Source: a virus
IMG/VR virus record: IMGVR_UViG_3300031951_000093
Span: 1 to 64,000 of that record
Direction: 5' to 3' (one strand)
DNA length: 64,000 nt
Shown here: positions 1-64,000 of the stretch, piece after piece
Position numbering within the stretch: the stretch's first letter is position 1
Layout of the letters: every line of letters starts with the position of its first letter
Made by a program: the position numbers and the translations under genes
Notes under the pieces: generated by a model
What the model saw: only the letters and a program-made list of their open reading frames with translations
What the model was told of the DNA's origin: nothing
Database searches by the model: none

Positions 1-31
1 GATCAGTCAAAGCATTAACAGAAACAGGCTT

Positions 32-982
32 TTGAGCAGAGAAAGCAGAAACAAAACCAACGCACAAATTCAGCAGCGCATTAGCGTGCTGGATGATGGA
101 TTAGTTGAGCCATGGAAAAGTGCGGTGCCTGAATACAAGCCTCCAGCGATAGCGCTATCTGGGGGAGTAAGTCAATTTTCGTTCTGTCTTTTTGTTGAAG
201 AAACTCTTTTTGATGGAATCAACTCAGGAACTCTTTTTAATGGAATCAACCGCTTTTCTGTTTTTTCAAAAAGATTCTCAAGCGTTTATCCTTCTGTGTT
301 TTATAATTTATGGTATCCTAATCCGATTGACCCAACTCAAGTAACATATCAATATGATTCGCAGATTGATTACATTAAAAATGTAAATATCACTCAATCA
401 CCAAAAGAAGCTTTTTTTTCTTTCGAGCTTGATTATACCGAGACTTCATACAGGGCTGGTAATCCATTGGAAATACCCGTTGATCCCTTGGCCGGCGGAA
501 TACTTCCCTCAGATGCGCCGCCTATTGCATCAGGATTTAATCTGTGGGTCATTATTGGGCTACATTCAAATAAAGAAAAAAGTTGTTTTGCGTATGAAAT
601 GGTTGACTTCTTGGATGGAGATTACTTCCTGGGCGATGTTTACCCAAACTTGTTTCTAGGCGAAGGCGATATTGATTCATGGATATTAGGACGCGATTTT
701 GGTTTTACGGCAAATCCGTCTAATCTTCCGCCAAAGCTGCAAGAGATTGAATCAACAGGAAGACGATATGTAAGGCGTCGATTTGAAGATGACCTTAGAA
801 GTTCTAGTGAAATATCTAAATTTTTTGAGATTACATCATTTCAGGCGTTATTTACACTTTCCGCTGGCCTTTATAGACGTAATTCTGCGCAAGATAAGTG
901 GATACTTGAGCCAAGGCTTAATAATTTTTACAGAAAATACACTTATTTTGTTACGACAAAAGACTATGGACCAATCATCTGA
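32..982 (+). CDS. hypothetical protein (possibly virion-associated)
   Basis: 316-aa ORF upstream of the head genes; no motif recognised. Confidence 0.5.
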   Translation: MSRESRNKTNAQIQQRISVLDDGLVEPWKSAVPEYKPPAIALSGGVSQFSFCLFVEETLFDGINSGTLFNGINRFSVFSKRFSSVYPSVFYNLWYPNPIDPTQVTYQYDSQIDYIKNVNITQSPKEAFFSFELDYTETSYRAGNPLEIPVDPLAGGILPSDAPPIASGFNLWVIIGLHSNKEKSCFAYEMVDFLDGDYFLGDVYPNLFLGEGDIDSWILGRDFGFTANPSNLPPKLQEIESTGRRYVRRRFEDDLRSSSEISKFFEITSFQALFTLSAGLYRRNSAQDKWILEPRLNNFYRKYTYFVTTKDYGPII

Positions 983-1165
983 TCAATTGCGCTCCGAGCA
1001 AGCGACCGAAATGTCTGCCTTGATTGCGCTTGCGAATCGAGCCAAGCTAAAAAAAAGAGAGGACGAAAACCGCATTATTGCCGAAGCAGTAAGGCAAGCC
1101 AAGCTATAGCAATCGGGAAAAATAGATCTGCAACCTATACCGGCTGAGCGATTCACCGGTTTCCC

Positions 1166-1993
1166 ATGAAAAAATCTTGGCTCAACAAGCTCCCGTTTGC
1201 CGAGGATCTGCCTTTTTTCTCTGTTGACACGGATCAGGATGAACAATCGGACGGAGGAGGTGGCGATTCGGACAATGACGCCATTGATCCCGTTGAGACC
1301 GATGAAGACGATCAAGAGCTTGGCACTGAGGGCCAGAAGGCTCTTAAGCGCGAACGGCGAACGCGAAAGGAACGCGAACGTGAGTTAGCTCAACTCAAGG
1401 AACAGCTTAAAGCTGTTGCAGAAATCAATCCTGAATTATACAAACAAACACAACAGCGTGCGGACGAGCTTCAACGAGCACTTACCGAAAAGGAGCGTGA
1501 AACTGCAGAGGCAACAAAACGGATTCGCGAAAAGGCCGATCTTGAGGTTCGCACTGCAAGGCAAGCCGCCGAAGCTGCCAAGAGAGAGCGCACTGACCTG
1601 CTGACCAGATCTAAGGCGCAGGAAATTTTCCGACTCAACAAGGGCCTTGAGGAGGTTGATTCCGAGTTGGGCCTCACATCATTTGAGGCCTATTGGCGCG
1701 TGCATGGTCAACACCACTTCAGGTGGGATGACAAGATTAATGATCTTGTCGTCATTGATCGCGATGGAGATCCGATCACGGAAGATGGCAGGCCCGTTGA
1801 TCCGGTCAAGTGGCTCGACTCCGTAGCCGACAAGTCTCCTGTTGTCGCGCAGTATTTCAAATCCAAAGCCGGAGAAGGTAGCGGCGGAATTCAGGGGGCA
1901 CGCAATGTGCGCACTGTGACGACAAAGAGCGTGGAGGATTTGAAGAAAATCCGTCCGAGTGATTTGTTAGACATGCACTACAGCGGTCGATAA
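1166..1993 (+). CDS. capsid scaffolding protein
   Basis: Acidic N-terminus, LGTEGQKALKRER followed by a long coiled coil, directly upstream of the major capsid gene. Confidence 0.75.
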   Translation: MKKSWLNKLPFAEDLPFFSVDTDQDEQSDGGGGDSDNDAIDPVETDEDDQELGTEGQKALKRERRTRKERERELAQLKEQLKAVAEINPELYKQTQQRADELQRALTEKERETAEATKRIREKADLEVRTARQAAEAAKRERTDLLTRSKAQEIFRLNKGLEEVDSELGLTSFEAYWRVHGQHHFRWDDKINDLVVIDRDGDPITEDGRPVDPVKWLDSVADKSPVVAQYFKSKAGEGSGGIQGARNVRTVTTKSVEDLKKIRPSDLLDMHYSGR

Positions 1994-2004
1994 TAACTAT
2001 TGAC

Positions 2005-2014
2005 CGGGAAAACT
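2005..2014 (+). promoter_or_regulatory. putative late promoter motif CGGGAAAACT
   Basis: One of about 10 copies, all on the + strand upstream of virion genes. Confidence 0.65.
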
Positions 2015-2156
2015 GCGGATAGGTTAGGCGCGATGCCAAATCTATCCGCTTTTTGATGCGACATCAGAGAGCTTTTGTGATTGCAGTATTCAATGGCGCG
2101 ATGCCAGCGAAGATCGCAATTTTCGCAACTGGCAACCCTCTCGCTACTTGTAACCA

Positions 2157-3113
2157 ATGTCTTCCACTACTCTTTGGTCTCATTTTGAGGCCCGCGCTGA
2201 ACTTGGCGCTCCAGCGCTTGAGCTTGCTGCATTGCAAATCCTGCGCAATGGTCCATTGTCTGGTCTCATCCCATGGGTAGATATTCCTGGGATGACGTAT
2301 AACTTTGCGCTGCAAGATGAGCTGCCCAAGGTTAAGGCTCGCCTCTTTGATGAAGCAAGCGAGCGTGGACAGGGCAACACTGTGAAAGGTGCGCAAAATG
2401 TGCACATTTACAGCCATGATATTCGCACTGACTCCTCGAAGCTGGCACTGATGGGCCAAAGCACGCATAATCGACAGGTTGTGGCTGCTGTTCAGTCGTT
2501 GCGACTGGCCATTGAAAGCGACTTCTTGAACGGCAATGATGCCTTAAGTGGTGGTCGCGAAATGGATGGGATTCGGAAGCAAATTCCGAGTTCTCAACAG
2601 CTCGTCAATGCTAGCGGTGGCGCTGGTCTTAAGCTCAGCAAGTTGGATGAATTGATCGCCGAAGTAGACGGTCCCAATGATGAGAAGGTACTCATCCTTC
2701 CCAAAAAATTGAAGACCAAATTCGGCGCCGCAGTTCGCAACATTGGCGTAAGCGGTTTGTACATTCAGGGTATTGATCAGCTTGGCCGATCTGCTCAAAT
2801 GTATGACGGCGTGCCATTGATTGAGACTGATGTGCGGGATGACAACCTGCCGATTCAGCCCTTCACTGAATCTAACAGTACGACCACAATTTATTGTGTT
2901 CGGATGGGCGAAGGTTTCACTAGCGGCATTCAGGGGCCTGTCTACAGCGAAAGCGGCGAGCTTACTACTGGGCTGGTGATTTACGACCTTCCAGAGTCGT
3001 TTAATACCGCAACTCGCGCTACTCGCTTTACGTGGCACTGTGGCGCTGTTGTTGAGGATCCCAACTCGATTGCTTCCTTGTCTGGTATCACATTGGCGGA
3101 TATTACCGCCTGA
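2157..3113 (+). CDS. major capsid protein (HK97-fold, cyanosiphovirus type)
   Basis: 318 aa; FLNGN..GREMDGI, LSKLDELI, YDGVPLIE and TTIYCVRMG motifs; follows the scaffold gene. Confidence 0.8.
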   Translation: MSSTTLWSHFEARAELGAPALELAALQILRNGPLSGLIPWVDIPGMTYNFALQDELPKVKARLFDEASERGQGNTVKGAQNVHIYSHDIRTDSSKLALMGQSTHNRQVVAAVQSLRLAIESDFLNGNDALSGGREMDGIRKQIPSSQQLVNASGGAGLKLSKLDELIAEVDGPNDEKVLILPKKLKTKFGAAVRNIGVSGLYIQGIDQLGRSAQMYDGVPLIETDVRDDNLPIQPFTESNSTTTIYCVRMGEGFTSGIQGPVYSESGELTTGLVIYDLPESFNTATRATRFTWHCGAVVEDPNSIASLSGITLADITA

Positions 3114-3147
3114 TTGTGATCGTTAAACCACCCTATCCGAGGTAACT

Positions 3148-3642
3148 ATGTCCCGCCCTACCGGCATCTTTCTTCAAAGGCCTTACCTTCGCAGCCGTGA
3201 AAACATTCTGTTTGGGGCTGTTCGTGATGGCGAAGGTGTTGCAGCCGAAACTCGCACTGGCGCCGCGCGCTTGCTGCAAGACAAGCTCAATGGCCAGCCT
3301 AACGCGCTCATCGTGGCTGTCGGTGCGTTGTCTAACGCATCTGGCGGATACTTCATCGAGGTGGCGCATGTTCCGATCGGTGGAGTGCTCGCTGATGCCA
3401 ACCCTTCTGGGTATGTGCGCATCGGAAGCATTTCATTTGCCGGAACAAATCCATCTGAAGCAAGCTTCAACAAGGTTTCTCTGGAGGCTGCTGTGAAAGC
3501 CGCAGCGTCTCCTGCGCTAACCGTTGATCCTCGTGTTGTGGCCATCCGCCTTGTGGCCGGCACTGGCACGGGTGAGGGAGGCAATGGCCTTGCTGTTCCC
3601 GCTAACACCACTGGAGCCATGATTCACTATCAACCCGTTTGA
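3148..3642 (+). CDS. putative head decoration / minor capsid protein
   Basis: Ala/Gly-rich 164-aa ORF immediately after the capsid gene and before a terminator. Confidence 0.5.
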   Translation: MSRPTGIFLQRPYLRSRENILFGAVRDGEGVAAETRTGAARLLQDKLNGQPNALIVAVGALSNASGGYFIEVAHVPIGGVLADANPSGYVRIGSISFAGTNPSEASFNKVSLEAAVKAAASPALTVDPRVVAIRLVAGTGTGEGGNGLAVPANTTGAMIHYQPV

Positions 3643-3666
3643 TATTGAACCGTCAACCGCTACAAT

Positions 3667-3690
3667 GGGAGGAGAAATCCTCCCTTTTTT
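3667..3690 (+). terminator. rho-independent terminator
   Basis: GGGAGGA-GAAA-TCCTCCC followed by T6. Confidence 0.75.
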
Positions 3691-3710
3691 AGTATTTCTC
3701 ACCGCCAATC

Positions 3711-3941
3711 ATGACTCAATCATTTGCGTTCAATCCTCATGCTAGCCAAGAAGCTAACGAAAATTTTGTTAGGTTTTTGCACCAACAAAATGAGCAAGAT
3801 GCACCTATTGAAGAGGAGAAAGAAGCAGAATCCAAGCCCGTGATCAATCTAAAGCCCAAACGCCAACGCGCTCGAAGCGATGAAGGTAAGTTTGCCGCTG
3901 ATAATCCAGAAACACCACAAGATGAAGCATGGCAAGAATAA
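3711..3941 (+). CDS. small phage protein with RARSDEGKF..DNPETP.DEAW motif
   Basis: 76-aa ORF; the R-x-x-G-K/R-F-A motif is shared with the basic proteins at 54 and 61-63 kb. Confidence 0.6.
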   Translation: MTQSFAFNPHASQEANENFVRFLHQQNEQDAPIEEEKEAESKPVINLKPKRQRARSDEGKFAADNPETPQDEAWQE

Positions 3942-3973
3942 TACGGGAAAACTAGATCAACAAGTGTAACGCC

Positions 3974-4330
3974 ATGGCTTGGGTTACAACAACTTGGCAG
4001 ATGGAGCAGGGCATAGATGCCTTGTTGCCGCTTCGTTTTTGGCAAGATACTGCCGAGACTCAGCCATGGCCTTTTATTGATTGGGATATAAATGCAACCG
4101 TAAGTGATACAAGAGGGCGTAATGTGTGGCCGGTCACAATAAGAGCAACCCCATCAAGTGGTGTGCTAGACTTAATCTTTCCTGAAGCTTTAGTTAATGC
4201 GCTTAAAACTAGCAGGACTTATCGTTTTGATTGCGGCGGTTGGCCACCCGGATCCACCGCCGCCGATGACCACACCATTGCAACAGGCCCGGTCGTCGTG
4301 GCCCTACGCACCAGCAGGAGGGACCCATGA
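3974..4330 (+). CDS. putative virion structural protein
   Basis: Downstream of CGGGAAAACT (3944); overlaps the start of the fibre gene. Confidence 0.55.
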   Translation: MAWVTTTWQMEQGIDALLPLRFWQDTAETQPWPFIDWDINATVSDTRGRNVWPVTIRATPSSGVLDLIFPEALVNALKTSRTYRFDCGGWPPGSTAADDHTIATGPVVVALRTSRRDP

Positions 4331-6357
4331 GCTGCCCGGCGGTGGTGAATGTTGCGATCCCCGGCCCGCCTGGGGTGGGACTGCCATCGGGAGTTGGGAT
4401 GGCAGAATATGCGGTTGTAAAGGATGGCAATACGCCTTATCTGTATAAATTAGTCGAACTAGAACAAGTAGGCCTTCCTCAAGCGCTTGGCATCGCAGCA
4501 TCGCCTACATTTGCTGGGCTAACGCTATCTGGCTTTGCCTCTGGTGCGGTTGGTATTGTAACATCTGGCACCAACGGTCAACTTGCTAGAGTATCTATTG
4601 GCGCTGGATTATCTATTGTAAATGGTGTGCTAGTTGCATCTGGAAGCGCAGGCACTAATCTGTCTTACGATCCGTCTACGCGGCTACTTTCGAGTAGCAC
4701 GGGTGATGATGTAACCTTGCCGCTGGCAACAACTTTGGCGGCTGGATTGCAATCCAGCGCTGACAAGATCAAGCTTGATTCTATAACAGTAGATACAGCA
4801 ACAAAAACTATTGAGCGCGTTAGAAATACAACCGGGGTTGAAATACCAAAAGGCGCTGTTGTTAGAATTCCATCGCCTGGCTCATCTGGAACTACGCTGC
4901 TAGTCGCGCTAGCCGATGCGTCAGACGAGTTAACAGCGGCCAACACCTATGGAATTGCTCAGGCTGCAATTCCCCATAATTCAGATGGTATCGTGCAAAC
5001 GTCAGGCACGCTCAGTGGAGTTAACACTGATCACCTTGTAGAGGGTGAGCTTGTATTTTTGTCTGAAGTTGCAGGACAAACAACTAGCACAAGACCAACA
5101 CAGCCTGCGCATGGCGTTATTCTTGGATGGTGCATTAAAAAAGGACCGGGAACAAGCGGCATTCTTGCTATAAAGGTTGCTAATGGCCCGGAGTTGTACG
5201 AACTTCATGATGTATTGATTGCCGGCAATCCGCCTGCCGTAGGCGCTCCTAGGCCAGTGCTAGCGCGTCATTCAGACGGCTTATGGCGCAATACACTGAT
5301 CACGCCTGCTGATATTGGCGCTGCTGCAGTTGCCTCCACAGGATCATATAACGATCTAACGAACAAGCCTGATTTAAGCATCAAAGCCGATCTAGTTGGC
5401 GGAGTCATTCCCACTGCTCAGATCCCTGCGATTGCAATTAGCGATTACCTGGGAGCCGTTAATAGTCAGGCCGCAATGCTGGCGCTAACCGGTCAGCGTG
5501 GCGACTGGTGTCTACGCACTGATACCGGCAATGTTGGTCAGTGGATTTTAAGTGGTGATAATGCTTCGATCTTGGGAAATTGGGTTCAAATTCCCGTACC
5601 TATTGTACCTGTTCAAAGTGTAAATGGGCAGACTGGAATCATTGTTTTATCTGCGGCTGATGTTGGAGGCGTTTCCAGCACGGATGCACGCCTGTCGGAC
5701 TCTAGGGAGTGGTCCGCAGAGACGGTGGGCCAGGCCGAGGCTGAGGCTCGATCGGCCACCACTCGCCGGGCTTGGACCGCTCAGCGCGTTGGCCAGGCCA
5801 TTGCGGCATGGTGGACTGCTACCACCACCACCATTGGGCGGGCGGTGGCAACAGCAGCAAGCCAAGCCGATGCTCGGAATGCGATCGGCGCGGGGACCGG
5901 GAATTCCAACCTGGCGCTTGGCACCAGTGCACCACTAGGCCTAGCAGCAACGGCGGCGGTTGGCTCGTCTGAATTCGCTGCGCCGATTGATCACCAGCAT
6001 CAGCGAGACGCGACAACTCTTATCATTCCTTTGACTTACGGTATAGCGCCAACAGGAAACTCTAGCGCACTTATTCTACCTTTTACACTTCCATTTTCTT
6101 ACAATATCATCAGCGCTGCCTTAACGTGTGAGGCGGCTGCAACCACAAACCCAATCATTGTTAATGTAACTCTTGATAATGTGACCATATTTAGCACAAA
6201 GCCGCAGATCAATGTTGGTGGAACATCGACTGGAAACAGCCCTGTTCTATCAATAACATCCGGAACATTGGCAAACGTCTTGCGGATCTACATAGATCAA
6301 GCAAGTGGCGGCGGAACTTATCTGCAGTTGCATTTTACCTTCAGGAGGACTTCTTGA
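4327..6357 (+). CDS. tail fibre / fibre-like structural protein
   Basis: 676 aa, Gly/Ala/Thr-rich; GPPG, TGSYNDLTNKP and VQSVNGQTG fibre motifs. Confidence 0.7.
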   Translation: MSCPAVVNVAIPGPPGVGLPSGVGMAEYAVVKDGNTPYLYKLVELEQVGLPQALGIAASPTFAGLTLSGFASGAVGIVTSGTNGQLARVSIGAGLSIVNGVLVASGSAGTNLSYDPSTRLLSSSTGDDVTLPLATTLAAGLQSSADKIKLDSITVDTATKTIERVRNTTGVEIPKGAVVRIPSPGSSGTTLLVALADASDELTAANTYGIAQAAIPHNSDGIVQTSGTLSGVNTDHLVEGELVFLSEVAGQTTSTRPTQPAHGVILGWCIKKGPGTSGILAIKVANGPELYELHDVLIAGNPPAVGAPRPVLARHSDGLWRNTLITPADIGAAAVASTGSYNDLTNKPDLSIKADLVGGVIPTAQIPAIAISDYLGAVNSQAAMLALTGQRGDWCLRTDTGNVGQWILSGDNASILGNWVQIPVPIVPVQSVNGQTGIIVLSAADVGGVSSTDARLSDSREWSAETVGQAEAEARSATTRRAWTAQRVGQAIAAWWTATTTTIGRAVATAASQADARNAIGAGTGNSNLALGTSAPLGLAATAAVGSSEFAAPIDHQHQRDATTLIIPLTYGIAPTGNSSALILPFTLPFSYNIISAALTCEAAATTNPIIVNVTLDNVTIFSTKPQINVGGTSTGNSPVLSITSGTLANVLRIYIDQASGGGTYLQLHFTFRRTS

Positions 6358-6358
6358 G

Positions 6359-6865
6359 ATGGGCCAATTTATTATCGCCAACATTGAAACCCGCCAGGTC
6401 AAGCCCTGGCCCCGACTGGAGGGAGAGCCAATCGAAGGCCTTGTGCAACCTCCGTGGTACGAGCTGGAAGTGATCCAACAGCCCGTTCCCCCGCTTGCCG
6501 TGGGGGAGACTGCTGTGGCCACCGAAACGCTGGACTTCGAGAATGGCCAGCTGATCCACGGCTGGCAGATTGAGCAACTCCCGACGAATTATCAGGGGTT
6601 CTATGATGATCTTATTATAAGTCAAGCATATAGAAATGTTACAAACACGCCAAACAAATCAGGAGACTTGTCTTATGCAGCTTTGACCTTCTTAGCTGCG
6701 TTAAACGAGAACAAAAGTGGCAGGGAGAACGTAGAATCATTTCAAGCCGCCATCTGGTTGCTATTTAGCCATATTGCTCTTTCCGCTGAAGACATAACTG
6801 AGCTTCAGGGCCTGATGGTTCAACACAGGCTGGCCGACCTTTATACGCTAGAACCGCCGCAATGA
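6359..6865 (+). CDS. putative fibre-associated protein
   Basis: ATG 2 nt after the fibre stop codon; coupled to the next gene. Confidence 0.5.
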   Translation: MGQFIIANIETRQVKPWPRLEGEPIEGLVQPPWYELEVIQQPVPPLAVGETAVATETLDFENGQLIHGWQIEQLPTNYQGFYDDLIISQAYRNVTNTPNKSGDLSYAALTFLAALNENKSGRENVESFQAAIWLLFSHIALSAEDITELQGLMVQHRLADLYTLEPPQ

Positions 6866-7734
6866 GTGTTATTTTCCTCGCAAGAAATCCGGCAAGCTTT
6901 GTGCTTTATAGCGGCCCGGTACAGGATTACATTGATCGGGTTATTGCCGCCGACGTTGCGGCCGGAAATAATCTAGGGCTGGAGACTGCAGTAAGAGATG
7001 CTTATTCAAACTTCATCACCAGTTGCATCGACAATGGATCCTTGGGCACCAGTGGCGGAGTGCTCAGCCAGGCTAATAGCATCATTAAGGCCGCTCCGAT
7101 CATGATGGGCGCACGCACAATCAGCGGCGCGATGGTGCCGCTTGTTGGTCCAACTCCGACACGAGGGGGAACAGCGGGAGGATGGGTCTACGACCGGAAG
7201 CTGGGCCTGCGAGGTAACGGAACAAACAATTTTCTTGATACACAGAGAGCAGGTAATGCGGACCCACAAAATAGCAAACATGTATCTTGTTATGTCACTT
7301 CTCCGGCAACTGGAAACACAACGCAAGTTTTTATAGGGGACATTTCAAGCACAGTGGAAGGCGCAAGTCTTATTTACAAAATCGGAGCCCTTGACGGCGG
7401 AAACGAAAATATAGCCATGATGGCTAACAGCCCTTTTCCCGCAATAACTAGCGCCCCCTCTGCCGCGTTTGGGACCGGTTTTCTTGGCATCAGCCGCAGC
7501 GGCGCCAACAACGCAAACGGTATTATTTATGGCGTTACCAGCGCTACAACATCAACACCATCATCAGCACCAACAGCAAGTAACATTGCAGTTTTTGCTA
7601 GAACCGTTACAGCTCCTGCAAGATTCTGCAATGCAACGATTAACTTTTATTCAATCGGCACCAATATAAACTTGACGCTATTAAATGCAAGTCTTGCAAC
7701 GTTGACCGCCCAAATCGCGGCAGCCATTCCCTGA
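6862..7734 (+). CDS. putative virion (tail/fibre-associated) protein
   Basis: Ser/Thr/Gly/Ala-rich; YDRKLGLRGNGTNNFLDT segment of the kind seen in cyanophage virion proteins. Confidence 0.55.
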   Translation: MSVIFLARNPASFVLYSGPVQDYIDRVIAADVAAGNNLGLETAVRDAYSNFITSCIDNGSLGTSGGVLSQANSIIKAAPIMMGARTISGAMVPLVGPTPTRGGTAGGWVYDRKLGLRGNGTNNFLDTQRAGNADPQNSKHVSCYVTSPATGNTTQVFIGDISSTVEGASLIYKIGALDGGNENIAMMANSPFPAITSAPSAAFGTGFLGISRSGANNANGIIYGVTSATTSTPSSAPTASNIAVFARTVTAPARFCNATINFYSIGTNINLTLLNASLATLTAQIAAAIP

Positions 7735-7841
7735 CGGTGCCACCATGGAATCTACTAAACACATCACATCATTACCCAAGCAAATATAGCACACCACCAT
7801 TGAGTCAACCACGGGAAAACTAAGGTAACACAGCCAGCGCT

Positions 7842-8105
7842 ATGGCACCCGCGCCACAACAAGAGAATCAACTATGGCGCTTCATGAATCAGCCGCTAAC
7901 GGCTGGTATAATACTGTTTCTTTTGAGTGTAATTTGCGCTGGATTGGTTAAAATTTCTAGCCAGTTAAATGAGCTAAGCGATAACCAAAGATTAGGGCTA
8001 ATTGAAATCGGTGCACTAAAGCAAAGAGTTGATAGACTAGAGGCTAATGATAGGAGGCAAGAAAATGATATTGTACTGCTTAAATATCAAGTAAACACAA
8101 AATGA
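7842..8105 (+). CDS. small membrane protein with coiled coil (holin-like)
   Basis: One hydrophobic helix followed by a coiled coil; preceded by CGGGAAAACT (7812). Confidence 0.45.
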   Translation: MAPAPQQENQLWRFMNQPLTAGIILFLLSVICAGLVKISSQLNELSDNQRLGLIEIGALKQRVDRLEANDRRQENDIVLLKYQVNTK

Positions 8106-8293
8106 ATAAAACACAAATTCAACTTTCCCTATGTGCTTGCGTATTGCTAAGCGCCGTAGGTGGATTTGGTAGTGTTTTTTGTGGCAACCAGCAATGTGTA
8201 GAGGCATGGAGGACTAGCGCGACAGGTGCATTGTCCGCTGCTGGGACACTTGCGACCTACCTGGCCAATCCCCCTGGCGAAGGTGATGACTAA
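8102..8293 (+). CDS. small membrane protein
   Basis: 63 aa with two hydrophobic segments; ATGA-type overlap with the previous gene. Confidence 0.45.
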   Translation: MNKTQIQLSLCACVLLSAVGGFGSVFCGNQQCVEAWRTSATGALSAAGTLATYLANPPGEGDD

Positions 8294-8817
8294 GGGCGAT
8301 CAATCACGACATAAGGGTGATTAATCACAATATAGGTTCTACCCTTAAAGTTCGGTCTTTCAAGATATTTTTGACTTGTTAATCTTTTAAGATGATCAGA
8401 CGCAGTGTCGCTAATTCTTTGATTAAAGCTAAAGCCCAAAACATATTTAAGATAATTTTTAACATCAATAAACTTAAATTCACCGCCTACAGGAATTTGG
8501 TTTATATAATCACAAACATGATCATACACTTTACGAGACGTAACGCTAAGAGGTATAACACCTTGAATTGAATCAGCATTTGACTTGGTTAATGACTTAG
8601 ATCGTTCCTGCGGAATAGAAGATTTTATTACTGCAGGCTTTTCTTGTTCAAGCGATTCGATCGCAATCTCGATATACGGAATTGCTTCTGCACTTTTATG
8701 GTCTTGAATGCGATCAAGTGCTTTTTGCAAAAGATCTGCAACAGAGTAATTCAGCGTAATCATGGGAGGTGATGAATGAAGAACAGAGCAATGCTTGTAG
8801 TGGCAAAAACTAAGCAA

Positions 8818-9882
8818 TCATCGCTCCCCCTTGAGGCGTGCTTTCTGTTGATTGATCGTGCGCTTGTACCAACCCGGCAAGACTGCTGCCGATGGTGATA
8901 CAGAATAACCAGGCCAGTAGTCAATCTGTAAAGACAAATGAACTTTGTTGACTGCAAGTCGATACAGCGACCTGCCATCACTTAATTGCTCATCAGTCAT
9001 GTAATAACGACCGATAAACTCTGGTCCAATAGGATCCTTTTCGATAGCAACCCATTCAAATATGATTGGCAATATAATTAGCGAACCCTCAGCAAATCCC
9101 ATAATTTTTTCTAGCGCAGTACGGCAGTGATACAGTGCATCATGGTAGAATGCTGATTGCACGATGTAACCGTACTTGGCAATCGCTAAACCAAAATGTG
9201 ACTCACCTTCCCCTGCGTCTTGCGCTGTTTTTATATCACCAATCCAAAGGTGATCATCAAAAATACGCAATGAATCTATTCTTGCCTTGATTCGCCGCTT
9301 TGTTTGTGTATCAATATAGGTAAAGGTGATCTCATTAAGCATTCTATATTTTTCGGTCTTTTCGTATCTGTACTTTAAGATCGGATGTTGCCATAAGGCA
9401 TTGGCATAAGCAAATCCCTTTGAGTAGTTGGCTTCTGATACAATCTCAGCCGTGGGCGGCAGATTGGTTTTCTCCCACTCAATCCACTGATCTTCGATTG
9501 CTTTATATTCTTTCCATGTTTCATAAGCTTTAGCAGGCTTGCCGCCTTTAGTCAGTCGATCAGGTTCTATGAGCTGCTTTTCTGTTGGCCTTTTTGGTAG
9601 ATCAGGAGCCAATACATAACGTGAGGAAACCTCATCCCATTCGAGCACAAGCGCATGAGCGATATTGCCCTGGATGAAAGCGTCTCTTTCCTCCTGTTCT
9701 GGCCTATTGGGATCAATGCACTTTTTCCAGGCATGTGCTTCTGTTGAGCCGATGACTTCCTTGCATAAACTTGCATTAATACCCGGAAGATCATCATAAG
9801 CCTCACGCGGAAGCTTGCAAAAAACTTGAGGAGAGCTTGTTAGTTCAATGCCCCATTTTTGCTGCCATTCAGCTTCATTCAT
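8818..9882 (-). CDS. RecE/exonuclease VIII-like PD-(D/E)xK nuclease (DUF3799 type)
   Basis: GINAS, GNIAHALVLE, IKARIDSL, DIKT and YGYIVQSAFY motifs. Confidence 0.8.
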   Translation of the reverse strand: MNEAEWQQKWGIELTSSPQVFCKLPREAYDDLPGINASLCKEVIGSTEAHAWKKCIDPNRPEQEERDAFIQGNIAHALVLEWDEVSSRYVLAPDLPKRPTEKQLIEPDRLTKGGKPAKAYETWKEYKAIEDQWIEWEKTNLPPTAEIVSEANYSKGFAYANALWQHPILKYRYEKTEKYRMLNEITFTYIDTQTKRRIKARIDSLRIFDDHLWIGDIKTAQDAGEGESHFGLAIAKYGYIVQSAFYHDALYHCRTALEKIMGFAEGSLIILPIIFEWVAIEKDPIGPEFIGRYYMTDEQLSDGRSLYRLAVNKVHLSLQIDYWPGYSVSPSAAVLPGWYKRTINQQKARLKGER

Positions 9883-10421
9883 CAGCCATGCTCCTGAATT
9901 TGGTTGCAAGTGTTTCGAGCTTGCATACAACATCTTCTAATGATGTTGTTTCTTTTTTTTGCAGTTGAACAAGCTCATCAATCGCCTGTTCAATCGCATC
10001 GTTGATTTTGTCTTTTGGCATTTCTAGATAGCAAGGTTTGCAGGTAAATGATGCGCCTATCTTTTTGACGTATTAGGCCATGAAGTTTAGTTAGCTGTAG
10101 TCTATGTCTGCGATCATCAAGGGAAGGCCGGAAGAAATATCCGGCCACAAATCCAAATCCAAGCGCAGATGCTGACAACAGTGCTAACGCCAGTATTCTA
10201 GGCATTGGGGTCGTCAGGCTTGAAACTGCCGCAATTGATGTCAGTAAGTGCGCATTGATAGCCATAGCAAGCTCCTAGGCGAATTGCTTCATGCCAAGCG
10301 GCAAGGTTTTTGATGTTAGAATTAGGTACTTCTGGATCCATCTTTAGCGCAGCTTGCACCATGATAAATTCCAGCACTTCAGAAGGTACGTCTAATTCTT
10401 TCAAGGGAATAACGACTTCAA

Positions 10422-11516
10422 TCATACCAGCTCCTGCTGAACGTCATCATCAGCCCCAGAATCGACCTGTAACTCGCTGATCTCTTCATCTGTGAGGATT
10501 TGAGGGCCATCGCCGCCAGAAGCGCAACCCATGTTCCATCTCTTAACTGATGTTTCATTGCCTAATCCGCCGATCACATCTCGGAAGTTGACGGCCGGGA
10601 GCGATTCTAGGCCGTCAATCTGAAAACAGGCGCAAACATCCATCTCAAAAGCCCTGGCACCAACAGCCGACAGACACTTTGACATGGCCGCATCTAATCG
10701 ACTGCGCTGCTCCTCCGTCAGGGTGGCGTCAGAATCGGGAGCGGCACTAGAGGATGGTTGCAGCGTCGCTGGGGCCGCCGTGGGTGCTGCCTCAAGTATT
10801 GACGGCGCCGTGCCGCCTAGCGGCTGTGCGGCGGGCTCTGAAGAGTCGCCATCCGGCATTGTTTTTCCTGACATTTGTTGATAGCAACGCGACAAAAACT
10901 TTCGTGTTGCCTTGCCAATCAACTGATCAGCAGTGCTGTACTGATCAGATTTGACCGGAATAGTTGCCGCAAATGACACGGTTTTTTCTTGTATCCATGT
11001 AGCGGAACACTCTACAGTGACACCGCCAGTCGAAGACTTTGGAACTCCGATATTCAACTGAAAATCAGTGATTGGAGCTACTTTGATTAGTGCTTCAAAT
11101 CCCTCTTTAGTGCAATAGAATCTGCCTGCGATGATATTAAATTGATTGCCGACCAACTGTAATCCGCGCAGCAATGCTTCAATAGCAGCTTCTTTTACGA
11201 TCTCATACTCATAGGGAGTATTCGGCCTGTAGCTTCCGTCTCTATCTTTTTTCTTGATCTTTGGATCCCGGTCGGTTCTGAATCCGAGGGGCGAATCTTG
11301 CAGGGCAACAATTGCTGATCTGATTCCCGGATCATCGAAATATGTTCGCAGCGATTGAATTGCAATAGCAGACTTGAGAGCAGCCACAACACTTCCTGAT
11401 GTAGCATCAGAATAAACTGCAGTGGCTTCAGTGGTAGCTGATTGCAAGCCATTTAAGGCGTTATCTGAGATAGATAGCGCACCGGCTTTTGGTTTGGGAG
11501 CTAAAGAACTTGTCAT
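10422..11516 (-). CDS. hypothetical protein, possible ssDNA-annealing partner of the exonuclease
   Basis: Co-oriented upstream of the RecE-like gene; GLQLVGNQFNIIAG..Y.TKEG segment and acidic tail; function is inference. Confidence 0.4.
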   Translation of the reverse strand: MTSSLAPKPKAGALSISDNALNGLQSATTEATAVYSDATSGSVVAALKSAIAIQSLRTYFDDPGIRSAIVALQDSPLGFRTDRDPKIKKKDRDGSYRPNTPYEYEIVKEAAIEALLRGLQLVGNQFNIIAGRFYCTKEGFEALIKVAPITDFQLNIGVPKSSTGGVTVECSATWIQEKTVSFAATIPVKSDQYSTADQLIGKATRKFLSRCYQQMSGKTMPDGDSSEPAAQPLGGTAPSILEAAPTAAPATLQPSSSAAPDSDATLTEEQRSRLDAAMSKCLSAVGARAFEMDVCACFQIDGLESLPAVNFRDVIGGLGNETSVKRWNMGCASGGDGPQILTDEEISELQVDSGADDDVQQELV

Positions 11517-11652
11517 GCAAAATGAAGTAAACTGCCCTTTCGGGTGCTCTCATTTTACCGATACAGCAGCAATAAAGGGGCAGCATCTTAACAATGCTTA
11601 ACCAATAAAAAAGGGGCCGAAGCCCCCCTCCGCCTGTTCTGGCGGCAATCTA

Positions 11653-12093
11653 TCAGCCGTCGATCGGATCGGGAGCTTCGGTCTCCGAATCCTCATCGGT
11701 CGTGGGACAGGTGCCGTCAGGGCAGCCTTCCGGGGCCTGGCCCTGAGCAAGTGGCTTAAGCGTGAAGCCCTTTTTTCCCACGATGATCTCAAAGCTGTCG
11801 CCAGGATTAAAGCCGGCTTGGCGCGTATAAGCGCCGCCGATCATCAGGTTGCCATTAAATTGCACCTGAGTGCGGAATGTTAGCGATCGTCCGGGAGATT
11901 TTTTCTTCCCGCCGAGGGAAATACCCTTCGCCTCCAGCAAAGCCTCCAGAAAAGCATTCACCCTGGCTCGTTCGGTGCCATCGCCCTTTGTGGTCACATA
12001 GCCAGTCTGGCGAGCAATCTCAGTCTGGCCAAGGCCTTCATTTTCGAGCTTCTTCACTGCGGTCAACAGTTCAGATCCAGTCAATGCGCTCAT
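11653..12093 (-). CDS. cyanobacterial AbrB-like (cyAbrB) transcriptional regulator
   Basis: LTGSELL..VK, IARQTGY, FLEALLEAKG and VQFNGNLMIGGAYT...PGDSFEI match the cyAbrB family. Confidence 0.85.
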   Translation of the reverse strand: MSALTGSELLTAVKKLENEGLGQTEIARQTGYVTTKGDGTERARVNAFLEALLEAKGISLGGKKKSPGRSLTFRTQVQFNGNLMIGGAYTRQAGFNPGDSFEIIVGKKGFTLKPLAQGQAPEGCPDGTCPTTDEDSETEAPDPIDG

Positions 12094-12344
12094 GATAAAA
12101 AGTTGGGAGCGGACAATAGAATTATAGCACCGCACAAGCCATAGCGCTATTGTTTAGGCTTGCTTATATCTGATAGGCCAGGCTCGTCAGGGTCTTGGGC
12201 TGCCATGGCTTCAATGCGCTCAATTTCTTGAATGATCGGAAGCATTTCTTCCACAAAACACCAAAGATCTAAGCTGATCATCGCTGCAAAAAGCAAAGAT
12301 AATCAGCTTAGAGCAAAAGATTTTATGTTGTGAGGTTAGTCGTT

Positions 12345-13760
12345 TTAATTTTTGCGTTTTTTCTGTGACTTGATTTGTTCTGGTAATACAAGACCTTTGA
12401 TTTTGGCAATCCTTGCATTTAACCGTGCCCAATCTTCTAAATCTTTGAACTTAAAATGTCCAGTACCTTTTTTGAATAGCTTAAACTCAAAAAATCCCCA
12501 GTCATACAAGCCGCCTGGCGCAAGGCGATCAAATCCACATTCAGGTTTTTCCATTTCTTCATATTTTCGTCCGGTAATATAACAGAGCGCTTTGATCAAA
12601 TCATCTACACTTCGACCCGCATCGCTATGGCGACTAAAGCAAACCCCTGCGCCCATGATATGAGGCGTGGCTGCATCAGGTATGATAAATTTTTGACCAA
12701 ATAAATACTGTTCATTGGTTGCCCATCCCTCTACTTGCCAGCGATTATCTTTTATGTGTTTTGTTAAATTATCAAATACTGCTTCAATAGCTCGATCAAT
12801 TCGCTGATCGGTGGTCCCCGCGATAATACATAGCATTCTAAATAAATTTCTCTCTGTAAATGGCACCTGCTCTTGTTGTTCAACAAATTTGTTTATATCA
12901 CCCTGCAGTTGACTGGTAGCCTTTTCACGAGGCAGCATCTCAGCAATCACAGACTTCCAGAAGTCTTTTTGTAATTCCTTTCGGAATCGTGATCGCGAAG
13001 GCGCACATCCATCAAGAGTGATTTGAATTCCTAGCTCACCCTTGTAAATACCGCCTATTTGAGCCTGTAGTCGCACACCAGCTTCTAATTGTTGATCATA
13101 AATTTTGCAAGCCTCAACATATCTATTAACTAGATCCCTTGAGCGACGATAAGGGATAATCCCTTCTCCTTGCGCTTCTATTTCATCAGGCCCCAGAAAA
13201 AAACCTTCAAATTCATCGCCGCCAGAAGATCGCCGCCCAGGTTTTATTAAACGAACCATGCCAATCTCGCAACGAGTTGTGCGCTCGGCATTTTCAAATA
13301 CTGGCCCTAAATTTAAGCGACTTCCATAATCATTGATTAGTACGCGCAGCTCTCGACAAGCGCGAAAATTATGACGACTTTCGTTAATTGTTGACCAGTT
13401 ACATAGACTTACGATTTCACAACCGGGCGGCGCAATCTTCCAGGCGTGAAGAATATGATGCTCATCTGCGCTAAACGGCGGATTCATTGCGATCACATCC
13501 GCATGGCTAATCTGCTCTGCCTGAACCTGTAGCCAATCGCCGCCGATCAACTGGCAGCCAGGGATTGCCGCGAGGATGGCCCTTAGCCGTGGCTCAACTT
13601 CAGCCGCGAGCACGTCTGTAGCGCCGCGATCCATGGCTTCTTTCACCAGGTTGCCGCTACCTGCACTGGGCTCCACTACCGTGCGACCACGCAGATCCAG
13701 TGGATCTAGCATGGTGGCCGCTACTTCGGATGGCGTTGGGTAGAAGTCGGGGTTAAACAT
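12345..13760 (-). CDS. DNA amino-methyltransferase with DUF4942-like C-terminal domain
   Basis: DFYPTP, EPSAGSG (motif I), MNPPF (motif IV); C-terminal FFEFKLFKKGTGHFKF. Confidence 0.85.
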   Translation of the reverse strand: MFNPDFYPTPSEVAATMLDPLDLRGRTVVEPSAGSGNLVKEAMDRGATDVLAAEVEPRLRAILAAIPGCQLIGGDWLQVQAEQISHADVIAMNPPFSADEHHILHAWKIAPPGCEIVSLCNWSTINESRHNFRACRELRVLINDYGSRLNLGPVFENAERTTRCEIGMVRLIKPGRRSSGGDEFEGFFLGPDEIEAQGEGIIPYRRSRDLVNRYVEACKIYDQQLEAGVRLQAQIGGIYKGELGIQITLDGCAPSRSRFRKELQKDFWKSVIAEMLPREKATSQLQGDINKFVEQQEQVPFTERNLFRMLCIIAGTTDQRIDRAIEAVFDNLTKHIKDNRWQVEGWATNEQYLFGQKFIIPDAATPHIMGAGVCFSRHSDAGRSVDDLIKALCYITGRKYEEMEKPECGFDRLAPGGLYDWGFFEFKLFKKGTGHFKFKDLEDWARLNARIAKIKGLVLPEQIKSQKKRKN

Positions 13761-13786
13761 TGCTGATCAAGGCACCAAAACTAGAA

Positions 13787-14290
13787 TTAATTAGCCTTCC
13801 TTATCCTAACAGATTGACTTGCAATCACCCATCGACAATTGGCCATCCAAGCGTGCCTAGCGTCACTATTAAACAAAAAAACAACTCCTACGTTGATTGT
13901 TAAAACTTTATTGCTTGCAAAAAGGAAGCAGTTATCAATAGTTGTAATAGTCCGTGTTATGTTTTGCTTTGCAACAAGCACACCTAGCGAAAGGCCAAAG
14001 CTATTATCATAATGTGGCTCTACAGATCCAGCGCCATAGATATAACAAGAAGGATAGCAAAACTTGCTATTTTTGCGCTTAAATTCAAAACCATGTAGAT
14101 TGCATATTTTACGCAAACTATCTAAAATTAAATCATTTTCTTCTGGATAAGCAGTATGAACACTTCCTAAATAGTATTGCGTAGCTTGCTTTAGTAGAGT
14201 TTTATGAAAACTGTTTGTTTTAATTGTCATGTGACGTAGGACACGCGGCTTGCGACTCGAAGGCGAGCTGTCAATCATTGTGTAGTTCAT
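13787..14290 (-). CDS. 2OG-Fe(II) oxygenase/cupin-like protein, paralog 3
   Basis: YGAGSVEPHYD...FLFNSDARHAW: HxD...H triad. Confidence 0.6.
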   Translation of the reverse strand: MNYTMIDSSPSSRKPRVLRHMTIKTNSFHKTLLKQATQYYLGSVHTAYPEENDLILDSLRKICNLHGFEFKRKNSKFCYPSCYIYGAGSVEPHYDNSFGLSLGVLVAKQNITRTITTIDNCFLFASNKVLTINVGVVFLFNSDARHAWMANCRWVIASQSVRIRKAN

Positions 14291-14787
14291 TTGATTGCTT
14301 TTTTCAATGTAACACCTTGACCCACAAGTAGCCATCTACAATTGGCGACCCAAGTATGTTCTATATTAGTATTAAGCAGAAAAACATCTCCTTCTTGAAC
14401 GATGATATGTCTTCCTTGTGCAAGTAGGGTGCAACTGTTAACTTCGTCGCCAGACTGAAAATTCTTTGACAAGTCTTTCGTTGAAACAAGTGCATTTATA
14501 GTCCATCCAAGCCCGGTATCTTCATGCGGAGTAATCGAGCCTGCCCCGCAAAGATAAAAAGGGTTTGAGTAGCCGCCAACGCGATCCCTGAGCTTAGGCG
14601 TACACTCATTTAGTTCACATATTGCTTGCAGCTCAATTAAGATTGGATCTTCGCGTGATATTGGCTCAGGCCACGCAAAACCCAATCCGTATCGCGTGCT
14701 TTCTCTTAGCATTTTCCTGTGATAGCTCGTTTCATTTATATCAATACTGCCTAGAACTTGTAGATTGCGTTTTGGATGATGAGTCAT
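14287..14787 (-). CDS. 2OG-Fe(II) oxygenase/cupin-like protein, paralog 2
   Basis: CGAGSITPHED...GDVFLLNTNIEHTW. Confidence 0.6.
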   Translation of the reverse strand: MTHHPKRNLQVLGSIDINETSYHRKMLRESTRYGLGFAWPEPISREDPILIELQAICELNECTPKLRDRVGGYSNPFYLCGAGSITPHEDTGLGWTINALVSTKDLSKNFQSGDEVNSCTLLAQGRHIIVQEGDVFLLNTNIEHTWVANCRWLLVGQGVTLKKAIK

Positions 14788-14831
14788 TAAAAAAAATGCA
14801 ATGAAAAAGCAAAAGGGTTAGAGTTTGATGT

Positions 14832-15359
14832 CTATTGGGATTTGTGGTCAACAGCAGCACTTGAACGATCTGGCTTTATAACCGACTGCGTTGCAATTAG
14901 CCATTTTCTGTTAGACATCCAAGCGTGATAAATACTTGGATCAAAGATAAAAACGTCACCAATCTCAAGCTCAATAAATTCGCCTTCGGTTATCAAGGCG
15001 CAAGGGTAATTATGGACATAGGAGTCTTGCAAAAGCTCCGATAGATTTTCAACACCAACAAGCACGCAAACTTCTAGGATACTTCCGAGGTGATCTTTGT
15101 GCAAAAATACAGATCCTGCGCCATACACAAACTGATTGCTGTTAGGTTTGTTTTCAACGTCAAGACCATGGGCTTTGCATATCAGTCGAAGGCCTTGAAC
15201 AATTGCATTGTTTGCGCCTGCTGTATCAACATTTCCAAGTGTTGCTCGATTAAGCAACTGTTTTTCATAAATGCCACAGGAGACTTCAAAATGATCAATT
15301 GAACGAGCCGTAGCAATTAGATCATCAGAATAACTTGTAATTCCGTTGATGCGACTCAT
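14832..15359 (-). CDS. 2OG-Fe(II) oxygenase/cupin-like protein, paralog 1
   Basis: YGAGSVFLHKD...GDVFIFDPSIYHAW. Confidence 0.6.
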   Translation of the reverse strand: MSRINGITSYSDDLIATARSIDHFEVSCGIYEKQLLNRATLGNVDTAGANNAIVQGLRLICKAHGLDVENKPNSNQFVYGAGSVFLHKDHLGSILEVCVLVGVENLSELLQDSYVHNYPCALITEGEFIELEIGDVFIFDPSIYHAWMSNRKWLIATQSVIKPDRSSAAVDHKSQ

Positions 15360-15675
15360 GTTCTAACAGTTGAGAGGACTTGCTGATAAAGAGACTAATC
15401 TAGCGACTCTAAAAACAAGCGTGATTCATTATCGCAATATCCACCTTCGTTGTCCTCTATTGTTATTGCATAGGTTTCGTAAGCACATACAACCATGTCA
15501 CCGCAGAATCCATACCTTGCCGACAAATACTCAACGAGTTGTTGAGCTTTTTTAAGTGCTTGATTCATTGGCATTGCTATTAACTGATTGAGGCGATCTT
15601 CTGTTTTCATTGGTAGTCACCAGGGATGATAGGGATGATGTTGAAGGGGCCGCCGCAGGAGCGGCCCCACTGAAA

Positions 15676-16101
15676 TCAGGCGGCCACTACCTCCAGCAAA
15701 GCCCGCTTAGGCGCCCGCTTGGCTGGGCGGGGGCGCTTCGGGCCTGGAGCGGCAGGAGCAGGAGGGGCCGCTACGGCGGCCTTTTTGGCGTAGGTGCGTG
15801 GTTTGCGGACTGGGGCGGGGGCAGGGGCGATCATGATGGGATCAGGAGTGACGGTGGGTACTGGTGCTGGTGCTGGTGCTGGCGCTGGCGCTGGCGCTGG
15901 CGCTGGCGCAACCCCCAGAACTGCAACCCACCAGGCGGCGAGTTGATCGTTTCTGGTGTCGATCGCAATGCGCAGCTCACCGCCCAGCCAGTAGACCAGT
16001 TCAGCGGTGGTGATCGCGAGAGCAATCAGGGGTGTGATGACGCGGGCTGCAGTTTCCAGATTGCGGCCAATGTTGGCGGAGGAAAAATCAGATGGTTTCA
16101 T
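15676..16101 (-). CDS. early protein with Ala-Pro repeat and basic tail
   Basis: MKPSDF start downstream of an early promoter; (AP)n encoded by hexamer repeats near 15860-15910. Confidence 0.55.
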   Translation of the reverse strand: MKPSDFSSANIGRNLETAARVITPLIALAITTAELVYWLGGELRIAIDTRNDQLAAWWVAVLGVAPAPAPAPAPAPAPAPVPTVTPDPIMIAPAPAPVRKPRTYAKKAAVAAPPAPAAPGPKRPRPAKRAPKRALLEVVAA

Positions 16102-16193
16102 GGCGGAAAAGGGTGTGGTTTGAGTGGATGGTGGCCGGGGCCATCTCAGGGCCTCGCCGGCTGCTGAGGCTGTCTCTGTCGCCTCATGTGCCA

Positions 16194-16248
16194 ATCATAG
16201 GGTGCGTTGCCGCCAGGGGGGCGGATCTGTAACAATCTGTTGTAATTG
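16194..16248 (-). promoter_or_regulatory. early promoter (ATTACAACAGATTGTTACAG box + TATGAT -10)
   Basis: Box identical to the one at 36476-36495; GTTACA starts 34 nt before the -10. Confidence 0.7.
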
Positions 16249-17299
16249 ACCTGAGGCATGAAAAAGCCCCGAACCTGCGGGGCTGTCGTCAACGAGCTGT
16301 CGCTATTTGGCGCGGCGATGATCAAGCGCGTGCATTTCCCATCGCTCGGCATACTCATAAACTCGCTGGAGCATCTGCAGTGCTTCATCACGCTCATTGC
16401 GAGCCCGTTGCCATGCGTCGGAACGCTGAGGATAAAAATCCCTTGCATTGCAGGTTGCTGCAACTAAAGCATCAGAGGCTTGGCTAACGGCCTTGCGCAC
16501 TGCGCGATACTCAGTATATAGGCTATCTGCATCGGTTCCGTTCAGGTGGATTGTTGGAAGGGTGGTCATGGCTTGCAAGTGAGAAGGTTTGAGCGAAAGG
16601 TGGTCAAAATAAGTCAACCAAAAGAGGCCAGTTGGGCATGGAAGGGTCGTAGACCGCTTCAAGAGCCGGCTTAAGGCGCTCCGTTGTGACGCAAAACACG
16701 CCACCACCAGGGGTGGGCCAGTCGTGATAGTTCCACCCAACGGAAGTTTGAGCAAGAATCTCTTGGACGGTAGGGGTGGTCATGGCTTGCACAATAGAAG
16801 AGGTAGACCGAGGAGAATTCAAGGGTGAAGCTTGTTGTGGTTGAGCTGTAGCCAAAAAAGGAGCCAAAAAATCCTTGATGTAATCAACCGACTCGCCTTT
16901 CGAGGCGAATTGACTGTTAAAAGCCCAATGATATTGCATTAAGCCCTCAAAGGGCTTGTAATCATCTTCGCGATGAATTATCACGATCAATGTCTCAAAT
17001 CCTCTTTGACACTGAAAAATTGTGTCTCCGCTTTTTAGCCAATTGTATCTATACGCCGTAAAGGCGGGATGCCATTGAAAAAGATCAATGCACCAGCCAG
17101 CCGATGCAAGAAGGTCTTGAGCCCTTTGAATTCTATAGGAAGTGAAAGCGTCGGTCATGATAGAAGCGCAATTGAGTGCCGGTCGGATCTCTCCTCCCGA
17201 TGCACTGATCATAAGACGCAAGGCCAGCGCACGGGATTAACCTGTCGCAATTCGTCACAAAGCCCACTCAATGCGCTAAACTGCTTAGGCCGATACCAA

Positions 17300-17620
17300 A
17301 TGGCCATGACTGACTCCCTGCCGTTCGACGCCACCGACACCCCTGATCTGACTGATGATCGCGTGTCTGATGTGATGACACAACTTGATGAATGTGAATT
17401 TTCGGCGGATGAATATCACAAGCTTGTGGAAACAATTCTGATGTCTTTGGCTGTTAGCTATGAAGACTCTGTTTCTCAAGAAATGGAGCGCGAGGAAGTT
17501 ATGTTTTTAACTTCAATGGCAACACGGTTTCAAGGCGCTTATGAATTGATTCATATTGGAGATGACGACGAAGACGATGAAGATGGCGACAATGATGACG
17601 ATTTTGAAGATGATGATTGA
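17300..17620 (+). CDS. highly acidic small protein
   Basis: D/E-rich throughout with a poly-D/E tail; followed by a terminator at about 17646-17670. Confidence 0.65.
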   Translation: MAMTDSLPFDATDTPDLTDDRVSDVMTQLDECEFSADEYHKLVETILMSLAVSYEDSVSQEMEREEVMFLTSMATRFQGAYELIHIGDDDEDDEDGDNDDDFEDDD

Positions 17621-18204
17621 TTGCATCTAGCCAATTCGCAAGACAAGGCTGATAATTGTCAGCCTTTTTTATCGCTTGGGCATATATGAGTGAAGTTGGT
17701 TAATTAATGTCTTTAAGTCATCTTCTGAAAGCGTATCAACAGAATGACCAACTTGTTGCAGCCTGAATCTAGCAGCAACTTGCAATCGCCTCATTTGAAT
17801 AGCTTTTTCAATTTCTTGCTTTTCTTCTTCGGTTGGAATCCACGCAAAAACATGACTCCATGGATCACGACTGCTTCCTCTTAATTCACCATTTGACTTA
17901 TTAAATACATGCTTTTCTGTAGCAAACGTTGCCTTGGTTACTTTTGTAACCTCAAGAAGCATGATTGAAGTGCGATCAGTAACAGCAATAATGTCGCCGA
18001 TTTTTATGTTTTGAAAGTTTTGGTTTTTCGTTGATTGAAGTAAATTCATGGAAATAGAAAGGGCTAAACTGCTTACCCTTTCTTGGATCATAGCGCAGAG
18101 CAAAACAACCAGCGCCGTGCTGATGTAAAACTTTACAATTGTAATTGCGTCAAAACACAAAAAAGCCCGGACTTGCCGGGCTTGATTACAATTGCGTGAG
18201 CTGA

Positions 18205-19185
18205 TCAATTCACCCCACATAACTGCAGAGCGCTGGCCCTGGCTCGTTCGACCACGCGGCTACCCTGCCCCCAGGTGGCAGATTGAAAGCGGGTGGACAG
18301 CTTGCCATCGCGCAAGCTGGTTTCGACTTCCGTCACAGCGTTATATCCGCCCCATACGGTATTCTGAACGCCATCAAAATGTGTCCCATATCCACCAGCA
18401 TAAGCATTACGCAGTTTTTCCCACTTGCGAGGAGAATCTTCAATCGTGCCATGCCTGATACCTTCAGGAGTTGCAACAGATGGCAAGTTATAAAGATGAC
18501 CAAGCCATGTTTTATAACTTTCAAAATCCATTGGTGTTTCCGCCATGCGCTTATATTCTTCTACGTGCTTACCAAATGTTTGACGAGCAACGTCGATATT
18601 GCGCATAATTTCATCAATTTGTGCAATACCAATTTTTGTATGATTGACGGAAAACTGCTTGCCAGTTCGTGCGCCATCTGCCTGGGCAAAGCCTAAAGTA
18701 TTTTGACAAACAACACGAATATCTGTAAACATTCCGCCAAATGATGTCATTCCATCATGGCCAAGATAACCAACAAAATTACGATGAATTTTGTCACCTT
18801 CAACAATACTTGCATCAGTACCAAGAATTTTGCCGGTAAAGGCAATCTTGGCGCCTTTTTTAAGTACAACCACCGTATCCATAATGATGTCATCACGAAG
18901 CATTTCAGCCAATTGGCATAATGTTTCGTTTTGGATCAATTCATACTGCGGCGAAACAGTGCCCAAAACTTCATTATTGTCCATACGACAAACAGCAACA
19001 CGTTGGTCAATTTGCTGATAAACGTCTTCGTTCTTAACAAATAGCGGACGCTTTTCGACTTCAAACAATGCGCCAGCGCGAGTGAAAGCCTCGCGAGCCG
19101 GCAAAGTGCCTTCAATGACTTCGCCGAGACCGTGCCAGGCACGCTCGCCATTCATCATGATGCCGGAGTGAAAGTTGTGAGCCAT
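18205..19185 (-). CDS. DUF932 / phage-plasmid LGT family protein
   Basis: MAHNF..AWHGLG, YELIQN, IRVVCQNT and TVWGGYNAVTE motifs. Confidence 0.85.
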   Translation of the reverse strand: MAHNFHSGIMMNGERAWHGLGEVIEGTLPAREAFTRAGALFEVEKRPLFVKNEDVYQQIDQRVAVCRMDNNEVLGTVSPQYELIQNETLCQLAEMLRDDIIMDTVVVLKKGAKIAFTGKILGTDASIVEGDKIHRNFVGYLGHDGMTSFGGMFTDIRVVCQNTLGFAQADGARTGKQFSVNHTKIGIAQIDEIMRNIDVARQTFGKHVEEYKRMAETPMDFESYKTWLGHLYNLPSVATPEGIRHGTIEDSPRKWEKLRNAYAGGYGTHFDGVQNTVWGGYNAVTEVETSLRDGKLSTRFQSATWGQGSRVVERARASALQLCGVN

Positions 19186-21887
19186 GGTCGTGGGGATAGG
19201 GTTTGCGTCGGGCTTTGTCCGCCTGACTCCCGAATCATATGCGCAGGATGCGACGGGATGGGTGGCCCTGTAACACTCTGTTGTAATCCCCTACCAGTCT
19301 CCGATCTCATGGCACAGGCAATCCGCTTTCCAAGCGATCAAGAACGGCAGGATCTACATAGAAAACCTCCCCTCCTTTGTACAGACACGCTTGTCCAGGG
19401 CGTGGGCCTGGTTGGATCGGGGGAATCAACCGCTCTGCGTCTGCGAGCTGCCTTAAAAATTCTTCAGGGCTAATGCCGCGTGAGGGGTTCATGGGTTGGC
19501 GTTTGGCGTTGGTGGGGTCAGTCATTGGCATTCTCCTTTTCGTTCTCAAAACGATTCAAAGCTACAAAAAGATACTCAGGTATTTCTTCCCACCAACAAT
19601 TGTCGTAATTCTCAATGCCCCAGTAAAAACGACCGCCTTCTTGTTTTACCTCAAGGTTGCCATAGTAGTTGCCAATAGTCCCAACTTTTCTTATGTTAGC
19701 CATCGGCCTGCTTCTTGCCTGCCAGTGCGTCACACACGGCCTGCTGATTGGCCGCCACAGCAAGAAGCTCACGCCGGATCTTGCGGCGCTCGCCCTGGCG
19801 CTGGTGATGCGCATCAGCATAAAAGGCCGGAAGATTCTCCTCTTCAGGGAGAACCGCGTCTACCACCAGGCGTATCAGGGGCGCGTAATCGACGGGGGCG
19901 GGGGTGGTCATGAGGGGGCGTGGCGGATTAAAGTGTTGTTGAGTTAAGAAGAATCATTACAACCGCTAAAGACAGTAATTTTATCGGAGGCTGATTTGTG
20001 CTTCCATGTAAAATCCAATTAAGAATAAACATGGAAATACAAAAGGCGGCAAGTGATTTTAGCAGCCAACTAAGAATCCTGAGGAATTTAAGAAAATCCA
20101 TAGTGCGGTGGGGTGGTGTGGTGAATAGATAGCGCATTCTGCGCAGCATCAGCGGCAAGAGAAACGCGCCGATAAGCAGGGCTCCAGCCCCCGCGGCTTC
20201 GGATGTGATCTGCGGCTTCGATTAGGGCAAAGTGAGCGGCTTGCAGGGCTTTTCTTAGATCGGCGGCGGTTGCGTTGGCTGCCATTGGGAAGATGCGGTG
20301 GGGTAGGGTGGGGTGGGGTGATGTGGCGCCATCACAGATGTCACCAGTATTCATCTCGCTCTCTAAACCAGCGCTTAACATGACGTTGAATGCGACGGCA
20401 CTTTTCCTGGCCCTTTCCTGCTACCAGGGGAGGATTGCAAGACTCAGGGCTAAACCTATGACACGAGCCAAGCGGAACCGGATGAATTGACGGCCAGTCA
20501 ATCCATGGCCAAGCCATAGTTCTTGCAAAGGATTGGGCGGCAGATTGACAGGCAAAAAGATAATCGGCGTGTTCTGTTTCAACAACGTAAATAGGCTTGA
20601 TCATTAGAGGATGTGCGGTGGCGTGATGTGAGCCGTCGGAATAGGCCCGGCGGATGATAATCAAGAATGCCAAAAGTCAAGGCTTTCTTCGTCTTGATAC
20701 CCTTTTCTAAAAGTTCCGGGGGGCAGTGGAAAAATAATCCCCCAAAAACCTTTGTTATAGTCTGAGCGCGTTACTACAAATACTTCTATTTTTTCATCTT
20801 CAAGATCTGGAAAATCTTGCTTGGCTTGTGCCGCTAATTTGTTAATAAAAACTATATCATGTCGATAGCTGTTAAAAGACATAATAATTCCTTCGCAGCT
20901 AGACCGATTGTGAAGAATTCGCTTGTCGTAAGCCATGATCTTGGGTGTGTGGGGTGGCGTGATGTGAGCCGTTGGAATAGGCCCGGCGGATGGTGGTGTC
21001 AGGAATTAACGAATACTGGCCGCTCGCAATTTTCAACGGCCCAGCGTAGCCAATAGGCCAGCCATTCGCCACGGCACAAATTGGGGTCATAGCGAGGATC
21101 ATCAACGTAGTCATCAGGGTTATACCAGTTGATGTCATTTTTCTCGATACCCTCTTTCAATGGCGCATACTGAGCGATATGATCTGGATGCTTTGCTTTG
21201 TAAGCGGCAAGACGGCGCTCAACTTCTTCAACATGCTCAATGGTAATCGGCGCCGCTCTTGAGTATTCAGACATTAACGGATACCGCGTATTTCCATTGA
21301 TTTCTGTTTCATCTGATCCACCGTTTTTGCTGTCAAACATGATATGCAGCAAGCCAAGGCTTTTCATGCTTTTGTGCCAACCCTTATAAGATGGCCATCT
21401 TTGATTTTCGCAGTCAGTCGGTTCGCCATAGGCTGGAGCATCATCGTGCCTGACTAATTTGCAATTAATTTCTACAGATTCTTCATTGTAATCTATTGAT
21501 GCTTCTCCGATTCGCAAGTTGTGTCCCATGGGTGCGTGCGCAATGGAATAGTGTGCCGAGAATGCCGACAATCTGGCAGGCTCTCGGCGGGCCAGGGCCT
21601 AAGCCCGGAGGAGGCGGTTGCCTCCCAATGCACACACCCTAACCCCTGCCATCGTGATCTGCGCTGATCCCGTCAAGCATTTCACAATCTGTAACAATTG
21701 CCAGGCATGTTTCAAATTGCAACAGCATAACCACAAGCGGCGCACATGTGCCATATAATGATTTTCGAGGGGGAGACACCTCGCAAAACATAGTCCTCCG
21801 GTAACAGCTCACACGGCCGGATACCAATCGAGAGCAACATGGCCTGAATAAGCCTCTATTGCTGGTTGGGCCGGCATTAAATTTTTG

Positions 21888-22358
21888 TTATGATTTTGAA
21901 GTAATTTGTGATGCCTCTCCACGCTTCGCCATGCGATCATAAAGAATTACATTAACAGTTGCAGCTAAATTCATGCAATAATGTGTAGGAACATATATTA
22001 TATCCTGGCACCATTCAATGGTTTTGATTCCCAGTGTGCTATCTTCCGGGCCAAAAATATAAAACGCACGCTCAGGGTGAGTGTATTCAGGTAATGGTGT
22101 TGCGCCATCAATTAAATCAACCGCTACAGGCACAGCGCCATAAGGTACAACATCGCGCAGATCAGTGCATTCAATTAGTGGTGTATGGCGATGCTGTTTT
22201 TGTGTATCTACACAAGAAGGGCTAAACCTTTTGCCGGATATACATATAAGCGATGCACCATAACAACCTGCGGCACGCAATACACTACCTACATTAGCTG
22301 CTGTTTTAGGCTGATGAAGACCAATCGCAGCATAACCACGATGAAGGTTTGTGATCAT
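21888..22358 (-). CDS. SpoU/TrmH-family RNA methyltransferase
   Basis: PKTAANVGSVLRAA, YIFGPED and CMNLAATVNVILYDR SPOUT motifs. Confidence 0.88.
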   Translation of the reverse strand: MITNLHRGYAAIGLHQPKTAANVGSVLRAAGCYGASLICISGKRFSPSCVDTQKQHRHTPLIECTDLRDVVPYGAVPVAVDLIDGATPLPEYTHPERAFYIFGPEDSTLGIKTIEWCQDIIYVPTHYCMNLAATVNVILYDRMAKRGEASQITSKS

Positions 22359-22505
22359 TAGTTGAAGCGTTAAAAATGCAATCTACAGTGATCAGCGCTT
22401 TGCCGGCAAAATCCGTAACACATCGTTACGCTGCGCATTGCAGTGATCTGTTACAATAGAACACGAGTCACAGCACTAGCCACTCAGAACCCTGCCTTCT
22501 CCCTT

Positions 22506-23231
22506 ATGGATCCACGTTTTCGCGTTGAAATCATCGCTCAAACGCCTAATCCCCAGCAGTGCATGTATGCCGCAATGCATCAGGATTATAGTGAAGGTTT
22601 TGTGTATGATGAGCGTGATAAATGGCCGGATGAAACTAAAGCTGGGGAGATCTGTGTTAAGCGATTATTGAATGGAGAACGTGGGCATTATGGAATACTG
22701 GAGCATCAGCAAATTATCCTTAATTGTGGGTACTTTCCCCATTCCGTAATGCAGCAAGCTCGGACACACAGGGTAGGCGTAAGTATGGATTGTCAGTCGA
22801 TGCGTTATACTGGAGATCGTATCTGCAGAGCTGCTAGTGGCGAATTACATCTTGAAGATGTATTCTATTTGCGGCCATTGGGTCATTATACTGACCGTCA
22901 AGGCAAAAAATATGAATACACACACAATCAGCGCGGAGAAGATCTTCATATCTGCAGCGTCGCTGCTGAACGCTATCGCAACCTAATCGAAGCCGGATAC
23001 GCTGAAGAACACGCACGCGGAATCCTTCCCTTTGATTATAGGCAGCACTTTGTAGTTAGCTTTAATGCGCGATCATTTATGCACTTCCTTGATTTGCGTG
23101 CAAAATTAGATGCTCAGCTAGAAATCAGACAGCTTTGTGATCTGATGTGGCCGCATTTCAAGGCTTGGGTGCCGCAAATTGCGGAATGGTATGAAAAGGC
23201 GCGATTGCATAAGGCACGGTTGGCGCCATAA
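22506..23231 (+). CDS. thyX: FAD-dependent thymidylate synthase
   Basis: GHYGILEH, QQARTHR..S...QSMRY, EHARGILP, HFLDLR and AQLEIRQL. Confidence 0.93.
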   Translation: MDPRFRVEIIAQTPNPQQCMYAAMHQDYSEGFVYDERDKWPDETKAGEICVKRLLNGERGHYGILEHQQIILNCGYFPHSVMQQARTHRVGVSMDCQSMRYTGDRICRAASGELHLEDVFYLRPLGHYTDRQGKKYEYTHNQRGEDLHICSVAAERYRNLIEAGYAEEHARGILPFDYRQHFVVSFNARSFMHFLDLRAKLDAQLEIRQLCDLMWPHFKAWVPQIAEWYEKARLHKARLAP

Positions 23232-23498
23232 GGATTGTTTCAATTTGTAACCGCTTAGGTGATGGCGTGCAAGGCAGGCTTATGATTGCGTGTGAAGGGC
23301 GGCACAGATTTATGGCTGCCTTCTTTTGAAAAGCATCATGAATTCACAAGCCTTAAAAAAAGGAATCATTTGCTGGGTTTCTACCGTAACCGGCAAGACT
23401 GGGCATGGTAAACCGCTATCTCTTGAGGATGCCAATCGCCTGGCTCGCCAAGCCAACGCAAAAAATCCCCTAATTATTTACACAGTCAAAGAGGTGCA

Positions 23499-24143
23499 AT
23501 GACAACTCACAAATTTAGCAACATGACTCACGCTATGCCATCAGAATTGCGTCGATTTGTTGATTTTCTTGCCGCCAACCCATCACCAGTTGATGTAGTT
23601 GAAGGCAAATTTTATATGGTGCCTTGTGTAGCGCAGCCGAAGAATGCCATGCCAAATGATCATCCTGCTTATGTTCCGCTAATCGGAACTGTGCACGAAG
23701 ATCGAGACGTGATTGGGTTTGATCCCTGGCATGTGCATGTAGACACTAGATTTATCACATATAAACGTCATTACTTAGCCTATCGTAACCTTGGTTATCC
23801 AGTTAGCCTAACCAATCATCCATGGCTGACCGAAAAATGGCCCGAAGAAGAGCTTAATCCATGGGCTTATTCAGAGCTATCAGTAAGACGCTTTAAAGCT
23901 CGCCGATCAGCACCGCCCTGGATGCCGCCAAATGCTGCTAGATGGCAACGCGATCTAGAAGACGCCTACGCTGGCGCTAGCGCCGCGTGTGGCGTCTGCC
24001 CCCACCGTCAACTCCCGCTGGCCGCTGGCCGCGACGTGGGCAATGGTGTGCGCCAATGTTCTGGTCATGGGCTGTGCTGGAATCGTGATGGGCGCATGGT
24101 GCGCCAGGTGGCATCGCAAGCTGTTCAAATTCGTTGGTGTTGA
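23499..24143 (+). CDS. protein with C-terminal Rieske-like [2Fe-2S] motif
   Basis: CPHRQLPL...CSGHGLCW = CxH...CxxH. Confidence 0.6.
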   Translation: MTTHKFSNMTHAMPSELRRFVDFLAANPSPVDVVEGKFYMVPCVAQPKNAMPNDHPAYVPLIGTVHEDRDVIGFDPWHVHVDTRFITYKRHYLAYRNLGYPVSLTNHPWLTEKWPEEELNPWAYSELSVRRFKARRSAPPWMPPNAARWQRDLEDAYAGASAACGVCPHRQLPLAAGRDVGNGVRQCSGHGLCWNRDGRMVRQVASQAVQIRWC

Positions 24144-24310
24144 TTTTGTAAGAAGCCATGATTACTTTGCAAATGCTCAGTGCATTCGATAGGTTAATCA
24201 CAAAGCCTGCTGGCCACCGTGGCTTGACTTGTTACAAGGCTTAACATTTGCAAAATGTTAAGGGCACCAATTCAGAATTGAACTATCCACATTATAGCAC
24301 AAATCAGCCA

Positions 24311-24751
24311 TCACTCTTCCAGTGCGATCAAAGTAATCAAAACCCCCGGCAACTCACTACCAACACAATAGCGCTTGCTCGTATTACCATCTACAATATA
24401 GCTATCGTCTTTGTAAAGCACACCCGTCAAAGCATCGCTTATTCCACGCAATAACTTATCCCTGTCGGGGCGTGTCTTCATGTATTTAGGCGCATTAGGC
24501 TTCAGCCCTTTCTTGTTGAAATGTGACCTAGGTCTTTGAAATATAAAAACAGCGCTCATTGATACGGCACCTTCTATCATTGCAATATCAAGATCAATAG
24601 CTACACTTGTGACAAGATCGCGCCATTCTTCTAGTTGTTTGCATGTTTCAATCAATATAGCTCTACCTTCTTTATTTTTGCCAACATATTTCTTTGATCC
24701 TTGTGGCGCAGGATTCATCCCTCGCACTTCAAATGTGATTGCATTGGTCAC
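24311..24751 (-). CDS. rusA: RusA-family Holliday junction resolvase
   Basis: PAPQGSK, FQRPRSH and PDRDKLLRGISDALTGVLYKDDS. Confidence 0.88.
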   Translation of the reverse strand: MTNAITFEVRGMNPAPQGSKKYVGKNKEGRAILIETCKQLEEWRDLVTSVAIDLDIAMIEGAVSMSAVFIFQRPRSHFNKKGLKPNAPKYMKTRPDRDKLLRGISDALTGVLYKDDSYIVDGNTSKRYCVGSELPGVLITLIALEE

Positions 24752-26433
24752 TTTGTTTGACGTTCGAGTTTTGTTATTATAGCATTTTGGCGATCAATTA
24801 TTTGACTTTGCATTTTAATTGTAAATTGAGATGTTTTTACCTCTTCAGCCAGTTCTGTTAGCGCTGATCTTTGATCTTCAATATGAAGTCTCAATAACTT
24901 GCGATCTTTATTAGCTTCTTTGTATTTAAAGGCAAAGTGCTTTGCACAGCACCGATAAAGCTTGTCCATAACGAAAGTAACTCTTTCTGTGCGAAATTCA
25001 AAATGTTTTTCTATAAATTTATCAGCAAGACTTCTTATCACGCAGTCACCTATCCATCCTTGCCTGTCAAACAGATCATTATCTTCTATAATCTGCCACA
25101 TATCATCTTCTGTGGCGTTTTCTCTAATGAAATCATCAAACAAAGTCATCTGGATTGATCGCGTTGTTTTCTATTTACACTAGCACAATACAAAGCATCT
25201 ACCCAAGCCTGTAACACTTCGTCGCCATTGTGCAGCTCAATCTTCACCTGTTCATCACTCACTTGAATCAAGCTGCAAACGTCAATCATCACCCCACGAT
25301 CGGCCAACGTGGCCACCGCTGAGCCCATCTCAGCCCATGGCACAACCGCAGGAGCACCACCTAATCCGCTTGGCCATACCGAAACTAACCCCAGCCCCTT
25401 GCTACCTAAATTCGCTGCAATATCAACAGTTACAGCAGCTTCATGTTGCGGAACTATTAAGTGAATCATTGCACCTAAAATCTCCATCTTTTCCCATAAC
25501 TTATGATTGATTAAAATATCTATCATCGGCTTAACGGAATTAAACTTATCCGATGGCTTCCAGTCTTTGTTTTTTGCATAACTAATAGCAGCCGCACGCA
25601 GTAGCTTATTGCGCCCAGAAAATGAAGGCGGTAAATTATACGCTTCTGATATGATATTCATCGCAGGCATCAAGATCTTTTCTCCTGCAATATATAAGCC
25701 TTCTTCAGGCACGGGCTTTACATCATCGCCCTTAATCCATTTCACCATGGCACATCATCCTCTTTCGTGGTAGTATCTTCAACAGATCCCAGCCTTTCTT
25801 TAATAGCTGTTTCTAGCATTTCTTGCGCTAGATTTTTGTTGCGGGCGATCCATTCATAAGCCAAGGTACCCTGATGTAATAATGGTTTTTTTCCCATTGA
25901 TCCACGTAATACGCTTTCGTACATTATCTTGCCCAGTGGACCTTGCAATGGAAATTCAAGTAGTTGTTTTGTTGGTTCTATTGTTGAAATTAAAATCTTA
26001 CATTTTTCATAGTATTTGCGCCGTTCTTCTATTGTCATACTGTTTGCATTCCAGTAGGCACCAGCCGGTAGCCTGTATTCATCTGAAATGGGCATAAATT
26101 CCTCGCGCTGTGGTGATGGGTCGTGAAAAGTGTCTGGATCAGATATTCTCGTTCTCAGGTCACTTCTAAAGCCACGATTTAATACTGCTACATTATTTTG
26201 CAGTGGGTAAATATATCTAAATAGTTGCATGTGAAACGCCATGTCATCTGGTGGATTTGGATCTAGTAGCCGCTGCTTAATTGCATATTGCAAAATGAAC
26301 GGATTCAACTCTACAACCACCTTATCTGATAATTGCACATACATCTTGGCTAAAGTCGTTGTAGATAACTGCCGCATCTTCGGCAACATTTCTAATGCGC
26401 AAGCAATCAACCCGGTGAAGTCTTCTTCACTGA

Positions 26434-27141
26434 TCATGTCGGGAATTGTTGTAGGATTTGACCATCAAGCAAGCATCCACCTTTATCGCCTGATCTGCCG
26501 CCATTTTGCTTGTGCCAATAGGCAACATTATGCTCGGCGCATTGATCTCTTAATGATCTAAACCAATTTATATCAGCAGGTCTTGCGTTAGGGCCGGATT
26601 CGCCGCCGCTGATAACCCAATTGATTTGGCTCATATATTCCACCGGAATAATCACTTTGCTCAACAATGGTTCAGCACTAATAAAGCGCACTTTTGCTGG
26701 AGTATAACTCAGATAATGAATTCGTTGCAGGCACAAATAACTCTGCTTTTCGCAGCTTACGCCAAGCCATACGTTATCCCATCCTTCACCCCAGTCGTCA
26801 GGCAGATGATCATGTATACGATGCGCTCTTTTTGTCAGAATTTGATATGTCAAGTGTGGCGTGCGCCTAATTATATCCCATGCTTCATCGCGCCATTTAT
26901 CCGCATCAACATGAAAAAAGTCACTCCAGCTACACGTAAAGACCTTCGCCGGATCTTTCCATTTTAATGGCTTATTAAATGTAGTTGGCGCACTTCTTGT
27001 TACAACATTAGACTTAATCCCCCATCGCCCTTCGCGTTCTGTAAACATATAACAATTATCGCAGCCTGAACTAACTTTGTTACATCCTTGCCATGGGTTC
27101 CATGTGTGATCCGTCCACGAAATGGCTGTGTTTTGACCCAT
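26434..27141 (-). CDS. DUF5131 (phage Gp37/Gp68, radical-SAM-like) protein
   Basis: WTDHTWNPWQGCNKVSSGCDNCY, YQILTKR, ISAEPLL and WVISGGESG. Confidence 0.9.
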   Translation of the reverse strand: MGQNTAISWTDHTWNPWQGCNKVSSGCDNCYMFTEREGRWGIKSNVVTRSAPTTFNKPLKWKDPAKVFTCSWSDFFHVDADKWRDEAWDIIRRTPHLTYQILTKRAHRIHDHLPDDWGEGWDNVWLGVSCEKQSYLCLQRIHYLSYTPAKVRFISAEPLLSKVIIPVEYMSQINWVISGGESGPNARPADINWFRSLRDQCAEHNVAYWHKQNGGRSGDKGGCLLDGQILQQFPT

Positions 27142-28340
27142 CAAACAGCACCTTGAGAAAGTGACGTGCAATCCATCATAGCAAAAAACTCAGCCTCCTC
27201 GCGTGCCTGACGTTCTTTAAGTTTTTTTACGATTTGTGAAGCTTCGTGTGCTTTCTCTAAGACATCTTGACGACCATATCTTTGGCGTGGTTTAGATGAT
27301 CCACCGCCCATCTTAATGAAGTTATTTAGAGTAATCGACATCCAGCCTTTGCCGTTGATTCTTGCTTTTATTCCAAGGTCACACTGCTCTGATACAGCAT
27401 CTAAACCACCGTTTACAAAGTCATTGATTTTTGTTAACTCTTGAATCAAAAGAGACCATGCTTGAGGTGTTTTTTTGCCTGCTTTATGCTGCCAAAATGC
27501 TATAATTTTTTCAGAAACCGGAAGCAGCGCCGCCGGAACGTCATCGTTATTAGGGCAAAAAACGGCCGATTTTGCCTTTGAGGCCTGCTTTTTGACAGGG
27601 GCCTCTGAGGGGCCTTCTAGGGGCCTTGGCTGGCCCCAGGGTGGTATGGGCTGCTGAGGCTGTTTTTGGACGCTCAGGGGCGATTCTGGAGGGGTCTGAG
27701 GAGCTCGTGGCTCCAGAAACGATGGATCGCTGATCAGGAAGGTGGGCATGATGGGGTTTTCCACAGGGTTTTCCACAGGTTGGGGAGAAGGGGCTTTTTC
27801 CACGTGGCCGGGCGGTGTGTCGCTGACCGAAGGTCGGCGGGGCTGTTCCGAGCCGTGGGGGGGCGCAAAAGGGGGGTCTTGGTTTTTAAGTTTTGTTCTT
27901 GTTAAAGGCTTCTTGTTAGTGTCCCCCCCCATTTGGGGGAGGGGACCCCTCCCCTGTTTGGGGGATCCCCCATTTGGGGGAGGGGTCCCCCGTTTGGGGG
28001 AGGGGTGTGATCGCGGTCTGATGCGTTCCGATCGGACGTGATAAACCGTTGCAAATCCAGGCCGCTCATGTTTTTCGATCCAACCCTGATCCACTAGGAC
28101 CCGCAGGGATCTGCGAATGTCGTCACCCTTCATTCCGCACTCCTGCTCAAGCCTGGCGATCGTTGGGAACGCAGCGTCTGCGATGCCGGCATGATGCCAA
28201 AGCCAGCCGTAGACGAAGACCAATCCCTTTCTGTCTCGTGCTGCTGTTAGCAGGTCCAACGGTACCTGCACAAATGCCGATCGCGTCAGTTGATCGCGGA
28301 GGTTGCCGTCGCCAGTTGTAGACGGTTTCGATGTTTTCAT
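27141..28340 (-). CDS. replication initiator (N-terminal HTH, lambda O-like organisation)
   Basis: AFPTIARL..ECGM...IRRSLRVLVDQGWI winged-HTH; internal iteron repeats. Confidence 0.7.
   Translation of the reverse strand: MKTSKPSTTGDGNLRDQLTRSAFVQVPLDLLTAARDRKGLVFVYGWLWHHAGIADAAFPTIARLEQECGMKGDDIRRSLRVLVDQGWIEKHERPGFATVYHVRSERIRPRSHPSPKRGTPPPNGGSPKQGRGPLPQMGGDTNKKPLTRTKLKNQDPPFAPPHGSEQPRRPSVSDTPPGHVEKAPSPQPVENPVENPIMPTFLISDPSFLEPRAPQTPPESPLSVQKQPQQPIPPWGQPRPLEGPSEAPVKKQASKAKSAVFCPNNDDVPAALLPVSEKIIAFWQHKAGKKTPQAWSLLIQELTKINDFVNGGLDAVSEQCDLGIKARINGKGWMSITLNNFIKMGGGSSKPRQRYGRQDVLEKAHEASQIVKKLKERQAREEAEFFAMMDCTSLSQGAV
27757..28007. repeat. putative replication origin: DnaA boxes plus G/C-rich iterons
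   Basis: TTTTCCACA at 27757 and 27769, TTTTCCACG at 27796; four CCCC-N1-2-TTTGGGGGA units at about 27925-28007. Confidence 0.7.
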
Positions 28341-29288
28341 GGTAAAATCACCTTAGTTCTGTTTTCATGCAAGCTCCTTTCAGTCGGCAAAACTGAATCG
28401 GGAGCATCCGAGCCTACGGTTTGCGCCGTAGGCTTTTTCATCTTAGCAGCCTTTTGAGATCTGCGTAACGATTCGTAACGAGTTGCGCAAGGCTTGTGGT
28501 TGGGTGCTATGGTTTTGGTTGAGTTGAATTTTCTTGATGGATCGATCTGAAATTCTTTCATGGGTCTTTGCGCTATCGATTCTCTTTTCAATCATTTCCT
28601 CGGCTCACTTGATTGGCGCTTTTAATGAAGCATCCGCATTTAATCGCTTTACAACAGGGCCAAAAGCTACCGTTTGGGATGCGTTGTTTCTTGAGCTTCG
28701 CGTAGAAGCACAGTGCAATAATCAAAAGCCTTGAAATGGAAAGCTTTGTAAACTTAATCCCCATCGCATCGCGTGATGCCTTATGGTGGTGGTTGCTTCT
28801 TTCAGCTTCATTGCTTTTGTTGAGTTCTGTTTATGATGACTGATCTAACGCCTGAGCGAATTCGCGCCATAGATGACTACAGGCTTAAAAAAGAAAAGCT
28901 TTGGCAGGCTGAGGATGAGCTTGCTTTAGCAGCATTAGAATGTCGATCAAGCGGGATTAATCCTGAATTTATCACTGAAACCGGCTACGGACCAAAATGA
29001 TTAAACTTCTTGCCGCCGTTATTGGCGGTGCTTTATCAATCGTTGTACTAATTGCTCCTGGTTATGCACCTGCTTGGTTAATTTTTTTGCACTGGCTGCT
29101 TGCAGTTTGTCAGTGGACACTTGTTTTTTGGATTATTTCTTTAATTAAGGCAAGCAAAAATGACTAACGGATTTTCCGCCGTTTTTGCCTTTCTCCTATT
29201 TCTTGCGGGATCAATGTCAATTGTATGCACCGCTGCTTTTGTGCTTATGAAAATAACTGAAGATCCCAGGGAATAACAGCTACAAAAA

Positions 29289-29361
29289 GGCGGCCTAGCA
29301 ATCTGGAGAATGCAGTGGCCTCATAAGCCTCCGAAGGTGGGTCCGATTCCCACGGCCGCCA
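29289..29361 (+). tRNA. tRNA with CAT anticodon (Met or Ile2)
   Basis: GGCGGCC/GGCCGCC acceptor stem, CTCATAA anticodon loop, GTGGG/CCCAC T-stem; atypical T-loop. Confidence 0.75.
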
Positions 29362-29536
29362 TTACAACTCATGACAAGCTCATGACAAGTGCAAAACCCT
29401 TGCACCACAACAGATCTCAAGGATTTTCAAACCTGATCTGATGGCGATTTTTAGCACTTGCGATACTGCTTTAATGCCAGGCCGCTTGCGATTTGTTGCA
29501 TTTTATGCCAAGATCATAGAAATTTAATTTCATGAC

Positions 29537-30256
29537 ATGGCAAAAAGTAATGTTTGGGATATAAATTGCGGCCATAGTTCACGGAATAAAGAAAGCAAAG
29601 AAGCTTATCGGCGCTTTAGGATTTACCTTGAGATGGGTCCATCGCGTAACGTAAACAAGCTGTCTTCGATATTGAAAATACCAAGACAAAATCTTTATGT
29701 TCAAGCAAAAACATATAGCTGGGCCGATAGAGTCGAAGCCTATGATACTTATATCGCAAAAGCGAATCAAATAGATAGCATGAATAAAATGGTGGATGGC
29801 CTATCGCCATTACCTGAAGTTAATGTTTTGACGCCAGATCCTGAAGTAATAAACCCTGACGTGATTGACTATAATGCAATGACGGCAAAACCAGATAGGC
29901 ATACGCAAGAAATTAGCTTATATCAAAGACAATTTAAGGGCATTGGTCAAAGTTTAGCTAATGAAGCGCTTGCTACATTGGAACTTGCTAAAGACTGTCG
30001 GGAAGTAATTCAGCAAGATGCAGAGCGATATAAAAAAGCAGTAGAAGATGGTGCACATGACAAAGCATTAAGCATTGCAAAGCGTATATCTGAAAAGATT
30101 AAGCAATACACTATGCTTGGTGGTTTAGCTGTAAACTATGGCAACAGCAGTCGTACACTCTGGGGCGATGCGATCGGGATCAATACCGTGCTACAGTGTT
30201 TCTATACTATGCAACAAAATGTTAAGAGTGGCGCGAAGGGTGGAAAGCGTGGGTAA
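29537..30256 (+). CDS. HTH DNA-binding protein, possible terminase small subunit
   Basis: ESKEAYRRFRIYLEMGPSRN...YSWADRVEAYD pattern; the function assignment is inference. Confidence 0.45.
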   Translation: MAKSNVWDINCGHSSRNKESKEAYRRFRIYLEMGPSRNVNKLSSILKIPRQNLYVQAKTYSWADRVEAYDTYIAKANQIDSMNKMVDGLSPLPEVNVLTPDPEVINPDVIDYNAMTAKPDRHTQEISLYQRQFKGIGQSLANEALATLELAKDCREVIQQDAERYKKAVEDGAHDKALSIAKRISEKIKQYTMLGGLAVNYGNSSRTLWGDAIGINTVLQCFYTMQQNVKSGAKGGKRG

Positions 30257-31818
30257 GATATGGGGGTTCCTTTCGTTGAGGTTTGATTTTGGACGGTTCG
30301 ATTCTTAATCGGTTGCGTGATACAATTGGCTTTGAATATGACAAAAGGCTGGGTTTTTTTGTTGTGTTTGAAGAAGGAGAGTATTTTGATACTAATCTTT
30401 CAATTGATCAAATGATGCAACTTAGCCAGGAAATCGCTGATCTAGCGCAAAAAGCAATGCAAGAGGAGGAAGGTAATGCCTGATTCAATCCTCAAACGAT
30501 TAGGAGGCATTTTCTCCGTGTGGGTTAATGCCGCAGGCACATTTACCGTGCAAGCCAAGCATTACGGTTATTCAACTGCGCTAGAATCCTTGACGGCAAC
30601 AGAATTGCGTCAACTCGGCGACGAATTGATCGCAATGGCAGATGCAATGGAACCGGAATCAGAACAGGAAGATATTGATCCATCCGAAGCAGAAATGCAC
30701 GATTGGAACAATCATCCTGCGCTCACCGCAGAGCAAAGAGGAGGCGTGAAATGAACATTGCGTTTTATGTTGCAATCGCTGTGGTATTGCTCCCTATGAT
30801 AGTGGTTGCGTTTGTTGCTGCTGTTTGTGGGGCGAAAGGTTTCAAATCATGAGCGAACAAATCAAGCCATTGTTTCACCTTGCAAAACACAAAGATGGCA
30901 ATCATCGCGGATCACTTAGGTTGAGATGGTTTATTAAATATGGCGACTCAATGACTGATTTTGGGTTTTCGACCAAATCAGAAGCGTTAGAATGGGTTCG
31001 TAGACATTGGCTGCTTAATGCTGTTGATTGGCAGAGTAAATATATATTTAGACTAAAAGGTGATACTAGGGATATTTCAATTGTCAGCAAGGATGGATAT
31101 TCGCTAAAAGCCTTTTCTTGTGTTTAATGTTTCAAATTGTTAAAACAGCTAGCCGTCTGATTGTGTTAGTCTTATCGTAAGGAAGTCCACCCAAAGACCA
31201 TGAATTTTCAACCTCCAGCGCTTAATCCGCGCCCAATCCATCCTTCCTCTAGGCCTCAACCAGTGAAGCCTAGGCCATTAGATCGCCCCAAAGCGCAAAT
31301 TGCCATGATCACAACAGAATATGCGCATCGGTTGCTTGCATTGTTTGCGCTATTGTTTGTCATCTCTTTGGGATCTTGCACCATTGCGCCTATTCTTGGG
31401 GCATTAGAAGGTGCTAGGATTCACGCTCCGGCTAAAACCGCGATGGTGGCGTGATGGACTTCATTCAGTGCGCGGAATTACTAGAGTCTGAGGGCTTTGG
31501 TAATGCAGCTAAGTTTTTGCGCAATTTCAACAGTGATTCAACTATGTACAATGACACAGATCTGATGAGTTTACTGACTGACCCTAACATCAGTCAAGGT
31601 GCAAAAATTGGCGTCTTGGCTGACATGGTTGTGCCGAATGAGCCAGAGCCAAATTTGAACAAAGGTTATTCTGAAGTGCAGAATAACTTGCAGGAAATTG
31701 CGATGGTGACGTGGATGGCCAAGCAGGCAGTAAGGAAAGAGATGATTGAGATTGCGACTAGTTTGCAAGATGTATCGGTAAACAGTGTAAAAATAGTTGA
31801 TAAGGAGGCTTGATTGTG

Positions 31819-32667
31819 ATGAAACTATTGCGCGGCGGGTCTTGGGACCCCTTTCCCGAGGACTGCCGCTCGGCTTCCCGCTTCCACGGCGCCCCCGACC
31901 TTGCCGACGACTTCGTCGGGTTCCGCGTGGTCTGCCTCCCGTCACCTTCACCTTCAATCTTTCAACAGATGATTAAACTATTGCGCGGCGGCTCTTGGGT
32001 TAACCATCCCCGGTTCTGCCGCTCGGCCTACCGCGGCAGGGACCACTCGGATTACCGCTACAATGGCTGCGGTTTCCGCGTCACTCAGCCACCAGGTGCA
32101 TCCTCGTTTGAAATTACAATGGTTCCCATTTTAGCAGGTGAATTCATGATGGGAACATCAAGCGACCTAAATGAATGGAGCGACGAAGAGCCACAACATT
32201 TGGTGAATATAAATAGCTTTTCAATAAGCCAAACGCCTATTACTCAGACGCAATGGCGGGCAGTGGCATCATTGCCAAAAGTTGAAATAAATCTAAAGCT
32301 AGATCCATCTTATTTCAAGGGTGATAATCTGCCTGTTGAGAGTGTAAACTGGTATGAAGCAATGGAGTTTTGTCGGAGGTTAAGCGCCGCAACGGGAGAA
32401 AAATATACACTACCAACAGAAGCGCAGTGGGAATACGCTTGCCGTGCTGGTACTACAACGCCATATAACATAGGGGACAAAATCACAAAAGAACAAGCGA
32501 ACTGTGGCAGCAGTAAAACCACACCAGTGCTCAAGTATCCTCCTAACACCTGGGGATTGCATGATATGCACGGCAATGTTTGGGAATGGTGCTTAGATGA
32601 TTGGCACCCTAATTATGAAGGCGCTCCAAATGATGGTAGTGCTTGGCTTGATGGAGATGCAAAATGA
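31819..32667 (+). CDS. FGE-sulfatase (CLec-fold) domain protein, permuted, with two DGR variable-region-like repeats
   Basis: PITQTQW, LPVESVNW, LPTEAQWEYACRAG and GLHDMHGNVWEWC; two LLRGGSW...CRSA.R...GFRV units at the N-terminus. Confidence 0.85.
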   Translation: MKLLRGGSWDPFPEDCRSASRFHGAPDLADDFVGFRVVCLPSPSPSIFQQMIKLLRGGSWVNHPRFCRSAYRGRDHSDYRYNGCGFRVTQPPGASSFEITMVPILAGEFMMGTSSDLNEWSDEEPQHLVNINSFSISQTPITQTQWRAVASLPKVEINLKLDPSYFKGDNLPVESVNWYEAMEFCRRLSAATGEKYTLPTEAQWEYACRAGTTTPYNIGDKITKEQANCGSSKTTPVLKYPPNTWGLHDMHGNVWEWCLDDWHPNYEGAPNDGSAWLDGDAK

Positions 32668-33590
32668 GACTACAAACTGCTGAAGATAGTGTAAATTGGC
32701 TGCGATGCAATGGCCATGTTAAGATTGGAGTTAAACTTCAAAAAGATTTAGATGCTAATGCTGATATGGTAATAGACAACAAAGAACCTCCGCTGCATTG
32801 CTTGTTAGATGAAGATCCAGAAGCGCAGTTGCCGGAAGTTTGCGTGTTTGATGATCCTGATGGCGTCATAAATGACTGCGCATTTGCTAGACATATTTGT
32901 GCACAAGGTAGGCTTAAAACAGCATGTAAATACTATAAAAAAGAGATATGACCAAACAAGTAGATCGGGCATTCTGGGATCAACCAAAGCAGCTAGACGG
33001 CGAGCGCTGGCAAGATTATGTGGTTCGTTTAAGGAGGTTTCGAGAGCAATATGTAGAACCGATAAAAGGTGAGCATTATATAGATTATCTCATTCGATGG
33101 AAGTGGTTTTATGTTGAGCAGCAACAAATAAGGAATGAGCAATTAAGAGAAAAAAACCAGGCGAAAAAAGAAAAACTTATCAAAGCAAAAAGAAAGACCA
33201 AAATACGATTAAGACTCAAACCACCTGCACATACTAATGCACAATCATGACCGATTCACAAAACCAGCAAGATAAGCTTGCAGAATTAGAAAGAGATCTT
33301 ATGTTTGAACGTGCTCAAATTAAAGAAGAGCGCAATAAAATCAACAAAGAAGGAGAAGCATTTTTAAGGGAAATTGATAAAATGCAAAATGAGTTAGCAT
33401 CATATAAAGAAGCTTTGGTGCTTGCTGGCAGGATGGCAGATTGCGCCATTAATCTAGTTGGAGGGAGTACTTTGAATGAAGTAATTCAACCAGTAAGAAT
33501 TGATCATGTCTCAAGCGCCGCACATCAGTTGCGATTGGTTGTTGAAGCATATAATGATTGCATTATTCAAATGCACGGAACCACAAAACA

Positions 33591-34283
33591 ATGAAAGGCT
33601 TTTTCATCACCCTAGAAGGCATCGACGGATGCGGCAAGACCACACAACTCAAGTCACTGGCTGAATGGCTGCCCACAAGTGGCCTGATGCCCCCTGGTGC
33701 CGAGTTGATCACCACGCGAGAGCCAGGCGGCACGGAGTTGGGGATGTTATTGCGAGGGCTTTTGTTGAGCCCATTGAAGGGTCAGGAGCCGAGCCGTAGG
33801 GCTGAGCTATTGTTGTATATGGCCGATCGTGCTCAACACGTGGAAAGAGTGATCATGCCAGCACTAGGGGCTGGCCATTGGGTGTTATGCGATCGTTTTA
33901 GCGCGTCAACAATTGCGTATCAGGGTTATGGAAGGGGGTGGCCGTTGAGTGATATTGAAAGGTTGAATCATTTTGCAACTACGGGTCTTAGGCCTGACCT
34001 AACCCTGTTGATAGATATTTCAGTAGATGAAGCACTAAAGCGTACAAAAAATAAGCAGCCGGATCGAATTGAAGCGGAAGGAAGAGAGTTTTTGAAGCGA
34101 GTGCGTCAAGGGTATGAAAAGCATAATGTCACAATGGTCTTTTATGATGCATACACAAACAGTGTAGATGCTTCTCGAAGTCAGACTTTATTCATAAGAA
34201 TAAACGGATTAGACTCTGTAGAATTGGTAACGCAAAAGTGTAAAGATGTGATTAGCGATCGTGTTCTGCAGTTAAAATCATGA
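33591..34283 (+). CDS. tmk: thymidylate kinase
   Basis: FITLEGIDGCGKTTQ P-loop, TREPGG, DRAQH, CDRF and YQGYGRG. Confidence 0.93.
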   Translation: MKGFFITLEGIDGCGKTTQLKSLAEWLPTSGLMPPGAELITTREPGGTELGMLLRGLLLSPLKGQEPSRRAELLLYMADRAQHVERVIMPALGAGHWVLCDRFSASTIAYQGYGRGWPLSDIERLNHFATTGLRPDLTLLIDISVDEALKRTKNKQPDRIEAEGREFLKRVRQGYEKHNVTMVFYDAYTNSVDASRSQTLFIRINGLDSVELVTQKCKDVISDRVLQLKS

Positions 34284-36439
34284 GCATGTGGAATTTATCT
34301 CCAGGAGGAGGAATAGATATTGATCCCGAAGATCTTCGCAGCATCATTCAGGGTAAGTGTATGATCAGAAAGTGCCCTGATTGCAATGGTGATGGTAATG
34401 TGTATTGGCATTACAAATCAGATGATGATGAAAATCCAAGGCAGGTAAGTCGTCAGTTTTTTGATGACTGGGAAAATAGAGACAATGACGAAGACAATGG
34501 TCCATCTGTTGAAGAAGAATTATGCGAAACGTGTTGGGGTGTTGGGTATATTGCAGCGATTAAATCATGAAACCCGAAAGCCCGCATGGATCAAAGATGA
34601 AGAAATGTGGAGGCGTATCGTGGGATCTGCTAGGATTAAGCTTCCTTTTGAGACTGAGATTCAATGAGCATTTCTGAAGATGTTGCTTTTTATGATTTAA
34701 TGGAAAGCAAGCGCAAGGCAAGCCTTACTTCACAGAATCTTATTGATCTTTTTGCAGAGCTTGAAGATTTTAAGGTTGTTGACGTTGCAGAAATTGAACA
34801 TTATTATAGGTATAGACTGCCGGAGACAACATCTGAAAACTACAAAAAAATCTTGGTGCGTCTTGCTCAAGAATATGTGCACGTCAAACTAGGATTAATC
34901 ACGGAGAAAGCGATTGAAATTGACAAAATTGACAAATTTGGCTACTCTATTGCGGTAGAATTTAATCCGCTTTTTTGGGTTCCTGAAGATTCTAATGATG
35001 TGATTAGAGTTCAAATAGAGTATAAGGAGATTTACATCAAACAGTTAAAGCGTAACCTAAAAAGTGCAGGTTATTTGATTCCAAATCTTGATTTTCAACC
35101 CTTGCAATCTCCCATGAAAGATCAACTTAATCCATCCTGCTGGGATGCACTTCAAAGCTTCCGTGATCTAAATGTAAATGCGCCGCTTGTTGATTGTTTG
35201 CTTGATTTACGCAAGCAGATTGCAGAAAAAGATAAGCCTGTGAATAATTTTTACAAGCAGGATGCAATTGAAGACGAATTAGATCACACAATTACCATTG
35301 ATGGCGTTGTTTATTATAGCGCTGAGCATCATAAGCCCGTGAGCGGTGAGATGGTGATTGGGTTTACAAAGCCGTTTACTTCTTATGAAGCTAACGATGA
35401 CCGGCGTAACAATGGATTGCCTTCTTTCTTGCGCCCGATGCCTGAAATTACTTGGTATTCATCGGATAAATCCTGCTGGCTTGTTCCTTGCGGGTCAAGT
35501 TATCGTGAAGAAAATATAAAAGCGTGGACAAAACTGCCGCATCCTGAGAGAACTGAAGAGCTTTTTGATTTTATGGATAGGATCTGAGCCATGGGACTTG
35601 ATCTTTCACATAATGCATTCTCAGGTAGTTATAGATCATTTAACAGCTTGCGTTCATTTGTTTGCGAAGCTGCTGGCGGCAGTTGGCCGCCTCATTCTGA
35701 TAAAAAGCTGGATCCTAAGCTTTGGTATATTGATGATGCGTTTAGCAAGGATACTCATCCTGGCCTTTGGGAGTTTTTGTCACATTCAGATAGCATGGGT
35801 GAAATCAGTCCATTGCTATGTGCATCATTAGCAAAAGACCTAGAAGAATTATTGCCGACCATGGTTAAAATGGACTCAATTGGTCTGGGTCATATTGCAA
35901 GAAATGGAGGATATGTTGCGACCGTAAATAAACTAATTATTGGATGTAAAGCCGCCGCCGCTATGGGCGAGCCTTTGCATTTTAAGTGATTACAACAGAA
36001 TGTGAAGATTTTCCGCGAAAAGGGGCAGGTGGTGGCCTTGTGGGATAGGATGTGTTCATCGGGGGAGAGATCCTCCGCCACCCTCAGCCGGTCTTGTAGC
36101 CGGATTTGTATATGACCAATGACAACATTAAATTGGTGTTTACAGACGAAGTTGGCGATAAAATTCTTGGCTTTACTGTTCGGAGTGACAACAACTGCTC
36201 AATCATTTGCAAAACGATTGAGCAGTTGCAGGAAGTTGGCGCAACCGCTTGGGCAAACAGCGTTGAGCTGTTGATTTGGCTGAGTCGGACGCCAGAATTC
36301 TGGGGTGAGGCTGCTACCAGCGCTCGTTTTTTGGTATGGGATCAGAATGCAAAATTAGCGAGAGAAGTGACTGTTCCTCGCAAGGGTTGTGAAAGGCCTT
36401 TTGATAGGTGGGATTTGATCTAAGCGATATAAGATCTCA

Positions 36440-36555
36440 CCCCAGCCATGCTGGGGTTTTGCATGTTTTGATTCGATTACAACAGATTGTTACAGATCCC
36501 TCCAGTTGCCGGATGTGTGCCCTATAGTAAGTGCATCGAAGGCAGAGATGCTTTC
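36440..36555 (+). promoter_or_regulatory. terminator + early promoter + GAGA leader hairpin cassette
   Basis: CCCAGC-CAT-GCTGGG-GTTTT; GTTACA at 36489; TATAGT at 36523; GAAGGCA-GAGA-TGCTTTC at 36538-36555. Confidence 0.75.
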
Positions 36556-36795
36556 TCAACCCCAAAATCAAATGACTAAAGTCACCCAATCCCGCGCCCA
36601 GACTGTTATCAATGATCTTTTAGCTGTGCTCGCCTCTGGCACTTGCGTCAATCGCGCCTTTGTTGTTCATCACTTTGCAGAAGCTGGCTACGCAGACCAC
36701 TTAGCTACTCGCCACGCCGACGACATGATTGCCTTGCTGGAAGAGTTCTATCCAGGTATTTTTGCTAACTGATCCCGGCTAATCGCCGTCTCACT

Positions 36796-36912
36796 GCCCT
36801 TCAACCGAAGGGCTTTTTCATGTTTTAGTTTGATTGCAACAGTTTGTTACAAGCTGATTCCGCTCTGTGATGCGTGCCCTATAGTGAGTTCATCGAGAGC
36901 AGAGATGCTTTC
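36796..36912 (+). promoter_or_regulatory. terminator + early promoter + GAGA leader hairpin cassette
   Basis: GCCCTTC/GAAGGGC followed by T5; GTTACA at 36846; TATAGT at 36880; GAGAGCA-GAGA-TGCTTTC. Confidence 0.75.
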
Positions 36913-37183
36913 TCAACCCCATGCCCCTCGCATCATGGCTACTACCGAGTTTGCCACCGCTGCTGATTTTGCTAATTGGGCTAATCGCGCTAAGTCTATG
37001 ACTTCAGCAGAGCTGCTTTACACAGTTAATGATTGCCAACGGGCTGCTAAGGCAATGCGTGGCTGGAATCCAGTCAAGGAAGGTTTTTATGTTGATCAGG
37101 CTTGCACTTACGGAATGGAGTTAACTCGCCGCCGCAGATCTGTTGCTTGATGCATGTGTGCAAGCAGTTGTTTTAGCCAATCA

Positions 37184-37302
37184 CCCCCGGTCATGCCGGG
37201 GTTTTTTATGCTTTGAAATAATTACAACAGTTTGTTACGAGTTGGCGCCAGTGTCGTGGCTCGTGCTCTATGATGTTTGTATCGAAGGCAGAGATGACCT
37301 TC
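37184..37302 (+). promoter_or_regulatory. terminator + early promoter + GAGA leader hairpin cassette
   Basis: CCCCGG/CCGGGG followed by T6; GTTACG at 37234; TATGAT at 37269; GAAGGCA-GAGA-TGACCTTC. Confidence 0.75.
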
Positions 37303-37854
37303 GCCCATCACCCCACCGCAGCGGCAATCCGTGTCATTCATTCATTCCGAAGAAGTTCCAACTGTTGAGCAGGTGCTAGAAAACACCGCCATCGGCTGCG
37401 ACATGCACAGTTGGGCATGTGAAGGCGGAAGCATTGAGATCAGCTCCGAAGATCTCCGCCCCCTGCTGGAATCCGCTTATGACTCAACCTGCCCTAATTG
37501 GATGGCATTTGTTGATACTGAAGAGCTTGAATCGGTCGGAAATCTGGCCTGATCACATGACCTTTTCCGACCTAGCCTTTATCCTAGGACTTCACATCAC
37601 AATCATCCCCATCGCCATTCTCGTTAATGTCTTCCTCTCCAAGCAAGCCTCTTGATAATTACGAAAGGTGTCAAGGATTTGAATTAACATCAAATGTTTT
37701 GCATCCTGATTGTTTGGATTGCCAGATTCGGCACAGAGAATCAATTGATCCAAGTCGGCAAAGCTTCTTTGTGGTTAGTCCAAGAGAATTCTTGAACAAT
37801 CGTTGCCCCTATAGAGTTTGATCTGTTAAGATGGGTTAAAACGACTCACCGCTT

Positions 37855-40167
37855 GTGTCTGATTTTCCAGCATCTGCGCCCGCCGCCAATCCGGTTTTCT
37901 GCCGTACCTATAGTCGCAAGGGACCACAAGGTCGCGAGAGCTGGCAACATGTCGTAGAGCGTAATCTGAGCGGTCTGGCGAAGCTTGGTCGCCTTAATGA
38001 TGATCAGGTTGCCCTATTGCGCAAGATGCAACTAGAGCAGAAAGCGCTACCTTCAGGCCGTTGGTTGTGGGTTGGCGGTACTGACTGGATTGATAAGCCA
38101 GAAAATGTAAGCGGTGCATACAATTGTACGTCAACGGATCTAACCGATTGGCGTGCTTTTGCGTTGATGATGGATTTAGCGATGATGGGTAGTGGAACTG
38201 GCGCCATCATTGAGCCTCACATGGTTGATATGTTGCCGGTGATTCGGAATAGGTTGAATGTAGTTGTTACAGGTATATTTGGCCAAGCGTCTTCAGATCC
38301 ACAAACTAGCGTTGAATATCACACTGTGTATCTTGATGAAGATTATACGCCAAGCATTGATGTATTAATTGAAGTTGGCGACAGCCGTAAGGGATGGGTT
38401 GACGCTTACTACACAATGTTTGAACTTGCCAGTAATGCCTCCATTTCGGCTTTATATGGAGAAAATACCCAAGTTGCCGTAAGTGTTGATATATCCAAGG
38501 TTCGTCCTTCTGGCTCGCCACTAAAAGGCTTCGGCGGCACAGCAAATCCAGTGAAGCTAAAGGATTTGTTTGTTAAAATGGCTGCGATTTTTAACAAAGC
38601 TCAAGGCAGAAAACTTACATCAGTTGAGTGTTGTTTGCTTACGGATGAAGCGGCGTTAGTTGTAGTTGCCGGCAATGTGCGTCGTAGCGCTTCAATTAAA
38701 CAATTCAGCGCAAATGATACCGAGGCAAGTATAGCAAAAGACAACCTATGGCAGCAAGATGAAGACGGCAACTGGCGCATTGATCCTGAGCGTGATGCTT
38801 TGCGCATGGCGAATCACACCCTAGTCTATCATAATTATCCAACAAGAGAAGAGATCGTAGATTCTGTCCGCAGGCAATACCTATCGGGTGAAGGTGCGAT
38901 TATGTTTGCTCCTGAAGCTATTGCAAGATCAAATCGTGATATTTTGACCGATAGGCAGATGCAAATTGATTTTATCTCAGCTTATTGTGATCACAAGCAA
39001 AGTGGTGCTGAGATGATTAAGCAGTTGGATCCTGATTGCGTGGAAGATAGTGATAAGCTAGAACATAGAATGGGCAGGTATGGGATTAACCCATGCGGCG
39101 AAATTCAAGGTAAAAACTTTCACTGCAATCTAGCAGAAGTGCATCTAAACCAGCTATTACCATCCGATCGGCTGGGGCAACAATCAGCATTCACCGCCGC
39201 TGCTTTATCTGTTGCGGCATTGTTACATCATAAGTTTCAGGAGCCACGTTATCAGTACAGCAGAGATCTTGATCCTATCGTTGGTGTAAGTTTCACGGGA
39301 TTGTTTGACTTTTTTGTTGAGGCATTTGGTGTGCCATGGCTTGAATGGTGGACAGAGGGAAGGCCTAATAATTATGTGGGGATTGCATATAAAGAAGCTG
39401 AGGCGGCTTATTTAAGAGAATGGCGTGAAATTGTAGAAGATGCTGTTCGGAAGTATTGCGATGATCATGGGCTGAAGTGTCCTAATCGCATGACGACATG
39501 TCAACCGGCCGGGACCAAGAGTCTTCTTACTGGTGCGTCACCAGGCTGGCATCCGCCGAAGGCGCAGCGCTTCATCCGTCGCATCACCTTCCGCAGGGAT
39601 GATCCCGTGGCCCTGGCCTGCCTCGATTATGGCTACACCATTGTGCCTAGCCAGAGCGACAAGGATGAGCAGGGCCGCCTATTGGATGATCCCTTTGATC
39701 CGCGCTGTACCGAGTGGCTCGTGGAGATCCCCACGGAAGTGAGCTGGGCCAACCTGCCGGGAGCGGATCAGATCAGAATTGATCAATTCTCAGCCCTGGC
39801 TCAGTTTGACTTCTACATGCAAGTACAGACGCACTATACAAGGCATAACACATCTGCCACGATTGAGTTTAGGGAGCATGAAATTGAGCCCTTGGCTGAT
39901 AAGATTCATGATGCAATCGTGAATCATAAAGGCTACATTTCCGCCGCTTTACTGGCTCGCTTTGATGCAAACGAAACATTCCCCCGCCTGCCTTTTGAAC
40001 CGATCGACAAGGCAACATACGAGCGCCTTCATGAAGAAGTGTTACAACGTCGCAAAGGGGATGACTTTTTTGCGCTGCTTCAGGCCTATGATAGCGGGAG
40101 TTTAGTGGAGGCTGGCCCTGCAGGATGTGACTCGGATAAGTGCTTGCTGCCGCAGGCTAAAAAGTAA
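37855..40167 (+). CDS. nrdJ: class II (adenosylcobalamin-dependent) ribonucleotide reductase
   Basis: ALPSGRWLW, AYNC, VVAGNVRRSA, GINPCGEI, CNLAEV, CQPAGTKSLL and C-terminal GCDSDKC. Confidence 0.95.
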   Translation: MSDFPASAPAANPVFCRTYSRKGPQGRESWQHVVERNLSGLAKLGRLNDDQVALLRKMQLEQKALPSGRWLWVGGTDWIDKPENVSGAYNCTSTDLTDWRAFALMMDLAMMGSGTGAIIEPHMVDMLPVIRNRLNVVVTGIFGQASSDPQTSVEYHTVYLDEDYTPSIDVLIEVGDSRKGWVDAYYTMFELASNASISALYGENTQVAVSVDISKVRPSGSPLKGFGGTANPVKLKDLFVKMAAIFNKAQGRKLTSVECCLLTDEAALVVVAGNVRRSASIKQFSANDTEASIAKDNLWQQDEDGNWRIDPERDALRMANHTLVYHNYPTREEIVDSVRRQYLSGEGAIMFAPEAIARSNRDILTDRQMQIDFISAYCDHKQSGAEMIKQLDPDCVEDSDKLEHRMGRYGINPCGEIQGKNFHCNLAEVHLNQLLPSDRLGQQSAFTAAALSVAALLHHKFQEPRYQYSRDLDPIVGVSFTGLFDFFVEAFGVPWLEWWTEGRPNNYVGIAYKEAEAAYLREWREIVEDAVRKYCDDHGLKCPNRMTTCQPAGTKSLLTGASPGWHPPKAQRFIRRITFRRDDPVALACLDYGYTIVPSQSDKDEQGRLLDDPFDPRCTEWLVEIPTEVSWANLPGADQIRIDQFSALAQFDFYMQVQTHYTRHNTSATIEFREHEIEPLADKIHDAIVNHKGYISAALLARFDANETFPRLPFEPIDKATYERLHEEVLQRRKGDDFFALLQAYDSGSLVEAGPAGCDSDKCLLPQAKK

Positions 40168-41091
40168 ACCATCGCATGGAATTGTTGACCTACAAAGCCC
40201 TGCAAATCCAAGCCGCACTAAGGCGCCAGAAAAACGATTGCGATCTTCAAATTCAAAAGCTATTAGCTATTTTGAAGTTAAAATCATTTAATGATCTGGC
40301 GCCTAATTTACAAGATGATTTGCTCTGGAGCTTGAATGAGCTTAGGCGTAGATCTGGTGTGTTGACGCGAAGGACTGATAGGCTTTATAGTTGATTTTTG
40401 ACTCACTCATTGTCGTTTTTGTTATGAACTCAAATTTAATCACGCGCGCCCCAAATGACACACTTCACTGATTCTGATTTTGAGAGAATCAAAAATGCAA
40501 TAAATTATACGCAGGCAACTGTTGAAAGCGGATGTGGACTTGTTCGCAAGCTTCACATAGGAAGACTTTACCAGAGTCAAAACTTTCTTAATCGGGCTCA
40601 CAATTTAAGCGAAGACATGCTTGAAGAAATACAATCAGGCGACATGTTTCTTGCTCATGTGCAACTTAGTCACTTGTTAGAGTGCGTAGAGGGCTTTCTT
40701 TGTCTAGCAAGGCAACAGGAAGATGATAGAGATAGCGATGAGCATCCAGAGCCAGTAGAATGGGCAGATGTTGACGAAAGCTTTATTAAAGCATGTAGCT
40801 ATTGTTTTGCCAAAAGTTATGGCATTCTTGCTTGGTTGAAATTAGTGAGAGAATCGCTTAATGTGGCCTAAGCAAACAGCGCTGATTTTATGATTAATCC
40901 AGCAACCCTTAACCCTTGCCCCGGCATAGTCTACCTCGAAGAAGACTACATTTACGAAGAATGCGAAACCTGCCTCAGGCGAAAAGTATCTAACGATTTG
41001 CCACCGATTGAGCCGCCATTGATTATTGCGATTTGGTGTGAATACGGTGTGCATGAATAGATGCTATCATGGGGCATCTGCGCTTTAAATC

Positions 41092-41367
41092 ATGACCATT
41101 AAGATTGGCAAAGAATCCTTTAAGGGGTATAACAAGCCAAAGCGGACTCCTGGGCATCCGAAGAAGAGCCATGCCGTAGCAGCTAGGGAGAATGGCCAGG
41201 TTAAGCTGATTCGTTTTGGTCAGCAAGGTGTCAGCGGATCGCCCCCGAGCAAAAACGAAAGCAATGCTGACAAAAAGCGCCGCGCCAGTTTTCAGGCTCG
41301 TCATGCAAAAAATATAAAGAAAGGTAAAATGAGTGCTGCCTATTGGGCCAACAAGGTAAAGTGGTGA
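41092..41367 (+). CDS. small basic phage protein (SFxARH ... SAAYWA family)
   Basis: YNKPKRTPGHPKKSHAV, KLIRFG, RASFQARH and SAAYWANKVKW. Confidence 0.7.
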   Translation: MTIKIGKESFKGYNKPKRTPGHPKKSHAVAARENGQVKLIRFGQQGVSGSPPSKNESNADKKRRASFQARHAKNIKKGKMSAAYWANKVKW

Positions 41368-43398
41368 CGCCAAAAATCCCCGGCTGGGGCATTGCAAAGG
41401 CCATGATTATTGAGACACGTAAAGCGCCAGATGGACGCACGGAGGCTTGTATTTTGCCGCCAGAACATGAAGCACCTTTTTGGGTGGATTTGCAGCAGAT
41501 TGCGCAGTTTAGGGGGAGGTTCATATATGATGAGAAGGCATCTTTGGCTCAGGAGCCTGGCGACGATGATTCCAGCAAGGATTCAAATTAAGGATGGGGT
41601 TGTTCATAGAATGGATGAATTTATTTTATCGCTTGATATGCAGACGCCATGGGTTCGAGAAGTGTTTACTAAAGATCAGCTTGAATACTGCCGCATCACC
41701 AGAAAAGCCAGAGCAAAGAACAAGTCAATTCGCCCTAGGTTGATTGGAGGTTGATTATAGTGAGCCAAACAGGATGGAATCAACTTACTCAAGAGTGTCC
41801 AGAAATTTTGCAGCTAATGGCTGAACTTCCATTGCACATGAGACCTGGCATGATAAACGCTGTTTATGATGCAAAAAGAGGTGTCGAATTAAATGCGCTA
41901 TCTGATTGGCTTGTAAATTGGCTGTGTTTTTGCAATGCTCGCGACACAGAGTTATGCGCCAATGTTTACTCTCTTCTTGAGAAACTAGGAAAAGTATCTT
42001 CAACATGGCGCATTAAGAATTGATCATGGAAAATCTTTATGAAATGATTAAAGCCCTGGAGGCCAGGGTAGAAGAGCTGGAGTCTGCAAAAAGATTTGTA
42101 ACAACTGCTTCGAAGGATCCGCATCCTGGCGACAATGGCAATGCCCCCAATCGACTGGCTTTTATGAAGGATGAATTTCTTCCAGACCTTCCCAAGCCTT
42201 TTCCCGCCAATCTCAATGATCTCTACGACCCGACCTTCAGCGACGGATTGAGCCCGTCTGAGCACCTGGACCGCCTTTATGGCCACCGTGCGGCTCCACC
42301 GCACCCGGCAGAGGATCCAACCGACGACGAACTGTTGCGCGCCTATGACACCGCCAAGCGCAAGGACTACTACGAGGGCCTTCCCGGTGAAGGCTGGCAC
42401 TGGCGAGGCGAAAAGGAGGCAACTGTCTGCGGCCTTCGCGCGGTGATCGCCCGCTATGGCCGCCCTGCCCTTGAGCCCGTCACAAAAGGCAACAGACCAA
42501 TCTCAAAGATTAGTTCAATCTCAGAGATCAGGTCCTTCTATAACGAGGATGGCGAATGCTGGTGCTTTGAAAGGGCTGACGGGGAGTGGGATGTTCCAGC
42601 TTCCTGGCACTTACGCGTGCCATACCACGCTGATGAGTATTTTCTGCCGCATTATTATTTCCCGGTGCCAGGCAGCCATTCTCCTGACGCCACGAAAATG
42701 GCTGGGGAGGTGCAGCCATGAGCAACGCCACCAAACGCTGGCCCCTTGCCGACGCCGAGCACATCGCCGTCGGCAGCGAGCAACTGGGCGCCATTGCCGG
42801 CCCCGTGATGCAAGCGCCAATCCGTGAAGAGCTGAGGGCATTTGTCCACAGCCTGGAGCCATGGGCGACATGGTTAAAACCTGGCTCCTTGATTGAGGAT
42901 ATTGACCGCGATCTGGTCGATTTGATGATGGCCGCGTTGCAGCGGTTTGGCCGCCCCGCCTTCCATCCCATCCCGGTCTCCGAGCGGCTGCCGGGGCCTG
43001 ATGATTGCTGCCCCAACCCTCGCAATGGCCAAGGGCAATGGTGTTGGGGATGGGTGCAGCATGACCCGATCCTCTACGGCGGCCGTTGGCGAATGATGTG
43101 CCGCGAATGGCTCCTTGATGAGGCCCTGGCGTGGGCTCCATGGTGGGCGTTCCCTATACCAGGCAACCATTCTCCCGACGCCACGAAAATGGCTGGGGAA
43201 AACCACACACCACAAAGCTAGGAGGATCACATGACTGATTTTGAAGCGCAAGTGAAGGCCGCCGCCGAAAAGGCGGTGCTGCATTTCATCGAAAGCGGCG
43301 GATGGCTGCTGCCTAATTACCAAGGGCGGCTGAAGGTGCCCGAGGAGTGGATGGCCGAGTGTTGGAAGCTTGTGGACGCCGACAAAGTGCGCACCCAG

Positions 43399-43509
43399 AT
43401 AGCCCCGCTCGTAGAGCGCCTGAGCGCTGCGCATGGTGTCGCGGGCGGAGAGACGCAGCTTGCGGTTGGCCTCCTGCTGCAGGGTGCTGGTGGTGAACGG
43501 AGGCACCGG
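43399..43509 (-). pseudogene. topA: fragment of bacterial DNA topoisomerase I gene embedded antisense in a phage ORF
   Basis: Translates to [37 protein letters not shown], the conserved TopA segment before the catalytic Tyr; GC-rich; flanks unrelated. Confidence 0.85.
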
Positions 43510-45485
43510 GAAAGGCTTCGGGCGCTGGTGCGGGATCACATGGATTCCATAATGAAGGCCGGCCCCATGGCTAAACCGGAGGGCCAATCATGAGCCACCT
43601 TAAAATCCTCGCCGCAATCCTCTGCCCATGCGCCGCGATCCTTTGCCTATGGTGGTTAATCCACCGGCAGAATGGGGTGATCGAAAAACAAAAGGCTTCT
43701 ATTTCTGTGCTAGCTGAATTAATTAAAGATCATCGAAAAAAGCTGGCAGGTGCAGGCGTTTGCCGCTTTCATGCAATGCCGCAATGTGATGATTTGCTGC
43801 ATGGTAAATGCTGGCTCACGTGGCCAAACTGCAAGGGTTGGATATTTGACAGTCCAAGTGAATGCACCAATTGGAGTCACTGGCTGCCTTATTGGTTCAT
43901 TCCCCTGGTTACCGCGCCAACCGAGCCTCTCCGTCATGACAGCAAGCCCGCAAAGCCTTGGGAGGGCCAGCCATGACCACCTGCAACACCTGCAACAACA
44001 CCATCCCAGACCCCGCTGAGGAATGGCCCGACGGCAATGGCGGCACCATCTGCCAGGAGTGCTGGGAGACTGAGTCTTCCCGGATGTGGTGGGCGGCGGT
44101 GATCCCCCTCGATCAAGCGGATGCGCTGGGGGCGAGTGGAACGGCGGCGTGGGAGGGGCAACCATGCTCGCCCTAAGCGTCATGCCGTTGGGCTGATCGT
44201 TGCTCCTGCGGTCCGCCAGAGCCGCGCCCAATCTGGCATCATTCCATCACATCCACACCCCATGCCCACCCTCAGATTTGAAGGCTACAGCGACGACACG
44301 TTCGGTGAATACGCTCACACGAACAATGACTACGACAACTGCGCCAGTGGCGAGTCGATCGAGTTTCTTGTGGAAGATCCGTCAACAGGCTTTGCCTTAA
44401 TTGTGACTGGACAACATTGCCCTGGCAACTCTTTTGGCTGGTTGATTGGTGTTTCAAATGGAAATACAAAGTTGCCATTTCCGAGTTGGCCGATGAAATT
44501 TCAGCCACAAAAATTTCAGCCACAAGAAGAACCCTTCTTTGCTGATCCATGTTTAGTAATTGAAGCACCCGACGGCGTGCTTTTGCGCTGCCTGACCAGG
44601 GAAGTGGCAGCAATCCACCACCAATAGGAGGTAATTAAATGGCCGCCACCGATTTAATACGACTACAAGGCGCCAACGCGCGCGCGGCTGGTGTTGATTA
44701 TTTTTCAAATCCCTTCACGTCATTAGATCGGGTTCCGCCGCAACTGGGGAGGACATTGGCGATTGGGCCGCCAAAGTTAGGGCTTGGTGGGATGGGTGGG
44801 AAGTCGAAGACTTTTTAAGGCACGATTAATTAGCGGCTCGTCATGGCAAGCAATATGGTGTTTATTTGTGTCCACATTGTGATGGCACACATTTAACTAC
44901 CAAACTTGAAAATGCTGATTTATACGAGCCGTTACTTTATGTAACATCTTGAGCAGTGTTACGGATTGTTTCAACGCCAGCCATCAGCAGACTTGATGGC
45001 TGATAATTAGTTCACGGGGCAGAGATGCTCCACAATCTTGGCCCCCAATTCAATGAACTCCCCTCAATTAGTCTTTATTCACAACGGATACTGGTATTCA
45101 TACTACGAACCTAACGACATGAAAGAAGTTGTACTGTGGACAAGATATAAACTTAAGCCCGTTAGCGGCGAGAGCGTGCCGGTGAATGGTAGGCACAAAG
45201 CAATTGTCATTGATAGTAATATCTTAAGAATCATATCTGGCGGAGAATGGTACGGAGAATCAGTAATAAACTCTAATTTGAGTGATTTTAAGTTTGAATT
45301 TGATGATCAATACCATGATGACTTCAAGGCTGGCGCAACAAGAGGATTCACTGGCAAACGCGCATGTCATCGTGATTTTTATTATCGCCAGTGTGATGAC
45401 TGGAGATCTGGATATGATGAGGGCCGCAGAGCACGCCTAGCAGCGATTGAAAAGGCTAAGCTGCCCTTTTGATGATAAAATCTAA

Positions 45486-45595
45486 CCCTTGGTCGTCCCA
45501 TCATCCGTAAGGGGGGAGCCGTGGCTGTTTTTTGGGGGCAGCCTGGAACGGTATCGAAGGCCAAGGGCGCCGCAGGGCACCGCCCGCTCTGCGGC
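45486..45595 (+). ncRNA. candidate structured RNA upstream of tRNA-Thr
   Basis: CCCTTGGTC/GGCCAAGGG closing stem, two inner hairpins, then a 10-bp hairpin; GC-rich intergenic DNA. Confidence 0.45.
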
Positions 45596-45598
45596 TTC

Positions 45599-45671
45599 GC
45601 CGATTTAGCTCAGTTGGTAGAGCAGCGCTTTTGTAAGGCGCTTGTCGCCGGTTCGATTCCGGCAATCGGCT
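45599..45671 (+). tRNA. tRNA-Thr (TGT)
   Basis: GCCGATT/AATCGGC acceptor stem, AGCTCAGTTGGTAGAGC D-arm, TT-TGT-AA loop, GGTTCGATTCC T-arm. Confidence 0.92.
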
Positions 45672-45793
45672 TTGTATCAAGATGAACAGTTGGTGAGTTT
45701 GTTTCAAATTGTTACGACTGGCTTGTGAGTTGCCATCTATGCCCTATGGTGAGTTCACAGGGGCAGAGATGCCCCACCACCCCAATTTTAATC

Positions 45794-46039
45794 ATGACCC
45801 GCCCTGTTCTTTTTTTAACCGGTAACATCACTAATATCACTACTACTAACTACGAAAGCGGCACTTGCTGCACTAAATTTACACTTGAATGCACTGCTGG
45901 ATGCTGGGCTGGAATGCCGGTTCCTTGTGAAGCATGGGGCAAATTAGCCAGTGATGTAGCACAACTTACTTCCGCTTTGTTTGTCGGAGAATTGATGCTT
46001 GGCAGCACGCTATTGATTTCTGAATGGTTTGCTGACTAG
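45794..46039 (+). CDS. small SSB-like OB-fold protein
   Basis: LFLTGNI...TKFTL...VPCEAWGKLA resembles the SSB core; no acidic tail. Confidence 0.45.
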   Translation: MTRPVLFLTGNITNITTTNYESGTCCTKFTLECTAGCWAGMPVPCEAWGKLASDVAQLTSALFVGELMLGSTLLISEWFAD

Positions 46040-46059
46040 CACACTTGCAAACATGCTTT

Positions 46060-46185
46060 GCCCCGGCCGATCCGGGGCTTTTTTATGTCTATGCAGAAGT
46101 GTTACAGGTTGTGACAATCCTGTTTCAATCCTTTCTCTGTTAGGCCTGTTGGGTTATAATACGAGCACAGGGGCAGAGATGCCCC
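46060..46185 (+). promoter_or_regulatory. terminator + early promoter + GAGA leader hairpin cassette
   Basis: GCCCCGG/CCGGGGC followed by T6; GTTACA 46101, GTGACA 46111; TATAAT 46155; GGGGCA-GAGA-TGCCCC. Confidence 0.8.
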
Positions 46186-46560
46186 ACCACCCCAATTTTA
46201 AAAATGGCTCGCATCACCATTGCCACCATCAAGCCCGGAACTGTGATTGAAGTTGGTTATCGCGGCAAAAGCATGGGGCCTTCTGAGTTTCTTGGCTTCG
46301 GCACGGATGACGAAACCGCATCGTTTGCATCTTTAGCTCAACTCAGGTGCAATGTTGCAGATGAAGATGCTCACCGTGCGATCTTTCGAGACGTGAAAGA
46401 TGGGTCCACCTGGGCGGCTTATAGGCTCAACAAACGTTGGGTCGTGGGCACATCTGCGGATTACCTGCAGTTTTTTGCTTGACTTATTTGTTTTGTGATA
46501 CGCATTGCTCCGGTCAATCCGGGGCTTTTTAATGTAGGATACAGGCGTTGCATTCGCTCA

Positions 46561-47178
46561 GTGCTTAAAAACGATCGCTGGATCAGGGAGCAAGCCGCCC
46601 AAGGGATGATCGAGCCGTTCGCGCCGGAGCTGGTGCGGGAGGTGGAACTGGTGGAGCCCGGCCATGCTCCGTTTGGTCACAGGCAGCGCCCCGTCCTCTC
46701 CTACGGAACTGGCTCTTACGGCTACGACCTACGGCTCTCGCCGAGAGAGTTCCTGATCTTCCGGCATGTGCCGGGAACCGTCATGAATCCCAAGCGCTTC
46801 AATCCGGCGAACCTTGAGCCCGTTGACCTGCACCATGATGAGGATGGCGCGTATTTCATCCTGCCCGCTCACTCCTATGGGCTGGGTGTGGCGCTAGAAA
46901 GGCTGCGTGTGCCGTCCAATATCACGGTAATCTGCCTAGGAAAGAGCACCTACGCACGGCTGGGGATCATCACAAATATGACACCTGCTGAAGCTAGTTG
47001 GGAGGGGCATTTAACGCTTGAATTCTCTAACTCATCTGGCGCAGATTGTCGAGTTTACGCGGAGGAGGGCATCTGCCAACTTCTATTCTTTGAAGGTGAT
47101 CCGTGTGATACTACCTATCAAGATCGCAAGGGAAAATATCAGCACCAGCCTGAGCGCGTCATTATTGCAAGGGTCTAA
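46561..47178 (+). CDS. dcd: dCTP deaminase
   Basis: MLKNDRWI, SYGYDLRL, GKSTYARLG, EASWEGHLTLE, EGICQLLF and Y.DRKGKYQ. Confidence 0.93.
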   Translation: MLKNDRWIREQAAQGMIEPFAPELVREVELVEPGHAPFGHRQRPVLSYGTGSYGYDLRLSPREFLIFRHVPGTVMNPKRFNPANLEPVDLHHDEDGAYFILPAHSYGLGVALERLRVPSNITVICLGKSTYARLGIITNMTPAEASWEGHLTLEFSNSSGADCRVYAEEGICQLLFFEGDPCDTTYQDRKGKYQHQPERVIIARV

Positions 47179-48072
47179 TGCAACAAATCAAAATGAAGAA
47201 AGCAATCAACAAGCGTAAGATTGCTTCATCCGCCAGGCGTGATCCTGGTACGTTGATTCAATTTGGGGCATATATTTTCCCAATCAATGATATAGCAAGA
47301 ATTGAGGATAAAGTTAAAAAATTGTACGATCATGAATCGGATCAGCAGATAGGGTGGACATTTTCTGTCGTATTGAAAAATGGTGATATTTTATTGTGGG
47401 AAATTGACGAAAGAGACTATGACGACCAAGAAGCTTTGATGGATTATTATACTCAATCGAAGGAGTACGCCGAAGCATTACGAATTGCAACAATTCAGCT
47501 TGTGTGGGGATCAGACGTTACAATAGTGAGGCCCGAAGACACTATCCATGACGACTCCGTTTGATTCTCTGGTCTCTGTTTATGGGGACATATTTCCGCT
47601 GAAGGATATTCAGCGCGTTGGGCCGTTGTATTGGGTGATAACAGAATCATGTCCGGCAGTTATTCAGTACGAAATCCATCTCTGCACTGGGGAGATTGCT
47701 GTGATTAGATACAATACAGGTCAATATATTAAAAATATGATGGACTGGAATCAAGTAGAACAAGGTCGTCAACAGATCATTGATGCACGCTGGCCAACGA
47801 TGCACAAAATTGTTATCCCGGATCCAGCGATAGAGAGGCAAGGTGATGACTGTTAAATCTATGCCAATCTGGCTTGAAGCCTACATAGCGGCAGAAAAAG
47901 AAAAATTTAATAAGTTTTCAAAAGCCATAAAGCCACGTACGAGAAAGTATTACTTGCTGAAAATTTCTTGTTCATTGATAGCTATTGGATCTAGCGATAG
48001 GGAGGCAAGGCGAGGTATTGAGACGAGCCAATAATGAAATGTCTTAATTCTTAACCACGACTCACTAACCCC

Positions 48073-48900
48073 ATGGGCGACTCAAGCGGCCTTCCCGCAA
48101 AAGCAGTCTTCATCCGACAGCTATCCGGTCCTTTAGCAAAAGAATGGAATGCCTGTAAACAAAGCGACAGCCTATGTTTATACTACGAAATTGATGGACT
48201 GCGACGCATTCTTCATGATTTATCCCACCCAGATGCGATCAACTACCGGGAGCTTGCTGGTGATCGTTATGTTCCACTTGGATCCATGCAATTTGTACCA
48301 TTTGGATCTGTTGAGTTTACGCAAGAATACTGTAAGCAAATGGGCATTGTTTTGCCTCCCAACTTTTCTTATGGTGTGCATCCTGGTCAACTGGATGAGT
48401 TTTTATTGCGCAGGGTAACAAGACATCCTTATGATGATGTTGCAAACGATAGATTCATTAAACCAGTCAAACTTAAGTTGTTTGATGCTGGAAAAAAGGC
48501 AGATATTACAAATAGTGCTTATCATATTAACCCAGATGTGTGGGCTTCAAAATTTGTACAGCTTGGGGCAGAATTTAGGTACTATATTCATAAAGGTAAA
48601 ATACTAGGATGGTGCCGATATGATGCTTTGAACGAAGACTACCCTGATCCTGATCATAAGCTAGTTGAAGCCATTGTAAGTAAAATTAACGCAACAAGCG
48701 ACGCAGTGCCTATCGCTTATTCTGTTGATATTGGGTACAGAGTAGACCTTGATCGCTATTGCCTGGTTGAGATGAATGATTTTTGGTCGCTTGGATGGTA
48801 TACCTATAAAGATTCGCAATCAAAGCCGATCACAGCAGAGCAATATGCTCAAGCGGTGGTTGATCGGTGGTTGCAGATCTCTACTCCATTAATCCCATGA
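48073..48900 (+). CDS. ATP-grasp domain protein (DUF4343/R2K type)
   Basis: PFGSVEF, FIKP..KLF, EFRYYI, YSVDIG and LVEMNDFWSLGWY. Confidence 0.75.
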   Translation: MGDSSGLPAKAVFIRQLSGPLAKEWNACKQSDSLCLYYEIDGLRRILHDLSHPDAINYRELAGDRYVPLGSMQFVPFGSVEFTQEYCKQMGIVLPPNFSYGVHPGQLDEFLLRRVTRHPYDDVANDRFIKPVKLKLFDAGKKADITNSAYHINPDVWASKFVQLGAEFRYYIHKGKILGWCRYDALNEDYPDPDHKLVEAIVSKINATSDAVPIAYSVDIGYRVDLDRYCLVEMNDFWSLGWYTYKDSQSKPITAEQYAQAVVDRWLQISTPLIP

Positions 48901-49792
48901 ACATTCTTCACGTTTCCCGTCAGACCTACAGCGAAGTGGTGATCAGGCGTGTAGACTGCCCTACGTGCAAGCGCATTAGGTTTATGGTCATCACACATGC
49001 GCCATGGTATGATACAGACCGCACCTGTCTTCGATGCGGCGAACGATGGGACGTGGATGGCACCAGGGCCGATAGGCCATTTGAACGCGGATGGCGCAAA
49101 AAATCAATCCAAGCCGCCAAAGATCTTTACCGCAAGTATCATCCAAAAACAACTCACAACCGCAACTCAATTCATCAAGGACAAACAAAATGAAACCATT
49201 TGACTATTATTCCAAGCCACAGACGTCATTTAAAAAGCATCGGGACAGGCATAACGAAGAATCATGCAGACTTCATCAGCAATTTATATCTGATCTTTAT
49301 GCTGAATTTGATGTCAGCGACCATCCCAAAAAAGGCGAGGTGTTTGGCCTTGCGTGGGAGTATGGACATGCGGGTGGACACGAGAATGTCTATAATTATT
49401 TTGTGGATTTAGTTGAACTTATTAAAGATTGATCATGCCATTCTTTGCCCCAAATCACGCTATCATTGAAGCTATTGAATATGACGGCACACCGCAATGC
49501 GCGAGCGAAATTGCTAAATGGGCCAAGCCTCAAATTGTTAGGCCGGGGATCTCAGTTAGCTTTGCCGATAGCAAGCTTTTTGTGCTTTATTTTGATCGCG
49601 CCCAGTCAATGACTGACGCGCGAGAGATTAGCAAGGGTGACTATATTGCTATTGAACATGGAAGGCCTATTGTAATTTCTGGCGAAGAATTCAAATCCGA
49701 ATACGAGCTTGTTCCTTTGCTGGATGATTGACTAAGAATCATAGCAATTAGGCCGCGATTAGTGCTACAATTAAGGCGTGTCTTAGGTCTTT

Positions 49793-51445
49793 ATGAGTTC
49801 GTTTCCGCGCATAGACATGCTGTCAGTTGCCGCAAGGGATGCCTATGATGGCTTCTCCTTGCTTGGCGTGCTCGAAACACAACATCGAATAGAGACAGCA
49901 AGATCCGCTGAAGTTGAGCCTTATGCCGAATCGTTTAGGACGTATATTAAAACATCTTATCCAAGGTTTCCATTTACAAAGCACACAAATAGACTGATTG
50001 ATATTGCCCAGCGTGTTGCCGATGGTGATCTGCCTAGGCTTATGGTGGAACTCCCGCCTAGGCATTGGAAATCTACGATATTTTCTAGATTTTTGCCTGG
50101 TTATTGCATTAGAAGGTTTCCTGACCGTAGCGCTGGTATTTGTTGTCATACACAAGATCTTGCGACAGGATTTAGTGAGAATGCACGGGATTATTTTGTA
50201 GCATCTGGAGGGATCCTGCGGGCTTCCCTGCGTGGCAAGGAAGAGTGGGGACCCGATGATGGGATCGGGAGCTGCTGGACTGCTGGGGTCGGCAAGGGTA
50301 CGGGCAAACCGGGTCATTTTTTGTTTGTGGATGATCCGATCAAATCCAGGGAGCAGGCAGAATCAGCGGCATATCGGCGGCAGATTCACTCATGGTGGGA
50401 TTCGGTGCTGAGCACACGAGAGGAGCCTGGTAGCTCAATGGTGATTGTTCATACTAGATGGCATGAATATGATCTAATTGGCTACTTGCTGGAGAAGAAT
50501 TTAGAACTTGAAAAAGAAGGTCTTGAAACCGAATGTGAGCGCTGGCATGTTATATCGCTACCCATTGAAGCATTGCCCGCGAATGATATTAAGCCATTGC
50601 CTTCTAGTGTAACGAGAGAGATTGATTCAAGAAATGTTGGAGAACCGCTAGATCCCGATAGATTTGGTCAAAAGTTTATCAAAAGGAAGCGTGCAAACAC
50701 TCCTCCGAGGGACTGGGAGGCAATCTATCAGCAGAGGCCAAGCGCTGGCGCGGGTACCGTATTCTTCAAAGATCGCCTCGCCTTCTATAGCTGTGATCAC
50801 TGGAGAGGATTAGAAGGTGACCCAATCCTGCCACAACAATTTATCCGTAAGATTCTATCTGTAGATTGCACATTTGATGATACAGCAGGTAGCGATATGG
50901 TCGCTATGGGATTATATGGGCAGACTGAGCATGGCTTATGGAAGTTAGATCTTGTCAACGAAAGATTAGACTTTCCAAAGACCTTAAATATGATCAAAAC
51001 ACTTTACAAAAAGCATTATTTTAATGAGTTGTTGATTGAGAAGAAAGCTAATGGCGCTGGCATCATCAAGATGCTCGAATCTGAGCAGTCCCATGGCTTC
51101 CGGGTGGTTGCTGCTGGCGTCGGAGAGATGGGCTCGAAAGAGGGCCGGGCTAATGCTGCCAGTGTAGAAGTAAATAGCGGCCGCGTGCTGTTGCCAAGGT
51201 CAGCTCCGTGGACAAATGAGTGCATAGATCAGCTCACTAAGTTCCCATCTGGTGTACATGATGATATTGTGGATGAAGTAAGCCAGGTTGTGATTTATGT
51301 CACTGGAAGTGGGCCATTGAAGTTTGAAACCGTAAGTTGGGGATATGGCGTAGCAATGATACCAGGAAGTGGCGGAAATAGCCATGGAATAGGATATAAT
51401 CAAGCTGCCATGATTGGCGCTCAAAATGGAGTTTACAGCCGATGA
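49793..51445 (+). CDS. terL: terminase large subunit
   Basis: LMVELPPRHWKS (Walker A), FLFVDDPIK (Walker B), TRWH..DL, YQQRP, IEKKANG and FP.GVHDDIVD. Confidence 0.93.
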   Translation: MSSFPRIDMLSVAARDAYDGFSLLGVLETQHRIETARSAEVEPYAESFRTYIKTSYPRFPFTKHTNRLIDIAQRVADGDLPRLMVELPPRHWKSTIFSRFLPGYCIRRFPDRSAGICCHTQDLATGFSENARDYFVASGGILRASLRGKEEWGPDDGIGSCWTAGVGKGTGKPGHFLFVDDPIKSREQAESAAYRRQIHSWWDSVLSTREEPGSSMVIVHTRWHEYDLIGYLLEKNLELEKEGLETECERWHVISLPIEALPANDIKPLPSSVTREIDSRNVGEPLDPDRFGQKFIKRKRANTPPRDWEAIYQQRPSAGAGTVFFKDRLAFYSCDHWRGLEGDPILPQQFIRKILSVDCTFDDTAGSDMVAMGLYGQTEHGLWKLDLVNERLDFPKTLNMIKTLYKKHYFNELLIEKKANGAGIIKMLESEQSHGFRVVAAGVGEMGSKEGRANAASVEVNSGRVLLPRSAPWTNECIDQLTKFPSGVHDDIVDEVSQVVIYVTGSGPLKFETVSWGYGVAMIPGSGGNSHGIGYNQAAMIGAQNGVYSR

Positions 51446-52332
51446 ATCGCCAGTCAACGCAAACACCTAAGGCTGTTGGTGCTCGAAGCACTAAAGTTCG
51501 AGCGGTTAATCATGAAAAGACCGAAGTCAAGACCAAGATTGGATCGCCAACAGAATATAGCGAACAGCTTGCGATAGACAATATCAAGCTAGCACAGAAA
51601 CACGCTCATGTGATGTCAATACGAACAAAGATGCCCTATGAAGACTTATATCAAGTTGCGTTGATTGGCCTGATTAAGGCTTGTCGTAAATATGATCCAT
51701 CCAAGGTTAATCCTGACAATGGCAAGCCATATAAGCTAAGCACAATTGCCGTGCCATTTATTGATGGTGCGATGTATCAATACCTAAGGGATCGTGGCCA
51801 TAGCACAGGCGTCAAGTTTCCTGACCGATGGAGAGATAAGGCTAGTATTGTCCGTAAGATGTCTGCGAATGGATCCTGTGTTGAAGATATTGCAACCGCA
51901 ACTAACTTACGAGCTGATGAAGTAAATGAAATCCTAACAGCACAAAGCGCACCAGTTGCGCTAGATCCAGAAATCAAGCTGTATTCAAATAGCATTGATG
52001 ATAGCGAATATGAAGACTTTTATGAGCTGATACAAGCGCTAGCAATCGTAGATCGAGCACATGCCGCAATATCAACAATTGATCAAGGATTGCTGGAAGC
52101 AGCATGGAATCATCAGCGCCGTAGGCAGATTGCAACCGGGCCATTTTTTCAATTTATGCAACGCGCCAAGAAGGTGTTGTCTGGTGTTTCGATTGTAATT
52201 GAAAAGCAAATTGATTTGTCTATTGAAGTCAAAACAGAAGAAAACCTGACGCCCATGTCATCAGGCAGGCGCAGGGTATCAGATCCGAAAGAAATAATAG
52301 ATACTGTAATGAGCCAGCTAGACCTATTTTAA
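51442..52332 (+). CDS. phage-encoded sigma-70 family (SigF/SigB-like) sigma factor
   Basis: YEDLYQVALIGLIKACRKYDP, LSTIAVPFIDGAMYQYLRD region 2, plus a region-3 HTH. Confidence 0.85.
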   Translation: MNRQSTQTPKAVGARSTKVRAVNHEKTEVKTKIGSPTEYSEQLAIDNIKLAQKHAHVMSIRTKMPYEDLYQVALIGLIKACRKYDPSKVNPDNGKPYKLSTIAVPFIDGAMYQYLRDRGHSTGVKFPDRWRDKASIVRKMSANGSCVEDIATATNLRADEVNEILTAQSAPVALDPEIKLYSNSIDDSEYEDFYELIQALAIVDRAHAAISTIDQGLLEAAWNHQRRRQIATGPFFQFMQRAKKVLSGVSIVIEKQIDLSIEVKTEENLTPMSSGRRRVSDPKEIIDTVMSQLDLF

Positions 52333-52339
52333 CTCTTAA

Positions 52340-52349
52340 CGGGAAAACT
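52340..52349 (+). promoter_or_regulatory. putative late promoter motif CGGGAAAACT
   Basis: Directly upstream of the portal gene. Confidence 0.65.
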
Positions 52350-52374
52350 AGCCTAGCATATATGGTAGATAACG

Positions 52375-53916
52375 GTGCAGCAAAGACTTTCACATCCTAC
52401 GAGCAATGGTAAGCTGCCATCATTCCGCCATCCTAGGCTAGAAGAAGTCATAGATGATTTGGATCTTGTTTATGATTGTTGGGAGCAACTGCGCACAAAG
52501 GATCAACAAAAACGCTATCTAATCAGGGAGCAAGCTGAGCCGCTTGTGGCCTATCGTGGCAGGCTAGAACGTGCATCATATCCGTCATACTTTAGGGACG
52601 GAATTGATGCCTTTGCTGGTGAATTAAGTCGATTTGAGTTGCGTAATCCACCGAAAACTTTGCTTGCTAGTCAAAATGATATTGATGGTAAAGGCACAAG
52701 CCTAAAAGCCTGGTTTATGGCTGCTGATGCGTTGCTGATGCGTGATAATGGCTGCCTGCTGATGGTGGATAAGGAAAAAAGCACAAACAGAACAAGAGGA
52801 GATGATATTGCAAATGGCAATAGGCCATTCTTTTCTTATGCTGAGCGCCGTAATGTATTGAACTGGCGTACAGCAAAAGATAATGGCAGGGAGGTTATAT
52901 CTGCTGTAACAATTCTTGAATGGCATGAAGAAGCGGATGGTGAATATGGGGTTAAGTTAGTGCCGCATTATCGCGTTATGCAAGGTGGTGATTGGAAGCT
53001 GCTAAAGATTGTAGGCGAATCAAGTGATCGCGGTGGATTGCGCAATAAGGCAACACAAACAGTAGAAGAGGTAGATCAAGGAGAATTCATTGGTTATCAA
53101 AAGCAAAAGCTAAAGTATCCTCCCGTGAAATGGTATAATAATCCAAGAGATGGCATAGGTGAAGGTGCGCCGATGTTGCTTTCGACTGCTAAATTAACAC
53201 TAGATTGGTATAGAAGTTATAGCGATTTGAAAGAGTTATTGCATAAGTGTGCGATGCCTATTCCAGTGCTGAAAGATTCTAATCGGCAGATGATACCAGG
53301 GCCAGATGGTACTCCAATGCCAGCACCTATTGTACTGGGTCCAAATCAAATCATGCAGATTTTTGATAAAGATGGTAGCTTTTCTTTCGCCGAGCCAAGC
53401 GGTAGCAGCTTGGATAAGCACATGCAAGTGCTAAAAGAATTAGAAGCAAATATCGACCGTAGCTTGCTTAATTTTGTGCTCAGTGGTAGTAGCAATCGAA
53501 CCGCAACAGAAGTTGAACTGCAAAGCGCAAGCATTCAAGCAAACCTAACAAGCTTATCAGAATCCAAAGAATCTGCAATGCAATCATTGTATGAGCTATG
53601 GGCAAAGTTCACGGGTGAACAAATACCTAATGATGCCGGTCTTGATATGAAGGCATCCATCACAGAGAAAGAAGTTGATAATGATACGCTAACTATGTGC
53701 AGTGGATTATACGATAAGGGTCTGATGATGCGCGAAACGTTCCTTGCGCTGGCGCAGCGCCGTGGGCTGCTCAGGCCCAAGGTAGACGCGAAGAAAGAGG
53801 CTGCACTGCTTGCAGTTGAAGATGAAAAAAATAACGCACTGCTAAATCCTCCTGCTCCATCGCCCAATGATCTGGCGGGCGATAATGTAGACGCGCAGGG
53901 GCTGCCTATTCAATAA
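52375..53916 (+). CDS. portal protein (DUF4055 type)
   Basis: YL.RE..EP...Y..RL.RA, DIDGKG.SL, VLNWRT, SDLKELLH and RTATE motifs; position after terL. Confidence 0.85.
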   Translation: MQQRLSHPTSNGKLPSFRHPRLEEVIDDLDLVYDCWEQLRTKDQQKRYLIREQAEPLVAYRGRLERASYPSYFRDGIDAFAGELSRFELRNPPKTLLASQNDIDGKGTSLKAWFMAADALLMRDNGCLLMVDKEKSTNRTRGDDIANGNRPFFSYAERRNVLNWRTAKDNGREVISAVTILEWHEEADGEYGVKLVPHYRVMQGGDWKLLKIVGESSDRGGLRNKATQTVEEVDQGEFIGYQKQKLKYPPVKWYNNPRDGIGEGAPMLLSTAKLTLDWYRSYSDLKELLHKCAMPIPVLKDSNRQMIPGPDGTPMPAPIVLGPNQIMQIFDKDGSFSFAEPSGSSLDKHMQVLKELEANIDRSLLNFVLSGSSNRTATEVELQSASIQANLTSLSESKESAMQSLYELWAKFTGEQIPNDAGLDMKASITEKEVDNDTLTMCSGLYDKGLMMRETFLALAQRRGLLRPKVDAKKEAALLAVEDEKNNALLNPPAPSPNDLAGDNVDAQGLPIQ

Positions 53917-53954
53917 TTGCGGGAAAAATATAATGATTCTAAGTTAAGACTGTA

Positions 53955-55109
53955 ATGGCTCGCGGCGGCAGATCAGGCAAAAAGCGGACCCAATACGTCC
54001 GCGACGCGCAGGGGCAGTTCGCCTCAACACCAGGCGGTGGCAAAAAGGCCACACCTAGCGCCGTCAGGAAAGCCGCTAAGGCCGCTACGCTGAAGGGCGG
54101 CACACTAGCAGCCAGAACATCCCTGAGGAAGTCCAGGGCCAAGCTCAAGGGCATCGACAAGGCGGATCCAACCCTTCAAACTTCACTATCAAAACGTGCA
54201 CAGAAAGGTGCCGTAACTCGTGGCAGCAAAAATCTAACCAAGACGATTAAGTCAAGCCGAACACGACTGATTGGTGCTAAGCCTAACGCAAATACAATCA
54301 AGAAAAAGCGGCCAGCTTCGATGGCTCACGTCTTGAAAGATGTGACTCGTTCAATGTCGCCAGATGATGCGCAACGTGTACTAGGGAAGAAGCCACTTGC
54401 AAAGCGAAAAATCAACGCAACCGTTAAGACGAGCACAATTAAGAAGAAGCGCAGTCCTATACTTGAAGCTAAACCATTACAAAAGCCAGCGGCTGAACGT
54501 CCGGGCTCGATGACTTCTATCTTGAAAAATACGCTACGCACACTAGCTCAAGCTGATGCGCAACGCATAAGAGAAATTGAATCAATTACAGGGCAAAAAA
54601 TTAAGCCAATTAAGCAGCGTGCTGCCGCTATTGCCGCTGGAGATCGCGTCAGGAGCACGGTCAAGGGCGGCAAGGTTGCGGATACCCTGCGGGCGGGTCT
54701 TCGTGAGCTGGCGCAGAGCGATGCCAGGACCATGCGGGAAATGTCAAAGATTGTGAAGGATGCGACGCCTAGGGTGGGCGGAGCGAAGGGAGAGAATAGT
54801 ATCAAAGAACTCGCGAAGCCTAAATTGAAACGCGAACCAAAAACAAAATCTGACATAATAAAACAAACTCGAAGAATTATTGAAAAAGCAAGTGCACGAA
54901 AAGAGAAATCCATGTATTCATACGTTATATTCAAGAACGAAAAACGAATTAAAAATGCTACAAAGATTAGAGAAGCAATATTCAACCCACCAAAGCAAAA
55001 AAAACAAAGACAAAAGCGGGATCCATCGCGCCCTACTAGCAAACAGCTTGCAATACGAAGATGGCATGCATCTATGGATGCATGGAATAGAGCCCAAAGA
55101 ATGATCTAA
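53955..55109 (+). CDS. Lys/Arg-rich basic protein, paralog 1
   Basis: YVRDAQGQFASTPGGG...AVRKAAKAATLKGG N-terminus shared with the ORFs at 60983 and 61901. Confidence 0.75.
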   Translation: MARGGRSGKKRTQYVRDAQGQFASTPGGGKKATPSAVRKAAKAATLKGGTLAARTSLRKSRAKLKGIDKADPTLQTSLSKRAQKGAVTRGSKNLTKTIKSSRTRLIGAKPNANTIKKKRPASMAHVLKDVTRSMSPDDAQRVLGKKPLAKRKINATVKTSTIKKKRSPILEAKPLQKPAAERPGSMTSILKNTLRTLAQADAQRIREIESITGQKIKPIKQRAAAIAAGDRVRSTVKGGKVADTLRAGLRELAQSDARTMREMSKIVKDATPRVGGAKGENSIKELAKPKLKREPKTKSDIIKQTRRIIEKASARKEKSMYSYVIFKNEKRIKNATKIREAIFNPPKQKKQRQKRDPSRPTSKQLAIRRWHASMDAWNRAQRMI

Positions 55110-55164
55110 AAAGCAAAAAGCCCGGCTAATCCGGGCCATTGCTGTTGATTGAGCCTGGCGATAA

Positions 55165-55401
55165 TCAACCTGCGTCAGTTAAGTCGATCCCTACGATTCT
55201 CATGTTGTCGCGCTTCATGCCGATCTGCTCCATTTCGTTAAGTGCATTCATTGCAGACTGCCAGGAATCAAATAGCAGGTCATTAGGGCTAAACGCCTGA
55301 AGGTAGTCGGTTGCCCCTGAATTACGATCCAGCCACACACCATTGTGGCGGTACTGCAGCTCAAAGCGTTCCTCGGATTGAATGGTGGTCATTGGGTTCA
55401 A
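55165..55401 (-). CDS. small moron-like gene with its own early promoter and terminator
   Basis: Opposite strand within the head module; upstream GTTACA/GTTTCA box, TATTAT and TGGG-GAGA-CCCA; downstream hairpin at 55119-55137. Confidence 0.65.
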   Translation of the reverse strand: MNPMTTIQSEERFELQYRHNGVWLDRNSGATDYLQAFSPNDLLFDSWQSAMNALNEMEQIGMKRDNMRIVGIDLTDAG

Positions 55402-55504
55402 TGCAGTGGATGGGTCTCCCCACGACCAAATAATACACCATCATCCCATGGCCCCGGAAAAATGAAACAAGCTGTAACATAGGCAGATCAACCGCCGATA
55501 ACCC

Positions 55505-57400
55505 ATGGCAACCATAGGCGACCAACAGCTAGCACTATCTGACGATTATGCCGAAGCATTAGATATGCTAAGCAATCGTGCGGTTGATAATACCAAAGCG
55601 GCCTTAGTGCGATCACTTAAGCGTACCTTAAAAGATCTGCGCCGATACTATTCAGATTTCATTGATCCTGAGCTGAAAAAATATCAATCAGCCGATGGCA
55701 AGATGCGTCGCCCAATGTCATATTCTATCGCTGATAGTAATGCCAAAATGGTTAAGCTTCTTCAGATTGCGCAAGAATACTTTCCAGAGCAAGAATTGAA
55801 TCGTATCACAGCACAATATAAGAAAGATTTTGGCGAAGCCGTACAGCTTGGCGGTGATTTGGGTAAAGAATTGGCGCAATTAGTTGATTCTGATGGCAAA
55901 GGGAATAGCATGTTTGTTGGCGCCAGTAAAGAAGCTGTGATCGGCGCCGCTAACACAGCATCAGCTTATATCAGGCGCGAAGTTGAAACTTTTCGTGATG
56001 ATATTGCACGCATTGTGCAGGATGGTATTGGACGCGGGAAAAGCTCTAAAGCATTAGAGAAAGATATAAGAGTTGCACTATTGGGTGCAAAGGATCCAAA
56101 TAATATCACACCTAAATTAGGTCTTCTTCGCCGGGCTGAATTGATTGCAAGATCTGAGCTTGCTAATGCTTATACTGGTGCGCAAAAAGCAGCCGCAGCG
56201 CGTAATGGGTATAAGTATGGGAGGTTTATTACAACACAAGATGAAAGGACTTGTCCGTATTGCGCATCTAGGCATGGTAAGATATATTTGTTAAGTGAAA
56301 TGACTGGAACTTTGCACCCTAGATGCGTCTTGGGTGATACAAAGGTTTCCCCTGGGCCTTTCTCTGCGGTTATGCGCGGCTGGTACCGGGGCAACATCGT
56401 AACCATAAGACTTGATGATGGGAGCAGCCAATCCGTCACCGGCCATCACCCAGTGTTGACGACTGATGGAATCAAGCCCGCTTGCGCTCTCAGCAAGGGT
56501 GATAATTTGATTGGTGATCGCATTAATATCCTCTCTGATTCCTGCTCTGAACCAGACTTCCACCAGGTGCCAGCCTGCGCCGAGAACATATTTGCGGCGC
56601 TTGTTCAATCTGGCGCCATGCCTGCCGTAAGCGTGCCAGTTTCCCCCTTGGATCTCCACGGCGATGGAGTGTGTATTGATGGCAAGATCGAGATTGTAAG
56701 GTCCACAAGCCTTCTCGAAGGTTACTGGAAAACCGCGACAGGCAAGAATGCTGGCGAGGGCAATAGCGCGAGTCGATACATGGCTTTTAGACAGTTCTCT
56801 ACCTTGCGCCTGCCTGATCTGACGATCCTCGGGCTGGGGGGTGCCGCGTGTGGCAGCATGAGCATTCTGAGTGAGGCGCAATCTGTCCTCGCGGGAGGAT
56901 TGAGCCATGCGGAGATACATAGAATCACTACGTCCGCGTGGCGTAATCCCTCGCTCACGCAACCTGTTGTCAATGACACTTCGACTAACAAAAAATTGCT
57001 CGGCAAGTGCTTTGACGCTTTTCCCGGACTCGTACAGACTCACAATATCATCGACATTCAGATGAGCGAATTTTCTGGTCATGTTTACAGTTTTGAAACA
57101 TTTTGTGGCTACTATTATACAGGATCCCAGTCAAGGATCGTTAACCAAAATTGCCGATGCAGCCTATCTCCAGTTTCTGATCTTGCAGTAGAAGAAACTG
57201 ATCCCGAATTGCGCCGTGAATTATTAAGGGAAGACTTTTGGGAGAAGGAACGGAATAATGTATGGAAAAAGTTTGCCGATACTAAAGAATGGCCATTTGA
57301 AAAGGCTTCTAAAGTATTAGAAGATCACCTTAAAAAGCCATCTGCCAGTGAGAAACGGCTTTATCCTGACATCAAGGAAGCTCCTAAGCCGGTTGCTTGA
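55505..57400 (+). CDS. MuF/SPP1 gp7-like head morphogenesis protein interrupted by an intein
   Basis: RAELIARSE and DERTCPYC; the HPR|CRC motif is split by a 276-aa insertion. Confidence 0.9.
   Translation: MATIGDQQLALSDDYAEALDMLSNRAVDNTKAALVRSLKRTLKDLRRYYSDFIDPELKKYQSADGKMRRPMSYSIADSNAKMVKLLQIAQEYFPEQELNRITAQYKKDFGEAVQLGGDLGKELAQLVDSDGKGNSMFVGASKEAVIGAANTASAYIRREVETFRDDIARIVQDGIGRGKSSKALEKDIRVALLGAKDPNNITPKLGLLRRAELIARSELANAYTGAQKAAAARNGYKYGRFITTQDERTCPYCASRHGKIYLLSEMTGTLHPRCVLGDTKVSPGPFSAVMRGWYRGNIVTIRLDDGSSQSVTGHHPVLTTDGIKPACALSKGDNLIGDRINILSDSCSEPDFHQVPACAENIFAALVQSGAMPAVSVPVSPLDLHGDGVCIDGKIEIVRSTSLLEGYWKTATGKNAGEGNSASRYMAFRQFSTLRLPDLTILGLGGAACGSMSILSEAQSVLAGGLSHAEIHRITTSAWRNPSLTQPVVNDTSTNKKLLGKCFDAFPGLVQTHNIIDIQMSEFSGHVYSFETFCGYYYTGSQSRIVNQNCRCSLSPVSDLAVEETDPELRRELLREDFWEKERNNVWKKFADTKEWPFEKASKVLEDHLKKPSASEKRLYPDIKEAPKPVA
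56291..57082 (-). CDS. HTH + Vsr/DUF559-like PD-(D/E)xK endonuclease encoded antisense to the intein (putative homing endonuclease)
   Basis: IVSLYESGKSVKALAEQFFVSRSVIDNRL HTH; YNLDLAI...IAVEIQGGNWH...GWHLVEVW nuclease motifs; TATAAT 31 nt upstream. Confidence 0.8.
   Translation of the reverse strand: MTRKFAHLNVDDIVSLYESGKSVKALAEQFFVSRSVIDNRLRERGITPRGRSDSMYLRMAQSSREDRLRLTQNAHAATRGTPQPEDRQIRQAQGRELSKSHVSTRAIALASILACRGFPVTFEKACGPYNLDLAINTHSIAVEIQGGNWHAYGRHGARLNKRRKYVLGAGWHLVEVWFRAGIREDINAITNQIITLAESASGLDSISRQHWVMAGDGLAAPIIKSYGYDVAPVPAAHNRRERPRGNLCITQDASRVQSSSHFT
56324..57151 (+). mobile_element. intein (Hint domain), 276 aa
   Basis: Block A CVLGDTKV, block B VTGHHPVLT, block F GHVYSFET, C-terminal VNQN followed by +1 Cys; removal restores HPRCRC. 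Confidence 0.92.
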
Positions 57401-57498
57401 TTGTTGCGGTTTGTTACGGTGGGACACTGATGAGCTGCTTGTGTTGTATGGTATGAATGCTAGAGCAATCCAGCGCTAGCATTGCGTTCCCTTAACCC

Positions 57499-57828
57499 AT
57501 GACTGCTCAATTCAATTTAGAGTCTGTAGTAATCGAAGATACTCAATACATTCGAGCTGACCTTTGTCAGCAACGAGCAACGGGCAATCGCGCTGTTGTT
57601 GTTGTCGATCGAGGGTGGATCTTTGCTGGTAACGTGCAGAGAACAGAGGCTGAGATTACATTGTCTCAAGTTGTGCATGTTTTCAAATGGTCAAGCATTG
57701 GATTTGACGGCATGATTGCAAATCCAAAATCTGACAACGTTGATTTGCGCAAAATGAATCAGGAAGTCAAGATACCGCTTGCATCCGTGATTTTTGCCAT
57801 TCCAGTTGATGACGACTGGGGGATTTGA
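57499..57828 (+). CDS. conserved phage protein (DUF6948-like)
   Basis: VVVVDRGWIFAG...W...G pattern; has its own early-type promoter; paired with the GY-repeat gene. Confidence 0.6.
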   Translation: MTAQFNLESVVIEDTQYIRADLCQQRATGNRAVVVVDRGWIFAGNVQRTEAEITLSQVVHVFKWSSIGFDGMIANPKSDNVDLRKMNQEVKIPLASVIFAIPVDDDWGI

Positions 57829-57891
57829 TTGGTTTGTTTCAGGATGCACAATCTCGCGCATCCTAAATTCCACCTATTAACAAAAGGTTTT

Positions 57892-58194
57892 ATGCCTGAT
57901 TCTGCATTCCTGCCGGTTGGCAATGGCAATGGCAATGGCTATGGCGATGGCTATGGCGATGGCAATGGTAATGGCGATGGCTATGGCTATGGCAATGGCT
58001 ATGGCAATGGCTATGGCTATGGCTATGGCTATGGCGATGGATATGGCAATGGCTATGGCTATGGCTATGGCTATGGCGATGGATATGGCTATGGCTATGG
58101 CTATGGATATGGCAATGGCTATGGCGATAGCAATGGCTATGGCTATGGCTATGGCGATGGCTATGGAACACCATCTATTAGGATTAGAAAATGA
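57892..58194 (+). CDS. Gly-Tyr/Asn/Asp repeat protein
   Basis: MPDSAFLPV(GX)nTPSIRIRK with X = Y, N or D. Confidence 0.65.
   Translation: MPDSAFLPVGNGNGNGYGDGYGDGNGNGDGYGYGNGYGNGYGYGYGYGDGYGNGYGYGYGYGDGYGYGYGYGYGNGYGDSNGYGYGYGDGYGTPSIRIRK
57919..58167 (+). repeat. hexanucleotide tandem repeat GGC(T/A/G)AT
   Basis: About 40 consecutive units seen directly. Confidence 0.95.
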
Positions 58195-58674
58195 AGGTCA
58201 AAGAATTGGCTAAATGGCTTGCATCCTTTGAGGATCAAGACGCTGAAGTGGAAGTGATAAGCCATTTACGCGGAAGCAGTTATTATGATCAAGGCGGCAC
58301 TGCAACCACAGTGCCATTAGACGTAGAAAAGCACATAACCTATACTGACTTGCGCGGCAATCCATTTATTGAGGAAGGCTGTTCATATCATGGATTACGT
58401 ACGCTACTGATGGGCGAATTGGACGCCTAAAACCAAACTCATTCTACCGAGCATCATCATGATTGGATTTACAGCAAAAGAAAAAGCAACTATAAAAATG
58501 TATGGGAAAAGAGCGACGATTATCGGCAGGCTCGCATGTCCCGTGATCGGAGTGTTTGCCTTTTTTGCGCCAGGCCTTGCCACATACCTGATTGTAAAGA
58601 TAATCAGGGAGAATCCAGAGCATTTTGTGAGTGATTAAACGTCAGGGGAAAATAACAACAACCGCCTCTGCCAC

Positions 58675-58854
58675 ATGGCAAAATCCAAAAAACAAAAAGC
58701 CAGCGCCAAAAAGGTCTCCTCCGTCATGCACGAATGGAAGACCGGTGCGCTTCATAGTGGCAAGGGCGGTCCTGTTGTAACCAGTCGCCAACAAGCCATT
58801 GCGATTGCATTATCACAAGGCCGAAAAGCGGCAAAGGGGAAGAAGAAAAAATAG
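58675..58854 (+). CDS. small basic protein (DUF6496-like)
   Basis: KVSSVMHEWKTGALHSGKGGPVVTSRQQAIAIALS; below the ORF-track size cutoff. Confidence 0.75.
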   Translation: MAKSKKQKASAKKVSSVMHEWKTGALHSGKGGPVVTSRQQAIAIALSQGRKAAKGKKKK

Positions 58855-58886
58855 CGGGAAAACTGAGGAAGCCATCTTTCTCCCTC

Positions 58887-59057
58887 ATGATGTACGCCAA
58901 AAAGCCTGCAAAACCAAGCAAGAAAGGTGGCAGCAAGCCCAAAGGCGGAGGCAAACCCAAAGGTGGTGGCAGCAAAAAGACTCCCTCCAAGCCGAAGCCT
59001 AAAAAGCCCAGCGGTGGTAGCATGTTCCCTGATTACAATAGCATTAAAGTTGCTTAA
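58887..59057 (+). CDS. small Lys/Gly/Pro-rich protein
   Basis: MMYAKKPAKPSKKGGSKPKGGG...; directly after CGGGAAAACT (58855). Confidence 0.6.
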   Translation: MMYAKKPAKPSKKGGSKPKGGGKPKGGGSKKTPSKPKPKKPSGGSMFPDYNSIKVA

Positions 59058-59289
59058 TCAATGAACAGAACACCTACGTTAAGAATTATTCAAGCGATTG
59101 CTGTTTGTGTTGCTAGTCGCAATGCTGAAGGTGCAATGCAAGGTCTGCGCGTATTGCTAGACCTTGCAGATGAAGATGATGCGGAAAAGATGATTCGACT
59201 ATTGTTGGGTCATCTATCTGCAGGTGATCGCTTTTGGCTCGGCACAATTAATGGCGAGCGCAAAAAACAGGATCTTGCAGTGATCTAAA

Positions 59290-59796
59290 ATGTTGGTTCA
59301 ACTTCCTGATTTAGATAGTTCCTGGCGGCAAACTAGCACGATTAATGATCGTGAACTGATTAGGACATATCTAAATTATCCAGCATCAGAGGCTAGTCTT
59401 ACGCTAATCATTCAGCAGATGAATAGCGTATCTTCCGTATCACCTGAAACGGTTGAGCGTATTCAAGGCTGGCTAGATGAGATCATCGAACTAGAGGAAG
59501 TGCAGGCCGATGCGGTTGCTGATGGCACCGCACATCTTGGCAATGTAAAGGAATATGAAGGCGTGATTCCAGGCACCAGCCCAACACGGGATCAGCAGCT
59601 CAGTCAGGCCGGCAAGCTGGCATGGGATACCAGCGTGCTAAAGGCCCGCTATTCGTTTGACGGAAGCGCTCGAAGCACCGCTCAGGGCCAGCGTGATGAA
59701 CGGCGCGGAATGCTGGTATCACGCATCTCACAGGCTGTTGGCATCCCATATAACAGCCATGGCGGATATGGTAGCGCGACACTGATTAGAGGATGA
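59290..59796 (+). CDS. putative head-tail connector protein
   Basis: Position in the head module; C-terminal GYGSATLIRG; function is inference. Confidence 0.5.
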   Translation: MLVQLPDLDSSWRQTSTINDRELIRTYLNYPASEASLTLIIQQMNSVSSVSPETVERIQGWLDEIIELEEVQADAVADGTAHLGNVKEYEGVIPGTSPTRDQQLSQAGKLAWDTSVLKARYSFDGSARSTAQGQRDERRGMLVSRISQAVGIPYNSHGGYGSATLIRG

Positions 59797-60118
59797 TTTT
59801 TCCTCCTGCAGAAAGGATAGCGCTTTTGACATCATCTAAGGCGTCTTTTTTAACCTCAACAATGATTAAGGTGTATTGCCGTTTCTTGCGCCATAGCTTA
59901 ATCTGTGCGCCAAGACTTCTAATGTAATTACCAACGCTATTTAACACAGACCCGCTAGATACAACTAGACTTGCATTAGGTGGTAAATTCTTGAATTCAT
60001 CATCTAGGTCGCTTATTTCAATGCCATCTAACTCAAGTAATATGTCCTCCATATAATTTTTACCCCAGAACTGATCATCAGCAATAAAAGCCTGCCATTC
60101 GCTTTTGGAGATTTTCAT
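59786..60118 (-). CDS. hypothetical protein, duplicate copy A
   Basis: MKISK...KDALDDVKSAILSAGGKIIL. Confidence 0.7.
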   Translation of the reverse strand: MKISKSEWQAFIADDQFWGKNYMEDILLELDGIEISDLDDEFKNLPPNASLVVSSGSVLNSVGNYIRSLGAQIKLWRKKRQYTLIIVEVKKDALDDVKSAILSAGGKIIL

Positions 60119-60279
60119 GATTCACTGGGAAGCAGAGAGATTGTAACACTATTGGAGGTGTTAGGCTTAACGCACATTTTTAAAGCGCGATGAACGGCGC
60201 GGAATGCTGGTATCACGCATCTCACAGGCTGTTGGCATCCCATATAACAGCCATGGCGGATATGGTGGCGCGACACTGA

Positions 60280-60621
60280 TCAGAGGATGATCTTTCCTCC
60301 TGCAGAAAGGATGGCGCTTTTGACATCATCTAAGGCGTCTTTTTCAGCTTCAACCAGAAACGTTGAATGGCTTGTTTTTTTGCGCCATATATTAATTTGC
60401 GAATTAATTGATCGAACACGCTTGCCGGTATAGTCATTTCCTATAAAGCCGCTAACGGTAATTTTTGCACTAAGAGGCAGGTCGTCAAAATCCTCGCTTG
60501 TATCATCTTTTATTTCTTCTCCTTCATGTTCTATTTTGACGGACATGAAGTGTCTTGCGCAAAGGTCGTAAAGATGATCGCTATAACGAAAATCAAGCCA
60601 TTCTTTTTTGGAGATTTTCAT
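60280..60621 (-). CDS. hypothetical protein, duplicate copy B
   Basis: Same termini as copy A, divergent middle. Confidence 0.7.
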   Translation of the reverse strand: MKISKKEWLDFRYSDHLYDLCARHFMSVKIEHEGEEIKDDTSEDFDDLPLSAKITVSGFIGNDYTGKRVRSINSQINIWRKKTSHSTFLVEAEKDALDDVKSAILSAGGKIIL

Positions 60622-60982
60622 GATTCACTGGGAAGCAGAGAGATTGTAACACTATTGGAGGTGTTGGGCTTAACGCACATTTTTAAGCTGTCATACAAAG
60701 TTCCTTTGTGAACCACACAATCAATTGATCTTACCTCAATAGATGCCGCTTTTTTGTCGATGGAGACTTCAAATGCAGTTTGATCACCAACAACAAATCG
60801 CACAAATTTAACACCATCAAGAACTTTAACGTTTTGCGTTAAGGTATGACCGGTTTCAATGCGCATGGCCAGGGGGATTAGATCAGTGACAGATCCTATC
60901 GTAAACCATCGCGGCCAACCCTCTGATGATTGCAACAAAATGAAACAATCGGGAAAGCTACAGTATGTAACCCAATCTTCTC

Positions 60983-61867
60983 ATGCCACGCGGTCGCCGC
61001 CGTACTCAATACGTTAGGGACAACTCTGGTCGCTTCGCCTCGACTCCCGGAGGCGGCCCGTCCAAATCATCGCCAGCAGCCGTCAGGAAGGCCGCTAAGG
61101 CCGCTACGCTGAAGGGCGGCAGCCTGGCCGCTCGGACGAGTCTCAAGCGGTCCAAGGCTAAAATGGCAAGCATAGACAAGGCTGATCAGAGTCTTAAGAC
61201 TTCACTCTCCAAGCGAGCGCAAAAAGGAGCAGTAACTCGCAGTCAAAAAGCCGCTCGTGCCGCGATCAAATCCAGTCGCAAGCGTATTGAACCAACAAGC
61301 GCAACGCTAAAGCGAAACAGGACGGTAAAAGGATTGCTTTTGGTTGGCATAAAAAGAAAAACTAAGTTGATCAAAGAGCTAACCGCTGCAAAAGAAAAGA
61401 GGCAACAAGAGAAAAAAACCGCCGCTAAAGTTAGCGCTGCAATCAAGAAAGGGCCTGTACCGTCAAAATTAAAATCAAAGACAGCGCCACCACCCCCTCC
61501 GCCGTCAATATCTAAAAAGTCAAACGATGGCGAACCTGTATTAGTCCAAAAAGAATCTAAAGCCCCTGGATACAAAATACCAAAACCCCCTGCTGGATAT
61601 AAAGCATCAGAATCGCCTAGCAAGACGCCATCCAAGGGACGGAGAATGGAGGCACGCATTTCTACTATTAGAACAAACCGATTAAGGAAAGATGGATCGC
61701 CAGATCGACAATGGAAAGCGTATCAAACCGAAAAGCGAGCGGCAGAATTCTTGAGAGCTGCCGCTAGATTTGCCGAGCGAAAGGGTATTAGCCTAGATCA
61801 GGCATTGCGAAGCGGCCCAAAAAATAGCACGGCAAAAAGCAGGAAAAAGAAAAGAAATAGGTCTTAA
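60983..61867 (+). CDS. Lys/Arg-rich basic protein, paralog 2
   Basis: MPRGRRRTQYVRDNSGRFASTPGGG N-terminus. Confidence 0.75.
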   Translation: MPRGRRRTQYVRDNSGRFASTPGGGPSKSSPAAVRKAAKAATLKGGSLAARTSLKRSKAKMASIDKADQSLKTSLSKRAQKGAVTRSQKAARAAIKSSRKRIEPTSATLKRNRTVKGLLLVGIKRKTKLIKELTAAKEKRQQEKKTAAKVSAAIKKGPVPSKLKSKTAPPPPPPSISKKSNDGEPVLVQKESKAPGYKIPKPPAGYKASESPSKTPSKGRRMEARISTIRTNRLRKDGSPDRQWKAYQTEKRAAEFLRAAARFAERKGISLDQALRSGPKNSTAKSRKKKRNRS

Positions 61868-61900
61868 CGGGAAAGCTACAGTATGTAACCCAATCTTCTC

Positions 61901-63061
61901 ATGCCACGCGGTCGCCGCCGTACTCAATACGTTAGGGATGCTTCAGGGCAGTTTGCCTCGACTCCCGGCGGTGGCCCGTCCAAATCCTCACCATCGGCCG
62001 TCAGGAAGGCCGCTAAGGCCGCTGCCTTGAAGGGTGGCACGTTAGCCGCTAGAACCTCCCTAAAGAGATCCAAGGCCAAGCTAGCAGCATCTCCCAGTCC
62101 CCAGCAAAAAGGCGCCGTAACTCGTGGACAAAAAGCCGCCCGCGCTGCGATCAAATCCAGCAAAACAAGGCTAAAAACAGGCTCAGAGTCTAAACTTCGC
62201 AAGGGTCTGGCAACAACTCTTTTGACGATGGCGAAGAGCAAGCCCAAAGCGAAACCTGTTGAAGCAAAATCTACCACAAAAGCAAAATCTACTGCTAAAG
62301 CAAAGCCCACTACAAAAACAAAGAAGACCACCACTAAAGCGCAGCCTACGCAGAAAAAAGTAGAAACAAAGCCTAAAACATCAAAGAAAGTAGAAGTAAA
62401 GCAAGTCGATAAAAAGCCGCTGGCCAGGAAGGAGAATCTTGCCGCACAACGCGCTAAGCGAATGGCAGAAAAAACAGGAGTGATTCCTGGCAGCAAGTTT
62501 GAAAGTGGCCAGGCCGTTAAAACAATGAGCCTGAAGGAAATGCGTAGTGCTGTGATTAAGTCTGTCAAAGGAGCAGGCAAGCTTTCAATGGCCGCAATTG
62601 CGGTTGGGGCTGGCACGGGAACAGGTATATCGAGGATAGAATCAGGCCGAATGCCCAAGACGCGCAGTGAGTGGGAAAGGGCCTATCGCGCTTTGGTAAG
62701 GCTGCCCATGAGTGACAGGGGAAGAAAAGAGAAGCCTGGTGTTATCAACGGCATTGATATTCACAAAAACTTTAGGCCATGGGCTGTTTTTGGATTGAAC
62801 CCCAAGACGGCAAGTAAGGCTGATGTAGAACAAGCCTACCGAAGGATAGCAAAAAAGGTGCATCCTGATGCTGGTGGTCGTCAAAAAGATTTTGAACGGA
62901 TTAAGTCTATGCGTGACTCGATCGTTTCAATGAGAAACATAGGTGAACAGATGAAGATCGACGCCAAAAAAAGTAGCCCTAAAACTAGCTCAAAAGCCAA
63001 GAAAAAATCTCAATCTAGAGCCAGGCCTTCTATGCTAATGCTGCCGCCATCCAGATCGTAA
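61901..63061 (+). CDS. Lys/Arg-rich basic protein, paralog 3, with C-terminal J-domain
   Basis: Same N-terminus; PWAVFGL...VEQAYRRIAKKVHPDAGG...FERI DnaJ signature. Confidence 0.8.
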   Translation: MPRGRRRTQYVRDASGQFASTPGGGPSKSSPSAVRKAAKAAALKGGTLAARTSLKRSKAKLAASPSPQQKGAVTRGQKAARAAIKSSKTRLKTGSESKLRKGLATTLLTMAKSKPKAKPVEAKSTTKAKSTAKAKPTTKTKKTTTKAQPTQKKVETKPKTSKKVEVKQVDKKPLARKENLAAQRAKRMAEKTGVIPGSKFESGQAVKTMSLKEMRSAVIKSVKGAGKLSMAAIAVGAGTGTGISRIESGRMPKTRSEWERAYRALVRLPMSDRGRKEKPGVINGIDIHKNFRPWAVFGLNPKTASKADVEQAYRRIAKKVHPDAGGRQKDFERIKSMRDSIVSMRNIGEQMKIDAKKSSPKTSSKAKKKSQSRARPSMLMLPPSRS

Positions 63062-63063
63062 TC

Positions 63064-63534
63064 ATGGCAACACCCTTTGCTCAGTTCCCTGGAATGCGCA
63101 TGGTTTGGCGGCGGCCAACGGATGCCCCCGCTGATCTGCGCGAAGGCATCAGGCCAGCGTTTGATACGGTTGTACTGGAAGCCTATGTTGACACCAGCGG
63201 GCCTAGCAGTGAGCAGCCCCTGGGCGGGCAGCATATTGGATCCGCTAGCGTGGAGGGCAATATCACGCGATGGGCTGTGCTGCCATCGGGAGCAGATTGG
63301 CTGGATGCCGGATCATCGTGGTCATGGGATGATTCGGGGCTGAGACCAGCAGGGTTGCCGAGGGGGGAGAAAATGGCGGCCTTTTTGGGTGCTGTTACAA
63401 GCCTTCCTGATCTAGGCGACGGTGAAGTTGGGTGGTTGACTATTGCTACGATGTCCAGCGAAGGCGGAATTGATGGTATCGTAAGGCAGTTTGCGGGTGA
63501 TGAATTTACCGGCACATTTGCAGCAGGAAGATGA
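63064..63534 (+). CDS. putative head-closure / tail-completion protein
   Basis: Position in the neck module; function is inference. Confidence 0.45.
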   Translation: MATPFAQFPGMRMVWRRPTDAPADLREGIRPAFDTVVLEAYVDTSGPSSEQPLGGQHIGSASVEGNITRWAVLPSGADWLDAGSSWSWDDSGLRPAGLPRGEKMAAFLGAVTSLPDLGDGEVGWLTIATMSSEGGIDGIVRQFAGDEFTGTFAAGR

Positions 63535-64000
63535 AGGCAACGACAAGAGTTAAAGGTGTTAAACTAAACGCATCATTTACCGCAAAAACAAATCTTGCTG
63601 CTGAACGTGCGGCGGCATTTGTGTTTCCTGAAATCAATTCAGCATTCATGGCTGCAATGGGCGCCGAAGTGTGGCAATGGCCGCGCAAAACAAGGCGCAG
63701 CGGTAGTCGCACAAAAGAAGGCAAAAAAACGCCTGGCATTATTGTTGGCAGTCCGCGTAATATCGTAGATCTTGGTACGCTAAGAGCATCAGGTTATTAT
63801 ACAATATCTGGAACATTATGCACATTCAAATGGCCCGTAGTTTATGCTACAGCAGTGCACAATGGCGCCAGAATTCACCCGTGGGGAAACAAAAAGTTGC
63901 CGCTGGTAACTCTACCTCCAAGGCCTTGGACATCTGCTGTATTGGGCACAATTGCAGTGCCTGGCGTTGAGAAGTATCCTTATGGTAAGATGTTTAAGTT
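63531..64000 (+). CDS. HK97 gp10-like neck protein (runs off the window end)
   Basis: SPRNIVDLGTLRAS...YATAVHNG motif; ATG at 63531 overlaps the previous stop. Confidence 0.6.
   Translation, partial: MKATTRVKGVKLNASFTAKTNLAAERAAAFVFPEINSAFMAAMGAEVWQWPRKTRRSGSRTKEGKKTPGIIVGSPRNIVDLGTLRASGYYTISGTLCTFKWPVVYATAVHNGARIHPWGNKKLPLVTLPPRPWTSAVLGTIAVPGVEKYPYGKMFK

Follow-up and report, generated by a model that had tools for sequence, protein, structure and literature searches.

Tandem DGR-type variable regions in a circularly permuted lectin gene of a phage genome without reverse transcriptase

Known DGR targets and the architecture of the phage gene

It has been reported in surveys that the variable regions of DGR targets lie at the 3' end of their genes, since the cis elements must be intergenic (PMC8144416; PMC7517822), and a full 3' homing element together with an intergenic hairpin is thought to be required for DGR homing (PMC3240598; PMC8144416). 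TvpA (Treponema denticola variable protein 1, PDB 2Y3C) is a solved DGR target of the FGE-type C-type-lectin (CLec) kind, in which a single, C-terminal variable segment is followed by intergenic cis elements and the DGR resides in the same genome. In Bordetella phage BPP-1, with its Mtd protein, and in other phage DGR targets a C-type-lectin-fold region is varied at template adenines, and these phages encode their own reverse transcriptase (RT), Avd and template, the target being a tail-fibre receptor-binding protein (PMC3240598; PMC8144416). The trans variable proteins of cyanobacterial and Thiohalocapsa DGRs (PMC7517822; PMC10907252) are FGE-type CLec targets remote from the RT/template cassette; their diversification in trans was inferred from homology between variable region and template, and they reside in the same cellular genome as the DGR, with a 3'-terminal variable region that departs from the template at no non-adenine site. 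Trans targets have so far been reported within one genome only, as judged by such a perfect non-adenine match (PMC10907252; preprint bioRxiv 10.1101/2023.09.22.558884), and DGRs were described in an earlier survey as absent from Synechococcus and Prochlorococcus and rare in unicellular cyanobacteria. A full-text literature search for DGRs combined with circular permutation returned nothing relevant, and in the part of the journal literature that was covered, nothing was found on targets carried by a phage and diversified by the DGR of its host.

The DNA analyzed here, referred to as the window, is a stretch of 64,000 nucleotides (positions 1 to 64,000) of the IMG/VR record IMGVR_UViG_3300031951_000093. 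The whole record of 79,993 bp is rated 100% complete by CheckV and represents a tailed phage with terminase, portal and head proteins, a replication initiator, ribonucleotide reductase and thymidylate kinase. An open reading frame on the + strand, starting at 31810 or 31819 and ending at 32667, sits among small early-type ORFs adjoining the nucleotide-metabolism genes and outside the tail module. A strong Shine-Dalgarno sequence, read at 31802-31808 (+), precedes the ATG at 31819 by 10 nt, which argues that the first of the tandem units described below is translated. From this ATG the gene (31819-32667, +, stop codon included) encodes 282 aa, which Pfam and phmmer against the PDB identify as an FGE-type C-type lectin in permuted order.

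The body of the fold (residues 100-278; 32116-32652, +) is a member of the Pfam family FGE-sulfatase PF03781 (186 bits, 1e-54, cut-off 23.3 bits) and aligns to profile positions 4-209 of 255, which leaves the last fifth of the profile without a counterpart at the C-terminal end. Where the canonical FGE order places the body first and the closing segment RGGSW...GFR last, the window protein ends at the point where this segment ought to start: a C-terminal copy is absent and two in-frame copies (RGGSW...GFRV, residues 2-41 and 53-90) stand at the N-terminus. The PDB matches fall into two blocks each, residues 100-278 corresponding to PvdO 41-241 and residues 4-38 to PvdO 249-283, and residues 96-265 corresponding to TvpA 27-235 and residues 2-41 to TvpA 255-294. 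The gap at the C-end of the Pfam alignment and these split alignments bear out the circular permutation put forward in the original prediction. The catalytic FGE cysteine pair of the closing segment is lacking, each unit having a single Cys, in its CRSA motif; the window protein is a member of the non-enzymatic, lectin-type branch of the FGE fold, as is TvpA. It shares with TvpA both the fold and the location of the variable residues in the same RGGSW...GFR segment, but this segment is N-terminal, tandem and followed by coding linkers, in a genome that holds neither RT nor template.

Unit 1 (distal; 31819-31971, +) consists of a variable-region segment (31825-31929) followed by a 42-nt coding linker, and unit 2 (proximal; 31972-32115, +, the 153-nt repeat copy reaching to 32124) of a variable-region segment (31978-32082) followed by a linker into the lectin body. 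A repeat search paired 31817-31881 with 31970-32034 as tandem copies (period 153 nt), and in the unit alignment the scaffold bases are in common and the differences fall in variable codons. The GC content is 0.63-0.70 over 31800-32100, against about 0.42 in the surroundings, and adenines number 9 per 125 nt in unit 1 and 17 in unit 2. The original prediction of two tandem DGR-type variable regions with a near-identical scaffold, GC-rich and A-poor, thus agrees with what repeat search, alignment and composition revealed. At the end of unit 1, an IMH-like remnant of the host-type 3' homing element (31927-31940, +) reproduces exactly the opening 14 nt of the element common to host A-type templates and variable regions, the remainder being missing, and unit 2 retains at most a degenerate remnant. 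The units stand at the 5' end of the gene and are followed by coding linkers, in place of a 3'-terminal variable region with IMH and hairpin in the intergenic DNA behind it. When the window linkers were compared with the 3' flanks of host templates and variable regions as possible copies of the template 3' flank, in which case the arrays would be cDNA copies joined end to end, their scores stayed within the range of shuffled controls.

Throughout the complete genome of 79,993 bp, a profile search for RVT_1 returned no reverse transcriptase, and no Avd-type protein, template repeat or third copy of the unit, adenine-rich or otherwise, was found; the absence of RT and template repeat that had been noted from the window alone therefore extends to the whole genome. 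In contrast to BPP-1, this phage possesses no DGR machinery and carries the gene outside the tail module. The exact gene sequence is present on 5 contigs in public collections, and independent assemblies in JGI, ENA, Logan and NCBI show the permuted architecture as well, so many of them that misassembly is ruled out.

The fold was also modelled. In AlphaFold2 models of the whole chain (alignments of 28 and 103 rows) the body had a pLDDT of about 90 and both units stayed unplaced, with pLDDT below 50; Foldseek matched PvdO, FGE and TvpA at a probability of 1.00. A two-chain test in ESMFold2, pairing residues 96-282 with unit 2 (50-95), gave an ipSAE of 0.95 compared with 0.01 for the best of 3 controls, a mark reached by 58/80 solved complexes and by 2/110 mismatched pairs; the runs had at least 96% of contacts in common and a partner pLDDT of at least 88. 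Such a pass indicates pieces that are compatible with the canonical fold, which is less than binding inside the cell, and may reflect only their likeness, as two pieces of a solved fold. According to this model, the proximal unit would pack back onto the body and complete the fold. Modelling of the permuted fold, as called for by the original prediction, was therefore divided: unit 2 docks on the body in ESMFold2, but AlphaFold2 places neither unit in the whole chain.

The permuted protein is not isolated. At least 19 clusters in the protein database lack the C-terminal segment and carry 2-5 units at the N-terminus, and a further set of proteins combines N-terminal units with a complete domain; the latter may be intermediates toward the fully permuted form. 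Alignment places P0162-P0167, P0171, P0157 and P0158 in this second set, and the closing segment at the C-terminal end of the domain itself has degenerated in P0162-P0167 and P0171, where the CRSA cysteine is lost. Long proteins of tandem FGE domains occupied the top of an exhaustive protein search, and their domain junctions, as in multi-domain tandem FGE/CLec proteins generally (including the tandem CLec targets of PMC10907252), are collinear with residues 53-280. Tandem FGE/CLec proteins keep a complete last domain, whereas the phage family stops just before the closing segment and repeats only a 51-codon unit. The permutation likely arose from tandem FGE-domain proteins, the junction in question joining the end of domain n to the start of domain n+1.

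Three phage records are of particular use for comparison. L002 belongs to a sister phage with a terminase 99% identical and the same 2-unit gene; L003 (4 units) and L004 (3 units) come from higher-GC phages with the same truncated body behind the units. None of the three records contains an RT or a template, and a pattern scan of them yielded only their 2, 4 and 3 units. With near-identical records left out, L002 was the sole match to the exact linker pattern in viral contigs, metagenome contigs gave none, and a protein-guided metagenome scan returned relatives at no more than 56% identity. Among cultured phages in GenBank the permuted form occurs in none, Microcystis phages matching the lectin body only. 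The linker after unit 1 of L004 (L004:5961-6007) resembles the template-side rather than the variable-region-side 3' element (29 vs a shuffled maximum of 24), a possible sign that template or cDNA copies, and not target genes, gave rise to some of the units. Between L003 and L004 the lectin body is 98.3% identical and the flanking 3 kb on either side are just 78-81% identical; the lectin gene appears to move between phage backgrounds by recombination.

Relation of the units to host DGR templates

A GC-rich, host-like fragment inside a phage gene (window 43390-43520) is 87-91% identical to five genomes of the Cyanobium clade, and the host is therefore taken to be a freshwater picocyanobacterium of this clade. 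The Cyanobium genomes that match the fragment, which serves as a host marker, are the same ones that bear matches to the DGR scaffold.

The scaffold pattern of the units was found at more than 120 loci, mostly in genomes of Cyanobium, Synechococcus and Prochlorococcaceae. True templates, with 8-11 AAY codons, make up eighteen of the scaffold copies, and the template-type 3' element terminates all of these except three. RT was present in 5/5 template-bearing genomes searched, adjoining the template wherever coordinates were comparable, and with the RT profile an RT was detected in nearly all loci that bear a template. Several of the host contigs with a template are short pieces of MAGs (e.g. 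L202, 5.3 kb) that could be part of a mobile element. The DGR targets of Cyanobium are proteins of 950-1,280 aa in which NACHT, WD40 or HEAT regions precede a C-terminal variable lectin domain, and they resemble the putative antigen sensors of PMC10907252. Such host targets with NLR-like sensor architecture lie at L230:2207-6049, L127:3811-7641 (-), L196:233-3622 and L144:2970-6587.

As a control, host variable regions were compared with their own templates and showed 0-4 non-adenine mismatches in 17/19 pairs. Against its best template, unit 1 has changed at 19/25 adenine sites and at 9/83 non-adenine sites. No sampled template is free of non-adenine mismatches to the window, 9 of them falling in the variable region of unit 1 and 15 in that of unit 2, and a degenerate pattern for the predicted unit-1 template (up to 3 mismatches) found none in the 401 host-family genomes searched. 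The search for a template that the original prediction had proposed accordingly held in part: Cyanobium templates beside an RT were found, but none in the phage itself and none that matches the window units at all non-adenine sites. The two units belong to different template families, as had been suspected, and the prediction of an orphan target diversified in trans, or of variable regions captured from the host, draws support from the scaffold match, the adenine-site differences, the hypervariability of unit 1 and the two template families. Identity of the DNA scaffold shows that both units are DGR variable regions whose ancestry lies in the DGR systems of the freshwater Cyanobium/Synechococcus clade to which the host belongs. 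Unlike the trans targets of cyanobacterial and Thiohalocapsa DGRs, the window target lies on the genome of a non-integrating phage and has no exact template among those sampled.

Variable regions of ordinary layout on phages without RT come closer to a host template. C-terminal variable regions at L098:1050-1171 (-) and L100:976-1100 and in L084, L087, L102 and L110 match a template in a Cyanobium MAG (L202:4547) perfectly at every non-adenine site up to the homing element, and they also share the flank that follows the variable region in the L202 organism's own target. A perfect non-adenine match with the same 3' element, by which remote targets are judged, is thus found for these canonical regions with respect to L202 and not for the window's units. 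Complete or nearly complete phages without RT include G023 (66.9 kb, 100% complete), whose terminase is related to that of the window, and G024 (277 kb, 98% complete). RT was found in none of 26 further viral records bearing such units, and in 0/30 viral records with such units, eight of them at least 96% complete. Targets compatible with a host DGR thus occur commonly in these phages in the absence of an RT, with the permuted family as their most derived form.

Two further arrangements were observed in these viral contigs. The canonical phage FGE/lectin genes of L093 (7440-8486), L096, L098, L106, L107 and L109 have the variable region twice in tandem at their 3' end, with a spacing of about 124-130 nt; of the two copies in L093, only the downstream one, with a full homing element, is in frame, and the other is read out of frame as a linker. 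Duplication of units seems to recur in these phages. In L082 (348-887; a viral contig of 26.8 kb, 31% complete and without RT) a 179-aa protein consists of two tandem units with no lectin body, and its first unit is an unmutated, asparagine-rich copy that resembles a template repeat inside coding sequence.

Variation between close relatives and how it may have arisen

The comparison of L003 with L004 is the most informative, since both carry the same array on nearly the same body. Their first units are identical, and the distal units of both are identical and degenerate. L003 unit 3 and L004 unit 2 differ at 13 bases, namely at 13/26 template-adenine sites and 0/73 others (p=1.7e-9), and the proximal pair, L003 unit 4 and L004 unit 3, differs at 16 bases, 15/26 adenine sites and 1/73 others (p=5e-10), so that 28/29 differences in total fall at template-adenine positions. 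After the N-terminal arrays had formed, the units of these phages still gained changes confined to template-adenine positions.

Between the window and L002, the body is 93.9% identical, unit 2 82% and unit 1 75%. Unit 2 differs at 14-15/26 template-adenine sites and at 6-7/73 others, the latter being about the background rate. Unit 1 differs at 20/73 non-adenine sites, which points to replacement from another source and not to simple re-mutagenesis. At the protein level, 13 full-length proteins at least 89% identical to the window protein were compared. Among them, unit 1 varies at 17/25 positions and forms 5 haplotypes (variants include P0152, P0273 and P0274) with every scaffold residue fixed, and unit 2 varies at 1/25 positions and the body at 18/187. 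Rewriting of unit 1 after formation of the array is thereby seen, at the protein level, in the window's own population. Confinement of hypervariation between close relatives to template-adenine positions was found for L003/L004, for unit 2 of the window and L002, and for unit 1 in the population. One unit-1 allele is common to 8/13 relatives, on diverged backgrounds, and together with the static unit 2 this implies no more than episodic rewriting. Among the unit-1 alleles, fits to two different template families were obtained, and this favours an external source that depends on the strain: two families would be hard to reconcile with one phage-borne template and easy to obtain from different host strains.

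Our preferred explanation, held with moderate confidence, is that the units are orphan DGR targets which host DGRs rewrite in trans during infection. The units' lack of a full 3' homing element and of an intergenic hairpin counts against retrohoming in trans, as do the non-adenine mismatches of the window's units to every sampled template and the at best episodic rewriting.

Alternatively, the phage units could be patched by gene conversion, that is, by homologous recombination through the scaffold blocks with host DGR targets or with the lectin variable regions of other phages, the host DGR itself never acting on phage DNA. Adenine-only differences would be expected in this case as well, because host variable regions made from one template are identical at non-adenine sites; the 20/73 non-adenine differences in unit 1 between the window and L002 are as for wholesale replacement, the population is mosaic, with one unit-1 allele on two gene backgrounds, and the change in array length (4 vs 3 units) is a sign that recombination between units occurs. 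The flanking homology, however, amounts to only about 11-20 nt, and L003 unit 3 and L004 unit 2 do not differ over the 5' third of the variable stretch, so that a crossover would have had to occur within a block of 14 nt in the middle of the scaffold; partial conversion anchored at the 3' side is what retrohoming typically gives. Gene conversion is on balance unlikely.

It has also to be considered that the units are fossils, captured once from host DGR targets or templates, that rewriting has ended, and that the present differences are old alleles reshuffled by recombination between phages, with drift. The 9-15 non-adenine mismatches to any sampled template, the truncated homing elements, the static unit 2 and the identical, degenerate distal units of L003 and L004 would all fit such a history. 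Yet L003 and L004, with the same array and a body 98.3% identical, differ at 28 adenine sites and at 1 other; drift is not adenine-specific, and old alleles ought to differ at silent non-adenine sites too, which makes this account quite improbable.

It is decidedly improbable that the DGR at work belongs not to the host chromosome but to some other mobile element (prophage, satellite or co-infecting phage): some of the MAG contigs with template and RT are just 3-7 kb and possibly mis-binned, and the viral contig L082 bears a template-like unmutated unit, but templates with RT are also found on contigs of 79-272 kb and in the cultured Cyanobium isolates L127, L153, L164 and L157, and, as stated above, RT is absent from all 30 viral records with such units. 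An integrated prophage rewritten by the DGR of its resident host has no support, neither a tyrosine nor a serine recombinase being present in the complete genome of 79,993 bp.

A proposed course of events and its meaning

Under rewriting by host DGRs in trans, the gene product would be a soluble, variable binding protein whose FGE-type C-type-lectin fold is circularly permuted. The closing strand-loop-strand segment, with the ligand-contacting variable residues, would have been moved to the N-terminus and then tandemly duplicated, and one unit, the proximal one in the models, would pack onto the body and close the fold. During infection, mutagenized cDNA from the template of a host-encoded DGR would home into the phage-borne units, relying on the conserved scaffold and on the partial 3' homing element retained in the coding linkers, and the phage would thereby borrow the hypermutation engine of its host. 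Of the two cassettes in the window, unit 1 would be the one that varies at present, and unit 2 would be older and for the most part fixed. An intracellular role of the protein in the conflict between phage and host is only a plausible guess, made because the gene lies in the early nucleotide-metabolism block rather than the tail module and because the host targets, with their NACHT, WD40 and HEAT regions, are sensor-like.

The permuted family breaks two rules, namely that the variable region lies at the 3' end of the gene and that a trans target lies within the DGR's own genome. Phage genomes without any DGR component carry an adenine-specific footprint relative to host-type templates. It is conceivable, if rather doubtful, that non-integrating phages of freshwater picocyanobacteria use the chromosomal DGR of the host, whose normal targets are NACHT/WD40-type sensor proteins, as a mutator for their own genes, through N-terminal cassette arrays with the 3' signals in coding linkers, in which cassettes are rewritten or swapped into a single binding slot, the product being perhaps a hypervariable decoy or binder. 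The permuted lectin would in that event be a natural binding scaffold with exchangeable loop cassettes, and as such of interest for protein engineering. Should the DNA of infecting phages indeed be rewritten by host DGRs, targeted hypermutation would be a resource that is shared, or fought over, by virus and cell.

Follow-up and report, generated by a model that had tools for sequence, protein, structure and literature searches.

A short antisense piece of host topA in the conserved core of a small cyanophage gene: a likely scar of microhomology-mediated illegitimate recombination

A gene for a small phage protein, carried by an uncultivated 80-kb cyanosiphovirus, has had its most conserved core replaced by a short piece of picocyanobacterial topA in antisense orientation. 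The piece is most likely the scar of a microhomology-mediated double illegitimate recombination, like SPDIR (short-patch double illegitimate recombination) or by template switch, that probably disabled a small helical protein of the phage. The stretch of DNA analysed, called the window, is the first 64 kb (64,000 nt) of an IMG/VR virus record of 79,993 bp with a completeness rating of 100%. Its genes are laid out as in a lytic siphovirus, and the closest relatives of its terminase (TerL) are those of the picocyanobacterial siphoviruses S-CBS2, S-CRES1-3, and P-SS2, at 35-36% amino acid identity. The features of the locus are listed below by window coordinates and strand.

43220..43225, plus strand: ribosome-binding site AGGAGG, 5 nt 5' of the ATG of the patched ORF (read from the sequence)
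43231..43593, plus strand: patched ORF, 120 aa, of a small phage protein family (ORF list)
43231..43403, plus strand: native 5' part of the gene, 162/173 nt identical to the intact allele L160
43401..43403, no strand: left junction microhomology AGC, common to the native allele and antisense topA
43404..43505, minus strand (topA sense): donor-only segment, 102 nt of topA, codons for 35 residues (blastn to picocyanobacterial topA)
43506..43509, no strand: right junction microhomology CCGG, common to the native allele and antisense topA
43506..43593, plus strand: native 3' part of the gene, 65/85 nt identical to L160
43509..43399, minus strand: TopA peptide, 37 residues (translation)
43590..43976, plus strand: downstream ORF whose ATG overlaps the stop of the patched ORF as ATGA (ORF list and sequence)

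The 120-aa plus-strand ORF reads straight through the antisense topA segment. It belongs to a family of at least 84 homologues of 110-121 aa from metagenomes and viral contigs, none of them named; the family has no match in Pfam or PHROG, and a blastn search with the ORF found nothing similar among GenBank phages. The best conserved stretch of the family in alignments of 32 and of 88 sequences is the 32-residue core ARLESELADRMVNHMAAELATDIKQILSVKER, with a median identity to the consensus of 0.94 as against 0.80 in the flanks. The window allele has normal flanks and an identity of 0.22 in the core. Among the 88 aligned family proteins the core is missing only here and in one truncated fragment, and the patch is absent from the other 87. 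The preliminary description had proposed comparing homologues for an insert-free allele, and one was found: protein P0086 is identical to the window protein at 58/58 N-terminal and 25/28 C-terminal residues and is essentially the window allele without the patch.

For the intact family AlphaFold predicts a helical N-terminal part and a long helix at residues 50-107 (mean pLDDT 83), and a Foldseek search with this model against the PDB returned no match at E <= 0.001. The patch substitutes a Gly-rich stretch for residues 60-91, within the long predicted helix, and with this conserved mid-helix segment lost the patched protein is probably inactive. Another protein of the family, P0082 from a 791-bp ENA contig, leaves the family after ...ERIEA within the core and ends 27 residues on, which may reflect a separate disruption of this site, a truncation, or a contig artefact.

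The surroundings of the gene are variable. Across the relatives (loci L002 and L139-L161) the family gene has a different neighbourhood in almost every case, and the flanking ORFs of the window adjoin it in only one or two of those loci; the gene is conserved and its surroundings are highly mosaic. The ATGA overlap of stop and start is also present in the intact allele L160, and translation of the patched ORF may be coupled to that of the downstream ORF. On the 5' side, a 50-nt direct repeat of 90% identity (42659-42708 and 43150-43199) forms the 3' ends of ORFs 42020-42721 and 42718-43221. Both ORFs, which lack matches in Pfam and PHROG, end in a C-terminal motif beginning FP(V/I)PG(S/N) that makes them probable paralogues.

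Identification of the donor relies on both the protein and the nucleotide sequence. The 37-residue peptide of the minus strand matches solved bacterial topoisomerase I structures over its full length (E 2.6e-10), and 109 bp (window 43401-43509) give ungapped blastn matches to picocyanobacterial topA with E about 5e-42 per genome, far beyond chance. Every host alignment stops at window 43401 and 43509, though host topA runs on: past the match the hosts continue at once with (F)ITYMRTD and before it with unrelated codons, and the phage has neither. The donor-only stretch has a GC content of 0.70, higher than that of the remainder of the gene (0.59) and of the window as a whole (0.47). These observations bear out what the preliminary description had read from the letters, namely GC-rich, host-type topA DNA on the minus strand, in frame within a phage ORF, located just before ITYMRTD and ending abruptly on both sides. 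Its interval of 43399-43509 is right for 43401-43509, where the identity reaches 93.6% over 109 bp, whereas 43399-43400 are native phage bases.

The captured segment is limited to 36 topA codons and stops one codon short of the catalytic tyrosine motif ITYMRTD, while host TopA proteins have about 900-950 aa. It was considered as a working TopA gene and rejected: such a gene has Toprim and topoisomerase core domains that include the catalytic tyrosine motif, and 36 codons fall far short of these.

The donor was sought by a degenerate-codon scan of one genome per prokaryotic species, after which the loci were ranked by blastn. The 19-residue core peptide occurs at more than 120 places, cyanobacterial for the most part. 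The best nucleotide identity, 93.6% (102/109), belongs to Synechococcus sp. 1G10 and Synechococcus sp. J7-Johnson; in all, three different species tie at this value and none is closer. They are followed by the uncultured cyanobacterium MAG Ja2-D2 at 92.7%, and by Cyanobium gracile UHCC 0139 and other Cyanobium/Synechococcus genomes at 88-92%. Within the picocyanobacterial family the segment is matched in 270 of 401 genomes, with a best identity of at most 94%. A low nucleotide identity to any topA had been named as the result that would speak against the capture; the blastn comparison with Cyanobium/Synechococcus genomes gave 102/109 at best. The patch marks the host group as Synechococcus/Cyanobium-type picocyanobacteria, a call that is independently backed by the affinity of TerL. 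The idea that it pinpoints the host holds for this freshwater/estuarine group and fails for the species, given the three-way tie. A donor species with the exact 109 nt is not among the genomes searched.

The junctions were defined by a three-way comparison of the window, the intact alleles L160 and L161, and the antisense strands of host topA, with L160, the junction reference, being slightly more distant than P0086. The window follows the native gene through ...CAGATAGC, then topA from AGCCCCGCTC... to ...GGCACCGG, and is native again from CCGGGAAA.... At the left joint AGC sits in an imperfect extension, AGCyxCGC, with 6/8 matching. At the right joint CCGG sits in an imperfect gapped extension of about 16/21 columns with 2 gaps, GGTGGTGAACGGAGGCACCGG against the native GGGCGTGAAGGAGCGCCGG. 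In the exchange 96 native nt went out and 102 donor nt came in, a net gain of 6, and the centre of the patch is identical to the intact alleles at 55/102 positions, which is chance level. The preliminary description had spoken of an insertion; the alignment instead shows a replacement in which 96 native nt gave way to 102 donor nt and the most conserved core of the gene was lost.

The open reading frame through the patch is unremarkable, because the codon-aligned antisense phase of GC-rich topA genes is stop-free in 0.90 of 34-codon windows and the chance of an outcome both in frame and open is about 0.2.

The age of the capture can be gauged from the diversity of the hosts. The patch differs from its nearest host at 7 positions, and the median host-host difference is 11 among 34 distinct picocyanobacterial versions. 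One apparently private base of the patch gives Ser for Thr, and the natural TopA variants P0092 and P0094 carry the same peptide; two bases of the terminal Tyr codon are native phage sequence. The peptide read from the 36 donor codons is thus still, at every position, one that natural TopA has. The undecayed donor codons, the near-identical patch-free allele, and the position of the patch within host diversity together indicate a capture that is recent, as had been proposed from the first, and that came from a species whose topA nucleotide sequence is yet to be sampled.

The capture is also unique in the data searched. The topA peptide-coding segment is in no other IMG/VR contig on either strand. 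A comparison of the whole 80-kb genome with the five best candidate hosts returned no other match above 90% identity over more than 100 bp; the other host matches are whole genes of 65-78% identity (class II ribonucleotide reductase, dCTP deaminase, and one more ORF), two tRNAs, and a low-complexity repeat. The class II (B12-dependent) ribonucleotide reductase at 37855-40167 and the dCTP deaminase at 46495-47178 have 74-78% nucleotide identity to picocyanobacteria and look like older whole-gene captures, in contrast with the fresh topA fragment. The phage tRNA-Met (CAT) at 29289-29361 and tRNA-Thr (TGT) at 45599-45671 are each 76-79% identical to host tRNA genes. The segment 57990-58073, with 95-96% identity to hosts, was rejected as a second host patch, being a Gly-Tyr hexanucleotide repeat of low complexity; the ORF at 57829-58194 consists almost entirely of Gly-Tyr, Gly-Asn, and Gly-Asp dipeptide repeats encoded by a hexanucleotide repeat.

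The features of the exchange match SPDIR, in which ectopic single strands anneal at a replication fork through (extended) microhomologies with mismatches and gaps, and integrate like Okazaki fragments to give microindels of 3 to about 100 bp (bioRxiv 10.1101/2023.11.22.568220). An SPDIR-like or template-switch reading follows from the swap of a tract for ectopic DNA of nearly equal length, the microhomology joints, the identified donor, and the single occurrence. During infection, about 102 nt of host topA, as single-stranded or template DNA, would have been joined illegitimately into the phage genome as it replicated, at AGC on one side and at CCGG on the other, both lying within longer imperfect matches, and would have overwritten 96 nt of the small gene. 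Along the SPDIR route an ectopic single strand would anneal at the fork and be used like an Okazaki fragment; along the template-switch route replication would pass out to host DNA and back, which fits equally well. These two routes and break repair are inseparable from the sequence alone. The frame would have stayed open through a patch that is codon-for-codon antisense to a GC-rich gene with a net gain of 6 nt, and an open frame may have been favoured by continued translation into the downstream gene with which it overlaps at ATGA. We infer both the molecular route and this role of translational coupling. An illegitimate-recombination scar, which was among the possibilities first listed, is the best explanation. 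The patch has no demonstrated function of its own and is most likely a copying accident that occurred once.

The phage encodes a RecE-like exonuclease at 8818-9933 on the minus strand, which matches phrog_412 'exonuclease VIII' (E 2.7e-40), its PDDEXK Pfam matches being weak. The phage therefore probably has recombination functions of its own, and these may have played a part in the topA capture. The adjoining 363-aa ORF at 10422-11516, which is without a family match, could be a partner annealing protein.

The exchange struck the most conserved core, kept the frame, and hardly changed the length, which may be a sign of selection or of a targeted break in place of pure accident. A double-strand break directed to the core by host CRISPR or restriction, or by the homing endonuclease of a co-infecting phage, and patched by microhomology-mediated synthesis on host DNA, is an unlikely origin of the scar. 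Such a repair would share the joining chemistry of the best explanation and differ in its trigger, with escape from the target site being selected. The replaced stretch, as the most conserved of the gene, is the kind of site that such nucleases favour, and P0082 is disrupted inside the same core, but its 791-bp contig may hold a truncation or an artefact, and no nuclease gene adjoins the locus. A comparison of the native gene with the 401 picocyanobacterial genomes, a sample and hence a weak test, returned no spacer-like match; its matches of 19-41 nt were at chance level (best E 7.5e-5).

Selective retention of the patch as antisense is quite improbable. The plus-strand mRNA would pair with 109 nt of host topA mRNA, and the pairing would set off cleavage of that mRNA or block its translation, lower topoisomerase I, and shift supercoiling in favour of the phage. 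The patch is antisense to topA and lies amid tightly packed, co-oriented plus-strand genes, with a strong ribosome-binding site, and this gene block is presumably transcribed on the plus strand. The segment is complementary to topA of the sampled hosts at 102/109 positions, and with the actual host the pairing might be complete. During cyanophage infection RNA duplexes play a known part in the action of RNase E (PMC3113571), and regulatory RNAs encoded by phages exist (review PMC12197685). However, the antisense orientation alone has a prior of 50%, the pairing falls in the middle of the coding region instead of at the translation start, and a consensus scan found neither promoter nor terminator framing the patch, although cyanophage promoters may not fit the scan. 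The patch also occurs only once, being absent from the other family alleles and from other IMG/VR contigs, and its cost is a destroyed protein core. Similarly improbable is that the captured segment acts, within the phage mRNA, as a 109-nt antisense RNA against the topoisomerase I message, a freshly born regulator of host supercoiling that a single step of illegitimate recombination would have created.

An assembly or library artefact, in which host topA reads were misjoined into a phage contig, is very improbable. The record is a metagenome-derived IMG/VR contig, and no second viral contig with the same junctions was found: the junction-spanning 26-27-mers are absent from the other IMG/VR contigs searched, with records near that of the window excluded. 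In contrast, the joints share only 3 and 4 nt, far under any assembler k-mer overlap, and the path re-enters the same gene collinearly and in frame within 109 bp, less than a typical read. The exact 120-aa product is also present on nine contigs from NCBI, JGI, and ENA, which may not be independent.

The suggestion that the patch is a homology arm for recombination with, or integration into, the host chromosome at topA is most improbable. In its favour, RecA-type recombination can generally work with less than 109 bp at 94-100% identity. Against it, a single crossover in mid topA would break a housekeeping gene shortly ahead of the active-site motif, known cyanophage att sites lie in tRNA genes with the integrase adjacent, the layout is lytic, and the 100%-complete genome of 79,993 bp has no match to the tyrosine integrase family PF00589 (positive controls 14/14 genomes). 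An attP with a host-identical core was rejected for this lack of an integrase match. A DGR variable region or retrohoming was likewise rejected, as the phage genome has no match to the reverse transcriptase family RVT_1, the patch derives from host topA, and adenines are not the positions at which it differs from the hosts.

The locus is an unusually clean natural case of short-patch replacement joined at microhomologies: both the donor gene and the recipient family are identified, an almost identical allele without the patch is known, and the patch shows no decay. It suggests that SPDIR or template switching acts between host and phage DNA during infection, and that a short-patch process is able to replace even the best-conserved stretch of a gene. 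For an uncultivated cyanosiphovirus, the patch provides a culture-free clue to the host that is in agreement with the terminase relatives.

Several known systems have features in common with the patch. Phage mosaicism and the capture of host genes, as morons or auxiliary metabolic genes, likewise bring in host DNA without long homology, and the region around the patched gene is itself mosaic among relatives. In contrast, morons and auxiliary metabolic genes are usually whole and located between phage genes, while the patch is an antisense fragment of 36 codons within a gene and could not encode TopA activity. The antisense and small regulatory RNAs of phages and prophages share with the patch a possible pairing of phage transcript and host mRNA; the known ones are discrete and conserved and have their own signals, whereas the complementarity here lies inside an mRNA of one genome. 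FoSTeS/MMBIR and templated 'filler' insertions also copy ectopic sequence between microhomologies of 2-5 nt and return near the point of departure.

The likeness to SPDIR covers the swap of a short tract for unrelated ectopic DNA of similar length (96 to 102 nt), the placement of both joints at microhomologies within extended, mismatched, and gapped homology, and a donor that is found at an ectopic locus, here picocyanobacterial topA (102/109 nt). SPDIR was defined by experiment in Acinetobacter baylyi chromosomes, at very low frequency. The patch, in contrast, is inferred in a natural phage genome, has a host chromosomal donor, and is at the upper end of the size range. The Okazaki-like single-stranded intermediate is part of the SPDIR model, and FoSTeS/MMBIR were modelled largely on eukaryotic and E. 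coli stress-induced rearrangements, whereas the counterpart here is a footprint in sequence. The topA patch is no new kind of system; it adds a natural phage example to a known kind of event.

Follow-up and report, generated by a model that had tools for sequence, protein, structure and literature searches.

A mobile MuF intein in a phage genome that very probably carries an antisense gene for a Vsr-like homing endonuclease

The DNA analysed here (the window) is a stretch of 64,000 nt, positions 1 to 64,000 of IMG/VR virus record IMGVR_UViG_3300031951_000093. It comes from an uncultivated phage, not an actinophage, whose genome of ∼80 kb is rated 100% complete by CheckV. We found that its MuF gene is split by an intein which is, in all probability, mobile and which has a putative homing endonuclease, composed of a helix-turn-helix (HTH) module and a Vsr-like domain, encoded codon against codon on its antisense strand. 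The original prediction of a mobile intein with a separate antisense homing-nuclease gene is supported by the fold of the antisense product, its conservation, codon-position statistics, promoter and ribosome-binding site sequences across the family and a homing footprint. The features of the sense strand are as follows.

55505–57400, plus strand: MuF / SPP1 gp7-like head morphogenesis (minor capsid) gene; intein-containing precursor ORF of 631 aa
56324–57151, plus strand: intein of 276 codons, splitting the conserved MuF motif after HPR and before CRC
56324–56326, plus strand: block A Cys1 (TGC), the N-terminal splice nucleophile; invariant in 53 aligned inteins
56438–56449, plus strand: block B T39-G-H-H42 (TxxH); H42 invariant and T39 near-invariant in relatives
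56657–56665, plus strand: sense motif H112-G113-D114 (CAC GGC GAT); invariant, though the antisense wobble bases should be free
57077–57100, plus strand: block F GHVYSFET; the His253 codon CAT (57080–57082) lies opposite the antisense ATG
57149–57154, plus strand: block G terminal Asn276 (invariant), then the +1 Cys of the C-extein

The host gene product contains a MuF domain (PF04233) at residues 166–273 (Pfam, E 6.5e-11) and matches the head protein phrog_15127 (2.3e-29). That a 276-aa intein separates HPR from CRC had been proposed from the window alone, and both the ORF layout and the intein-less alleles bear this out: intein-less MuF orthologues are 355 aa long with a contiguous HPR-CRC, are 94–59% identical, and, when aligned (n = 8 sequences), lack precisely the 276 residues that separate HPR from CRC in the window. 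The insert begins with CVLGDT, contains TGHHP and GHVYSFET and ends in QN before CRC, with a nucleophile at both position 1 and +1 (Cys+1, 57152–57154). It adopts a Hint fold, with lobes at about residues 1–66 and 238–276. In the sense protein, Pfam gave only a weak Intein_splicing match and neither LAGLIDADG nor HNH, as had been anticipated. Blastn with the MuF gene gave no match among GenBank phages; relatives were recovered from them by tblastn.

The intein is of the mobile class-1 type, and it presumably splices since it interrupts an essential head gene in a CheckV-complete genome. Its penultimate residue is Gln, rather than His, and is Ser in most relatives. A penultimate His is dispensable in some inteins. 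The block F Asp (F:4) is replaced by Ser in the window, and together with the penultimate Gln this could reduce the activity of this particular intein.

The opposite strand carries the following features.

56291–57082, minus strand: antisense gene for an HTH plus Vsr-like nuclease (putative homing endonuclease); uninterrupted ORF of 263 aa plus stop
56954–57055, minus strand: N-terminal HTH module, antisense residues about 10–43; HTH_7 and HTH_58 matches
56543–56731, minus strand: nuclease core, antisense residues about 118–180, with invariant N130, D132, E143 and H150
56689–56687, 56656–56654 and 56635–56633, minus strand: nuclease residues D132, E143 and H150, respectively
57114–57119, minus strand: perfect −10 hexamer TATAAT, 37 nt upstream of the antisense ATG and directly preceded by TG
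57129–57134, minus strand: TTGACT, a −35-like hexamer 9 nt from the −10 element; as such probably not functional

The window sequence confirmed the predicted 263-codon ORF. It is aligned codon for codon with the sense frame, and its ATG (57082–57080) is the reverse complement of the block F His253 CAT. The ORF overlaps splicing blocks B and F as well as the region between them, and its stop (56293–56291) is located in the N-extein, so that it crosses the 5′ boundary of the intein by 10 sense codons. In most relatives the stop is found at intein codon 2–3.

The assignment of the product as an HTH joined to a Vsr-type nuclease, made in the original prediction from motifs, holds in profile searches and in the predicted structure. 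The AlphaFold model has a mean pLDDT of 85 and is confident over residues 10–225. Its N-terminus contains helices at residues 10–18, 23–30 and 34–43, and in profile searches matches the tandem HTH of 2lvs and a resolvase HTH. The nuclease core, modelled with strands at 121–126, 129–135, 140–146 and 172–178, aligns with the DUF559-like 3hrl (profile search, E 2e-4). The best Foldseek matches were Vsr (1vsr/1cw0), I-Bth0305I (3r3p) and 3hrl, all with a probability of 1.00 and with target TM values of 0.50–0.78. REase_MTES_1575 (PF18741) also matched (E 1e-5), with a score of 25.9 bits against a curated gathering cut-off of 38.2, and most homologues carry a precomputed PF18741 label; the protein therefore resembles this family but falls below the score for being filed in it. 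Conservation of the nuclease residues, on which the prediction depended, was complete for N130, D132, E143 and H150 in 67 sequences, with E96 near-invariant. In the alignment to 3hrl, D132, E143 and H150 occupy positions compatible with D, acidic and His in the composite EDxHD motif, for whose final Asp we identified no obvious equivalent.

We identified 22 homologues of the antisense protein, down to 36% identity, and 426 related stretches in viral contigs. The same layout of intein and antisense gene is carried by Gordonia, Salmonella and Pseudomonas phage isolates, and the intein family is also present in Vibrio and other phages. The expectation that gene callers would miss the antisense ORF was only partly correct: the 22 homologues had been called by metagenome pipelines, some under the name very-short-patch-repair endonuclease, and the ORF is annotated in one GenBank phage, whereas in the other GenBank records listed the annotation under the match goes no further than the head gene or a hypothetical protein.

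Expression signals for the antisense gene were found within the intein across the family. Among 52 relatives, the antisense start at the His column is ATG in 38 and GTG in two, and 40 have a GGAG-type ribosome-binding site. A −10 element with at least five of six matches is present in 45 of 52 loci, compared with 5.8 in controls. A full TTGACA-N17-TATAAT promoter scoring at least 10 out of 12 occurs in 18 of 52 loci, against 0.6 in controls, and begins 2–5 nt inside the 3′ end of the intein. In the family, promoter, ribosome-binding site, ATG and stop all lie within the intein borders. The predicted expression cassette (−35, −10, RBS, ATG and stop) would coincide, in reverse complement, with splicing blocks G, F and A.

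There is a clear record of movement. In one phage the intein is 99.8% identical to that in the window (∼2 differences in 828 nt) while the flanks are only 76–77% identical; identity is graded next to the intein, at 89–91% in the adjacent 100 nt. Conversely, a near-identical intein-less phage has a MuF gene that is 96–100% identical except for ∼240 nt around the site, where identity falls to 71–88%. This footprint marks a recent transfer of the unit, and does not tell which enzyme acted.

Alternatively, the antisense protein could be a genuine nuclease that serves competition, attack on host DNA or repair rather than homing, with the intein loop as a safe harbour. Folds of the Vsr/DUF559 type do occur in repair and restriction proteins, and the antisense protein has no evident equivalent for one residue of the composite EDxHD motif. 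Nevertheless, we consider this improbable: all 80 of the best relatives share both the host intein and its MuF insertion site, the entire cassette is nested exactly inside the intein borders, intein and gene have travelled together between diverged phages with flanks resembling co-conversion tracts, and for related Vsr-like enzymes a role as homing endonuclease has been demonstrated or predicted (PMC3239194, PMC2677866).

The copy in the window differs from the family in its signals, having neither a correctly spaced −35 element nor a Shine-Dalgarno sequence for the antisense gene. A consensus promoter scanner found no promoter on the minus strand of the window, which is explained by the mis-spaced −35. 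Together with the loss of the usual stop at intein codon 2–3, which lets the ORF read into the extein, this might indicate a decaying copy that retains splicing while its antisense gene is unexpressed or inactive. Such decay seems even less probable than a function other than homing, as every family-invariant residue is intact in the window (the reference row of the alignments), the −10 hexamer is perfect, and ∼2 differences in 828 nt relative to the copy in a phage ∼24% diverged in its flanks point to a very recent transfer.

Both register-matched frames are open in all of the 80 best viral loci (35–99% identity), as had been predicted for homologous MuF inteins, and in each of the 80 the opposite frame runs into a MuF-type host gene. 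Every locus with readable boundaries shares the HPN|C...N|CRC insertion site. Chance does not account for the open sense frame. Given the phage's own Leu and Ser codon usage, the probability of the central 180 sense codons of the window being open is ∼1.3e-5, and the central sense frame is open in 52 of 52 non-redundant relatives where 11.6 would be expected.

The two strands are under selection in different regions. Over intein residues 61–240, sense codon position 1, which is the antisense wobble position, is the most variable (151 columns versus 28), and substitutions that are silent in the antisense frame alone exceed those silent in the sense frame alone by ∼4:1. In the splicing lobes both patterns are reversed and the sense frame is favoured. 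On these comparisons, the selected frame is the antisense one over residues 61–240, as had been suspected for the central region, and the sense one in the lobes. At sense residues 27–60 there are no antisense stops where 42.7 would be expected, and at residues 1–26 antisense stops are enriched. An antisense C-terminal tail that happens to be open over the N-lobe would fit residues 1–26 only, and fails for 27–60. Approximately 34 codons (sense residues 27–60, including block B) thus appear to be kept open and constrained in both directions. The Thr39 codon, which doubles as that of antisense Gly215, is accordingly ACC in 50 of 52 relatives.

In the AlphaFold model of the sense protein, residues 130–228 are below 50 pLDDT and residues 76–129 are of moderate confidence. 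The secondary-structure elements of residues 76–129 sit opposite those of the nuclease core in the two models, and their confidence may mirror covariation imposed by the antisense protein. No usable match to sense residues 70–135 was found in the ESM Atlas. Although codon-aligned antisense frames are generally poor in stops, and although the confidence of sense 76–129 and the invariant H-G-D could be taken to mean that the sense centre is the real domain and the antisense ORF its by-product, this explanation is scarcely credible and, barring alignment artefacts, is refuted by the comparative data, namely the wobble pattern and synonymous counts favouring the antisense frame over 180 codons, the pLDDT of 85 and known nuclease fold of the antisense product against values below 50 for sense 130–228, and the absence of antisense stops where 42.7 are expected.

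The original prediction also held that the sense frame is kept stop-free only to permit splicing. This fits most of the centre but not residues 27–60, which appear to be doubly constrained, nor H112-G113-D114, whose codons are CAC in 52 of 52 relatives, GGC in 50 of 52 and GAY in 52 of 52. The motif is likewise kept in three GenBank isolates recovered by tblastn, and is followed by Gly or Ala at position 115. A terminator-like hairpin (56654–56669) was considered as the cause of CAC GGC GAT and rejected, since the GGA of its stem at codon 115 is present in only eight of 52. A pure nucleotide-level constraint was also rejected, as the sites that do vary (GAY; G/A at 115) preserve the sense residues. 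Antisense residue 139 varies freely where Gly or Ala is kept at sense 115. The motif lies in the sense translation of the predicted catalytic strand of the nuclease.

We tentatively consider that the overlap might extend beyond a hidden nuclease gene to comprise the embedded cassette, ∼34 codons near block B that specify structured segments in both products and a selected H-G-D sense motif, although we regard this as a doubtful proposition. If true, the passenger region of the excised intein would itself be functional, for instance by controlling splicing in a metal-dependent manner or by acting together with the nuclease.

We propose the following for the mobile intein and its antisense nuclease. 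Ribosomes on the late MuF transcript would read the entire insert, and the MuF precursor would be spliced by the Hint lobes. The central sense residues (about 130–228) would mostly be a hydrophilic, largely unstructured passenger that needs only to lack stop codons. The nuclease would be transcribed in the antisense direction from signals within the C-terminal coding blocks of the intein, with translation starting at the ATG that mirrors the block F His codon. In a co-infection it would presumably cleave MuF alleles that lack the intein, at the junction of HPR and CRC or close to it, and recombinational repair would then copy the intein, the nuclease gene and some flanking extein into the cut allele.

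This architecture is not new. Gosselin, Arsenault and Gogarten described, in a 2025 preprint, antisense VSR-like endonucleases in inteins of actinobacteriophage minor capsid proteins (bioRxiv 10.1101/2025.01.02.630785), and the defining features of their system, a contiguous intein, an antisense VSR-like ORF and a minor capsid host gene, are all present here. In contrast to their system, the window ORF does not lie wholly between the splicing blocks, and the family extends from actinophages to the phage of the window and to those of Salmonella, Pseudomonas, Vibrio and others. The text of the preprint does not mention a promoter, a ribosome-binding site or codon register. The present analysis adds the promoter, Shine-Dalgarno sequence, ATG and stop embedded in the intein, along with codon-position selection, codons under apparent constraint in both directions and an H-G-D motif in the sense frame.

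Other systems share parts of the arrangement. The DnaX intein of Synechocystis and other cyanobacteria has an antisense or out-of-frame LAGLIDADG endonuclease (Gorbalenya 1998, as cited elsewhere; Phillips, DeSimone and Gogarten, bioRxiv 10.64898/2026.09.14.751524). There too the homing endonuclease lies in another frame or strand than the splicing domain, and purifying selection is frame-specific, acting on the endonuclease, whereas the host frame simply stays open; unlike the MuF intein, it involves a LAGLIDADG nuclease, a dnaX host gene and a cellular genome. In the ‘fractured genes’ of Dassa et al. (2009, PMC2677866), found mostly in phages, a free-standing Vsr-like putative homing endonuclease gene with its own control elements lies between the halves of a split intein, so that host gene and intein end up divided between two genes. 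The MuF intein stays contiguous because its nuclease is antisense in a stop-free register. I-Bth0305I (Taylor et al. 2011, PMC3239194; PDB 3r3p), after which the EDxHD family of homing endonucleases is modelled as its prototype, likewise joins an N-terminal DNA-binding region to a C-terminal Vsr-like catalytic domain. Its structure matches the antisense model with a TM of 0.62 on the target, and its profile match is weak (E 0.03), the sequence similarity being marginal. It is encoded on the sense strand of a group I intron, and the antisense protein differs from it in lacking an evident last Asp of the motif. Canonical bifunctional inteins, among them PI-SceI, PI-PfuI and PI-PkoII, carry the endonuclease within the intein polypeptide itself, as an in-frame LAGLIDADG domain.

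As the architecture is already in the literature, no new principle is involved. The putative nuclease gene and its intein go unnoticed, however, for at least 108 isolates and for viral contigs numbering in the hundreds, because in most GenBank phage records the matching region is labelled just as the head gene or as a hypothetical protein. The compact Vsr-like nuclease with its HTH reader could serve as a DNA-targeting scaffold. With ∼250 codons read both ways, a measurable hand-over of selective constraint from strand to strand and regulatory signals embedded in catalytic protein blocks, the element offers a clean natural system for overlapping coding. For the evolution of inteins, it lends support to a scenario in which mini-inteins are invaded by endonuclease genes that had been free-standing.

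Within the MuF head gene of the window, a long insert is coding on both strands in a common codon register. The features on which the analysis rests are as follows.

55505-57400, plus strand: MuF / SPP1 gp7-type head morphogenesis protein, an ORF of 631 aa with Pfam PF04233 at residues 166-273 and a head protein as best PHROG
56324-57151, plus strand: intein of 276 codons, starting CVLGDT, with TGHHP and GHVYSFET, ending QN and followed by CRC
57082-56291, minus strand: uninterrupted antisense ORF of 263 aa, sharing its codon boundaries with the sense frame
57119-57114, minus strand: −10 element, a perfect TATAAT directly preceded by TG, from direct reading and family comparison

The original prediction had described the intein in the MuF gene, its motifs and the minus-strand ORF from sequence alone, and all were found where it had placed them. 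Its further point, that the antisense ATG mirrors the block-F histidine codon in exact register, is also seen in the sequence: the ATG is the reverse complement of CAT, the codon of His253.

The intein boundaries are fixed by two intein-less MuF proteins, P0023 and P0024, the closest of 111 MuF proteins recovered in a search with the N-extein. Each has 355 residues, exactly 276 fewer than the 631 of the window's protein, with HPR-CRC uninterrupted and 94 and 93% identity, respectively, over the whole protein. A profile built from 53 related inserts matched inteins of known structure, both at blocks A/B and at F/G (E down to 1e-10); C1, H42 and N276 are invariant in these inserts and T39 nearly so. 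A Pfam search of the window's intein gave no LAGLIDADG or HNH signal, as originally noted. By these sequence comparisons, the 276-codon insert is an intein. The virus record is 79,993 bases long and complete by CheckV, with the gene in single copy; one 60%-identical MuF protein was found in a cyanobacterial metagenome bin.

Two further ORFs flank the gene. Directly upstream (53955-55109) lies a 384-aa, extremely basic, Lys/Ala-rich, histone H1-like ORF. Just downstream (57829-58213) is a 121-aa low-complexity ORF rich in Gly, Tyr, Asn and Asp, whose GYGNGYGDGYG repeat DNA is open in two more frames, a MAMAMA frame and, on the minus strand, an HSHSHS frame.

Judged by homology and predicted fold, the antisense ORF encodes a real protein. 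The protein collection holds 22 homologues (down to 36% identity), some named by JGI as very-short-patch-repair endonuclease or transposase, and 426 related stretches occur among viral contigs. The Vsr/DUF559-type fold originally proposed was borne out by an AlphaFold model from a 67-sequence alignment (mean pLDDT 85), with residues 10-225 mostly above 90 and a disordered tail at 231-259. Its best Foldseek matches, all with probability 1.00, were E. coli Vsr (1vsr, 1cw0), the I-Bth0305I catalytic domain (3r3p) and the DUF559-like 3hrl; the profile also matched 3hrl (E 2e-4), as well as HTH proteins. N130, D132, E143, G146, G147 and H150 are invariant in all 67 sequences. Most homologues (P0005-P0019, P0021, P0022) are 278-298 aa long, P0021 reaching 359, and carry an additional N-terminal HTH repeat of ~45 residues that is absent from the window's protein and its nearest relatives; the DNA-binding module thus exists in one-repeat and two-repeat forms.

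In the retained set of 80 viral loci, whose matches to the nuclease have 35-99% identity, the register-matched opposite frame is open over the entire match in 80 of 80 and runs on into the host gene (405-1451 aa). Every locus with readable boundaries has the same MuF insertion site, HPN|C...N|CRC. We then asked which frame is selected, using 52 non-redundant inteins and three tests, which were concordant. Antisense wobble falls on sense codon position 1, which varied more than position 3 in 54 columns against 14 at intein residues 61-129 (sign test, p 1e-6) and in 97 against 14 at residues 130-240 (p 2e-16). Antisense-only synonymous changes in the centre stood at 0.23-0.25 versus 0.05-0.06 for sense-only changes, which identifies the antisense frame as the selected one; in the splicing lobes the pattern was reversed, with sense-only synonymous changes in excess. 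Finally, all 52 central sense frames lack TAA, TAG and TGA, where 11.6 were expected from each phage's own extein codon usage; for the window alone the probability is 1.3e-5. In the window's extein, 43% of Leu codons are TTA or CTA and 22% of Ser codons are TCA, versus none among the 28 antisense Leu/Ser codons.

Residues 27-60 contain none of the sense codons whose reverse complement is a stop (0 seen, 42.7 expected), and residues 1-3 are enriched in them (29 seen, 8.2 expected). This means that the nuclease is needed as far as about its residue 227. This required part, confidently folded and including a strand at 210-214, faces block B, so that roughly 34 codons appear to be constrained in both directions. 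For example, Thr39 shares its codon with nuclease Gly215, and this keeps it as ACC in 50 of 52 relatives. Judged from sequence variation, double coding in the MuF intein is both conserved and selected.

One motif in the centre departs from this regime. The codons of sense H112-G113-D114 are CAC in 52, GGC in 50 and GAY in 52 of 52 relatives, so that antisense Val142 and Ala141 are frozen at the wobble base even though both codons are fourfold degenerate; a tblastn search gave three isolates with the same frozen codons. At position 115 the sense frame has Gly or Ala without exception, while the opposite antisense residue is Pro, Arg or Ser. The sites that vary are exactly those that spare the sense residues, which suggests that the sense protein is under selection inside the 'passenger' region.

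In some loci, L014 (1-3738, plus), L035 (2314-3726, plus) and L078 (1243-2493, plus), the antisense frame continues without a stop well upstream of where the nuclease starts, through the host gene, for up to 1246 codons. These host genes have about 61-67% G+C, and the openings are probably chance events in GC-rich DNA and not extended proteins.

The start of the antisense frame lies at the block-F His column as ATG in 38 and GTG in 2 of 52 relatives. Ahead of it, 40 of 52 have a ribosome-binding site of GGAG type, which is the block-F Asp-Leu-Gln codons read in reverse complement. Upstream, a −10 hexamer (at least 5/6 matches) is present in 45 of 52, compared with 5.8 ± 2.2 in control windows, and a complete TTGACA-N17-TATAAT (score at least 10/12) in 18, nine of them perfect, compared with 0.6. 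In those 18 the −35 starts 2-5 nt within the 3′ end of the intein, and promoter hexamers account for a surplus of antisense stop triplets at residues 253-276. The antisense stop mostly falls at intein codon 2-3, where Leu TTA/CTA mirrors TAA/TAG. A complete nuclease expression cassette is thus predicted to be nested within the intein of the relatives. In the window, TTGACT lies just 9 nt from the −10, no Shine-Dalgarno sequence precedes the antisense ATG, and the stop, unlike the usual one, lies 10 codons inside the N-extein. A generic promoter scanner missed the window's minus-strand promoter.

Loci L116 and L087 (on the same contigs as L002 and L001) have an intein 99.8% identical to the window's over 828 nt, with 89-91% identity in the 100 nt on each side and 76-77% in upstream DNA and N-extein. 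Conversely, the phage of L084 matches the window across MuF at 96-100% identity and is intein-less, with identity falling to 71-88% only in ~240 nt around the insertion site. Such patterns are expected from double-strand-break repair with co-conversion, and by themselves do not prove which nuclease is responsible for the break. Just ahead of the insertion site (56321-56323), the window has the Arg codon AGA, versus CGC in the intein-less L084, L085 and L086, and P0023 and P0024 have amino-acid changes clustered 14-28 codons upstream of it; these reflect either co-conversion or variation in the target site.

Gordonia phages Affeca, Fosterous and Vivi2, like many Salmonella Jersey-type and Pseudomonas phages, have homologues of the window's nuclease on the antisense strand of MuF. 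Among the records inspected, the antisense ORF is annotated only in Salmonella phage PK2 (PV446483.1), where two nested 'hypothetical protein' CDS (1426-2235 and 1712-2113) lie opposite the head morphogenesis gene, the longer being the nuclease. Most other Jersey-type records listed name only a head morphogenesis gene or hypothetical protein under the match.

Gosselin, Arsenault and Gogarten (bioRxiv 10.1101/2025.01.02.630785, October 2025 version) described full inteins of actinobacteriophages that carry a VSR-like endonuclease on the antisense strand, with minor capsid proteins among the host genes, an in-frame centre without recognisable structure, an antisense protein matched to 1CW0 and 3R3P, and inferred horizontal spread. 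The window shares the contiguous intein, the antisense VSR-like endonuclease and the minor capsid (MuF) host gene, and is a further case of this published layout. For the DnaX intein, LAGLIDADG endonucleases encoded antisense were already described by Gorbalenya 1998, as cited in that preprint, and a 2026 preprint analysed frame-specific selection there (bioRxiv 10.64898/2026.09.14.751524). Vsr-like endonucleases in split-intein 'fractured genes' were reported by Dassa et al. 2009 (PMC2677866), and Taylor et al. 2011 (PMC3239194) characterised I-Bth0305I, the prototype enzyme. The terms promoter, Shine-Dalgarno and ribosome binding do not occur in the text of Gosselin et al.; the embedded expression signals, exact nesting, doubly constrained codons and quantitative hand-over of selection thus seem to extend that work.

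The register itself may have a simple basis. When antisense codons are aligned, the middle bases pair, so that hydrophobic codons of the nuclease core (middle T) would give hydrophilic sense codons (middle A), and keeping the other frame open would cost only the avoidance of three codons per strand. This may account for the use of this register in all 80 loci, and the same logic for the acidic, mostly disordered sense passenger, in which residues 130-228 have pLDDT below 50 in AlphaFold.
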